A DNA stretch of 12,376 nt, taken from the IMG/VR virus record IMGVR_UViG_2547132271_000006; one strand, written 5' to 3'. Below the pieces are notes generated by a model that was not told the DNA's origin, did not search any database, and worked only from the letters and a program-made list of their open reading frames with translations. The position numbers and the translations under genes are program-made. Positions 1 to 12,376 of this stretch are shown here, piece by piece (positions within the stretch are counted from its first letter, which is position 1; every line of letters begins with the position of its first letter). Source of the stretch: a virus. Taxonomy: Duplodnaviria; Heunggongvirae; Uroviricota; Caudoviricetes.

Positions 1-35
1 GCGCATCAGGCAGTTTTGCGTTTGTCATCAATCTC

Positions 36-68
36 AGCCCGATGATAAATCCATCGGGCTATTTTTTT
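36..68 (+). terminator. Rho-independent terminator of the upstream plus-strand gene, convergent with narP
   Basis: 9-bp stem AGCCCGATG (36-44) / CATCGGGCT (52-60), 7-nt loop, followed by T7 tract 62-68; the narP stop codon lies inside the T tract. Confidence 0.6.
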
Positions 69-714
69 ATTGTGTCCCGCGTTGTTGCAGGAACAGAATG
101 GTGGCCGCCACGCGTGAGCGGACATTGAGTTTACGCAGCAGATTGCGAATGTGCACTTTTACCGTCTGCTCAGAAATATTCAACACCGAGGCAATTTGCT
201 TATTCGACAGCCCTTGCGCCAGTTCGTGCAGAACATCCAGCTCACGCTCCGTCAGCACGCTGAAGGGATCTTCTTCCGCACCGAACATTTCACGCTCGCG
301 TAAGTACTGATTGACGCGTTCGCTAAAGACTTTGCTGCCTTTTGCTCCGGCGCGAATTGCTTCCAGTAATACTTCCGGGTCGCTGTCTTTTAGCAGATAG
401 CCGTCTGCGCCTGCGTCTATCAGTGCAAAGATATCGCTGGAGGCATCTGATACGGTCAGGATAATAATTTGCGCGGTAACGCCATCCCTGCGCAAGGCAT
501 TGAGGGTATCCAGGCCACTCATACCTTTCATATTGAGATCCAGCAAGATAACGTCGATATCCAGTCGATTAGCCAGATCGATAGCACTAGCGCCGTCGCC
601 TGCTTCGGCGACCACTTCAAAACCAGGATCAAGCTCCAGTAACTGACGAACACCGCGTCGCATAAGTGGATGATCATCCACAATCATCACCTGAAAAGGC
701 GTTGCTTCAGGCAT
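67..714 (-). CDS. narP: Nitrate/nitrite response regulator NarP (receiver domain + LuxR-type HTH), 215 aa
   Basis: Track ORF 67..744; N-terminal receiver motifs (VMIVDDHPLMRRG, ILLDLNMKGMSG), C-terminal LuxR/FixJ HTH (LTERELDVLHELAQGLSNKQIASVLNISEQTVKVHIRN); start placed at ATG 714 (MPEATPFQ...) which is preceded by AGGAG at 7-nt spacing, whereas the track start at 744 has no RBS. Confidence 0.9.
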   Translation of the reverse strand: MPEATPFQVMIVDDHPLMRRGVRQLLELDPGFEVVAEAGDGASAIDLANRLDIDVILLDLNMKGMSGLDTLNALRRDGVTAQIIILTVSDASSDIFALIDAGADGYLLKDSDPEVLLEAIRAGAKGSKVFSERVNQYLREREMFGAEEDPFSVLTERELDVLHELAQGLSNKQIASVLNISEQTVKVHIRNLLRKLNVRSRVAATILFLQQRGTQ

Positions 715-851
715 AGTAGTCTCCTGAGGTTTTATTAGAATCATTATGTTTGAGCGTAGCGTTGGTAACGCTACCAGGCGCGTGAATGTTACCCCATTTT
801 ATGTATGGGCATGTAGTAAAACTGCAAGTGAGGGTAGCAAGACAATGCTAT

Positions 852-885
852 GGATATAAAAAAACCAACCGTAAAGGTTGGTTTT
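852..885 (-). terminator. Intrinsic terminator downstream of proL (native chromosome), now separated from the tRNA by the inserted element
   Basis: Perfect 10-bp stem AAAACCAACC (861-870) / GGTTGGTTTT (876-885), loop GTAAA; on the minus strand it is followed by a T-rich tail. Confidence 0.6.
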
Positions 886-897
886 CTTGGGATTTTT

Positions 898-917
898 GGC
901 ACGAGAAGATATGAATT
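898..917. repeat. Degenerate direct repeat of the tRNA-Pro 3' end (distal att remnant of the integrative element)
   Basis: GGCACGAGAAGATATGAATT matches tRNA segment 9428-9447 GGCACGAGAGGATTTGAACC at 17/20 positions, same orientation, directly abutting the proL terminator. Confidence 0.55.
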
Positions 918-970
918 AATGATGTAATCTATTGAATTATAATTAATATTAGTTTCACTAGCCTTGTTTT

Positions 971-993
971 TAGTCCCAAACCTAGTCCCAAAA
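971..993. repeat. Two direct copies of TAGTCCCAAA near the distal element end (putative protein-binding / arm-type sites)
   Basis: TAGTCCCAAA at 971-980 and TAGTCCCAAAA at 983-993; the same motif occurs as a 4-copy dyad upstream of int (9246-9305). Confidence 0.45.
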
Positions 994-1093
994 TGAAAAG
1001 TCACAGCGTTTTTAGAGCAAGATAGAAATACCGATACGGGGATATTTAGAATGCCTCTTGGGCTTGCCACTGTCGGGCTTGCGATGGTTTCCA

Positions 1094-1136
1094 GTGGAAA
1101 CTTTTTGGTAAGTGGAAGCCTCGCTGGAAACTTTTT
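1094..1136. repeat. Direct repeat TGGAAACTTTTT x2, each embedded in a short palindrome (TTTCCAGTGGAAA, CTGGAAACTTTTTTCCAG)
   Basis: Read directly at 1094-1105 and 1125-1136. Confidence 0.4.
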
Positions 1137-1172
1137 TCCAGCCCCTCAAAGGCGCATGGTGACTGGTTTCAT

Positions 1173-1300
1173 ATGCTACGCAGTACTCATACTTTCCGTT
1201 TAGTTTTTGCGTACCTGCGCACCATGCTAAAGCCCCGTCATGGCCTTAGTTTGCCTGTTTGTAACCTTGACATTTCTATACATCGAAGTGCGCAAACACA
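1173..1300. repeat. Copy A of an ~130-bp imperfect direct repeat (non-coding)
   Basis: Aligns with 1556-1690 over its length (shared blocks ACGCAGTA, GTTTTGCGTACCTGCG, ACCATGC, AAAGCC, ATTTCTATA, GTGCGCAAA); indels break any common reading frame. Confidence 0.5.
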
Positions 1301-1360
1301 TCAGGATTTCCCCGGCTCACCTTCAGCAATGGCAAGGTTTTATGCGTGTTCCGGGCTTCG

Positions 1361-1407
1361 TCCGTCCATTTTTTTGGACGGAATTTTGGACGAATTTTTT
1401 GGACGGA
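1361..1407. repeat. CCGTCCA-T7-TGGACGG inverted repeat followed by two further direct TTTTGGACG copies
   Basis: Read directly: tccgtccatttttttggacggaattttggacgaattttttggacgg. Confidence 0.4.
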
Positions 1408-1555
1408 TGAAACGGGGCTAAGGCACTGATATAGCTACGTGATGGGCTAAAGAAATCTTCTGGCAGGTGCGCAAAAACCCTGGCATTTCTAAGCATCATA
1501 CTGCGCAAAAAACCACCAATCCGGTATGCCAGTACGCATCAGATAAGGCTTTGAG

Positions 1556-1690
1556 GCGGTACGCAGTATGCATTATGTTCGTTTCGTTTTGCGTACCTGC
1601 GTACCATGCGCAAAGCCGCTGATACCTGATATTCAGCCCTCTGAAACCTTAATATTTCTATATATCAACGTGCGCAAAAACCTTAACAAA
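1556..1690. repeat. Copy B of the ~130-bp imperfect direct repeat (contains tandem TGCGTACC TGCGTACC)
   Basis: See copy A; also carries GTGCGCAAAAACC, a motif recurring at 1289, 1469 and 1502. Confidence 0.5.
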
Positions 1691-1821
1691 ACTTAACATC
1701 CGGTGCGTACCTTTTTGCGCAGTCCGGCTGCTGGTGGATGACTGGTTTTGACTATCTCCAGAAACAACCAAGGCCGGATAAACCAGCCCTGACTACTGTA
1801 TAAAAACTGTATGCCCGTTGT

Positions 1822-1872
1822 TTGCATGGGGTAGTTTTAAAAAAACTTGCCATCTGATTGCATGGGGTAGTT
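1822..1872. repeat. Perfect 15-bp direct repeat TTGCATGGGGTAGTT x2
   Basis: Copies at 1822-1836 and 1858-1872, separated by an A-rich spacer. Confidence 0.45.
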
Positions 1873-1912
1873 CTCGCAAATACCCCCTTATGCCGTTTTC
1901 AGTGCGGGAGCG

Positions 1913-2083
1913 TCATACAGTCCAGGGTTCAGCCCGGGAAGAAGCGGCGCTTTTTGATGCCGCCCGACGGTCTGGCAGCGGGCGCGAACGCTGCTTTGCA
2001 CGAAATAGCTTTTCCGCACGCGCCATTGAACATCCCTTCTTTTCGCTGATTTTAGTGATTTCCATGTAATCGAAAAAACGCAT
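1913..2083 (-). CDS. Hypothetical small basic protein (56 aa, MRFFDYMEITKISEKKGCSMARAEKLFRAKQRSRPLPDRRAASKSAASSRAEPWTV); not in the supplied ORF track (<60 aa)
   Basis: ATG at 2083 preceded by AGGAAGG with a 6-nt spacer (strong RBS); in-frame TGA at 1913-1915; lies immediately downstream of the iteron array. Confidence 0.3.
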   Translation of the reverse strand: MRFFDYMEITKISEKKGCSMARAEKLFRAKQRSRPLPDRRAASKSAASSRAEPWTV

Positions 2084-2207
2084 TGTTTACCTTCCTGTTG
2101 TTCTGGTTGTTTGCCGGATGCCTGATTTTACCAGATACCCGCCAGGCGAGCTTTCCGGCTTTCAAACCTGAAATTCAGGAAAAATTATCTCTATATATAC
2201 AAAAGGG

Positions 2208-2496
2208 TGTTGTCCCTGTTGTCCCGGTTGGCCCAAAAGATGTAACGAACTGATTTTATTGAAATTGATTTTTAATTGTGGGACAACATGCCAGCATTGT
2301 GGGACAACATGCCCTGTTTCTGTGTTGTCCCACAATACTGGCTGGTGAATGTTGTCCCAAAACTCCCTGACGTTGTCCCAAAATTGCCGCATGTTGTCCC
2401 AGAAACACGCTGTGTTGTCCCATAATTACCTGATGATATCTCTAAATAACAGTATGTTACTCAGAAAATCTCTTCTCTGGGACAACCGGGACAACA
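2208..2496. repeat. Iteron array: 12 copies of 9-mer TGTTGTCCC / GGGACAACA (putative replication origin of the element)
   Basis: Direct copies at 2208, 2217, 2226 (degenerate), 2323, 2350, 2371 (CGTTGTCCC), 2392, 2413; inverted copies at 2280, 2301, 2479, 2488; exact 21-bp phasing at 2350/2371/2392/2413 and 2280/2301; located just 3' of the replication gene. Confidence 0.65.
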
Positions 2497-2517
2497 TCTT
2501 TTACGCGCACGTATGAA

Positions 2518-4659
2518 TTATCCGGCTTCTTCTTCCTCCTGTTCAGGTGCGAAAAGCAGGATATATGCACGTTGCCGGGCGTTATTCTGATGTTTCAGAC
2601 GCGGTGTTCTGCCCTGCCAGCCTCTGCCACTGGTGGGTTTCTTAAGCATCCCGGCATCATGCAGTACCTGCGCCACCGCGTCCTTGTTAAAGCCTCTGGC
2701 AACGTGTTCTTTAAACGGTGCCGGAAGCACGTAAAACAACATCGGGTCATCATACCGTTCGCCCTTGTCCCGGTAGCCCATCAGCTCACTAATGGGAAAA
2801 TCTCGCGGATCATAATCCACGGGTGCAAATTTGCTCATGCCCCAGGCGTTAAGAAATGCCACTGCCTGTTCTGCAATCTGCTGGTGTTCTTTGTTCCCGG
2901 TGCCAAACTCTTTCACCCAGGCATTAAAGCTGCGCTGTATCGCATCCCGGCACCCCTGCGCATCCCATCCGGTGATATGGCCTGACAGCACCAGCGCCGC
3001 TTCCATGATGGCGAATCGCTCCCCGACGCGGTGGACCTGCTCGCCGTAGTTGTCCGGGATAAGTCCGCGCCAGCGTTCCCTTGCGGCTTCTGTGGCCTCC
3101 CTCGCTGCCTGCTGGTGGTCTGCCAGCCAGAGCACCCACTCACGCCCTGCGGTGCCATGATGCGCCATACAGGCCGCTCTGAGCGCATCAGCATGAGCTT
3201 TACCGGACGGCATCCCGTGAAATTCCGTGGCCTTCTCCAGTGGCACATTAAGCAGGCGCACCAGTTGCCCCGCTTTGGGCTTCATGCCTGCGGCTGCAAG
3301 AAAGGTTTCTATGTCCATTTCTCCGGTACTGATGGCGACAGTTCGCCAGCGTTTAAGCTCCCGGTTACCGCCTTCCTTTGCGCCCTGTAGTTTCCCCACA
3401 CCGTTAAACAGCGTATAGGCAGACGTTGCCACGGCGCGGGCATCACTGCCCTGACCAACCTCATCCAGTGGCATCAGGCCGTCATTGTGCGCCTGTGCTT
3501 CGTTAGCAATACCCAGCGCAGTACCGTACCAGGTGAGGCGCAGTAAATCCGGGTTACCGTACAGACTGCTGGCGATGTTTGCCGTGGTGGTTTTCCCGGC
3601 GCTGGACTGCTGGAAGAAATGGACGCCGAAGCCATCCGCACCCACCAGCCCGACCAGTGGCGCGGCAAGTGCTGCCGCCACGCCCAGCATCATGGAAGGA
3701 TTACCCGCCACCAGCGCGGCGACGTTCTCCCGCCAGCTCTGCGCCGTTCCTGCACAGGTGTAACCGGAAGCCGTCGCGCTGTGACCGTAAAACAGGACCT
3801 TCCGGCCCGCCTCGCCGATGATTTCCCCGTCCGGCATGATGTATGCGCCGTGCTGCCATCCGGTCAGGCTGGTGATGTGCCAGAGTTCCCCTGTACCACT
3901 GCGCAACAGGTGATCGGCAAGGATGGCGCGAAAGTTATTTTTAGCCGTGACAGAAAGCCCACCAGCACGTAACCGCGACCAGCCTTCACGCTCGCCAGTA
4001 TCACGCATGGGTATCGCTTCGGTGTGTGCTGTACGCGCGCCTGCGGGCTTCCAGCGCAGAACAAGAAACCGCTCGGACTCATCCGCGCCAATGCCCACCA
4101 CCTCAAGCGGATCACACAACCACTGACCGGGGCGGGTAACTTCCCCGGTCTGCTTATCAATCTTTGGCGTTACCCAGTACAGACCGTCAGGGCGGGCCTC
4201 CACACAGGGGGCCAGCTCATCCACCGGCGCAGGTTTGCCCTCTGCCCGTAGTACCTCTTCCACCAGGCTTTCTTCCCCGCGTTCGTGCTGTTCGCGTATC
4301 CGGTTCAGGTAGTCGCGCCAGTCTTCCGGGTGCTGGTCAGGTATCCCCCTGTATAACTTCGCTTCCTGTACGCCCGCCAGCGCCAGCTTTTCAGCAATGG
4401 CATTAATCTGAATGGGCTTAATATCTCCGGCATGATAGAGGCGGGCGTACTTACACCCGTTATCGATAATGCGCAGGTTCGCCAGGTCTGCCAGTTGCTT
4501 TGGCCCCAGCCAGACAGGCGGCGTTTTATCTGCGGCAATTTTTAATCCCCAGTCCTCTTCCCATGTCTTAGCGTGAGCGAAGGCATCAGCCCCGGCAAAG
4601 ATAACCACCTCAACATGTTTATCTTTCGGTTGATGCTTAAGGTTCGGTGCGTTCTTCAT
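2518..4659 (-). CDS. Replication initiation protein, primase/helicase-like P-loop NTPase (P4 alpha-type / DUF927-like), 713 aa
   Basis: Track ORF; Walker A-like FQQSSAGKTTT, Walker B-like MPLDEVGQGS, acidic C-terminal tail; GAGG RBS 7 nt upstream of ATG; start overlaps upstream ORF stop (ATGA). Confidence 0.7.
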   Translation of the reverse strand: MKNAPNLKHQPKDKHVEVVIFAGADAFAHAKTWEEDWGLKIAADKTPPVWLGPKQLADLANLRIIDNGCKYARLYHAGDIKPIQINAIAEKLALAGVQEAKLYRGIPDQHPEDWRDYLNRIREQHERGEESLVEEVLRAEGKPAPVDELAPCVEARPDGLYWVTPKIDKQTGEVTRPGQWLCDPLEVVGIGADESERFLVLRWKPAGARTAHTEAIPMRDTGEREGWSRLRAGGLSVTAKNNFRAILADHLLRSGTGELWHITSLTGWQHGAYIMPDGEIIGEAGRKVLFYGHSATASGYTCAGTAQSWRENVAALVAGNPSMMLGVAAALAAPLVGLVGADGFGVHFFQQSSAGKTTTANIASSLYGNPDLLRLTWYGTALGIANEAQAHNDGLMPLDEVGQGSDARAVATSAYTLFNGVGKLQGAKEGGNRELKRWRTVAISTGEMDIETFLAAAGMKPKAGQLVRLLNVPLEKATEFHGMPSGKAHADALRAACMAHHGTAGREWVLWLADHQQAAREATEAARERWRGLIPDNYGEQVHRVGERFAIMEAALVLSGHITGWDAQGCRDAIQRSFNAWVKEFGTGNKEHQQIAEQAVAFLNAWGMSKFAPVDYDPRDFPISELMGYRDKGERYDDPMLFYVLPAPFKEHVARGFNKDAVAQVLHDAGMLKKPTSGRGWQGRTPRLKHQNNARQRAYILLFAPEQEEEEAG

Positions 4660-4898
4660 TCCACCGCCTCCCTGCGGGTGGCAGCCAGTGCCACGGCATC
4701 GCGGGTAAACTCCCGGTGAAAGCGATCCACCGGATATACGCAGGGGTGAGAGTAGCCATCACGGATATATGTCACGCGGTTGAACTGATTCCCGGTAATC
4801 ACTACCGCACACCCGGATTTGTCGCGCCATTTATCGCCAGGGCGAATTTCGGGTAAAGCCTGCCCGCTGGCAGGAATGCCAGTTATTTTCTTGGCCAT
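4656..4898 (-). CDS. Hypothetical protein, 80 aa, translationally coupled to the primase gene
   Basis: Track ORF; stop TGA overlaps primase ATG; only a weak RBS. Confidence 0.5.
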   Translation of the reverse strand: MAKKITGIPASGQALPEIRPGDKWRDKSGCAVVITGNQFNRVTYIRDGYSHPCVYPVDRFHREFTRDAVALAATRREAVE

Positions 4899-4910
4899 TA
4901 TTTTTTCGCC

Positions 4911-5108
4911 TTATGCTGCTGGTGGTGTAACGGTAAATCCGGCTATTTTTGCCGCTTCCAGAAAACCGTCCAGGTTACTGACAAACTCATTCTTCTGTAG
5001 CGTATAGCCGCCTGTGGCAGTGCCTTTTTCCACGCTAACCAGGACAAGCCCGGTGAAGTCCGGTCGCGCCGGAATGGTAACCGTGAAGGTCAGGGAGTGA
5101 TTACGCAT
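4911..5108 (-). CDS. Hypothetical protein, 65 aa (MRNHSLTFTVTIPARPDFTG...)
   Basis: Internal ATG of track ORF 4911..5222, chosen because it is preceded by GGAGG at 6-nt spacing and overlaps the upstream stop codon by 8 nt. Confidence 0.5.
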   Translation of the reverse strand: MRNHSLTFTVTIPARPDFTGLVLVSVEKGTATGGYTLQKNEFVSNLDGFLEAAKIAGFTVTPPAA

Positions 5109-5643
5109 GGTCTGCCTCCACATACGCGACACCCGCCACATCAAGCGCCTGTTTAAAACGGCAAAGCATTTCACGGCGTTCGCGGTACAGGGCCAGCACG
5201 AAGGGATCGAGTGTGGCTTCAATTTCGGCAGGATAACGACGGACGAAAGGCAGAAGGACGACGCCCTGACAGCGGTGTGGCGTGGTGGATTTCACCTGGT
5301 CAGCCAGCATATTCACCAGGTCATGTAACAGCCCGGTAAGCGGCTGGATCATGTCACGGGGCAATGTATCAGCCACCAGCGCCTTTGCCAGCGTGAGGCA
5401 GTATTCCAGCGTCAGGCTTTCATCAGGCCAGTACTCTGACAGATCGGATGCGGTATTGTCCGGCAGGGTAAGCACCGGATCCGCATGGTAGGCCGCTGTC
5501 AGTGCCTCCAGTGATGTGACAAGGTATTTGCACATCGCCCGGTGTTCCGTGCTGCTGCGGTATTCCATCAGCCCGCACACCAGCGCGGCGCACTCACCCG
5601 CCAGATGAAACAGCTCAACTCCTGCGGGGATCGGCTTATTCAT
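5101..5643 (-). CDS. Hypothetical protein, 180 aa (MNKPIPAGVELFHLAGECAALVCGLMEY...)
   Basis: C-terminal portion of track ORF 5101..6273; ATG at 5643 overlaps the stop of the upstream 65-aa gene; protein-like composition unlike the sequence upstream in that frame. Confidence 0.55.
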   Translation of the reverse strand: MNKPIPAGVELFHLAGECAALVCGLMEYRSSTEHRAMCKYLVTSLEALTAAYHADPVLTLPDNTASDLSEYWPDESLTLEYCLTLAKALVADTLPRDMIQPLTGLLHDLVNMLADQVKSTTPHRCQGVVLLPFVRRYPAEIEATLDPFVLALYRERREMLCRFKQALDVAGVAYVEADHA

Positions 5644-5833
5644 GATGCGCCCCCGTAGCGGGCAGGCGACCCGCAAAGAAGCAGACATTTTCCCGTGCAA
5701 GCTGGCGACGGGCTTCACGTTCGCTGGTGGCGGTAATGTGATGGATTGTTGCGGTAATGGTCGGGCAGTCGCGGCGAACGGCAGCGATAAGCCAGACGAA
5801 TTGCGGGCAGAACGGGGTGAGGGTAGTAGCCAT
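5636..5833 (-). CDS. Hypothetical small Cys/His-containing protein, 65 aa (MATTLTPFCPQFVWLIAAVRRDCPTITATIHHITATSEREARRQLARENVCFFAGRLPATGAHHE)
   Basis: Track ORF; strong RBS AAGGAGG 7 nt upstream of ATG; stop overlaps next gene's start. Confidence 0.6.
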   Translation of the reverse strand: MATTLTPFCPQFVWLIAAVRRDCPTITATIHHITATSEREARRQLARENVCFFAGRLPATGAHHE

Positions 5834-5843
5834 AAGGCAGCCT

Positions 5844-5930
5844 CCTTTGTGTTTAAGGAGTCACCGCCTGAGTTCTCACGCTCATAAGGGGCGGTGACGC
5901 TGGCGGGGGTGAGAAAACCGGACACAAAGG
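5844..5930 (-). promoter_or_regulatory. Structured mRNA leader: nested 9-bp inverted repeats able to sequester the RBS of the 65-aa gene
   Basis: Plus-strand CCTTTGTGT (5844-5852) vs ACACAAAGG (5922-5930); inner GTCACCGCC (5860-5868) vs GGCGGTGAC (5890-5898); the outer arm overlaps the AAGGAGG Shine-Dalgarno. Confidence 0.4.
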
Positions 5931-6004
5931 GAACCGGCCAGCCCGAAGGCTGCCCCACCAGCGCCACCATTGATACGGTCTGTTTTGCGGGTATGCGCTG
6001 GCAC

Positions 6005-6037
6005 GACACAAAAAAAGACGCTTTCGGCGTCTGTGTC
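6005..6037 (-). terminator. Intrinsic terminator inside the same-strand gene cluster, between the alpA-side genes and the replication operon
   Basis: Minus strand reads GACACAGACGCCGAAAGCGTCTTTTTTTGTGTC: 6-bp stem AGACGC/GCGTCT, loop CGAAA, T7 tail. Confidence 0.55.
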
Positions 6038-6039
6038 GC

Positions 6040-6273
6040 CTTTGTGTTAAACGGGTTCTCACGCCCGGCTGTGGATTTTGCCACAACGGGAATACTGTAA
6101 ATCCTGTTCAGGGAGGCAGGCAAGCGGTTTTTATTTTTTCCGGTGTCAGGTTTTGACAGGTTGTTGCCAGCCAGGATAACGAAAATATCGCGCTTGTCTG
6201 CGGTTAAAATACGCTTCTGGCTGGTGGCAGGGTGAGCGATGCCCTGACCGTGAAGGTCATTAATTGATTTCAT
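6040..6273 (-). CDS. ORF of unclear status (MKSINDLHGQGIAHPATSQKRILTADKRDIFVILAGNNLSKPDTG...): plausible coding start, 3' end cannot be called
   Basis: ATG at 6273 with AGGA upstream and E. coli-like codon choice in the first ~70 codons, but the frame stays open through the terminator hairpin and on to 5101; possibly a frameshifted pseudogene or an untranslated leader. Confidence 0.25.
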
Positions 6274-6287
6274 TATTTCAGTTCCTG

Positions 6288-6719
6288 TCAGGCAGCGTTC
6301 TGGTTATCCGGGTACATCATGAGGATGCTTTCGATGGTCTCCGGGGAAAGGCTCCCGTAGCCACCAGTACTGGCGCACTGATTGACCAGTTTAATGACCT
6401 TAAGCACATCCGCACGGCAGGCAAAGCGGTAGCGAAGATGCGCCCCTATGCCATCGGCATTGGCTTCTTCTGAACGCGCCAGGCAGATATCAAGGCGGCG
6501 CTCCAGTTCACTGGCGTAATTGCGGCCTGATGAAAGATGGCAGTGGCGCAGAATATCGTTTTCAGTCCAGCCACCAGCACCAGTGCAAAGCATATAAACG
6601 CGGGCGCGGTGCTTCTTCGGTGTGCGTCTCGCTTGTGTGCGGCTGGTGGTGGGGATAACATCAGACGGGCGAATATCTGTGTTAGCCGCCTGCTGTTCGG
6701 GGCGGTTTTCTTTTTTCAT
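6288..6719 (-). CDS. Hypothetical protein, 143 aa, basic low-complexity N-terminus; translationally coupled to alpA
   Basis: Track ORF; GAGG RBS; ATG overlaps the alpA stop (ATGA). Confidence 0.65.
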   Translation of the reverse strand: MKKENRPEQQAANTDIRPSDVIPTTSRTQARRTPKKHRARVYMLCTGAGGWTENDILRHCHLSSGRNYASELERRLDICLARSEEANADGIGAHLRYRFACRADVLKVIKLVNQCASTGGYGSLSPETIESILMMYPDNQNAA

Positions 6720-6928
6720 TGCGCCACCTCGCCGCGTGATTCAAATACACGATCATTTATCCATTTATTAACTTCGTCTTCAAACCAACCAACACGGCGT
6801 AGGCCAATGCGAAATCCTCGCGGAAATTCGCCAGCGTTAATCATCTCCTGAAATGCGCTATCTGATTTAATGCGTAAAATCATTTTTACTTCTTTTTTGA
6901 GAAGGATCTTTCTTTCTTCTGATGTCAT
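6716..6928 (-). CDS. alpA: AlpA-family small DNA-binding regulator (phage/island transcriptional regulator, excisionase-like), 70 aa
   Basis: Pattern LLKKEVKMILRIKSDSAFQEMINAGEFPRGFRIGLRRVGWFEDEVNKWI fits the AlpA/MerR-like HTH family; the track start at 6946 is a TTG codon, the first ATG is at 6928. Confidence 0.7.
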   Translation of the reverse strand: MTSEERKILLKKEVKMILRIKSDSAFQEMINAGEFPRGFRIGLRRVGWFEDEVNKWINDRVFESRGEVAQ

Positions 6929-6989
6929 TTGGTTAATCTCATTCAATACCGATTAATTCCGGCGGTGTAGGAATACTGGCATGATGAGA

Positions 6990-7055
6990 TAGGGTGAGGG
7001 CAACACTATTTAGGGTGAGGGTAGGTTACCGTGAGGGTCCGGGGTGGTTACCCTC
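6990..7055. repeat. AGGGTGAGGG direct repeats plus GAGGGT...ACCCTC inverted repeat in the intergenic region upstream of alpA (candidate operator)
   Basis: AGGGTGAGGG at 6991-7000 and 7012-7021, GTGAGGG at 7031-7037, inverted ACCCTC at 7050-7055, GGTTACC at 7024-7030 and 7046-7052. Confidence 0.4.
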
Positions 7056-7065
7056 TCGGTAGATG

Positions 7066-7794
7066 TTAAGCCACTTTTGATGGGGTGCGATCGATTGGGC
7101 AAGCGATTTTTTCGATAGCTTTGGCTGTGGATTCAACAAATCCGTAACTGGTTTTAAGCTCTGTAATTATGGCCTGCTGGTTAACTCTGGTGCCATTATT
7201 GTTAGGGTCATACTCTGCCCATTCACAATTCCTTATCCTGATAGCCTGATACAGAGGGTCTCTTTCTACGCCTCCGATAAACTTACCCAAGTGAAGAGGA
7301 TACGATTTTTTTAAAACCTCAATATCTCTTTCTAGTGCGGTAATTTTATTCTTAAGTTCGGATATCACTTGTGATTCTTGATTTGTACGTGATGGCGGCT
7401 GTAATCCCACTTCGTAGGGGGGGGTAATTATAATGGCATTATATTCTATGAACTCATTTTCAACCCAAGGCCAGATGTCCTTTGCCAGAAAGTTAGCATC
7501 AACTATATGTGTGTCGATATTAATATCGTCATTTTTAACTAAGCTTAAGGCATCAACTGGGAGATTCCATGAAGGGTCAGTATATGTGTAGGCTTTCAGT
7601 GGGATAACTTCTTTCAATTTAATAGCTTGACATATAATTTCTTTGAATGTTGAAGCTTTCTCATCGCTAATGTAGCCACTGACAATATTTGGATCAAGAG
7701 TATCGTACTCACCGGATAAGCCTGCCATAACTAAAGCTGCTTGTTCTAATGTCACAATTCTGAGTCGTTTAATATGGAAAGGTAAATCAATCAT
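7066..7794 (-). CDS. Hypothetical cargo protein, 242 aa, markedly AT-rich; no recognisable motif; central predicted coiled-coil segment
   Basis: Track ORF 7066..7797 (track start is GTG; ATG at 7794 has a GAGGTG RBS); GC content clearly below the flanking element genes; sits between int and alpA. Confidence 0.7.
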   Translation of the reverse strand: MIDLPFHIKRLRIVTLEQAALVMAGLSGEYDTLDPNIVSGYISDEKASTFKEIICQAIKLKEVIPLKAYTYTDPSWNLPVDALSLVKNDDINIDTHIVDANFLAKDIWPWVENEFIEYNAIIITPPYEVGLQPPSRTNQESQVISELKNKITALERDIEVLKKSYPLHLGKFIGGVERDPLYQAIRIRNCEWAEYDPNNNGTRVNQQAIITELKTSYGFVESTAKAIEKIACPIDRTPSKVA

Positions 7795-7974
7795 CACGCC
7801 ACCTCACGCCCTCTATCATGGAGGCCGCGCCAACCCGCAGAGGTGTACGGGAATTCGGGAGCTACCCTAGACGCGGCTTATTCTGTTACCGTCGGCTTTC
7901 TTCGGTTTTGCCCATGATAGATCGTTTTCTGAACGCTTGCATTGCAAGACTGTGTGAATAATCAGCTTGTGTTT

Positions 7975-9216
7975 TTATACAGCTCTAATTCCTCTCATTC
8001 CTGTTGCTAGTGTCACTCCCGTGGATGCGGTTTCCACAAATTCCCCCCACCAGCGCATCAACACAATACGCTTTTCAAGATAGTTACTCCGGTTATATGC
8101 CCTGCGAACTTCATTGGTGTCTACATGTGCCAGCGCCGCTTCTATCACATCAGGATCGAAGCCTTCTTCGTTGGCTGCGGTGCTGAATATGGCCCGTAAC
8201 CCGTGGGAAACAAGGACGCCTTGATACCCCATACGCCTTAACGCAGCATTGGCGCTTTGGCTGCTCATAGGTAATGTCGGTTTTTTAAAGCTGGGGAACA
8301 CATATTCACGATGGGCGCTAATAGGCTTCATTGCTTCCAGCACGGCTAATGCCTGCTCACATAAGGGAATGATGTGATCCCGGCGCATCTTCATGCGACC
8401 TGCTGGAATCGTCCAGGTTTTATCCGTCAGGTTGATTTCTTCCCATCGTGTTTCTGCTGCCTCTACAGGTCGCGTGACGGTTAAAAGCTGCCATTCAATG
8501 AGTAATCGCGTTTGCCGCTCTATGCTGGCAATGGATAGTGTCTGCATGAGGTCGGGTAACTGCTCCGGCCTGATGGTTGGCATATGTTTTTTAACTGGGG
8601 TAGGGAAGGCCTTTCTGACATTTGAGGCGGTATTGATCTCTATCAGTCCACTATTGGCGGCAAAATCCATCACTTCATTGATGCGCTGTAGAACGCGTTT
8701 TAGTGTTTCAAGATTGCCCCGCGCTTTAATCGGCTCCAGAACGGTGACGAACTTACGGGCCGTCAGTTCGTTAATGGGAGTATTTCCAATGTCAGGGAAT
8801 ACGTACTTTTCCAGCGAACGCCATATGTCTTTGATGGTATTGGCAGCAAGGTTCTGGCTTTTTTTCATCTCGTACCAGTCAGCGGCGACCTTTTTGAATG
8901 TGTTCCCCCGGCGCAGTTCCTCTGCTTCACGTTTTTGTTGCTGGTGGTGTTGTGGATCAATATCTCGGGCTAAAAGTGATTTAGCTTTCTCTCTACGTTC
9001 TCTGGCATCCGCTAAAGAAAGATCAGGATAATTACCAAGAGTCCATGTAGTACGCTTGCCAGTATCAGGCTTGTAGTAACGAAGCTGCCATGTCTTCACC
9101 CCCGAAGGTTTTACGATCAGAATTAATCCGCCACCATCGGTAAGGGTGGTTTCTTTATCGTGAGCTTTGGCATTTTTTATTTGAGTGGCGGTGAGTGGGG
9201 CGGTTTTGATGGCCAT
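7975..9216 (-). CDS. int: P4-type tyrosine integrase (site-specific recombinase), 413 aa
   Basis: N-terminal arm-binding-type domain (LTDGGGLILIVKPSGVKTWQLRY), C-terminal catalytic region with HGLRAIFST (H-x-x-R) and catalytic Tyr context (RRAYNRSNYLEKR); adjacent to tRNA 3' end. Confidence 0.9.
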   Translation of the reverse strand: MAIKTAPLTATQIKNAKAHDKETTLTDGGGLILIVKPSGVKTWQLRYYKPDTGKRTTWTLGNYPDLSLADARERREKAKSLLARDIDPQHHQQQKREAEELRRGNTFKKVAADWYEMKKSQNLAANTIKDIWRSLEKYVFPDIGNTPINELTARKFVTVLEPIKARGNLETLKRVLQRINEVMDFAANSGLIEINTASNVRKAFPTPVKKHMPTIRPEQLPDLMQTLSIASIERQTRLLIEWQLLTVTRPVEAAETRWEEINLTDKTWTIPAGRMKMRRDHIIPLCEQALAVLEAMKPISAHREYVFPSFKKPTLPMSSQSANAALRRMGYQGVLVSHGLRAIFSTAANEEGFDPDVIEAALAHVDTNEVRRAYNRSNYLEKRIVLMRWWGEFVETASTGVTLATGMRGIRAV

Positions 9217-9230
9217 AGGGCTAGCTCGCT

Positions 9231-9305
9231 TGGGACTTGGTAATGTTTTGGGACTAGGATTTTTAGGACTAGCCGCTATCTAGTCCCAAATTTAGTCCCA
9301 AAAAT
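9231..9305. repeat. Dyad of four TAGTCCCAAA-type sites upstream of int (two inverted, two direct); candidate operator / integrase arm sites
   Basis: TGGGACTA at 9249-9256, TAGGACTA at 9265-9272, TAGTCCCAAA at 9281-9290, TAGTCCCAAAAA at 9294-9305, plus GGGACT at 9232-9237. Confidence 0.5.
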
Positions 9306-9422
9306 TCCGGCTGTAAACGGTTAATACCGATATCTACAGGCATTAAAAAACCCGCAAACTCAGAGAGAATGCGGGTTCTTAAGGGGTTTCCGTATGTATC
9401 CGATACATCCAGAATAATGATT

Positions 9423-9499
9423 TGGTCGGCACGAGAGGATTTGAACCTCCGACCCCCGACACCCCATGACGGTGCGCTACCAGGCTGCGCTACGTGCCG
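9423..9499 (-). tRNA. proL: tRNA-Pro (anticodon GGG), integration target of the element
   Basis: Reverse complement reads CGGCACGTAGCGCAGCCTGGTAGCGCACCGTCATGGGGTGTCGGGGGTCGGAGGTTCAAATCCTCTCGTGCCGACCA, a 77-nt cloverleaf-compatible sequence with encoded CCA. Confidence 0.9.
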
Positions 9500-9513
9500 A
9501 CTCGTGGCTGCTT

Positions 9514-9541
9514 ATACTACCGTTTTCCACAACGATTGCAA
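9514..9541 (-). promoter_or_regulatory. Candidate sigma70 promoter of proL
   Basis: Minus-strand TTGCAA (9536-9541), 16-nt spacer, TAGTAT (9514-9519), about 14 nt upstream of the mature tRNA 5' end. Confidence 0.45.
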
Positions 9542-9573
9542 GTAAGATATTTTGCTAACTGATTTATAATTAA

Positions 9574-11334
9574 TCAGTTAGCGATGAAACGCTTCTCGTC
9601 TGTCAGCACTTGCAATAACAAACTTAACTGTGGTTTTTCGTCTTTCACTCTTTCGCCACGTAAGTTGTAAGTGCGGTATTTACCGTTATTGTTCAATACC
9701 AGCGTCATTTTCGGGGTGGTAATTGCCAGCGTATCGTTATCCGCAGCTGTAACCCAGTAATGACGGCGCTCAGGGTTGAACAAATCCTGACCTTGCGAAT
9801 ATTCGCTCGCCGGTGTGCTGACGTGTAGCAGACGTTGCATCAGCGTGGTCATCAGATCGGTATGGTCGGTCAGGGTATTAATTCGCTGTGCCGGTGTGCC
9901 TGGCCAGTGAATCACTAACGGCACCTGAAGATGACCGTGGGACCAGTCAAAGGTTTCTTCCTCTTCGCTCAGCGGAATACCCCGACCGGCAGTAATAATC
10001 ACCACCGTATTGTCCAGCTTGCCGGACGCTTTCAGCGCATCAAGCACGCGGTTAATCTGGTCATCGACATTACCTGCCGCGCGGCTATATTTCCGTGTAA
10101 ATGCTTGCTGGTTGCTGTCGTCAATGTTGGTGCCATTGAAAGATACCCATGAGAACCAGCGATTATCTTCTTGCGCGTAGCGGCTCAGCCAGTTGATCCA
10201 CTGTGTGGCTGTCTGCTCATCGGATTGCGTGCGAACGCTCGGCATTGAGAAGTCTGACAACAATGCCTGACGATACAACGGGCTGGTAAAGCCATCGGAT
10301 GAGAATAATCCCAGTTGATAGCCTTGCTGGTTAAGCGCGGTAATTAATGCCGCAGGCGTACGGGTCGACAGAATGCCGTCCATATAACTTGGCGATATGC
10401 CATAGAACAGGCCAAAGATGCCGTTGTCTGTCGTGTTGCCGGAACTCATATGGCGCGTGAACGAAATATTTTGCTCAGCAAAACCGGCCAGCGCAGGCAT
10501 CTGCTTCTCAAAGCGTGAGTAGTTCAGGCCATCGACAGTAATCAGCAAGACGTTTTGCCCGGTGCCCATATCGCGGTAGCGCAGCTCGCTTAACGGATAC
10601 TGTACGGAAACGGCATCTGGATTGCCTTGCTCAATAAGACGACGTTGATACTCTTGCGCATCAAGCAGACCATGCTTCTCAAGAAAACGTCGCGCCGTCA
10701 TTGGATACGAAAGCGGCAGGTTGGCGCGCTGCATGGTGATTGGGCGATAGAAGTTAGCATCGGCCCAGATATACACCACATGCGAGGCGATAAAGGCGAT
10801 GAATAAGAATGCGGCCAGCGGACGGGCGAAGCGCCGACGACGTGTCAGGCTGCGCAGCTTTTGCCAGCTCCACGTCGCAAACACCAGTTCAAGCAATAAA
10901 ATAACCGGCACGCTGATGAACATCAGCTGCCAGTCGCGCGCCATCTCATTTTCGTCCGGGTTGATAACCAGCTGCCAGACGATGGGATTAAGATGGAGAT
11001 GGAAACGGGTAAAGACTTCGCTATCGATCAGTAATAGCGTCATTCCCGCCGTTGCCAGAATGACGGACAAAAACCTCATCAGCCTCTGGGAGCCGACAAT
11101 AAAGGTCAGCGGGAAGAGGATCAGCAAATAGGTGGCGAACACCAGGAAGCTGAAATGACCGATAATGCTTACGTAGGAATAAATACGACCCGCAAGCGTT
11201 GTCGGCCAGTCGGCGATAAACAGGTAACGGCTGCCAATGACGAGCGAAAGCAGAATATTGAACAGTGCAAACCAGTGCCCCCAACTGACCATCTGGGAGA
11301 CTTTTTCACGGTAGCGCTGACGATGAGTTACCAT
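9574..11334 (-). CDS. yejM: Inner-membrane protein YejM/PbgA (LapC), sulfatase-like periplasmic domain, 586 aa
   Basis: Track ORF; N-terminal multi-pass hydrophobic region followed by a soluble domain; length and sequence as expected for enterobacterial YejM; synteny with yejL/yejK/proL. Confidence 0.9.
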   Translation of the reverse strand: MVTHRQRYREKVSQMVSWGHWFALFNILLSLVIGSRYLFIADWPTTLAGRIYSYVSIIGHFSFLVFATYLLILFPLTFIVGSQRLMRFLSVILATAGMTLLLIDSEVFTRFHLHLNPIVWQLVINPDENEMARDWQLMFISVPVILLLELVFATWSWQKLRSLTRRRRFARPLAAFLFIAFIASHVVYIWADANFYRPITMQRANLPLSYPMTARRFLEKHGLLDAQEYQRRLIEQGNPDAVSVQYPLSELRYRDMGTGQNVLLITVDGLNYSRFEKQMPALAGFAEQNISFTRHMSSGNTTDNGIFGLFYGISPSYMDGILSTRTPAALITALNQQGYQLGLFSSDGFTSPLYRQALLSDFSMPSVRTQSDEQTATQWINWLSRYAQEDNRWFSWVSFNGTNIDDSNQQAFTRKYSRAAGNVDDQINRVLDALKASGKLDNTVVIITAGRGIPLSEEEETFDWSHGHLQVPLVIHWPGTPAQRINTLTDHTDLMTTLMQRLLHVSTPASEYSQGQDLFNPERRHYWVTAADNDTLAITTPKMTLVLNNNGKYRTYNLRGERVKDEKPQLSLLLQVLTDEKRFIAN

Positions 11335-11353
11335 AACCTGTTATCTGTTTCCC

Positions 11354-11581
11354 TTAGTGCGCTTTGTCTTCGTTGATAGAGGACTGTAAGGCGCGGGCAA
11401 AAGAGTTGGCAATCGCCTGGCGCTGAGCCGGGGCAATGCTGGTGTTGATAAGGTTGGTGACCATATTGCCTAACACCATCAGGGAAAGGTCGGTCGGAGC
11501 CTTATGTTTTTCCAGTACGTTGAGCAGCTCTGCGAGCAATTGTTCAACCTGTTCATCACTGTAGCGGGAAATTTGTGGCAT
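11354..11581 (-). CDS. yejL: UPF0352 family protein YejL, 75 aa
   Basis: Track ORF; 19-bp gap to yejM; conserved position. Confidence 0.85.
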
Positions 11582-11762
11582 AAATCGAAATCAGTTAGTT
11601 GATGAAAGGGCAACATATTACCGTAGCAACGGTTTTTTTTCTGCTTTTTTATACTTTAAATCATTCGCGTTACGCCACCTTCTGTAAAATGACCGCCATC
11701 TTTTATTGCGTCGCTTAACCGGCGGTGGTTGAATACCGCCCGGTCTTAAAGGAGAGTTTATC

Positions 11763-12376
11763 ATGAGTCTGGATATCAACCAGATTGCTCTGCACCAGCT
11801 TATCAAGCGTGATGAGCAGAACCTTGAGCTGGTGCTGCGCGATTCATTGCTGGAACCGACGGAAACCGTCGTTGAGATGGTGGCAGAGCTGCATCGTGTC
11901 TATAGCGCCAAGAACAAAGCCTACGGTTTGTTTAGCGAGGAGAGTGAGCTGGCGCAGACGCTGCGCTTACAGCGTCAGGGCGAAGAAGACTTTCTGGCAT
12001 TTAGCCGGGCAGCAACTGGTCGCCTGCGTGACGAACTGGCGAAATATCCTTTTGCTGACGGCGGCTTCGTGCTGTTTTGTCACTATCGCTATCTGGCGGT
12101 TGAGTATTTGCTGATTTGCGTACTGAACAATTTAAGCAGTATGCGCGTTAACGAAAACCTCGACATCAACCCGACCCATTATCTCGATATTAATCATGCG
12201 GATATTGTTGCGCGTATCGATTTAACCGAATGGGAAACCAATCCAGAATCGACCCGTTATCTTACTTTCCTGAAAGGGCGGGTAGGGCGCAAAGTGGCTG
12301 ATTTCTTTATGGACTTCCTCGGTGCCAGCGAAGGGTTGAATGCGAAAGCGCAAAACCGTGGTCTGTTACAGGCGGG
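11763..12376 (+). CDS. yejK: Nucleoid-associated protein YejK (NdpA), N-terminal ~204 codons; runs off the window end
   Basis: ATG at 11763 preceded by AGGAG; open frame to the window end ([32 protein letters not shown]...); divergent from yejL. Confidence 0.85.

Follow-up and report, generated by a model that had tools for sequence, protein, structure and literature searches.

In an Escherichia strain, an island integrated at the tRNA gene proL raises the question of how an element without recognizable packaging genes could move between hosts. We analyzed the island within its surrounding sequence (the window, 12,376 nt in full). The first-pass annotation of this sequence had described it as a P4-like or PICI-like integrative element, possibly of a minimal satellite class.

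Boundaries of the island

The island is approximately 8.5 kb long and every one of its genes lies on the minus strand (Table 1). It is flanked by a 9-bp core repeat, GGCACGAGA, found at 898-906 and at 9428-9436, the right copy being within tRNA-Pro; imperfect similarity runs on from the left copy to position 915 (16 of 18 bases). These results confirm the earlier description of a tyrosine integrase next to an intact tRNA-Pro, with a far copy of the tRNA 3' end beside the native proL terminator. In the island-free E. coli WG5, an identical hairpin and T-run is located directly 3' of proL. The order in WG5 is terminator-cttgggattttt-GGTCGGCACGAGAGGATTTGAACC and the order at the far end of the window is terminator-cttgggatttttGG----CACGAGAaGATaTGAAtt, which shows that the left junction adjoins the native terminator. 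Beyond the crossover, the 3' bases of proL come from the island.

The far copy had also been considered decayed. The displaced tRNA end has lost four bases (TCGG), and the same 4-bp deletion is present in the relatives L027 (E. coli), L034 and L438. It is seen in an E. coli proL island with ~75% DNA identity in the integrase gene. The apparent decay is a recurrent, site-specific 4-bp deletion and not random erosion; such damage of the tRNA fragment has been published for tRNA-Pro PICIs (PMC10111431). At the two places occupied by the putative far-arm sites, the E. coli proL island presents another repeat, CGTATAACTAAA.

Table 1. Features of the island and its junctions.
Feature	Position	Strand	Details
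Native proL terminator	858..885	-	Chromosomal, outside the island; left boundary; WG5 match
Far-end att site	898..915	.	Exact 9-bp core at 898-906, then island arm still tRNA-like
Putative integrase arm-type sites, far arm	971..993	+	Two direct TAGTCCCAAA repeats
Array A	1087..1141	.	GTTTCCA(C)/TGGAAAC repeats; blastn match to L009 terS repeats
Array B	1177..1726	.	TTTTGCGTACC(TGCGTACC) repeats and inverted variant GTGCGCAAAAAC
Array C	1355..1410	-	CGTCCAAAA x3, then inverted TGGACGGACG
Two 25-nt repeats	1812..1872	+	TGCC..TTGCATGGGGTAGTT; 36 nt apart
56-aa ORF (orf56)	1913..2083	-	Good ribosome-binding site; not conserved as a gene
Iteron origin	2208..2496	.	11x TGTTGTCCCA, both orientations (0.76 copies expected); AT-rich center
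Replication initiator/helicase Rep (DUF927), 713 aa	2518..4659	-	PF06048, E 2.6e-48
DUF4222 protein, 80 aa	4656..4898	-	PF13973, E 2.8e-22; stop overlaps Rep start
65-aa protein	4911..5108	-	phrog_340; annotated as a gene in public assemblies
180-aa protein	5101..5643	-	Overlaps icd end; position of P1 ant / P4 epsilon
Icd-like protein, 65 aa	5636..5833	-	NF033153, 71.1 bits (cut-off 25)
Downstream C4 targets	5844..5879	-	ACACAAAGG (5844-5852) overlapping icd ribosome-binding site; GTGAGAA (5873-5879)
C4-family antisense RNA (P4 CI / P1 C4 equivalent)	5887..5974	-	RF01695, 82.2 bits (gathering score 45)
isrK-like leader RNA	6010..6100	-	RF01394, 68.2 bits
Leader terminator	6010-6031	-
Upstream C4 target boxes in leader	6039-6047, 6056-6062	-	Co-vary with C4 loops
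Putative constitutive leader promoter	6094..6123	-	TTGCCT-17-TACAGT, from reading the sequence
143-aa protein	6288..6719	-	Overlaps alpA by 4 bp
AlpA-type excisionase/activator	6716..6946	-	70 aa from ATG at 6928; PF05930, E 1.8e-8
AT-rich accessory gene, 242-243 aa	7066..7797	-	GC 0.38-0.44
int-alpA RNA motif	7810..7877	-	RF02996, 43.1 bits vs 35.8
Tyrosine integrase, 413 aa	7975..9216	-	Arm-DNA-bind_3, Phage_int_M, Phage_integrase; NF007246, 557 bits
Putative integrase arm-type sites, int-proximal arm	9230..9303	.	(T)AGTCCCAA repeats x4-5, both orientations
Intact tRNA-Pro(GGG) proL	9423..9499	-	att core at 9428-9436

Gene content and replication

The genes listed by the first-pass annotation (int, an AT-rich ORF, alpA, coupled small ORFs and a replication gene) were all recovered, together with the iteron origin. 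The int gene of the window differs from that of L034 by 19 synonymous and 4 non-synonymous codons, and the int-alpA RNA motif is also present in L003, L013 and L023. AlpA carries the PHROG label "excisionase and transcriptional regulator". The 143-aa protein encoded beside it has no family match but is kept next to alpA in L013, L017 and L023.

Rep also matches phrog_1139 "DNA primase" (E 2.7e-135) and its nearest solved relative is PDB 8tch "Pathogenicity island protein" (E 1.9e-14); P4 is not among the 15 phage records that match Rep. By these matches the replication protein resembles the Rep helicase of SaPIs rather than P4 alpha. The iteron origin is conserved in L003 and L034, and E. coli proL islands have a similar segment.

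An RNA immunity module

An isrK/C4 RNA immunity module and the icd gene had been overlooked by the first reading. The leader RNA additionally scored 46.4 bits with the c4-a1b1 family (RF03163), slightly below its gathering score, and L003 has a similar promoter-like sequence, TTGCCT-17-TATGCT. The loops of the C4 RNA, CCTTTGTGT (5922-5930) and TTCTCAC (5909-5915), are complementary to the downstream targets. The downstream targets co-vary with the loops in L034, L005 and L027, and the loops and both sets of targets change together across these three relatives and the window. This covariation across four relatives indicates that the RNA immunity module is under selection. In the operon that follows, the Icd-like protein of the window is identical (100%) to that of L034. 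The 180-aa protein has no family match and just eight homologue clusters, and its AF2 model is predicted to be helical (pLDDT 67).

Repeat arrays in the gene-free end

No conserved ORF was found after Rep in the distal zone of the window: the 56-aa ORF has no match in Pfam or PHROG, contains an early stop in L034 and has lost its start in L003. This gene-free stretch of 1.3 kb contains three repeat arrays within about 1085-1730. Array A presents an 81.8% blastn match with the repeat segment within the terS gene of L009, including a common 21-mer (AAAAAGTTTCCACTGGAAACC), and its motif is also found within terS of L342, L377 and L430. The copy number of this array is different in L034 and L438; TGGAAAC alone is not significantly overrepresented across the window (5 copies against 1.7 expected, with at least 5 in 10 of 200 shuffles). 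Array B is laid out as a diverged duplication of about 382 bp. Six of the seven copies of TGCGTAC in the window are located in 1208-1710, i.e., ~500 bp, when 1.3 are expected over the whole window. Of 120 IMG/VR loci, 92 have its 15-mer TTTTGCGTACCTGCG inside a TerS-homologous ORF, with a median distance to the start of 159 nt. The array is sparser in the window (6 copies per 500 bp) than in phage terS, and 92 bp of it are missing in L034 and L438. Array C contains three copies of CGTCCAAAA, for which 0.17 are expected, and its arrangement is also found within terS of L159/L179/L180 and L192. The two 25-nt repeats nearby are reduced to a single copy in L003, and a 14-mer from them was linked to TerS in none of 120 viral contigs that carry it. 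The terS-type arrays had escaped the first reading of this region.

The repeats that each array matches are located inside terS genes of phages, just after the N-terminal HTH and about 130-290 nt past the start codon (138-186 nt for arrays A and C), and exact 19- to 21-mers are common to the arrays and to phage or satellite terS. The matched terS genes belong to three phage groups, and the HTH helix of TerS co-varies with the array motif, a different helix being found for each motif. No remnant of HTH or C-terminal terS coding sequence was detectable at any of the three arrays. Serratia satellites and L095 also contain the A+B pair, again free of ORFs, and of 5426 complete E. coli genomes, 240 have prophages with B-type terS. 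The cleavage sites mapped for P1 pac, with their hexamers, hold the same place in pacA. The likeness to P1 is architectural only: at the protein level, BLASTP gives E 0.008 across 45 aa and hhalign a probability of 11%. We found no published pac mapping for this TerS family in the literature.

We infer that the arrays may constitute a pac-site mimic of several specificities, through which a helper terminase would package concatemers of the island; the copies of terS repeats in the gene-free end probably serve packaging by those phages. A reading of the island as lacking packaging functions holds for genes (Pfam, PHROGs and NCBIfam yielded no capsid, psu/delta/sid or terminase genes in the island) but probably not for cis-acting sites. 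The arrays are the new result here, the 4-bp deletion at tRNA-Pro having already been published.

Conservation and spread

No island gene presents a new stop in L034. Identity to L034 is 84-89% over the far 650 bp against 96-98% for the genes, and the faster evolution of the former would also fit weak constraint. Variants of a single 90%-identity cluster of Rep are labelled E. fergusonii, E. ruysiae, Shigella flexneri, E. coli and cryptic Escherichia, and this distribution makes the spread of the island look recent. In relatives that share Rep, its gene is followed by capsid, protease, portal or terS genes. An AntA gene is present in variant L438 only.

Origin and mobility of the island

On balance, we favor the interpretation that the island belongs with the satellites of the Gram-negative PICI kind, is intact and has moved recently, and has been cut down to integration, regulation and replication, with arrays copied from terS that would lead to packaging by helper phages. 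In the integrated state, a constitutive transcript would give the isrK-like leader and the C4 antisense RNA, which would pair with two pairs of boxes, the first upstream and the second across the icd ribosome-binding site, and keep the operon from icd through the 180-aa, 65-aa and DUF4222 proteins to Rep silent. Upon helper-phage activity, AlpA and Int would excise the island at GGCACGAGA, leaving the acceptor end of proL truncated, and Rep would fire the iteron origin. The island would contribute neither capsid nor terminase protein. Because its distal arrays copy the pac-type repeat regions of helper terS, island concatemers would be recognized by helper TerS of as many as three specificity groups, and headful packaging begun on them would fill full-size capsids.

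Alternatively, the island could be the defective remnant of a larger PICI that has lost its late genes, including terS, with arrays that are functionless leftovers of terS and transmission that is vertical or due to rare generalized transduction. We consider this unlikely, although several observations point that way: in L009 the late region is followed by a full terS with array A, divergence is fastest at the far end, array copy number varies between variants, orf56 is decaying, and the Salmonella proL relatives are clearly eroded. However, only the repeat segments of terS survive, and neutral decay should not spare repeats. Long exact matches to terS persist, distant satellites with about 60% identity in Rep have retained the ORF-free A+B pair, all genes are intact with an immunity RNA that co-varies with its targets, and near-identical islands occur in several species.

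It is still less probable that this is a non-satellite element, i.e., an integrating plasmid or a mobilizable island moved by conjugation, in which the repeats would act in the control of replication, in partition or as a transfer origin. The iteron replicon resembles that of plasmids, the arm-type repeats are similar to the iteron core, and the proL relatives of E. coli and E. albertii have SSB and a ProQ/FinO-family protein, both of them frequent on conjugative plasmids as well. Yet Pfam, NCBIfam and PHROGs identified no relaxase, coupling protein or partition gene in the island, the three arrays match repeats internal to terS and not known oriT or par sites, and relatives of Rep adjoin capsid and portal genes. 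Moreover, int with alpA, C4/isrK/icd and a SaPI-type Rep form the signature of PICIs (PMC10111431). Finally, a classical P4-family satellite with P2-like helpers, diverged beyond recognition, would account for the tRNA-targeting P4-type integrase with its arm-binding domain, for alpA and for the CI/C4-type immunity RNA, but this is very improbable. Neither psu, delta and sid nor ORFs in their expected place were found, no P2/P4 cos was detected within 3 mismatches, and Rep matches a SaPI-type helicase instead of that of P4. We rejected membership in the P4 family on these grounds; the earlier view of a satellite-type integrative island at proL is supported.

Comparison with known satellites

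The anatomy of the island fits the four-zone layout of Gram-negative PICIs: int and alpA; isrK-like leader, C4 and icd; DUF927 Rep with 11 iterons; and a "late zone" here without a conserved gene. This layout, the presence of C4/isrK in PICIs and the counting of DUF927 as PICI primase have been described (PMC10111431). Under the rules of SatelliteFinder the island is a Type C PICI with three of five core components, a class that its authors set aside (PMC10085698), and a minimal satellite class is a reasonable reading. As in Gram-negative PICIs of the EcCICFT073 type (Mageeney et al. 2023, PMC10111431), int and alpA are co-oriented at one end, the regulatory zone holds C4 and isrK immunity RNAs, the DUF927 "Primase" lies beside the origin, the size is around 10 kb, and integration into a tRNA gene displaces a tRNA-Pro fragment with a deletion. 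In contrast to them, its late zone is gene-free, without capsid, protease, Rpp or TerS, and repeat arrays stand in place of a cos site.

The predicted immunity module resembles P1/P7 immI (c4-icd-ant) and P4 CI, where processing of an operon leader yields a C4-family RNA that controls this same operon, icd comes first, and two-box targets are located upstream and across the icd ribosome-binding site. The controlled operon ends with a replication gene as in P4 and unlike P1/P7 immI, and the gene after icd encodes the 180-aa protein and not Ant. The arrangement of P1 pac in pacA is also similar, with an N-terminal HTH followed by short repeats in the same gene at a similar distance from the start codon; these repeats flank the packaging cleavage site in P1. 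The repeat sequences are different, however, and the putative protein homology is weak. Among satellites, SaPIbov5 has both a pac and a cos site.

Mimicry of packaging signals is known for P4 cos, SaPIbov5, EfCIV583 and PLE pac (PMC11417361). These satellites copy the recognition site of the helper terminase and use helper TerS and TerL, as the island may do. Its putative mimic would be the sole packaging device, and would combine adjacent signals for three specificity groups, whereas the described examples have one helper-type signal each. PICMIs, the minimalist satellites of Vibrionaceae (PMC10803314), differ by host family, integration next to fis and virulent helpers; no RNA immunity module has been reported for them and their packaging signal has not been identified. 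Like the island, they possess int, alpA, a primase and few unknown genes, with big non-coding stretches and without capsid-remodelling genes. PICMIs are demonstrably packaged as concatemers in full-size capsids (PMC10803314), the same mode of packaging that the arrays suggest for the island.

Island boundaries and host lineage

An exact repeat, GGCACGAGA, occurs at 898-906 and 9428-9436, and the island it delimits is therefore about 8.5 kb long. In the island-free E. coli WG5 the order is terminator-cttgggattttt-GGTCGGCACGAGAGGATTTGAACC, and the window presents the same terminator (858-885) followed by cttgggatttttGG----CACGAGAaGATaTGAAtt. The repeat pair and the WG5 comparison bear out the ~8.5-kb span at proL proposed in the first-pass annotation. 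Its description of the tRNA copy at the far end as decayed has to be revised. The far att site is 4 bp short of the E. coli attB, and these four bases are not a random loss: they are also missing in two close variants of the island (L034 and L438) and in the E. coli JCC-EE 7 island at proL (L027), whose integrase gene is only ~75% identical at the DNA level. For tRNA-Pro and some other tRNAs, deletions in the displaced fragment begin at a fixed position of the acceptor stem, and this is seen in PICIs only; tRNA-Pro, Thr and Sec are among the tRNAs with such a deletion at the far att site, and the tRNA gene has been proposed to be damaged upon excision (PMC10111431). After excision of the island, proL would end in ...CGTGCC and not in ...CGTGCCGACCA. 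The only tRNA found in the window by ARAGORN is Pro(GGG) (9423-9499, minus strand). Direct repeats of TAGTCCCAAA are present on both island arms (971-993 and 9230-9303), and we read them as putative arm-type sites of the integrase because the E. coli proL island carries a different repeat at the same two positions. These arm repeats and the Rep iterons TGTTGTCCCAAAA (2208-2496) have the core GTCCCAA in common, which could be a coincidence or shared recognition.

The flanks of the window, narP (67-744) and yejM-yejL-yejK (9574 onward), are ~91-95% identical to every complete E. coli genome, and by this measure the source is an Escherichia outside typical E. coli. Public records with the exact proteins are labelled 'unclassified Escherichia' or 'Escherichia'. 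The ~2.6-kb autotransporter gene yejO, which lies between narP and the proL terminator in E. coli, is absent in the window lineage (window 745-860 compared with 912-3890 of locus L002); this gap falls to the left of the terminator and is not part of the island.

Gene content and RNA immunity module

Every gene of the island is located on the minus strand. PADLOC returned no matches for the cargo gene or for the proteins without assigned function. The 180-aa protein holds the position equivalent to epsilon and presented no detectable relatives of known function; its predicted model (pLDDT 67) was judged too weak for a structure search. In the search for an epsilon derepressor, which used general family profiles, no island ORF matched an annotated family.

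Features of the island and their positions in the window
Feature	Position	Strand	Remarks
Array A	1087-1141		GTTTCCA(C)/TGGAAAC
Array B	1177-1726		TTTTGCGTACC(TGCGTACC) and inverted variant GTGCGCAAAAAC
Array C	1355-1410		CGTCCAAAA three times and inverted TGGACGGACG; 3 copies vs 0.17 expected
Iterons	2208-2496		TGTTGTCCCA, n=11; 11 observed vs 0.76 expected
Rep (DUF927 protein)	2518-4659	minus	713 aa
180-aa, 65-aa and DUF4222 ORFs	between Rep and the icd-like gene	minus	coupled
icd-like gene	5636-5833	minus	NF033153, 71 bits
C4 antisense RNA	5887-5974		Rfam, 82.2 bits
c4-a1b1 targets			Rfam
isrK-like RNA	6011-6087		Rfam, 68.2 bits
143-aa ORF	6288-6719	minus	coupled
alpA	6716-6946	minus
AT-rich cargo gene	7066-7797	minus	243 aa; no family or defence model matched
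int-alpA RNA motif	7810-7877	minus
Integrase	7975-9216	minus

The first-pass inventory had overlooked an RNA immunity module in which Rfam detects a C4 antisense RNA, an isrK-like RNA and c4-a1b1 targets. Two box pairs of ACACAAAGG and GTGAGAA can pair with the loops of C4, CCTTTGTGT and TTCTCAC, to which they are complementary; one is in the leader (6039-6062) and the other over the icd ribosome-binding site (5844-5879). The island presents the components of C4/CI antisense-RNA immunity: a C4-family RNA, complementary two-box targets upstream as well as downstream, and icd as the first of the regulated genes. In L034, a metagenomic variant that is 96.7% identical, the loops are CCATTGAG and TTTCCAC and both target sets are CTCAATGG and GTGGAAA; its C4 is 88.6% identical to that of the window, whereas icd is 100% identical. 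Two further matched loop/target sets are found in the proL islands L005 and L027, so that loops and both target sets have changed in a three-way compensatory manner across four elements. Judged from this covariation, the compensation shows that the RNA immunity module is functional and that close relatives differ in immunity specificity.

The isrK/C4 region has also been annotated as protein-coding. The 390-aa ORF at 5101-6273 is partly spurious and was rejected as a single gene: its match to Pfam 'Ash' (Phage_ASH), at residues 59-149, is the translated isrK/C4 RNA region. In E. coli relatives, RefSeq calls a pseudogene for an 'ash family protein' on the same region (window 5827-6099, minus strand). 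At least here, the Phage_ASH protein family appears to be the translation of an RNA gene.

Assignment to a satellite family

The first-pass annotation had described a compact P4-like/PICI-like island that might belong to a minimal satellite class rather than to classical P4. The P4-like core used by SatelliteFinder comprises int, psu, delta, sid, alpA, epsilon and alpha, and the island possesses the integrase and AlpA. No ORF presented a Pfam, PHROG or NCBIfam match to the psu-delta-sid operon, and 915-2200 is devoid of conserved ORFs. The P2-type cos GGCGAGGCGGGGAAAGCAC was not found with up to three mismatches allowed, and the search for lambda cosN stayed at chance level. The search for a P4 alpha homologue, a tblastn of Rep against 50,697 phage records, yielded 15 matches and none to P4, in a collection whose inclusion of the P4 record is unconfirmed. 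The best solved relative of Rep in the PDB is a 'Pathogenicity island protein' (8tch, E 1.9e-14). The small phage-database records matching Rep, ECO95 1-6-1 and P12620-1, were uninformative. With no psu, delta or sid, no P2/P4 cos and no P4 match to Rep, membership of the P4-like family fails.

C4/isrK RNAs and 'Primase' proteins of the DUF927 kind are expressly part of the four-zone scheme of Gram-negative PICIs (PMC10111431). In the island, int and alpA point inward as in the PICI integration zone; the regulatory (Bro) zone presents C4 and isrK, at a place where L438 and a Salmonella enterica locus (L439) carry AntA or Bro-N genes; and a Primase-family protein, here DUF927, is found beside the origin. 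The displaced tRNA fragment carries a deletion of the kind seen in PICIs. In the late zone, we found no captured late gene, terS, rpp or capsid morphogenesis gene in the window, while relatives sharing Rep have such genes. Among the 23 loci with a related Rep that were compared (52-74% identity), many presented capsid, prohead protease, portal or Clp protease genes downstream of Rep, and genes for SSB, ProQ/FinO and PerC follow Rep in relatives from E. coli, E. albertii and Serratia oryzae. All of these genes are absent from the window.

The layout of the island matches the four-zone PICI scheme, and we classify the element as a PICI-type satellite rather than as P4-like. The earlier observation of an integrative island at proL without recognisable capsid or packaging genes is confirmed as a whole, and its interpretation is supported in part: the satellite-type, PICI-like part stands and the P4-like part does not. 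Under the SatelliteFinder rules the window would be a Type C PICI, a type of more than 6,000 elements with only int, alpA and primase that were set aside as possibly defective and left unanalysed (PMC10085698).

Intactness and variation

At least 24 public contigs carry the identical island at this site, and variants of 94-97% identity were found in a metagenome scaffold (L034), in Escherichia sp. MOD1-EC7003 (L003) and in GCA_053006925.1 (L438). No island gene of L034 is interrupted by a stop, and its int differs by 19 synonymous and 4 non-synonymous codons. Among the proteins that cluster with Rep at 90% identity are some labelled E. fergusonii, E. ruysiae, Shigella flexneri and E. coli. Intact genes, near-identical islands and a cross-species Rep cluster favour an element that is probably functional and recently transferred; for excision, replication and high-frequency transfer under helper-phage induction, the near-identical islands of several Escherichia species are indirect evidence only.

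The regulatory zone has been swapped in L003 and L438, the latter with AntA and a TumE-type toxin-antitoxin pair, while the rest of both islands remains 94-97% identical to the window. The swapped zones (L003, 2190-4092; L438, 5902-8008; L439, 10616-12512) present a gene for AntA or Bro-N together with a different C4 RNA and a TumE/HVO_A0114 toxin-antitoxin pair in the opposite orientation. In the E. coli/E. albertii proL islands (L027, 5600-6908 and 8305-8522; L005, 13650-14950), the SSB, ProQ/FinO and PerC genes are located after Rep; these islands also possess a second iteron-like cluster of GTCCCAC/GGGACAAG near the far end and three copies of AAATGATCC, with a GATCAT core reminiscent of the terS repeats of Stx phages. 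The Salmonella enterica proL locus (L439/L440, 9001-18700) has retained alpA, Bro-N, icd, the toxin-antitoxin pair and a homologue of the cargo gene. These are followed by a gene for a NEL-domain effector and by remnants of tail fibres, and the gap after yejM has no called integrase gene. The locus appears to be an eroded relative.

Repeat arrays of the late zone and phage terS genes

No conserved gene was found in the late zone. A blastn search with 900-2520 returned nothing from phages and matched E. coli genomes in the iteron part alone; the late zone itself (915-2200) had no blastn match in either. Tblastn with the ORFs of 24 related loci revealed no coding homology to the late zone beyond the repeats, ten small ORFs gave no meaningful match in Pfam and PHROG scans, and promoter and terminator scans of 800-2600 remained at chance level. 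The best-looking ORF (1913-2083) contains a stop in L034 and has lost its start in L003.

Three arrays of short repeats (A, B and C) are found in this zone. Six of the seven copies of TGCGTAC in the window fall within array B, against 1.3 expected window-wide, and 92 bp of the array B region (1498-1588) are missing in L034 and L438. A diverged duplication of ~382 bp (1177-1300 and 1560-1682), of which a third copy, a partial one, is found near 1473, includes a conserved 40-nt segment, AACCTTGACATTTCTATACATCGAAGTGCGCAAA. Two 25-nt repeats are found at 1812-1872, 36 nt apart, with a single copy in L003. We rejected them as a ToxI-like element or a fourth pac array: no Rfam family matched, and none of 120 viral contigs with the 14-mer was TerS-linked.

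Each of the three arrays matches repeats within phage terS genes. Scanning IMG/VR for the 15-mer TTTTGCGTACCTGCG yielded 120 loci, most with 5-9 copies of TGCGTAC within 250 bp. The 15-mer falls within an ORF homologous to a single TerS family in 92 of these 120 loci, and its median distance to the start codon is 159 nt. Among these ORFs is one that shares 99% identity with the small terminase annotated in Klebsiella phage GZ7, located beside the large terminase of that phage, and longer members of the family present a Terminase_2 domain. Array A is 81.8% identical to a repeat segment within terS of a Citrobacter element (L009), and its motif is also found inside terS of L342, L377 and L430. 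The arrangement of array C recurs inside terS of L159/L179/L180 and L192. In all cases examined, the repeats begin ~130-290 nt into terS, directly after the N-terminal helix-turn-helix (HTH), and the putative HTH recognition helix varies with the repeat motif: GV(T/S)EGAIRKRAKK is paired with GGTACGCA (many IMG/VR phages and Klebsiella phage GZ7), G(V/I)SHTAINNK with GTTTCCAC (independent genes in L009, L342 and L430) and (I/V)AKSTLxDMAxK with CGTCCAAAA (L159/L179 and L192). The Stx phage Min27 presents four copies of GATCATGAA at the same place of terS. The pac cleavage sites annotated in P1 map 275-285 nt into pacA, with flanking TGATCA hexamers that begin immediately behind an N-terminal HTH.

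Based on their position, their covariation with the HTH and the arrangement of P1 pacA, we infer that the terS-internal repeats are pac recognition sites of this TerS family; no paper with mapped pac sites for these phages was found in the literature. We did not retain P1 PacA as a homologue of the family, since the protein similarity is weak and suggestive at best. Repeats just behind the HTH were observed in L035-L154, L159, L179, L192, L342 and L430, in L195, which is Min27, and in L435, which is P1. In this widespread TerS family, two different types of C-terminal domain share the N-terminal module. In the Citrobacter element, terS is followed by an iteron-like segment (19842-20100) ~70% identical to the window origin (2179-2332) and not by terL, which suggests that this terS belongs to a satellite and not to a prophage.

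Possible role of the arrays in packaging

We tentatively propose that the island is a working satellite whose packaging apparatus is a wholly non-coding adaptor: three adjacent mimics, each of the pac repeat region of a different TerS specificity group, through which any of several unrelated pac-type helpers would package it as concatemers, with no capsid, terminase or redirecting protein encoded by the satellite. The mimics would serve up to three helper specificities, packaging would rely on the TerS and TerL of the helper, headful packaging would place concatemers in full-size capsids, and a capsid-remodelling gene would thus not be needed. We regard the reading in these four parts as the most economical. 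Of terS, the window presents the repeat segments only, with no detectable remnant of the HTH or C-terminal coding regions of terS. Pairs of arrays A and B that are free of ORFs, in the same order and next to an iteron cluster, are also found in Serratia satellites (L014, L016 and L088) and in L095, and the L014 copy comprises the entire repeat-to-repeat segment of the phage gene and ends there. B-type terS genes are located beside PBSX-family terL in prophages of 240 of the 5426 complete E. coli genomes, which makes the existence of helpers in the genus Escherichia plausible. As caveats to the proposal, array B is sparser in the window than in phage terS, TGGAAAC alone is not significant window-wide, and no other part of the island evolves as fast as the far end. 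In the main rival explanation, which we consider less likely, the arrays would be what is left of terS genes that the island has lost. From the sequence evidence, the C4/isrK immunity switch is working and the late zone is apparently reduced to cis-acting repeats.

Implications and comparison with known systems

If a gene-free array mimicking pac suffices for transfer, many Type C elements could be functional satellites, and satellite counts and host-range estimates would need revising. Adjacent mimics of several terminase specificities would widen the helper range cheaply. If the link between TerS HTH and repeat is true, pac would lie just after the N-terminal HTH inside terS of this family and its motif could be read from the HTH helix, which would allow pac sites and helper-satellite pairs to be predicted from sequence in enterobacterial temperate phages.

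The architecture of the C4-icd module is that of P1/P7 c4-icd and P4 CI and, like in P4, the controlled operon of the island ends in the replication gene. Packaging-signal mimicry has been shown for P4, SaPIbov5, EfCIV583 and PLE (PMC11417361). PICMIs, for which concatemer packaging has been shown, possess a core of int, alpA and primase with reduced gene content and no capsid-remodelling genes (PMC10803314). The island presents this same core, is similarly reduced and carries no capsid-remodelling genes; however, PICMIs are found in Vibrionaceae and integrate next to fis, whereas the island is integrated at proL in an Escherichia host.

Follow-up and report, generated by a model that had tools for sequence, protein, structure and literature searches.

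In this study, we concluded that the window, the whole stretch of 12,376 nucleotides that was analysed, carries a PICI/P4-like island integrated at a tRNA-Pro gene, in which two unrelated protein–DNA systems very probably use similar words, the GTCCCA(AA) core common to both being a coincidence of lineage. The preliminary description of this DNA had offered two explanations for the common core. Its proposal that one protein coordinates the att sites, int expression and replication was not supported, because arm and iteron words vary independently in relatives. Its other proposal, that the motifs are separate integrase arm sites, was favored by the occupation of both flanks of the att core, by the Arm-DNA-bind_3 domain in Int and by the covariation of word and domain. 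As the words assort independently and the arm word follows the N-terminal domain of Int, with no such tie between arm word and AlpA, a one-protein model is not supported. What the analysis showed are the positions and the repeat structure of the sites, the domains of the proteins and the assortment of words among relatives.

The Island and Its Attachment Sites

The island is inserted at tRNA-Pro (proL), with narP on one side and yejM/yejL on the other, and every island gene is on the minus strand. In E. coli 042 a homologous island occupies this proL site too, and the flanks of that island show the uninterrupted gene order. The features of the island and its borders are as follows.

67-744: narP, island flank
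860-890: native proL terminator hairpin, after the far core
898-9445, minus strand: integrated PICI/P4-like island, ~8.5 kb, bounded by two att core copies
898-915: att core at the far (narP-side) junction, GGCACGAGAAGATATGAA, 16/18 identical to the other core
6716-6946, minus strand: small HTH gene resembling alpA, possible excisionase or activator (Pfam Phage_AlpA, E 1.8e-8)
9349-9377, minus strand: GC-rich hairpin followed by a T run, candidate terminator read from the sequence
9423-9499, minus strand: tRNA-Pro(GGG)
9428-9445: att core at the int-proximal junction, within the tRNA-Pro 3' end, GGCACGAGAGGATTTGAA

The two att cores form an imperfect 18-nt repeat, the far copy being matched at +8307 as counted from the int start, and TCTCGTGCC-like core copies stand at both island ends in the window, L003, L005, L010 and L001. 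The hairpin at 9349-9377, which has an equivalent in most relatives examined, would serve the restored tRNA-Pro as terminator and shield the int promoter; that the terminator scan missed it is attributed to its 13-nt loop. The gene set and order (int, alpA, rep and ori in one transcription direction) and the specific att site are those of a Gram-negative PICI of the EcCI type, by the criteria of PMC6092414. No phage structural or lysis genes were found in the window, and Pfam showed no terS, capsid or rpp-like gene there.

Probable Arm Sites and the Candidate int Promoter

A repeated word, TAGTCCCAAA, lies on both flanks of the att core, as is characteristic of arm-type sites, and it is unrelated to the core GGCACGAGA.

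971-980 and 983-992, plus strand: distal direct pair, exact TAGTCCCAAA, starts 12 bp apart, 55 bp between pair and far core
7975-9216, minus strand: int, 413-aa tyrosine integrase with N-terminal arm-binding domain (Pfam)
9229-9238, minus strand: degenerate inverted copy AAGTCCCAAG, the fifth int-proximal site
9247-9256, minus strand: int-proximal inverted copy, exact TAGTCCCAAA
9262-9271, minus strand: int-proximal inverted copy TAGTCCTAAA, one mismatch to TAGTCCCAAA
9281-9290 and 9293-9302, plus strand: int-proximal direct pair, exact TAGTCCCAAA, lying across spacer and -10 of the candidate int promoter
9289-9317, minus strand: candidate int promoter, -35 TTTACA (9317-9312), 17-nt spacer, -10 TAAATT (9294-9289)

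The four-site dyad at 9246-9305 upstream of int had been described correctly, and a fifth degenerate copy was found besides; the direct pair at 971-993 near the far end was likewise correct and consists of two exact TAGTCCCAAA copies. Measured from the cores, the candidate arm sites lie 126-200 bp from the tRNA-side copy and 55-77 bp from the far copy. The inverted copies (9229 to 9271) separate the predicted promoter from the int ATG and are kept inverted in relatives, the third of them reading TAGTCCCAAG in the Citrobacter relative L003. In most, not all, of the Enterobacterales relatives examined, the order upstream of int is tRNA end, hairpin, -35 TTTACA, two direct sites, two inverted sites and int ATG, and each lineage has its own arm word in this common layout. 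The lineage's own word also forms a direct pair near the far core in L003, L005, L010 and L001, and wherever pair and core were both located, the pair is ~55-80 bp inward of that core; L009 has the far direct pair, and the core copy was not located there.

The candidate int promoter is a 9/12 consensus match, its -35 context CCGTTTACAGCCGGAA recurs with minor variants in most relatives, and its -10 is built from the TA end of one arm site and the TT start of the next. The int gene reads away from the tRNA, and the arm sites overlap the predicted -10 and the early transcribed region. The suggested link between the repeats and int expression is plausible, but it would run through autoregulation by Int and not through a shared regulator.

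Residues 8-95 of Int match Pfam Arm-DNA-bind_3 (E 9e-26), the protein also matches Phage_int_M and Phage_integrase, and its N-terminal domain matches the PDB N-terminal domain structures 3JU0 (E 3e-19) and 3JTZ. Across the relatives, the arm word tracks this domain (five arm words, Enterobacterales). The Int proteins of the window and L006 are 94% identical over aa 96-413 and 51% over aa 1-85, and those of L010 vs L012 and L015 are 98% identical in the catalytic part and 61-62% in the N-domain; the arm words differ in both comparisons. At one position of the site, the base changes with the variable residue of the Int strand W-x-x-[R/S/N]-Y-Y (G for R, C for S, T for N), in a sample of ~16 full-length integrases and 5-7 arm words that is partly confounded by phylogeny. 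Two arm words are mixed at one locus in L007, L008 and L001. The TAGTCCCAAA copies are most likely ordinary integrase binding sites.

Putative Origin Iterons and Rep

A second repeat family, TTGTCCCA, follows rep directly, with copies in both orientations flanking AT-rich stretches, which is the arrangement of a PICI/SaPI origin.

2208-2496, no strand assigned: putative replication origin with 12 TTGTCCCA iterons, directly downstream of rep
2210, 2219, 2228, 2325, 2352, 2373, 2394 and 2415, plus strand: eight TTGTCCCA iterons
2279, 2300, 2478 and 2487, minus strand: four TTGTCCCA iterons
~2236-2276 and ~2425-2475: AT-rich stretches of the origin
2518-4659, minus strand: rep, 713-aa DUF927 initiator-helicase (Pfam DUF927, E 2.6e-48)

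Origins of PICIs and SaPIs are known to lie immediately downstream of rep (PMC6092414, PMC9371898), and Rep of the window matches PDB 8TCH, 'Pathogenicity island protein' (E 1.9e-14). The iterons, which together span 2210-2494, are spaced 9 and 21 bp apart, and the three bases that follow TTGTCCCA vary (CAA, AAA, GAA, TAA, or none). As first noted, TGTTGTCCCAAAA and CGTTGTCCCAAAA are indeed the sequences at 2350 and 2371; these iterons are 2 of the 12, with the AAA extension confined to them. In a comparison of the C-terminal 140 aa of Rep (six proteins), users of TCCCA iterons gave 67-76% identity among themselves and 45-57% to others, and L002 and L003 gave 69% with iterons that differ.

The Shared 8-mer

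The 8-mer GTCCCAAA has 7 exact matches in the window vs 0.41 expected, a number that 0/200 window shuffles reached.

973, 985, 2354, 2375, 9283 and 9295, plus strand: exact GTCCCAAA matches
9247, minus strand: exact GTCCCAAA match

The core is thus common to the int-upstream dyad, the far-end pair and the origin iterons, in agreement with the preliminary description, and the likeness is closer than was stated there. Arm T-A-GTCCCA and iteron T-T-GTCCCA are identical at 7/8 bases, and two iterons (2352 and 2373) match the arm word at 9/10 bases; the chance of such arm/iteron likeness was estimated at ~0.2% for one pre-specified word pair. The one base that differs is constant per family, position 2 being A in arm words (Enterobacterales clade) and T in every iteron. 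Two distinct families, each internally repeated, together make up the excess of GTCCCAAA. The excess alone is no proof that the families are linked.

Independent Assortment in Related Islands

Assortment was compared among the window, L001, L003, L005, L010, L013, L014, L016, L011, L021-A and L169, and in this set the same word at all three site classes is not kept in related islands. The arm word of the window pairs with three other iteron words, nGTTCA, GTCGGTTCA and CTTATCCCA: TAGTCCCAAA-type arms occur with nGTTCA iterons in L003, with GTCGGTTCA iterons in L010 and L169, and with CTTRTCCCA iterons in L005. The GTCGGTTCA iterons themselves are found with two arm words, TAGTCCCAAA in L010 and TATAACTA in island A of L021. 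E. coli 042 combines GTCCCAAAA iterons with TATAACTAAA arm sites, CTTGTCCCAAAA iterons go with TATAACTAAA arms (E. coli 042, L001), and the 042 island also contains CCCAAAAT iterons, its arm sites again being TATAACTAAA.

Of the relatives that share the Rep lineage, L005 is the closest, and it has TAGTCCCAAA arms and TCCCA-type iterons. Its Int is 88% identical to that of the window and its Rep 76% over both stretches compared, and the two islands appear to be one lineage; with a like pairing in L005, the coincidence is common to at least two islands. Most iterons of L005 read TTATCCCA while its arms remain TAGTCCCA, and therefore there is no co-drift.

Alternative Explanations

If one protein acted on GTCCCAAA at the int promoter, the far end and the origin, excision, int expression and replication would be coupled, and an 8-mer present in all three places far above chance, words one base of eight apart and a similar pairing in L005 would agree with this. 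We consider it extremely improbable, since relatives combine arm and iteron words independently, only 2/12 iterons carry the AAA extension, arm sites are spaced 12 bp and iterons 9 or 21 bp, the discriminating base is constant within each family, and arms and iterons of L005 show no co-drift. Weak binding of Int to the iterons at 2352 and 2373, or of Rep to the arms, with some excision–replication coupling specific to this lineage and the two systems otherwise separate, would agree with the match of those iterons to the arm word at 9/10 bases and with the pairing kept in L005. It is highly unlikely, given that position 2 is invariant (A in Enterobacterales arm words, T in iterons), that the 21-bp spacing of those iterons is unlike that of the 12-bp arm pairs, and that the 042 island has CCCAAAAT iterons without matching arms, which places the AAA extension in the iteron family. 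That cross-recognition physically couples excision state and replication in the window and in L005 (Erwinia psidii), where the words are within one base, seems still harder to credit; if true, a satellite island would have the Int N-domain on two CCCAAAA iterons, or Rep on its att arms.

The protein on TAGTCCCAAA might also be AlpA, as an excisionase/RDF or a transcriptional activator, in place of the integrase. An alpA gene is present in the island, AlpA/Vis/TorI-type proteins bind repeated attL sites near int promoters (PMC2951348), and PMC6092414 reports that AlpA governs int expression in a P4-like element and that it induces PICIs. We nevertheless hold this to be very unlikely, as AlpA is 63% identical to its homologue in the 042 island though the arm words differ, and its GFRIGLRR(V/I)GW segment is kept across arm words (window, L003 and L010 vs 042), whereas the Int N-domain changes with the word. 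The TAGTCCCAAA sites are on both arms, like arm-type sites, whereas RDF sites in lambda, P4 and KplE1 are usually on one arm only.

Comparison With Known Systems

As in P4, a P4-family tyrosine integrase gene lies by a tRNA gene and is transcribed away from it, the core has repeated words to either side, and the int promoter, here a predicted one, is within the att region; that of P4 is repressed by Int, and the same is predicted here. Unlike P4, which is in tRNA-Leu and replicates with alpha, the window island is in tRNA-Pro proL, has a DUF927 Rep and uses another arm word. The P4 attP/Int system, with repression of Pint by Int and Vis, was reportedly described by Pierson and Kahn in 1987 and by Piazzolla and co-workers in 2006. 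More widely, P4 Int and PAI I-536 IntI repress their own promoters, and the action of P4 Int and Vis on Pint has been summarised (PMC7286903). An attL that overlaps Pint gives autoregulation, and from KplE1 IntS negative autoregulation was predicted to be general where the int promoter is in attL beside a tRNA gene (PMC2951348). The arm-type sites of KplE1 IntS/TorI overlap the -10 of the integrase promoter (PMC2951348), as the candidate sites here overlap the predicted one, but KplE1 is a prophage in argW with TorI as an RDF with mapped sites, and the window island has inverted plus direct copies. Like the lambda Int sites P1, P2 and P'1-3, which the N-domain reads, the arm words are unlike the core and occur on both arms in mixed orientations, as for a heterobivalent integrase (PMC4880445, PMC9791396); unlike lambda, in which int is not transcribed from attL, the arm-binding family is Pfam Arm-DNA-bind_3, PF13356.

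Typical PICIs are 12-15 kb, whereas the window island is ~8.5 kb, including ~1.2 kb of unexplained cargo, and its Rep is without the Zn-ribbon and Toprim primase part found in L002, L003 and L010. The E. coli 042 island at proL is a direct relative, and we take it to be, probably, the EcCI042 of PMC6092414. With EcCICFT073 and EcCI042 the window island shares the unidirectional order int, alpA, (pri-)rep, ori without structural genes, and the two iteron sets flanking AT-rich DNA directly after rep (PMC6092414). The SaPI Rep/ori system is alike in its self-loading initiator-helicase, homologous to 8TCH, and in its short iterons downstream of rep around an AT-rich centre, which are read by the C-terminal winged-helix domain of SaPI Rep (PMC9371898); it differs in iteron length (5-6 nt, vs 8-10 nt in the window), and the sequence relationship is distant.

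A Plausible Model and Its Meaning

We infer the assignment of proteins to sites and the repression of the int promoter as follows. Excision would create an attP of ~310 bp. Its int side would have two direct and 2-3 inverted copies, its other side two direct copies, and the Arm-DNA-bind_3 domain of Int would bind these TAGTCCCAAA copies in forming the intasome. On the int side the copies extend over the predicted -10 and the start of the transcribed region, so that Int bound there should repress int and shut off its own gene. Such negative autoregulation has been shown for P4 Int, KplE1 IntS and PAI I-536 IntI. At the origin, the C-terminal winged-helix part of Rep would bind the TTGTCCCA iterons, and the DUF927 (SaPI-Rep-like) initiator-helicase would melt the AT-rich centre. 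We regard the GTCCCA(AA) core common to both families as a coincidence of lineage and not as a common operator.

These features fit a known kind of system, with textbook-like arm sites, a probably autoregulated int promoter and a standard PICI-type iteron origin, and as a regulatory discovery the arm/iteron likeness matters little. It cautions that an 8-mer common to several site classes can be a coincidence, a question that relatives with reshuffled modules settle quickly. Furthermore, the proL islands offer natural swaps of Arm-DNA-bind_3 with the matching words TAGTCCCAAA, TAGTCCTAAA, TATGCCTAAA, TATAGCTAAA and TATAACTAAA, and the one candidate residue–base correspondence, of R/S/N with G/C/T, could help to decipher or re-engineer arm-site specificity in the P4 family.

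Results

Island, flanks and repeats

The island measures about 8.5 kb and lies between narP on one side and tRNA-Pro(GGG), followed by yejM and yejL, on the other, the same flanking gene order within which the island of E. coli 042 (L001) sits. Its ends are an imperfect 18-nt repeat of the 3' part of the tRNA, and every island gene is carried on the minus strand.

Features of the island and its flanks
67-744, minus strand: narP
898-915: att core copy on the narP side, GGCACGAGAAGATATGAA
971-980 and 983-992: direct pair of arm sites on the narP side, TAGTCCCAAA
2210-2494: 12 iterons TTGTCCCA in both orientations, with 9- and 21-bp spacing
2518-4659, minus strand: rep, 713-aa DUF927 replicase, matching PDB chain 8TCH 'Pathogenicity island protein'
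minus strand: DUF4222 gene
minus strand: region with an Ash-family match, also containing the C4 and isrK RNA genes
6716-6946, minus strand: alpA
minus strand: 243-aa ORF, listed between int and alpA
7975-9216, minus strand: int, with Arm-DNA-bind_3, Phage_int_M and Phage_integrase domains
9229-9238: degenerate arm site copy
9247-9256 and 9262-9271: inverted arm site copies, the latter TAGTCCTAAA
9281-9290 and 9293-9302: direct pair of arm sites on the int side, TAGTCCCAAA
9423-9499, minus strand: tRNA-Pro(GGG)
9428-9445: att core copy on the tRNA side, GGCACGAGAGGATTTGAA

This organization is that of Gram-negative phage-inducible chromosomal islands (PICIs; PMC6092414). No place covering at least 80% of the island was found in E. 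coli complete genomes; an Escherichia sp. contig (L004) encodes an Int 99% identical over residues 1-375, where the contig stops.

The preliminary description had reported a core shared by the dyad upstream of int, the far-end repeats and the origin iterons, and this core is indeed present in the places named, as GTCCCAAA occurs seven times in the window against 0.41 expected. Its sites split into two families, the arm word TAGTCCCAAA and the iteron TTGTCCCA. In this island the two words differ at one of eight bases, a likeness greater than had been stated, and exchanging the discriminating base of TAGTCCCAAA gives TTGTCCCAAA. The AAA continuation is found in only two of the 12 iterons (2352 and 2373).

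Probable arm sites around the att core

Distance to the core is 126-200 bp for the tRNA-side sites, which lie between the int start and a terminator-like hairpin (9349-9377), and 55-77 bp for those on the narP side. Once the island is excised as a circle, both groups would belong to an attP of roughly 310 bp centered on the core. Int relatives were gathered from other species and from E. coli, and most of those from Enterobacterales keep one order: tRNA end, hairpin, a conserved CCGTTTACAGCCGGAA context, two direct sites spaced 12 bp, a spacer of about 10 bp, two inverted sites and the int ATG. Near the far core, a direct pair was seen in every relative in which this pair could be placed.

The hairpin at 9349-9377, missed by the terminator scan and read by eye, is brought by the island itself and comes straight after the restored tRNA 3' end, while the native proL terminator hairpin (860-890) remains at the far junction beside the displaced core copy; both types recur in relatives. 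One-mismatch IHF sites at 925-937 and 9314-9326 occupy plausible positions between core and arms, but the consensus scan returned 12 sites in the window against 10.8 by chance, and we therefore left them out as evidence.

Arm words were compared in site orientation and proved lineage-specific.

Arm words among the compared loci
TAGTCCCAAA: window, L003, L004, L005 (Erwinia psidii), L010, L169
TAGTCCTAAA: L013, L014
TATGCCTAAA: L016
TATAGCTAAA: L006, L008, L009, L011
TATAACTAAA: E. coli 042, L012, L015, L017

All of these words share TA at positions 1-2, C at position 6 and AAA at positions 8-10. Between the window and L006 integrases, identity is 94% for residues 96-413 and 51% for residues 1-85, and their arm words differ; likewise, L010 shares 98% identity with L012 and L015 in the catalytic part and 61-62% in the N-domain, again with different arm words. 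In these alignments the arm word thus follows the N-terminal arm-binding domain of Int. Within the conserved strand W-x-x-[R/S/N]-Y-Y (residues about 40-50, window numbering), R occurs with G, S with C and N with T at one site position, a residue-base pairing that is suggestive, not proof. K-T-W or K-I-W in the same domain tracks the next two bases (AC or TA, respectively) in L003-L017 and E. coli 042, and a Vibrio relative (L018) is an exception to the residue-base rule.

One initial exception, in Pectobacterium polonicum (L021), proved to be only apparent. Its L010-like Int N-domain beside AGTTATA sites belongs to a truncated int remnant adjoining the far end of a complete neighbor island with AGTTATA arms of its own. 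That island (1400-10010) has an 868-aa primase-Rep and GTCGGTTCA iterons; directly after it, at 10211-11242, lies the second int gene, of the L010 type, N-terminally truncated and without an arm region of its own. The arrangement resembles a tandem insertion at proL that has since decayed.

Iterons and replicases

The iteron array lies directly downstream of rep and flanks AT-rich stretches. PICI origins share the position after rep, the two orientations and the AT-rich center (PMC6092414, Fig. 2 legend), and the window iterons match origin repeats of this PICI/SaPI type. In SaPI origins the iterons are recognized by the C-terminal winged-helix domain of Rep (PMC9371898). At the corresponding place, each related DUF927 replicase has its own iterons; of the comparator replicases, five (L001, L002, L003, L005 and L010) were tested for the DUF927 domain and all carry it, and the L085 replicase has it by annotation.

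Iteron words of related replicases
L005: CTTRTCCCA
E. coli 042: CTTGTCCCA(AAAT)
L002: TGTTGTCTCA
L003: nGTTCA
L010 and L169: GTCGGTTCA
L085: GCGGGTTA

The last 140 residues of Rep show 67-76% identity among users of TCCCA and 45-57% to others, in a small sample in which the L002/L003 pair fits poorly.

Islands with differing iteron words share a conserved module at the origin, (T)ATATATACAAAA with at least three tandem iterons after it: TGTTGTCCC, TGTTGTCTC, GCGGGTTA and CCCGTCCCA stand beside it in the window (2190-2235), L002 (8440-8480), L085 (8290-8370) and L001 (7560-7612). The 042 island has two iteron clusters, at 7560-7710 and 9860-10000, separated by about 2.2 kb in which ssb, proQ-like and perC-like genes lie, an arrangement reminiscent of P4 ori/crr. 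The far cluster bears a module of TATATATACAAAA plus three tandem iterons; in the window this module (2190-2235) directly adjoins the remaining origin.

Other regions and wider scans

Rfam gathering-level matches to C4 antisense RNA, isrK and the int-alpA RNA motif lie at 5887-5974, 6011-6087 and 7810-7877 (all minus strand), and the island seems to have an RNA immunity region of a P4/P1-like type. A mechanical 390-aa ORF (5101-6273) encloses C4 and isrK and has Phage_ASH (aa 59-149) as its sole Pfam match; therefore, this ORF is unlikely to represent a single real protein. The stretch of about 1.2 kb (1000-2200) separating the distal arm pair from the origin is dense in internal repeats and without a convincing ORF: a unit of about 120 nt occurs twice (1177-1300 and 1560-1681), TTTTGGACG three times at 1370-1408 and TGCATGGGGTAGTT twice (1824 and 1860), with GGAAAC/GTTTCC palindromes at 1086-1135. 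This region is absent from related islands and had no match in Rfam, nor by blastn in E. coli genomes, phages and plasmids; it could hold sRNA genes or a packaging site, or be cargo that has decayed.

Metagenome and viral contigs were also scanned for the paired word GGGACTANNTTTGGGACTA, and the outcome was not used in the argument. An Int relative was encoded at five of the 96 loci with the pair, L169 and L173 being repeats of the L010 lineage; many other loci held tandem arrays with 12-nt periodicity in unrelated contexts, or may match the 17-base pattern by chance. Arrays of TTTGGGACTA with 12-nt spacing were seen in environmental and viral contigs (L096, L102, L130, L137, L150, L170-L172, L175, L176, L178 and L181; also L116, L135, L145, L174 and L179), one group being near-identical (GGTTTGGGAGTGGTTTGGGAGTGGTCCCAAG...TTTGGGACTA three times). 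No relative of the window integrase was found in the scanned stretches of these contigs, and the arrays could represent arm sites or operators belonging to unrelated elements, or else repeats within coding sequence. L085 (E. coli EC20017429), a capsid-encoding PICI at the cspD/clpS site with a different integrase, has ATTAACTACACC twice plus CGAACAA-type repeats at both island ends (3680-3750 and 14270-14420) and GCGGGTTA iterons after rep, the same arm and iteron logic as in the window island but with different repeat words.

Discussion

The decisive test of the shared core is how arm and iteron words assort among islands. Arms of the TAGTCCCAAA type occur with TTGTCCCA iterons in the window, nGTTCA in L003 and GTCGGTTCA in L010 and L169, while L013 (TCTCTACCT iterons) and L014 (TTGGTTCA iterons) have in common another arm word. 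Conversely, iterons of the TCCCA family accompany different arm words in the window and L005 as against 042, as do GTCGGTTCA iterons in L010 as against island A of L021. The iteron form CCCAAAAT, the source of the 8-mer match, is present in 042 beside TATAACTAAA arms, which places it in the iteron family rather than the integrase system. Drift to TTATCCCA has affected most of the L005 iterons, while the arms there are still TAGTCCCA. Arm sites are spaced 12 bp and iterons 9 or 21 bp, and the single discriminating base is invariant within each word family. Hence the proposal that one protein binds all three places is not supported, since the words assort independently, the spacing differs and the discriminating base is fixed per family. 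For a word pair fixed in advance, the chance of agreement at 7 of 8 bases is roughly 0.2% (our own estimate, with equal base frequencies), but the island was chosen for its match, and there are many int/rep combinations; we consider residual cross-talk between the two systems in the window lineage very improbable.

The alternative offered alongside that proposal, separate integrase arm sites, is the one supported, with sites on both core flanks and a word that follows the Int N-domain. We conclude that the TAGTCCCAAA sites are arm-type sites of Int, whose binding we infer. AlpA was rejected as their reader, as it stays similar where the arm word changes: AlpA of 042 is 63% identical to the window AlpA despite a different arm word, and the segment GFRIGLRR(V/I)GW is common to AlpA of the window, 042, L003 and L010. 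The further iteron cluster toward the far end of the 042 island also prompted the idea that the distal pair is a second Rep site like P4 crr; this was rejected, as the distal pair of every relative has the local Int arm word and not the local iteron word.

The sole promoter-like site upstream of int has its -35 element TTTACA at 9317-9312, in a context kept in most relatives, and its -10 element TAAATT at 9294-9289. The -10 (TAnnTT or TAnnnT) takes its TA from the constant end of one arm site, runs through the 2-nt spacer and finishes in the constant TT with which the following site begins, and the inverted copies fall in the early transcribed leader of the predicted promoter. Int occupying these sites should block the int promoter, because they overlap the -10 and the early leader. 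The suggested link to int expression is thus reasonable, but the regulator predicted from this layout would be Int itself, not a shared protein. The same pattern was published for IntS of KplE1, with the prediction that it applies generally to integrase genes having a promoter in attL (PMC2951348), and P4 Int and IntI of PAI I-536 show the same self-repression (PMC7286903).

The sequence shows the features expected of integrase arm sites, of a Gram-negative PICI and of the layout of a PICI/SaPI origin. Nothing points to a new mechanism, and every component belongs to a class already described: P4-family integrase arm sites, an EcCI-type PICI backbone and a SaPI/PICI-type Rep-iteron origin, to which an autoregulated int promoter inside the att region can probably be added. 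The joint exchange of the arm-binding domain and the arm word is no surprise, and it provides a useful natural data set.

Follow-up and report, generated by a model that had tools for sequence, protein, structure and literature searches.

The stretch at positions 2208 to 2496 of the window (the whole viral DNA analyzed, 12,376 nucleotides) is very probably the cis-acting replication origin of an 8.5-kb PICI-like island, bound by the adjacent DUF927 protein Rep and operating by a SaPI-type mechanism. A putative origin had been proposed here in the initial annotation, and this proposal is supported at the level of sequence comparison along four independent lines, namely by an array architecture that is kept while the repeat itself changes, by covariation of the repeat with the Rep tail, by homology of Rep to a known initiator-helicase and by a published, tested origin type. 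The array is best read as a Rep-ori module of the PICI/SaPI type equipped with a DUF927 Rep, for which origin activity, Rep binding, spacer melting and self-loading are proposed from sequence and by analogy. Origins of this kind are already known, and a family-wide pairing of Rep tails with iterons was obtained as a useful by-product.

The 9-mer TGTTGTCCC or its complement occurs in nine exact copies in the window, all of them inside 2208–2496 (exact-match count), compared to an expected count of 0.08 derived from 200 shuffles, none of which reached nine. Moreover, the 8-mer core GTTGTCCC is present in 11 exact copies, all in the same interval, and a one-mismatch copy of this core, GTTGGCCC, is located at 2227. 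The twelve copies in 290 bp described initially are thus correct for the core when the degenerate copy is included. Neither the exact 8-mer nor the 9-mer was found elsewhere in the 12.4-kb window. In 88 related enterobacterial loci, estimated at about 1.1 Mb, the 9-mer was counted only 11 times, with nine copies in the homologous array of locus L001 and one in that of L086. Four plus-strand copies start at 2350, 2371, 2392 and 2413 and hence show the exact 21-bp steps reported before; the copy at 2371 reads CGTTGTCCC. TRF returned a 21-bp unit repeated 4.1 times at 2349–2435 and a 9-bp unit repeated three times at 2208–2234. Regarding the 21-bp tandem duplication formerly assigned to 2277–2318, the offset of 21 bp was reproduced, whereas the exact unit comprises 18 nt (2275–2292 and 2296–2313).

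The neighboring 713-aa ORF is encoded on the minus strand (4659–2518) and the repeats lie past its stop codon, so that the array is positioned 3' of the replication gene, immediately adjacent to it as had been stated, with the nearest repeat (2496) 22 nt beyond the stop codon. Read in the direction of rep, with > denoting TGGGACAAC, the layout is <<, AT spacer, >>>>>, <<, AT spacer, >>>, the last copy being degenerate. The array consequently consists of two inverted-repeat modules of the form << AT >> in tandem, each built around an AT-rich spacer. Of the phased array envisaged in the initial annotation, the 21-bp phasing is retained, while a simple direct array is replaced by this two-module organization. 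The following features were distinguished:

2208–2496, both orientations: whole putative ori array, twelve copies of TGTTGTCCC/GGGACAACA arranged as two modules (repeat counts, TRF, homologous arrays)
2479–2496, minus strand: rep-proximal tandem pair with 9-bp spacing (GGGACAACC, GGGACAACA), 22 nt past the rep stop (22–31 nt in relatives)
2422–2478, no strand: rep-proximal AT-rich spacer, GC about 0.29, candidate melting region, containing TAACAGTATGTTAC and a weak minus-strand promoter-like match
2323–2421, plus strand: five copies in opposite orientation, starting at 2323, 2350, 2371, 2392 and 2413 (spacing 27, 21, 21 and 21 bp)
2280–2309, minus strand: two flipped copies 21 bp apart, within the exact 18-nt duplication
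2235–2279, no strand: rep-distal AT-rich spacer, minimum GC of 0.20 in a 40-bp window, with AATCAGTTCGTTAC on the minus strand
2208–2234, plus strand: rep-distal tandem triplet with 9-bp spacing, third copy degenerate (GGTTGGCCC); all three copies are intact in L001

Coding potential of four ORFs overlapping the array was rejected, as they yielded no family match and related arrays contain no ORF of consistent strand or length. No DnaA box with up to one mismatch was detected in 2100–2520.

The gene next to the array and the part of its product relevant to repeat recognition are located as follows:

2518–4659, minus strand: rep, encoding a DUF927 initiator-helicase of 713 aa with homology to SaPIbov1 Rep and SCCmec Cch
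2521–2739, minus strand: Rep residues ~641–713, predicted winged-helix tail, covarying with iteron type

Within Rep, Pfam identified only the DUF927 domain (E=2.6e-48), and PHROGs matches belong to 'DNA primase' and 'primase/helicase' families. A search of PDB sequences ranked the replication initiator-helicase of SaPIbov1 first (8tch, E=1.9e-14) and the SCCmec helicase Cch second. The full-length AlphaFold model of Rep is weak (mean pLDDT 64); Foldseek searches with this model returned SaPIbov1 Rep and Cch at E values of about 1e-11 to 1e-12. Rep is, by sequence and by predicted structure, a homologue of the SaPIbov1 Rep initiator-helicase. For the last 152 residues, a separate AlphaFold model reached a mean pLDDT of 57.6, with about 77 over residues 641–701, and the modelled C-terminal part most resembles the C-terminal winged helix of SaPIbov1 Rep. 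Foldseek with the C-terminal model gave nothing significant, PDB sequences yielded no match to a profile of the C-terminal alignment, and Pfam holds no family for the N-terminal 150 or the C-terminal 130 aa of Rep. The tail is therefore assigned, with moderate confidence, to a predicted winged helix of the SaPI Rep type.

No primase domain was detectable in Rep, and the TOPRIM domain that is annotated in a longer relative from E. coli (~920-aa forms) is missing from the 713-aa protein. In its place stands an N-terminal domain modelled as an alternating beta-alpha fold, and residues 1–130 (window 4270–4659) share 48% identity with the N-terminal part of the Pri-Rep of EcCICFT073, which is unrelated over the rest of its length. 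A homologue is also present in a Klebsiella 'phage' record.

Homology to the E. coli core ends at 827 on the narP side and resumes at 9379, which delimits an insert of approximately 8.55 kb (828–9378). The insertion point lies 44 nt past tRNA-Pro and not within the tRNA; the island is placed between tRNA-Pro/yejM and narP. Besides rep, the island encodes:

9216–7975, minus strand: int
between int and alpA in the listed gene order, minus strand: 243-aa ORF
6946–6716, minus strand: alpA (PF05930, 34.6 bits)
listed between alpA and the Ash-family ORF, minus strand: 143-aa ORF
6273–5101, minus strand: 390-aa Ash-family ORF containing C4 antisense RNA, isrK and c4-a1b1 matches
4656–4898, minus strand: DUF4222 gene, overlapping the rep start by 4 nt

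In agreement with a Gram-negative PICI, int, alpA and rep are co-oriented on the minus strand, the insert is small and a phage structural or lysis gene set is absent. Rfam models matched the minus strand at 5887–6100 (C4 antisense RNA, 82 bits; isrK, 68 bits; c4-a1b1, 46.4 bits, just below the cutoff of 46.7). Since a P4/P1-type RNA immunity module is embedded in it, the Ash-family ORF may partly or wholly represent an RNA locus. Furthermore, an int-alpA RNA (RF02996; 43 bits, cutoff 35.8) was located just downstream of int at 7810–7877 on the minus strand. The other PICIs examined likewise have a DUF4222 gene on the immediate upstream side of rep, abutting it in several and separated from it by one small ORF in two; in most of L081, L082, L083, L086–L088 and the window the overlap with the rep start is 4 nt. 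The partner Reps span unrelated families (DUF927, 'DNA primase family' and RepA helicase), and DUF4222 may represent a conserved replication accessory.

In order to compare arrays across the family, 80 loci from Enterobacterales genomes and 80 from viral contigs, all encoding Rep relatives, were compiled; 79 of the genome loci and all viral-contig loci were scored by how often a single 7-mer recurs within the 600 bp that follow rep. At least nine copies of one 7-mer were found in 40 of 79 genome loci and 39 of 80 viral-contig loci, compared to two of 1521 control windows of 600 bp from the same loci. Another 33 loci in each set contain four to eight copies, often representing the rep-proximal module alone. 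No 7-mer with more than three copies followed rep in six of 79 genome loci and eight of 80 viral-contig loci; when seven loci without an array at this position were scanned over their whole length, six were found to carry a relocated array, L008 being the exception.

Related arrays begin 22–31 nt after the rep stop codon, span approximately 250–320 bp and keep the order of orientations as well as the 9-, 11- and 21-bp spacings. Typically, tandem copies at 9-bp spacing are followed by an AT-rich spacer and by flipped copies at 11 or 21 bp, usually in two such modules (~150 loci), and the first spacer has a mean GC of 0.24 vs. 0.49 for the loci. The repeat word, in contrast to this architecture, varies by clade, with about 20 types all in one register, including TGGGACAAC, TGGGATAAG, TGAACCAAC, TGAGACAAC, TGAACCGAC and TAACCCAC as well as TAACCCGT, TGACACACT, TGAGGCAAC and TGGAACAAC. 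An alignment of the window with three relatives showed invariant columns corresponding to the iteron cores, the spacers being mostly variable except for short conserved motifs.

Many relatives (L014–L016, L018, L098–L111 and others) show just four to six copies, corresponding to the rep-proximal half of the array, so that one << AT >>> module may be the minimal unit. In the subgroup of L112 (L112, L113, L122, L116, L151 and L154), the Reps feature a tail containing KGYQTLTPRLRH, an SSB gene overlaps the rep stop codon and no module follows rep; instead, a module of three tandem copies, an AT spacer and three flipped copies of TGGAACAAC is located directly 3' of int, 6 kb away. The example from L112 is:

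L112 1219–1341: relocated iteron module

Short motifs within and beside the spacers were also recorded. The two spacers of the window hold an inverted pair of 14-mers, AATCAGTTCGTTAC at 2242–2255 (minus strand) and TAACAGTATGTTAC at 2447–2460 (plus strand), and the spacer of the relocated L112 array contains a match to this 14-mer at 1262–1275. Most other clades, unlike the window, keep TTGATTTATAAGG in the spacer. A candidate motif, WAWCAGTNNGTTAC, was defined post hoc and recurs in L112-type spacers; as a general spacer motif it was dropped because most other clades carry TTGATTTATAAGG. Such spacer motifs could be sites for host factors. Right after the last repeat, at about 2185–2207, the element TTTTGTATAT(A/C)TA(G/T) was observed, also in L001, L002, L086 and L088. 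Its conservation among the closest relatives extends to L088, which has a different iteron type, whereas more distant loci lack it.

Iteron type goes together with the sequence of the C-terminal ~50 residues of Rep. Identity between Reps of the same iteron type exceeds that between Reps of different types by about 0.1 nearly everywhere along the protein, but by 0.28–0.38 over residues 661–710, with the peak of 0.38 at residues 671–700. The partial Mantel correlation between iteron and tail, controlled for the helicase core, amounted to 0.74, a value reached by none of 2000 permutations, and the reverse partial correlation was negative. L041 and L035 illustrate this pattern, as their helicase cores are 97% identical while both their tails and their iterons differ. 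Furthermore, the pairing was predictive: P0007, whose Rep is 78% identical to that of the window and ends in a RLKKKALRKMGGKQH-type tail, carries TAACCCGT repeats as this tail predicts. The repeats of P0008 (TGAACACACT) are close to the TGACACACT repeats of L077, and the tails of the two Reps are alike. Taken together, the partial Mantel correlation and the tail-swapped relatives with matching iterons point in silico to cognate Rep-iteron specificity. In view of tail covariation and relocation, the array behaves as a movable cis-module coupled to the Rep tail and not as a feature of the 3' end of rep itself.

A simple residue-to-base code, in which QGR/QIR would specify the last base and RQR/RPW a C/T position, did not hold: L086, L114 and L118, together with loci related to them, contradict it. 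Reps of L114 and its relatives that carry a QIR tail use TGGGACAAC, and the array of P0002 is of a mixed type (TGGGAYAAS), which likewise goes against the finer code.

The covariation also bears on the assumption that the repeats bind another protein, e.g., a transcription regulator, an integrase at arm sites, a partition protein at a centromere or a terminase at its recognition site, and are unrelated to replication. Arrays of such size do occur at centromeres, cosB and att arms, the rep-proximal spacer contains a weak promoter-like match, and the array of the L112 subgroup adjoins int. However, the repeat type follows the Rep tail even after controlling for the rest of Rep, the window encodes neither ParA, ParB or ParR nor TerS, and the array is located more than 1.3 kb from both island junctions. 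Moreover, the array in L112 is next to the 3' end of int and not on the att side, and promoter-like matches were judged not to exceed chance (two, compared to a shuffled expectation of 0.7 ± 0.9). Binding by a protein other than Rep with no role in replication is accordingly regarded as highly improbable.

The replication origins of SaPIs provide the closest published counterpart of the array. SaPI Reps bind 6–12 iterons directly downstream of rep via a C-terminal winged helix, and the origin features an AT-rich center with opposed iterons on either side (PMC9371898). Gram-negative PICIs share this organization, and a rep-ori segment of EcCICFT073 drives plasmid maintenance (PMC6092414); autonomous replication of rep-ori is thus known for SaPIs and for EcCICFT073. 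The array of the window likewise lies 3' of rep, at a distance of 22 nt, with short iterons in both orientations. It comprises twelve copies and two AT-rich spacers (GC ~0.29), each flanked by opposed copies as described for SaPIs (PMC9371898), next to the gene of a SaPI Rep homologue, a helicase-initiator with a predicted C-terminal winged helix. The co-oriented int-alpA-rep order is a further resemblance to Gram-negative PICIs (PMC6092414), and the window shares with EcCICFT073 a DUF4222 gene overlapping the rep start as well as outer 9-bp tandem pairs, inverted around AT-rich DNA at the origin. Differences were also noted. SaPI iterons are 5–6-mers around one spacer, whereas the window has a 9-mer and two spacer modules; the Pri-Reps of EcCICFT073, 042 and RM13514 have an unrelated helicase body, only the N-terminal ~130 aa (48% identity) being common; and, in contrast to PICIs, late, capsid or cos functions are missing downstream in the window.

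According to the published SaPI model, Rep is a self-loading hexameric helicase, of which probably two hexamers load, one per side (PMC9371898). The same mechanism is proposed here because the model matches the array in each of its features and Rep is a homologue. Rep would act as a hexameric DUF927 helicase of the SaPIbov1 Rep / SCCmec Cch type, whose C-terminal winged-helix tail is predicted to read the 9-mer TGGGACAAC. The sites available to it would be the outer tandem copies, with a spacing of 9 bp, and those of the inner block, with a spacing of 21 bp (two helical turns). Since the copies are opposed across each AT-rich spacer, Rep oligomers on the flanking repeats would face each other across easily melted DNA; they may then open an AT-rich spacer, with two candidate melting sites being available, and load themselves as the replicative helicase.

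In satellite phage P4, alpha is a helicase initiator with a C-terminal origin-binding domain. The likeness to its crr element suggested in the initial annotation is valid for the position 3' of the replication gene, but P4 is not the closest relative. The crr lies directly 3' of alpha, is ~300 bp long and contains ten octamers in both orientations including 9-bp tandem pairs (P4 record), and the window also possesses the P4/P1-type C4/isrK immunity RNA and an AlpA/Vis-like gene. In contrast, the P4 octamer is TGTTCACC and thus differs from TGTTGTCCC, as had already been noted; P4 has a bipartite ori and crr 4.5 kb apart, the window a single cluster; and the P4 genes sid, delta, psu and epsilon are not present in the window. 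An alpha-type primase-helicase and TGTTCACC in two clusters were likewise not found. Homology of Rep to P4 alpha was rejected, as tblastn of Rep against a phage collection gave no P4 match at E<=1e-5, and likeness of the C-termini was rejected on the basis of an hhalign comparison of the C-terminal alignments (probability 0.1).

The P4 case nevertheless illustrates how an array could bind Rep while initiation takes place elsewhere, the repeats then serving as a cis enhancer or in copy control (handcuffing, autoregulation). The P4 crr has the same position and a similar size and copy number, and the true origin of P4 is a separate site at a distance of 4.5 kb. Moreover, covariation indicates pairing with Rep and not initiation as such, and one of the two modules could be auxiliary. 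On the other hand, a second cluster was not detected: seven one-mismatch matches lie outside the array, compared to 9.2 expected by chance in the whole window. Five one-mismatch matches inside rep were considered as a candidate second cluster and dismissed as chance, since across 66 loci near-iterons of the own type are not commoner in rep than those of other types (1.20 vs. 1.24). Furthermore, many relatives have one module as their sole array, and the equivalent region is the functional origin in SaPIs and EcCICFT073. A crr-like role is therefore considered quite unlikely, and the origin assignment is preferred.

Iteron plasmids of the RepA/Pi type (pPS10, R6K, F, pSC101) resemble the window in having initiator-specific repeats beside an AT-rich unwinding region and in the covariation of initiator and iterons between replicons. 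They differ in their 17–22-bp direct repeats, compared to 9-bp sites in both orientations, and in a Rep_3 WH1-WH2 initiator, whereas the DUF927 initiator of the window would be the helicase itself. A plasmid origin of the Rep_3/RepA class is thus not indicated, the array combining a DUF927 helicase gene with 9-bp bidirectional sites and containing no DnaA box at up to one mismatch.

The pairing of tails and iterons allows a wider, tentative interpretation. Possibly, though doubtfully, the DUF927 Reps of Enterobacterales satellites form about 20 orthogonal tail/9-mer pairs that are swapped as a tail-plus-origin cassette among helicases otherwise nearly identical, with a movable origin, diversification being driven by conflict such as satellite incompatibility or escape from helper-phage factors. 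Origin repeats are known targets in such conflicts, as Odn of phage ICP1 targets those of PLE. If this holds, the window would be a well-defined example of a system whose protein-DNA recognition code could be read from sequence. Apart from this interpretation, a functional label is provided for 290 bp of non-coding DNA and a protein with a 'domain of unknown function', and the SaPI Rep-ori design of Gram-positives is shown to extend to a widespread Enterobacterales family with true initiator homology. Moreover, tail/iteron pairs predict which satellites could cross-replicate or exclude each other, and could supply orthogonal compact replicons. Current understanding is not overturned by these considerations.

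The state of the island was evaluated with respect to the activity of the present copy. The nearest copy is L001 from Escherichia sp. MOD1-EC7003. No late genes, terS or recognizable cos were found downstream of the array; a P2/P4 cos match was absent, and three two-mismatch matches to lambda cosN were at chance level. The published att core of yejM-luxR PICIs is absent in the window and no direct repeat of at least 9 nt was found at the island junctions; terminator-like hairpins were observed at both junctions (9345–9378 and 855–888). Lacking late genes, terS, cos and att repeats, the island may be a decayed, non-mobile copy even with an intact origin.

Going one step further, the array itself might be the relic of a former origin and no longer functional. 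Between the array and narP there is no ORF above 93 aa and no phage-like gene, whereas in the relative L096 the origin is followed by a ClpP-capsid fusion gene; one repeat is degenerate, att repeats were not found, and the element is absent from the 5426 complete E. coli genomes searched. However, rep is an intact 713-codon ORF whose product is 97% identical to L001 Rep, all but one of the 12 repeats are perfect, in register with those of L001, L086 and L002, and int, alpA and the immunity RNA are intact according to profile scores. Loss of function is hence assigned only a very small probability, and it would concern the activity of this copy, leaving the identity of the array as a Rep-ori module unchanged.

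Several E. coli and Shigella PICIs are listed at the same yejM-luxR site in Table S1 of Fillol-Salom et al.; their Rep belongs to another family than that of the window. The 1.3-kb region from the array to narP (828–2200) contains no ORF above 93 aa and no Rfam or phage match, phage similarity being absent from 760–2210, and it might represent a packaging or late-control region. It is rich in short repeats. Three modules of ~40 nt (1260–1299, 1473–1512 and 1642–1681) carry a promoter-like TTTGCGCA...TAGAAAT on the minus strand, with TATAGAAAT in two of the three. Further repeats comprise TTTTGCGTACCTGCGYACCATGC in two copies (1205 and 1587), TGCATGGGGTAGTT in two copies (1812–1872) and CGTCCAAAA in three copies near 1380–1420.

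Follow-up and report, generated by a model that had tools for sequence, protein, structure and literature searches.

A probable P4/P1-type antisense-RNA immunity cassette with its own pairing sequence in a P4-related element at proL of a non-coli Escherichia

Genes and RNAs of the cassette

The 12.4-kb stretch of DNA analysed here (the window) comes from a P4-related integrative element at tRNA-Pro(GGG)/proL of a non-coli Escherichia, and the cassette described below is very probably the immunity (lysogeny-control) region of that element. Integrase, AlpA and primase/helicase genes were found in the window by profile searches. The primase/helicase (2518-4659, minus strand), which stands at the end of the operon that the cassette would control, is a 713-aa protein that matched Pfam DUF927 with 165.6 bits and PHROG 1139 'DNA primase' with 453 bits; iterons of the repeat families D2, D7 and D9 lie just past it at 2275-2434. 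P4-like satellites share a core set of sid, psu, delta, epsilon, alpha, alpA and an integrase gene. No ORF corresponding to sid, psu or delta by family match or by size was found at 744-2518 or elsewhere in the window. The element is a non-canonical P4, without sid-, psu- or delta-sized genes in the window and with a DUF927-type primase/helicase; because of this non-P4 gene set and replication protein, its regulatory output could differ from that of P4. No attR, searched for as a direct repeat of the tRNA 3' end, was found within the 12.4-kb window.

All features of the cassette lie on the minus strand. Transcription would begin at a PLE-type promoter (6094-6123) with a -35 element TTGCCT at 6123-6118, an 18-nt spacer and a -10 element TACAGT at 6099-6094. 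This promoter was recognized by P4 homology and conservation: its -10 aligns with the annotated -10 of P4 (1483-1488 of P4 locus L001), isrK starts 7 nt 3' of it, and the pattern TTGNNN-N18-TAYAGT occurred at constant spacing to the a1 target site in 140 of 187 related loci, with a promoter-like match in 141 of the 187. A generic sigma-70 scan upstream of isrK called no promoter, because only 8 of the 12 positions match.

The leader RNA that follows, isrK or P4 seqA (6011-6087), consists of three hairpins, the last of which is an intrinsic terminator. It matched Rfam RF01394 over the full model (1-77 of 77, at 6087-6011, minus strand) with 68.2 bits (gathering score 50), and the same family matched P4 at L001 1495-1572. 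Hfq binding is part of the RF01394 family name, and a Hfq-independent effect has been reported for the IsrK of Gifsy-1 (PMC4825925). In a local search RF03163 (c4-a1b1) scored 46.4 bits at 6100-6048 (E = 9e-11), which is 0.3 below its gathering score of 46.7; this shortfall is a borderline technical miss, and a relative (L198) passes with 47.4 bits. When isrK was folded alone, the target site a1 lay in the loop of hairpin 2 and the target site b1 was single-stranded. The terminator (6010-6032) has its stem-loop at 6032-6016 and its U-run at 6016-6010, just 3' of the upstream copy of a repeated 9-mer, where a sequence-only reading of this DNA had placed it. It is conserved in P4, where we take it to match t1 in position. 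A T-run of at least 6 followed b1 in 169 of 171 loci, 165 of which also had a stem of at least 5 bp. The terminator tail UUUGUGU also matches b1, but we rejected this pairing: P4 shares the tail, has another b1 and lacks the match, which is allele-specific and probably coincidental.

Further downstream lies the 88-nt C4 RNA, the CI antisense RNA of P4 (5887-5974). It matched Rfam RF01695 with 82.2 bits (gathering score 45; model 1-87 of 87, at 5974-5887, minus strand), and both the C4 and the isrK family of Rfam also match the immunity region of P4. C4 is built of a 17-bp closing stem (5969-5953/5908-5892), hairpin 1 (5952-5939) and hairpin 2 (5938-5917), the last with a 12-nt loop. Folded alone, its minimum-energy structure (-49.5 kcal/mol) was the Rfam structure, with the middle pairing segment b' exposed in the 12-nt loop. 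Across 118 sequences pairing of the closing stem held at 99.2%, and both partners vary in 7 of its pairs; for hairpins 1 and 2 covariation is uninformative, both being constant by the search pattern.

The first translated gene 3' of these RNAs (5636-5833) encodes a 65-aa Icd/Kil-like protein, which we call kil. It matched NCBIfam NF033153, 'host cell division inhibitor Icd-like', with 71.1 bits against a cutoff of 25, and is 48% identical to the corresponding 65-aa frame of P4 (the final 65 codons of the former 'ash' CDS); both proteins start with MATTLTP. The next gene (5643-5101) likely has its own start at ATG 5643, and profile searches with this ORF gave no family match and no ant-like match. 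A 390-codon open frame (5101-6273) runs through the promoter, isrK, C4 and kil into this next gene and is +1 relative to kil, whose own frame is closed by a TGA located 30 nt before its ATG. Residues 59-149 of the long frame matched Pfam Phage_ASH with 75.6 bits, and PHROG 6928 combines Ash and Kil parts in a single profile. Across the family, leader lengths keep the reading frame, and a sister element does so despite indels of +4 and -1. Forti et al. reportedly found in 1999 that the eta frame of P4 opens upstream of PLE, shares the phase of kil and terminates at its stop codon. The 390-codon frame may be the equivalent of eta; an eta-type frame is in phase with kil in 153 of 171 relatives, whereas in this element it is not.

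Two complementary triples and their covariation

The sequence-only reading had pointed to three complementary 9-mers, all of which were confirmed at their exact positions. The 12.4-kb window holds three copies of ACACAAAGG and no more: two minus-strand copies, at 6047-6039 and 5852-5844, and one plus-strand copy at 5922-5930, which on the minus strand (5930-5922) reads CCTTTGTGT. We refer to the upstream 9-mer (6039-6047) as target b1 and to the downstream one (5844-5852), the P4 seqC core, as target b2, both assigned by exact match and covariation. The middle 9-mer b' (CCUUUGUGU, 5922-5930), the P4 seqB core, was placed in the loop of C4 hairpin 2 by Rfam, repeat search and fold. Dinucleotide shuffles gave a mean of 0.15 exact matches, with three or more in 0 of 200; this exact-match test superseded a chance test that allowed one mismatch, under which 2.9 matches were expected. 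Complementarity of b' is 9/9 at both target sites, and its predicted duplex energy was about -13 kcal/mol with its own targets versus -4 to -7 kcal/mol with the P4 targets. The downstream 9-mer does overlap a Shine-Dalgarno sequence, as had been claimed (AAGGAGG at 5847-5841; the start codon is the ATG at 5833).

In addition, the repeat search revealed a second complementary triple, GUGAGAA (6062-6056), UUCUCAC (5915-5909) and GUGAGAA (5879-5873), with 7/7 complementarity at both target sites. By repeat search and fold, a1 (6056-6062) lies in the loop of isrK hairpin 2. The middle segment a' (5909-5915; Rfam and repeat search) lies in the unpaired stretch that links hairpin 2 to the closing stem of C4, and the second target a2 (5873-5879) is further marked by its covariation with a'. 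The sequence-only reading had included neither this triple nor the placement of the middle 9-mer in a hairpin loop, the upstream promoter or the 390-codon frame.

We surveyed 193 non-redundant related loci, a sample that carries an ascertainment bias since they were found by a fixed 24-nt pattern. They held 46 loop (b') alleles and 15 a' alleles, one b' allele occurring with up to 5 different a' alleles. A perfect complement, 7 nt or longer, to a locus's own loop was present upstream in 171 and downstream in 176 of the 193, at fixed positions, while foreign loops found such a complement in only 3.2% (upstream) and 2.3% (downstream) of comparisons. Similarly, a 7-nt complement to a locus's own a' stood at fixed positions upstream in 190/193 and downstream in 192/193. 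Among 110 distinct sequences, 95.7% of b'-b1 cells were paired in register versus 25-48% out of register, with 3-5 pair types per variable position. The b'-b2 helix was 94.5% paired, with 8/8 pairs changing on both sides, and the a'-a2 helix 95.3% paired, with 6/7 pairs doing so; slid controls for the whole counted structure, these two helices included, gave 31-51%. The Shine-Dalgarno motif adjoins b2 in 175 of 176 loci. Both site sets thus covary three ways, and all three 9-mers covary in homologues, the point on which the sequence-only reading had staked its proposal.

The sister element L245 is 96.7% identical overall, encodes an identical Kil protein and carries the b-set CCCUAUGG/CCAUAGGG/CCCUAUGG. 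The window and L245 differ most in the b-site bins, with up to 15 differences per 100 nt versus about 3 per 100 elsewhere. The combination found in the window, loop UUCCCUUUGUGU with a' UUUCUCA, was unique among the 193 sampled loci and absent from IMG/VR, where the exact loop allele had 0 matches. Of elements co-resident in one genome, 0 of 9 scorable pairs shared both alleles, against an expected 2.6%, a sample too small to give this comparison any power. The reassorted 46 b' and 15 a' alleles, together with the concerted switch of the b sites in L245, form a resource on how satellites avoid cross-repression, the principle of such immunity switching being already established.

Probable trans antisense control and alternative readings

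We conclude that this is very probably an antisense-RNA immunity cassette of the P4/P1 type, in the form of a new allele with its own pairing sequence. From the homology with P4 and P1, we would expect control to proceed as follows. The constitutive PLE-type promoter (6123-6094) would transcribe the leader, the first 77 nt of which would make up the isrK/seqA RNA with a1 and b1, ending at the intrinsic terminator. Read-through transcripts would enter the 88-nt C4/CI RNA, which would be excised and accumulate, with RNase P making its 5' end. C4 would then pair in trans with a1/b1 and a2/b2 of new leaders, either from its own element or from an incoming element of the same specificity. Pairing at a2/b2 would mask the ribosome-binding site of kil, and pairing at either site would favour early termination, both at the isrK terminator and, when the leader is no longer being translated, at Rho-dependent sites further down. 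The replication genes (primase/helicase, 4659-2518) would stay silent.

The proposal that three complementary segments control the downstream replication operon at the RNA level was right, as covariation and P4 homology indicate, and the comparison with seqA/seqB/seqC of P4 was apt, the cassette being a direct homologue of P4 immunity. It is not, as had been suggested, an analogous and undescribed switch, given the homology with P4, the Rfam matches to isrK and C4 and a published equation of these RNAs with seqA/CI (PMC3632133). The further idea of a cis-acting choice between two hairpins stands in part: the primary mode is probably trans antisense, while the cis fold, a nested helix and the precedent of Gifsy-1 speak for cis pairing, a layer that has already been described in this family, in Gifsy-1.

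The nested 9-bp inverted repeat, GTCACCGCC/GGCGGTGAC, was found exactly where it had been reported, at 5898-5890/5868-5860. Repeat search and covariation identify it as an alternative hairpin (5860-5898) in which GUCACCGCC (5898-5890) pairs with GGCGGUGAC (5868-5860) and a2 occupies the apical loop. As GUCACCGCC comprises the end of the C4 closing stem and its tail, this helix and the outer part of the closing stem cannot form together. Across 118 sequences its 9 pairs were 96% paired and 7 change on both sides, versus 19-50% in slid controls. Pair counting and slid controls replaced a first control in which arms were swapped between loci, which was uninformative because similar arms are common to most loci. 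The minimum-energy fold of the 266-nt leader (-117.8 kcal/mol, z = -6.25) also contained the nested helix; in it a1/b1 paired with a'/b' in cis and the C4 fold was lost. One further match, between AGGCUGCC (5843-5836, after the Shine-Dalgarno sequence) and the 5' arm of C4 hairpin 1, was not counted as part of the system, because the downstream segment varies and hairpin 1, which is constant by the search pattern, does not.

One alternative is a purely cis leader switch, in which the middle 9-mer pairs with either the upstream or the downstream copy, choosing between termination and occlusion of the ribosome-binding site with no RNA acting in trans. Its support comes from the cis pairing of a1/b1 with a'/b' in the leader fold, from the covarying helix that competes with the outer closing stem, and from structure A of Gifsy-1 (IsrK with the C4-like segment), which is backed by compensatory mutations (PMC4825925). 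Nevertheless, the middle element is a full-length C4 with its own covarying closing stem and its own minimum-energy fold, an autonomous structure of the kind that an excised, stable RNA should have; P4 CI is itself a processed antisense RNA (PMC4825925). The pairing sequences, moreover, are both hypervariable and reassorted, with 46 b' and 15 a' alleles. Such diversification of specificity would be expected of an RNA that tells elements apart in trans, whereas a private cis helix needs no difference. We regard a switch acting in cis alone as improbable. An even smaller, negligible probability falls to the reading of the repeats as chance or as a by-product of an Ash/eta-type coding frame. The 390-codon frame with its Phage_ASH match and the frame-keeping leader lengths would suit such an origin, but there are three exact copies, a number reached in 0 of 200 shuffles, the covariance models that score structure match strongly, and the three sites covary so as to keep complementarity and not amino acids. 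Coding constraint may coexist with RNA constraint; complementary covariation does not come from coding, and the covariation data refute this origin.

A positive control of the IsrK type deserves more weight than either of these but is still unlikely. Here the short isrK RNA would itself be the trans regulator, pairing with the C4 segment or with free C4 and turning downstream translation on; the triple would serve as an activation or anti-antisense circuit, in place of repression or alongside it. The full-length Rfam match to isrK carries both a1 and b1, complementary to C4, and because its terminator is intact a short RNA is expected. Hershko-Shalev et al. described trans activation by the short IsrK and discussed titration involving the C4-like STnc1160 (PMC4825925), and Barquist et al. 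found an IsrK-like element to be required in P4-like prophages of S. Typhi. Against this, the nucleotide homology of the whole cassette, kil included, is to P4, where the documented outcome is repression by CI (PMC4825925), and the Gifsy-1 output genes orf45 and anrP are absent, Icd/Kil-like and replication genes standing in their place. Such control is compatible with trans repression by C4 as an added layer.

The cis pairings, too, may be a further layer on trans antisense control. A bolder version, which we put forward tentatively and think rather doubtful, is that besides trans control there is a conserved cis switch in the leader, undescribed for P4-type elements, with an override by ribosomes on the long frame. 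Folding or excision of C4 would exclude the display of a2/b2 and the ribosome-binding site on the same transcript, and ribosomes arriving from an upstream promoter and reading 6273-5101 could override this switch. If true, one stretch of DNA would hold two small RNAs and two overlapping reading frames.

For annotation, these results favour isrK/seqA RNA, C4/CI antisense RNA and Icd/Kil-like gene over riboswitch-like, 'Ash' or 'transcriptional repressor'. The cassette would mark where lysogeny and immunity are controlled in a small P4-related island at proL, and its sequence predicts the immunity specificity of the island.

Comparison with P4, P1/P7 and Gifsy-1

In P4, the CI RNA is processed (by RNase P and PNPase) and acts in trans, with termination at t1, t4 and timm. 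Direct alignment of the window with P4 (X02534) from the -10 of PLE to the end of kil gave 73% column identity. The order is the same in both: PLE, seqA/t1, cI/seqB, seqC and a 65-aa kil, with a primase-type replication gene downstream. The a-set GUGAGAA/UUCUCAC is identical and so is the terminator after seqA, whereas P4 has UUCACAGG/CCUGUGAA/UUCACAGG at the positions of ACACAAAGG/CCUUUGUGU/ACACAAAGG in the window. Because the b-set differs, the predicted immunity specificity differs from that of P4. The nested helix, GCUAUCGCC/GGCGAUAGC in P4 versus GUCACCGCC/GGCGGUGAC here, shows compensatory changes. P4 carries an extra 68 nt, inserted between seqA and cI. In P4 the RNA-spanning frame joins kil in phase, as eta, while in the window's clade it is shifted one base relative to kil.

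Mutually compensating changes in seqA, seqB and seqC set immunity specificity in the retronphage phiR73 and other heteroimmune P4-like elements, as Sabbattini et al. reportedly found (Virology, 1996). The same principle is seen between the window and P4 and between the window and L245, the allele of the window being a different one. The P4 literature describes CI as an RNA processed from the leader that acts as an antisense in trans, with termination through pairing at seqA and seqC (PMC4825925), and isrK and C4 have been equated with P4 seqA and CI RNA (PMC3632133).

The cassette also resembles the immI region of P1 and P7, in that two target pairs flank the RNA gene on one transcript and an Icd-family gene follows whose ribosome-binding site is overlapped by b2. 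That region comprises c4, the a1/b1 and a2/b2 targets, icd and ant, as reportedly described by Citron and Schuster in 1990 and Heinrich et al. in 1995. DNA matches to the cassette segment were found in the P1-like phages RCS47 and D6. In contrast to P1/P7, where ant follows icd, the window has no ant, and its output is the replication operon, as in P4.

Gifsy-1 (IsrK - orf45/STnc1160 - anrP) likewise has a short, terminated isrK and a read-through transcript with a processed C4-like RNA, and its cis structures A and B of IsrK were shown experimentally (Hershko-Shalev et al., 2016; PMC4825925). The output of Gifsy-1, a lambdoid prophage, is an antirepressor and a Q-like antiterminator, whereas that of the window is the Icd/Kil-like gene and the replication genes.

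Sequence elements and identity of the cassette

The three complementary 9-mers, the terminator, the Shine-Dalgarno overlap and the nested repeat, from which the sequence-only reading had proposed a cis-acting RNA switch analogous to P4 seqA/seqB/seqC, were all confirmed in place. On the minus strand, ACACAAAGG occurs upstream as b1 (6047-6039, part of seqA) and downstream as b2 (5852-5844, part of seqC), and its complement CCTTTGTGT lies between them as b' (5930-5922, part of seqB), all three as exact matches. These are the only three exact occurrences of the 9-mer in the whole window; dinucleotide shuffles averaged 0.15, and a count of three was not reached in any of 200. A terminator-like hairpin (6032-6016, minus) followed by a run of seven T (6016-6010) lies 3' of b1, and b2 overlaps the Shine-Dalgarno sequence AAGGAGG (5847-5841, minus), eight bases 5' of the ATG of kil, the 65-codon Icd/Kil-like ORF (5833-5636, minus). 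The nested 9-bp inverted repeat is exact (5898-5890/5868-5860, minus). In addition, we found a second complementary triple on the minus strand that had been overlooked, consisting of a1 (GUGAGAA, 6062-6056), a' (UUCUCAC, 5915-5909) and a2 (GUGAGAA, 5879-5873).

An Rfam scan of the window identified two full-length RNAs on the minus strand, isrK (RF01394, 6087-6011, 68.2 bits vs a gathering score of 50) and the C4 antisense RNA (RF01695, 5974-5887, 82.2 bits vs 45); a permissive scan added RF03163, 'a1, b1 targets of C4 antisense RNA' (6100-6048), whose 46.4 bits are 0.3 under the threshold. Searching phage records with the DNA segment returned the P4 essential region (X02534) and P1-like phages. 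The P4 alignment begins at the annotated PLE -10 hexamer and spans two isrK hairpins, the terminator, the CI/C4 RNA, the Shine-Dalgarno sequence and the 65-aa protein, which starts with MATTLTP in both and is 48% identical between the window and P4. The protein of the window also matches the NCBIfam model 'host cell division inhibitor Icd-like' (71 bits). Furthermore, P4 itself is matched by Rfam isrK and C4 at the expected positions, and isrK/C4 have been equated with P4 seqA/CI RNA (Barquist et al., PMC3632133). Because of these Rfam matches, the P4 alignment and this equivalence, the region is, as judged from sequence, a P4-type immunity cassette.

Two further short matches were observed. 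AGGCUGCC (5836-5843, between the Shine-Dalgarno sequence and the kil ATG) is the exact complement of GGCAGCCU (5947-5954, 5' arm of C4 hairpin 1); hairpin 1 was held fixed by the search pattern of our survey, so the survey is uninformative on covariation of this pair. The terminator tail UUUGUGUC (6005-6012) repeats part of b' and can pair with b1 (ACACAAA, 6039-6047). The tail-b1 match seems specific to the allele of the window, because in P4 an identical tail is combined with another b1.

Covariation of the pairing triples

To survey related loci, we used a 24-nt pattern made up of C4 hairpin 1 and the hairpin 2 stem, which yielded 120 genome loci and 120 viral contigs; in 32 of 243 matches, what follows hairpin 1 departed from the hairpin 2 pattern. 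The genome loci were for the most part from Enterobacterales, with some from Ralstonia, Cupriavidus and others, and 193 loci with full flanks remained after duplicate removal. These contained 46 loop sequences and 15 a' segments, variously combined, and every allele came with its own matching site pair. In 171 of the 193 loci, the locus's own loop had a perfectly complementary stretch of 7 nt or more on the upstream side, and in 176 it had one on the downstream side, whereas the loops of other loci satisfied the same criterion in only 3.2% (upstream) and 2.3% (downstream) of comparisons. The complement of the own a' segment was present upstream in 190 and downstream in 192 of the 193 loci. Target distances from C4 were fixed, with a1 at about -133, b1 at about -117, a2 at about +74 and b2 at about +105. 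The pairing allele of the window was absent from the other 192 loci and from IMG/VR.

Pairs were counted in alignment A2 (118 distinct sequences), where slid controls, which cover the whole structure counted together, gave 31-51% paired cells. Against this, b'-b2 (8 pairs, all 8 changed on both sides) was paired in 94.5% of cells, a'-a2 (7 pairs, 6 changed on both sides) in 95.3% and the C4 closing stem (17 pairs, 7 changed on both sides) in 99.2%. For b'-b1 (8 pairs, 110 sequences), 95.7% were paired vs 25-48% in other registers, and each variable position showed 3-5 pair types. The clearest case comes from the sister element L245 (GCA_017566905.1), which over 6.2 kb shares 96.7% identity with the window and encodes an identical Kil protein. 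Its b1/b'/b2 read CCCUAUGG / CCAUAGGG / CCCUAUGG, all three changed together, while its a-set is the same as in the window (L245 2744-3004 vs window 6087-5830). The two elements differ most in the pair of bins holding b sites, at up to 15 differences per 100 nt vs about 3 per 100 elsewhere, a 4-5 fold peak. The 9-mers thus covary three ways across homologues and had been switched as a set in L245, so the lack of conservation or covariation that would have spoken against the sequence-only reading was not seen.

The exact 24-nt C4 core was also seen in Ralstonia, Cupriavidus, Aquitalea, Dyella, Thiothrix and Competibacteraceae, and in assemblies labelled Vagococcus or Clostridiales, which are likely contaminated; the survey loci concerned are L006, L019, L021, L026, L036, L040, L041, L057, L059, L062, L074, L094, L096 and L114.

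The long frame and the surrounding island

A 390-codon frame (6273-5101, minus) is open over the promoter, isrK, C4 and kil (in +1) and on into the next gene. Its residues 59-149, the translation of isrK and C4, match Pfam Phage_ASH (75.6 bits), and PHROG 6928 holds an RNA-region part and a Kil part within one profile. In most relatives the corresponding frame shares the phase of kil; 153 of 171 have a kil frame without stops as far back as isrK, and the a1-to-ATG distance equals 2 mod 3 in 148 of 171 loci, over 11 length classes. This indicates a coding constraint added to the RNA constraint. In P4, eta is translated from the upstream PLL promoter, which makes such transcripts insensitive to immunity, and the frame conservation fits this precedent. 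The frame is kept in L245 despite +4 and -1 indels. The window and its relative L198 are among a minority in which it is off by one base; in these two it runs through kil and fuses to the next gene. In L243 (GCA_001630835.1, about 2800), an otherwise identical copy, 8 T vs 7 in the isrK terminator run break the long frame; the extra T may reflect true slippage or an error in sequencing the homopolymer.

Existing protein labels (repressor, Ash, Icd-like) sit largely on RNA genes. PHROGs 1743 and 6928 put 'transcriptional repressor' on the Kil/Icd-like protein (5636-5833) and the translated RNA region (5827-6273), 'Ash protein' is the Pfam name for the latter (5827-6273), and PGAP annotates a 217-aa 'Icd-like protein' over isrK and C4 in E. 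coli locus L002 (5807-6460).

The island adjoins tRNA-Pro(GGG) (9499-9423) and carries, in this order along the minus strand, an integrase gene (9216-7975), an int-alpA RNA 3' of it (7877-7810; Rfam 43.1 bits vs a gathering score of 35.8), a 243-aa ORF without a family match (7797-7066), AlpA (6946-6716), a 143-aa ORF with no assigned family between AlpA and the RNA cassette, three small ORFs after the Icd/Kil-like gene, one with a DUF4222 domain, and a 713-aa DUF927 primase/helicase (4659-2518). The int-alpA RNA was found in L245 too. At the site of the 243-aa ORF, between integrase and alpA, which may be a variable cargo position, the gene caller gives L243 a 142-aa ORF (1040-1468) over the first part of the span, in a copy otherwise identical. 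Short direct and inverted repeats, GTTGTCCCA / TGGGACAAC with 21-nt spacing, directly follow the primase/helicase gene (2275-2434) and probably represent origin iterons of the element. A motif of about 31 nt (GTGCGCAAAAAC...) occurs three times at 1205-1700, with copies about 180-200 nt apart, alongside a 23-nt repeat pair; this stretch lies between the island and the gene for the narP-like response regulator (67-744). The element contains no genes of sid, psu or delta size, and a search of the window for an attR copy of the tRNA end found none; the element is P4-related in its control and replication part and cannot be called a canonical P4-like satellite. The host flanks comprise yejK-yejL-yejM with tRNA-Pro(GGG) (9423-12376) and the NarP-like regulator (67-744). 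Because the yejM-yejL-yejK flank shows 94.5% identity to each of the 5426 complete E. coli genomes, the host is, on this evidence, an Escherichia species distinct from E. coli proper. At least three NCBI assemblies, as well as several sequencing runs, contain the same element.

Proposed pairing in trans and possible pairing in cis, compared with P4 and Gifsy-1

On its own, the 88-nt C4 segment folded precisely as in the Rfam model (-49.5 kcal/mol), which places b' in the 12-nt loop of hairpin 2 and leaves a' unpaired. When isrK was folded alone, three hairpins formed; the loop of the second contains a1, and b1 is single-stranded immediately 5' of the terminator. These predicted folds are characteristic of an antisense RNA with kissing targets. 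In P4 and P1, RNase P generates the 5' end of the antisense RNA. Termination in P4 occurs at t1 (the terminator 3' of seqA), t4 and the Rho-dependent timm, and a block of kil translation exposes the transcript to Rho. The P4 CI RNA is made by processing of the untranslated leader and pairs with seqA and seqC, causing premature termination that turns the replication genes off (Hershko-Shalev et al., PMC4825925). By analogy, we infer that C4 of this element would be processed from the leader and pair with its targets in trans, leading to premature termination. The anatomy, homology and covariation are observed in the cassette itself, and we consider it highly probable that the P4-type identity and general mechanism hold here.

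A switch acting in cis as the sole mechanism is unlikely, because selection acts on the C4 fold itself and because the pairing sequences have diversified and been reshuffled among elements, as would make sense for discrimination in trans. Pairing in cis nevertheless has points in its favour. When the whole 266-nt leader was folded, the minimum-energy structure had a1/b1 paired with a'/b' in cis, and the nested helix (5898-5890/5868-5860), where P4 has GCUAUCGCC/GGCGAUAGC, is conserved (9 pairs, 7 changed on both sides, 96% of cells paired vs 19-50% in slid controls). This helix takes the end of the C4 closing stem, and so competes with it, and puts a2 in an apical loop. In Gifsy-1, cis pairing of the isrK middle segment with a downstream C4-like segment, giving an inactive structure A as opposed to an active structure B, was proven by compensatory mutations (Hershko-Shalev et al., PMC4825925). 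Because of the cis fold, the conserved helix and this precedent, alternative structures in cis and a layer with isrK as regulator may operate here too. The switch logic and P4 analogy of the sequence-only reading stand, but 'undescribed' and 'cis-acting' are not supported.

Predicted duplexes of b' reached about -13 kcal/mol with its own targets vs -4 to -7 with those of P4. Because its own duplexes are the stronger, the element should be heteroimmune to P4 at the b site, with the a site in common. The system belongs to the known P4 CI / P1 c4 antisense immunity cassettes with an isrK leader, and what remains new is a competing helix that is conserved, a long frame that is shifted, and how far the alleles have diversified.

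Follow-up and report, generated by a model that had tools for sequence, protein, structure and literature searches.

What does the AT-rich gene between the integrase gene and alpA of a small Escherichia satellite do? The alpA gene of Gram-negative PICIs is a helper-induced, autoactivating master switch (PMC6092414; PMC11773190), and how helpers control it is explicitly an open question in Gram-negative PICIs, cf-PICIs and PICMIs (PMC6092414; PMC10803314). We analysed the gene, here called X, in a window of 12,376 nucleotides (the whole stretch of DNA under study). A first reading of this sequence, referred to below as the original prediction, had put X down as candidate anti-phage or accessory cargo.

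The element is a Gram-negative PICI-type satellite

The window contains an island of ~8.5 kb that runs from tRNA-Pro(GGG) (9423–9499) to a narP-like gene (67–744), narP being the gene at the far flank in the syntenic E. coli locus. All element genes are on the minus strand (Table 1). The yejM–tRNA-Pro junction is present in E. coli genomes; all 5,426 complete E. coli genomes match the yejL–yejM–tRNA-Pro flank at 94% identity, and the element integrase is 99% identical to that of Escherichia sp. MOD1-EC7003. Judged by these matches, the window comes from the chromosome of an Escherichia other than E. coli. The far end of the element is marked by a second, imperfect copy of the 3′ part of the tRNA (897–915). 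The sequence AGTCCCAAA occurs in seven copies clustered at both element ends (972–992 and 9229–9302) and is a candidate integrase arm-type site, and ori-like 21-bp repeats lie downstream of the primase gene.

We used the definition of Gram-negative PICIs as int–alpA–pri satellites (Fillol-Salom 2018). The int, alpA and primase genes are co-oriented (minus strand), att-type repeats flank the element beside tRNA-Pro(GGG), and no phage structural genes were found in the element in the ORF list or with Pfam/PHROGs. By this gene content the element is a "classical" Gram-negative PICI-type satellite. The original prediction had taken the int-proximal position for the cargo slot of a P4-like satellite. 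However, no psu-, delta- or sid-like ORFs were present among the listed element ORFs of at least 50 aa (the seven largest scanned with Pfam/PHROGs), no cos site was identified, and the borders of the slot are int and alpA. With psu, delta and sid missing, the element is not P4-like.

Table 1. Positions of gene X, its modules and its surroundings in the window.
Feature	Position	Strand	Remarks
int, P4-type tyrosine integrase	7975–9216	minus	Pfam; upstream neighbour of X
10-nt perfect inverted repeat, 7812–7821 / 7912–7921	7812–7921	minus	outer stem around RNA motif in MFE fold
Rfam RF02996 int-alpA RNA motif, 5′ leader of X	7810–7877	minus	43.1 bits vs gathering score 35.8; own model R1 81.6 bits
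Shine–Dalgarno sequence GAGGTG of X	7800–7805	minus	inside conserved block GCGTGAGGTGGCG, which follows the RNA motif in many loci
X, 242-aa CDS	7066–7794	minus	member of an unannotated modular family upstream of alpA
N-terminal module of X, residues 1–122, alpha/beta	7429–7794	minus	conserved within "XN" type; no similarity to PDB
Coiled-coil segment of X, residues 137–164	7303–7386	minus	AF2 long helix; only GCN4/coiled-coil PDB matches
C-terminal three-helix domain of X, residues 176–236	7087–7269	minus	covaries with downstream repeats
X–alpA intergenic region, operator-like array	6929–7065	minus	five ACCCT/AGGGT half-sites
Inverted repeat TACCGAGAGGGT / ACCCTCACGGTA	7050–7061 / 7027–7038		X–alpA spacer
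Direct repeats ACCCTCACCCTA and GCCCTCACCCTA	7011–7022 and 6990–7001		X–alpA spacer
CATGCCAG and CCGGAAT-N3-CGGTAT	6976–6983 and 6946–6962		X–alpA spacer; found across related elements compared
alpA, 70 aa from ATG 6928	6716–6928	minus	Pfam PF05930 Phage_AlpA, 34.6 bits vs gathering threshold 21; proposed regulatory target
143-aa gene		minus	next after alpA in element gene order
isrK, c4-a1b1 and C4 antisense RNAs	6011–6100 and 5887–5974	minus	
Small PHROG/DUF4222 genes		minus	between C4-type RNAs and primase in listed gene order
DUF927 primase	2518–4659	minus	

X is an intact gene in a conserved low-GC slot

The X ORF is intact on the minus strand (7066–7797 from GTG), and the ATG at 7794 is its most likely start. 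The predicted 242-aa gene is therefore present, with a Shine–Dalgarno sequence, between int and alpA. The extent originally given to it, 7066–7970, was right for the part that is the CDS but did not stand as a single feature, since it takes in a separate int-alpA RNA motif. The int gene is probably co-transcribed with X or adjacent upstream. A consensus promoter scan of the gene strand found no sigma-70-like promoter between 6600 and 8100, and the promoter/terminator consensus scan of this strand gave nothing useful.

The GC content of X is 39.0% (GC3 34.6%), compared with 48.7% for int, 55.8% for the 143-aa gene and 55–59% for the genes downstream of alpA. X had been described as clearly lower in GC than every neighbouring element gene, but alpA is nearly its equal at 40.8% (GC3 33.8%), and the two form one AT-rich block between int and the 143-aa gene. 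Orthologues of X occupy the same place, int–X–alpA, in Salmonella, Dickeya and Klebsiella (all at yejM–tRNA-Pro) and in Pectobacterium (at smpB), and in every related element examined the int–alpA interval had a GC fraction of 0.33–0.45 as against 0.47–0.58 for int. As alpA and every orthologous slot examined are similarly AT-rich, low GC is a conserved property of the slot and not the mark of recent acquisition that it had been read as.

X belongs to an unannotated family of modular proteins

Only 13 clusters resembled X in an index of 5.8 billion proteins, just four proteins were retrieved by a word-index search with the profile of the C-module, and a full HMMER scan of 1.84 billion representatives recovered 123 relatives, among which the two modules of X also occur separately. 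Named family members come from Enterobacterales, Pasteurellaceae and Orbaceae and are always annotated "hypothetical protein". Of the 5,426 complete E. coli genomes, 119 (~2%) carry a family member, the distant DNA match being confined to the leader and the first codons, and none of these complete genomes contains a near match to X. In E. coli cq9, for instance, the locus order is tRNA-Gly–int–265-aa hypothetical protein–HTH regulator–AntA. No X homologue was found among 50,697 phage genomes (INPHARED).

The N-terminal module of X is paired elsewhere with at least four different C-terminal modules. The C-module consists of the coiled coil and three helices and bears the signature "DPLxxAIxIRNxEW...AIExxACPIxR"; D179, L181, A184, R188, W192, E228, C232, P233 and R236 are invariant in its C-terminal domain. 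AF2 predicts a long helix and a three-helix bundle for the C-module (pLDDT 84.5). The central coiled-coil-like segment noticed originally was borne out by this helix at residues 137–164, for which the PDB matches were of GCN4 type only.

X had also been described as lacking a recognisable catalytic motif or family, and family, profile and structure searches agreed. Pfam, PHROGs, NCBIfam and PADLOC found no family for X, and Pfam assigned none to 85 of its distant relatives. Foldseek returned no match at E < 0.1 for the full model against PDB and BFVD or for the C-module model against PDB, and PDB sequence profiles with the whole protein and with each domain matched coiled coils only. These searches found no known fold for X. 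We considered the N-module as a divergent AlpA/excisionase-like winged helix, but hhalign against an AlpA/HTH_17-type profile lent this no support (probability 0.35%); hhalign of the C-module against AlpA likewise gave nothing.

The family gene is coupled to alpA

We collected 65 IMG/VR viral-contig loci by the C-module signature and added the Mannheimia locus and another genome locus, for a total of 67. An AlpA-family ORF was found on the same strand, 28–258 bp downstream of the C-module gene, in 67/67 loci, and all eight downstream ORFs sampled passed the Pfam Phage_AlpA threshold. About half of the C-module loci had no integrase within 5 kb upstream, and in one the genes for capsid, portal and TerL lie upstream and the integrase at the opposite end. 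Since alpA is constant while about half of the loci have no nearby integrase, the link is to alpA and not to int.

An int-alpA RNA precedes the family gene

Repeats had been noted in both intergenic regions that flank X (7795–7974 and 6929–7065), and in both regions they are non-random. By covariance-model score, the upstream region is the int-alpA RNA, a bona fide member of Rfam RF02996, and it behaves as the 5′ leader of the gene family. The motif ends 16 nt before the ATG of X. An alignment of 15 instances showed compensatory changes in P1 and P3, and the covariance model built from it (R1) matched 61 of the 65 C-module loci. In 43 of the 65, the ATG of the C-module protein lies 3–22 nt after the RNA motif. 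In ~20 of them, the two modules are encoded by separate genes, and a gene of ~120 aa for the N-module only lies between the motif and the C-module gene, so that one architecture is present in split form.

R1 also matched the other loci that have an X-type N- or C-module gene (the window, L001, L003–L005, L008, L016, L018, L019, L023, L024 and L094), independently of the C-type; the exceptions among these integrase- or protein-derived loci were L015 and L093. No match was found in elements without an X-type gene (L011, L012, L013, L020, L021, L025 and L026) or in ~45 distant integrase loci. Rfam lists RF02996 as an sRNA "between int and alpA". Unlike this description, the motif occurs also where no int is nearby and is absent from int–alpA elements that have no family gene. 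Its placement before the family gene suggests a cis-acting leader rather than, or besides, a trans-acting sRNA, and gives this orphan motif a probable biological context.

The downstream repeats change with the C-module

In the window, five ACCCT/AGGGT half-sites fall in the 137-nt X–alpA spacer (36.5/kb) as compared with 16 in the remaining 12.25 kb (1.3/kb). The same enrichment was seen in 59 non-redundant C-module loci, with a half-site density of 24.8/kb in the spacer versus 1.2/kb elsewhere. The palindrome ACCCTNAGGGT, with at most one mismatch, was found 96 times in 10.3 kb of spacer and four times in 521 kb of other sequence, a more than 1000-fold enrichment; the E. coli cq9 example has five perfect palindromes. 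Control spacers, which follow other C-types or no gene, had 0–1 half-sites.

Other C-modules are followed by other repeats. The TTACCAAC repeat is present in 4–7 copies in L008, L015, L018, L023 and L024, whatever the N-type, the ACTTCAAA repeat in L016 and L019, and an ACCCA-type repeat in L005. Within the C-module family, the subgroup IRNxEW pairs with ACCCTnAGGGT, ARKxYW with AGGGTGATAG / CTATCACCCT, and VRNKYW with CCCTATAT. AlpA proteins encoded beside three other repeat types are 80–82% identical to the AlpA of the window, whereas those beside the same ACCCT motif are only 26–37% identical to it, so the repeat type does not track AlpA. It changes with the type of the C-module.

The Salmonella loci L001 and L005 illustrate how such a change can occur. 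From int through the leader and 40 nt into X, their DNA is 92–100% identical. Identity is only ~30–50% across the C-module, the repeats and the initial 60 nt of alpA, beyond which it is back at 85–100%. As read from this comparison, the C-module and the repeats have been exchanged together between otherwise near-identical elements. In principle, mere physical linkage could account for the co-transfer.

We considered two other functions for the repeats and rejected both. Against partition or iteron/origin sites stand the lack of a partner ATPase and the place of the ori-like repeats, downstream of the primase gene; against integrase arm sites stands the clustering of the candidate arm sites at the element ends.

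The covariation also bears on the reading of X as a helper-directed factor, that is, an antirepressor or derepressor (like P4 epsilon or Ash) or an interference protein that is merely co-located with alpA, the repeats being part of the alpA promoter and bound by something else. Gram-negative PICIs typically have domain-swapping regulators and antirepressors (the Bro-N network; PMC10111431), the variable N-modules suggest partner-specific protein binding, and separate genes for the N- and C-modules would suit such a role. However, this reading accounts neither for a repeat type that goes with the C-module subgroup instead of AlpA nor for the exchange of C-module and repeats as a block, and we regard it as very improbable.

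A further alternative is that X acts in excision. The PICMIs, minimalist satellites of Vibrionaceae, have genes of unknown function between int and alpA (iolg/icg, 13 families), and a gene in this position was essential for activation in one case tested (Barcia-Cruz et al, 2024; PMC10803314). X would then be the iolg/icg counterpart, an architectural or accessory protein in an Int–AlpA excisive complex and not a transcription regulator. Its position and orientation match, the iolg of PICMI115 is constitutive with int and essential for helper-induced excision and transfer (PMC10803314), and the X homologue of L015 starts 3 nt after int. Against this, the cognate repeats are ~2.4 kb from the att core, the candidate arm sites AGTCCCAAA being at the element ends instead, and the gene stays beside alpA in the approximately half of loci that have no nearby integrase. 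We consider this role unlikely. The cofactor and regulator roles are not mutually exclusive; IOLG itself might regulate alpA.

The slot is variable, but the family is not free cargo

Among close integrase relatives, the int–alpA interval is always ~0.85–1.4 kb long and low in GC, and a co-oriented gene lies in it. The encoded proteins are mosaics of several N-types and several C-types; at least six are unrelated or mosaic, and those of L013, L020, L021 and L026 are unrelated. E. coli 042 and C21 have related proL elements in which the slot is without a gene, and the same holds for EcCICFT073 by published ORF numbering. Because many related satellites have no slot gene, X cannot be a universal master regulator.

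Such variability speaks for the original view of X as anti-phage or other accessory cargo, in the form of a stand-alone defence, superinfection-exclusion or abortive-infection protein. The variability held up: the slot is empty in 042 and C21, mosaic in other relatives and different in L001 and L005. Free exchange as cargo did not, because the family is locked to alpA, the leader and the repeats. Additional points agree with an anti-phage role. X is AT-rich, satellites carry defence genes near int (PMC9122126), EcCIMP1 confers a superinfection immunity that lacks an explanation and carries a small gene of unknown function in its int–alpA interval (PMC11773190), and diversification of the N-module would fit an arms race.

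Other results count against it. Neither X nor any of six other element proteins matched a PADLOC family at E ≤ 0.1, no other defence signature was found, and X has a small helical architecture with no enzymatic, transmembrane, NTPase or other effector-like domain. The tie to alpA, the leader RNA and cognate repeats extends across orders of Gammaproteobacteria. Where real cargo is present, it lies upstream of the family gene: in the Mannheimia locus (L093), ParE, HTH and SocA-Panacea genes, of toxin–antitoxin type, separate int from the family gene, which stays beside alpA, and the cargo of L154 is likewise upstream. Moreover, the slot does not have the psu–int/cos setting that defines the P4 hotspot. 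A stand-alone anti-phage role for X is thus unsupported and would have to coexist with tight coupling to alpA; we rate it as quite unlikely. An AT-rich, int-proximal orphan gene in a satellite is not automatically defence cargo.

A putative gatekeeper of the alpA promoter

X is one member of a widespread but so far uncharacterised family and, by its conserved gene order, belongs to a three-part unit before alpA, made up of an RNA leader, a modular protein and cognate repeats: int-alpA RNA leader, variable N-module(s), coiled coil, three-helix C-domain, short-repeat array, alpA. We propose that X works as a dimer that binds DNA and acts as gatekeeper of the alpA promoter, and that its N-terminal sensor domain can be swapped, a reading to which we give about an even chance. 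The coiled coil would dimerise X, and the three-helix C-terminal domain would be a sequence-specific DNA-binding domain that recognises the ACCCT-type half-sites at 6990–7061, between the X stop codon and alpA. X bound at these repeats would gate transcription of alpA, which serves satellites of the Gram-negative PICI type as master activator/excisionase. The exchangeable N-module, as a putative sensor or partner-binding domain, would couple the gate to a signal, a helper-phage protein being the most plausible candidate. In this way X probably controls the timing of satellite activation.

Several observations count against such a model. Neither domain of X gave a DNA-binding fold or family by Pfam, Foldseek or PDB profiles, and residues 176–236 are approximately charge-neutral (8 K/R versus 9 D/E by hand count), which is unusual for a DNA-binding domain. 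The element also already carries a C4/isrK RNA immunity system.

If X does regulate alpA, we somewhat favour repression or gatekeeping over activation. As we read the sequences of the best-defined subgroup, the palindrome nearest the promoter lies immediately beside a conserved −10-like hexamer (TATGAT/TATGAA), a position that would favour repression. The loss-of-excision phenotype of PICMI iolg, on the other hand, is easier to reconcile with an activator or cofactor than with a repressor, and we therefore leave the sign of regulation undecided. What the locus offers is a concrete candidate for alpA control, with a protein family, its likely binding sites and a leader RNA.

Comparison with known systems

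The Stl/Rpr proteins of Gram-positive PICIs (SaPIs) are int-proximal, highly divergent two-part repressors in which one part binds operators at the promoter of the activation genes and the other senses a helper protein. This operator-binding and helper-sensing logic is the one proposed for X. The proteins differ in that Stl/Rpr has a Cro/C1-type HTH, whereas X has no Pfam HTH and no similarity to Stl/Rpr in sequence or fold. The DNA-binding part of Stl/Rpr is N-terminal and that proposed for X is C-terminal; Stl/Rpr genes are divergent from the promoter that they regulate, X is co-oriented with alpA, and an X-type gene is missing from some Gram-negative PICIs. It is possible, though we hold this broader idea only tentatively, that the X family, the RNA leader and the repeats are the missing helper-sensing switch of AlpA-type (Gram-negative) satellites, an Stl analogue with a novel, unrelated DNA-binding module and exchangeable sensors. 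If so, the Rfam int-alpA "sRNA" would be reassigned as a cis-acting leader that controls an X-family regulator.

The defence hotspot of P4 is the psu–int locus adjacent to cos (Rousset et al, 2022; PMC9122126). Like the X slot, it is an int-proximal locus of variable content in a satellite with a P4-type integrase, and the element described here also has a regulator of the AlpA/Vis kind, a primase resembling alpha and an RNA of the C4/CI type. However, psu forms a border of the P4 hotspot and cos is adjacent to it, whereas the X slot is bounded by int and alpA and has no psu. The P4 hotspot holds unrelated defence systems, while most variants of the X slot keep to a single architecture with the leader RNA and cognate repeats, and a few (L013, L020, L021 and L026) hold unrelated proteins.

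By analogy of place, the closest described entities to X are the iolg/icg genes of PICMIs. X likewise lies between int and alpA and is co-oriented with them, a likeness of position. The iolg gene overlaps int by 1–13 nt and icg is contiguous to it; the gene is absent from a few elements, and alpA is helper-induced whereas the int side is constitutive (PMC10803314). X does not overlap int but is separated from it by a 180-nt gap that holds RF02996. No RNA leader or cognate repeats are reported in the PICMI paper, which proposes a role in the excision complex and not in alpA control (PMC10803314). PICMIs integrate next to fis, and we found no fis gene beside any fetched X-family locus.

In heteroimmune temperate phages, the repressor and its operators are exchanged as a unit, the immunity cassette. 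The swap of a recognition module together with its cognate sites between near-identical elements, as in L001 and L005, follows the same pattern. X differs in fold or family, its binding is putative, and its target would be the activator gene of a satellite. If X acts as proposed, swapped "C-module + operator" cassettes would create heteroimmune lineages of satellites.

Variation of gene X and its surroundings at related loci

Gene X, the 242-aa gene between int and alpA, belongs to a family of modular proteins with an N-module, a coiled coil and a three-helix C-module. We found that its homologue is frameshifted or truncated in Pantoea stewartii, in one Enterobacteriaceae isolate and in Escherichia sp. 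KTE114, which points to decay of the gene in some domesticated elements. At other loci (L097-L101, L105, L107, L108, L112, L117-L123 and L133), the leader RNA (the int-alpA RNA motif) is followed by an N-module-only gene of ~ 120 aa and then by a separate 151-155-aa gene for the coiled coil and C-module. The N-module and the coiled-coil/C-module parts can therefore exist as separate polypeptides.

At two loci (L154, 3433-4300; L093, 5219-7912), additional genes separate the X-family member from the leader RNA or int. The L154 insert encodes a 288-aa protein in which a DnaQ-like 'VDIETAN' motif can be read, and that of Mannheimia L093 carries ParE toxin, HTH and SocA-Panacea genes. True cargo apparently enters upstream of the X-family gene, which stays next to alpA.

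Sequence elements upstream of alpA

The two motifs preceding alpA, CATGCCA(A/G) and CCGGAAT-N3-C(C)GGTAT, are common to the related elements compared, whatever the type of short repeat in their X-alpA spacers, and could represent core promoter elements or an AlpA autoregulatory site. Loci of the subgroup whose spacer repeats are ACCCTnAGGGT palindromes (L099, L107, L112, L160 and others) also have a conserved hairpin, CTCGTAA-N13-TTACGAGG, in the alpA 5′ region, 20-70 nt upstream of the gene. The Shine-Dalgarno sequence falls in the 3′ arm of this hairpin, and translational control of alpA is possible.

Island ends and the primase-narP interval

Sites of the AGTCCCAAA type occur nine times in the window, a number reached in 0 of 200 shuffles. 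Seven of these are grouped beside both ends of the island (972-992 and 9229-9302), and these clustered sites are candidate integrase arm-type sites. Similar to them is TGTCCCAAA, which is included in 21-bp repeats close to the primase gene; the 21-bp repeats have the appearance of replication-origin iterons of a satellite. The ~ 1.8-kb interval between primase and narP (745-2517) has a GC content of 45%, several small repeats and no ORF longer than ~ 90 aa, and may represent a late or accessory region of the satellite that has decayed. In relatives, SSB, ProQ/FinO, PerC, DUF4224 or HTH-peptidase genes occupy the corresponding interval.

Features of the satellite and X-family variants
Feature	Position	Strand	Remarks
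Imperfect copy of tRNA-Pro 3′ part, TGGCACGAGAAGATATGAA	897-915		Marks distal att site
21-bp tandem repeat ATGTTGTCCCAAAACTCCCTG	2349-2435 (and 2208-2234)		~ 4 copies; directly downstream of primase gene
C4 antisense RNA	5887-5974	minus	Rfam, 82 bits
isrK	6011-6087	minus	Rfam, 68 bits
c4-a1b1 target motif	6048-6100	minus	Rfam, 46.4 bits, slightly under 46.7 gathering score
CATGCCA(A/G) + CCGGAAT-N3-C(C)GGTAT direct repeat	6946-6983	minus	~ 20-50 nt before alpA start
Frameshifted/truncated X homologues	L016 7422-8224; L019 7383-8036		Also protein P0003 (Escherichia sp. KTE114)

RNA immunity genes

The stretch from the 143-aa gene to the next ORFs holds three RNA features, C4, isrK and c4-a1b1. 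Because they map there, a 390-aa ORF from the mechanical ORF list (5101-6273) lies partly over RNA genes, and it probably does not encode a genuine 390-aa protein. The trio, which is also present in most related loci, is an RNA immunity system of the P1/P7/P4 type.
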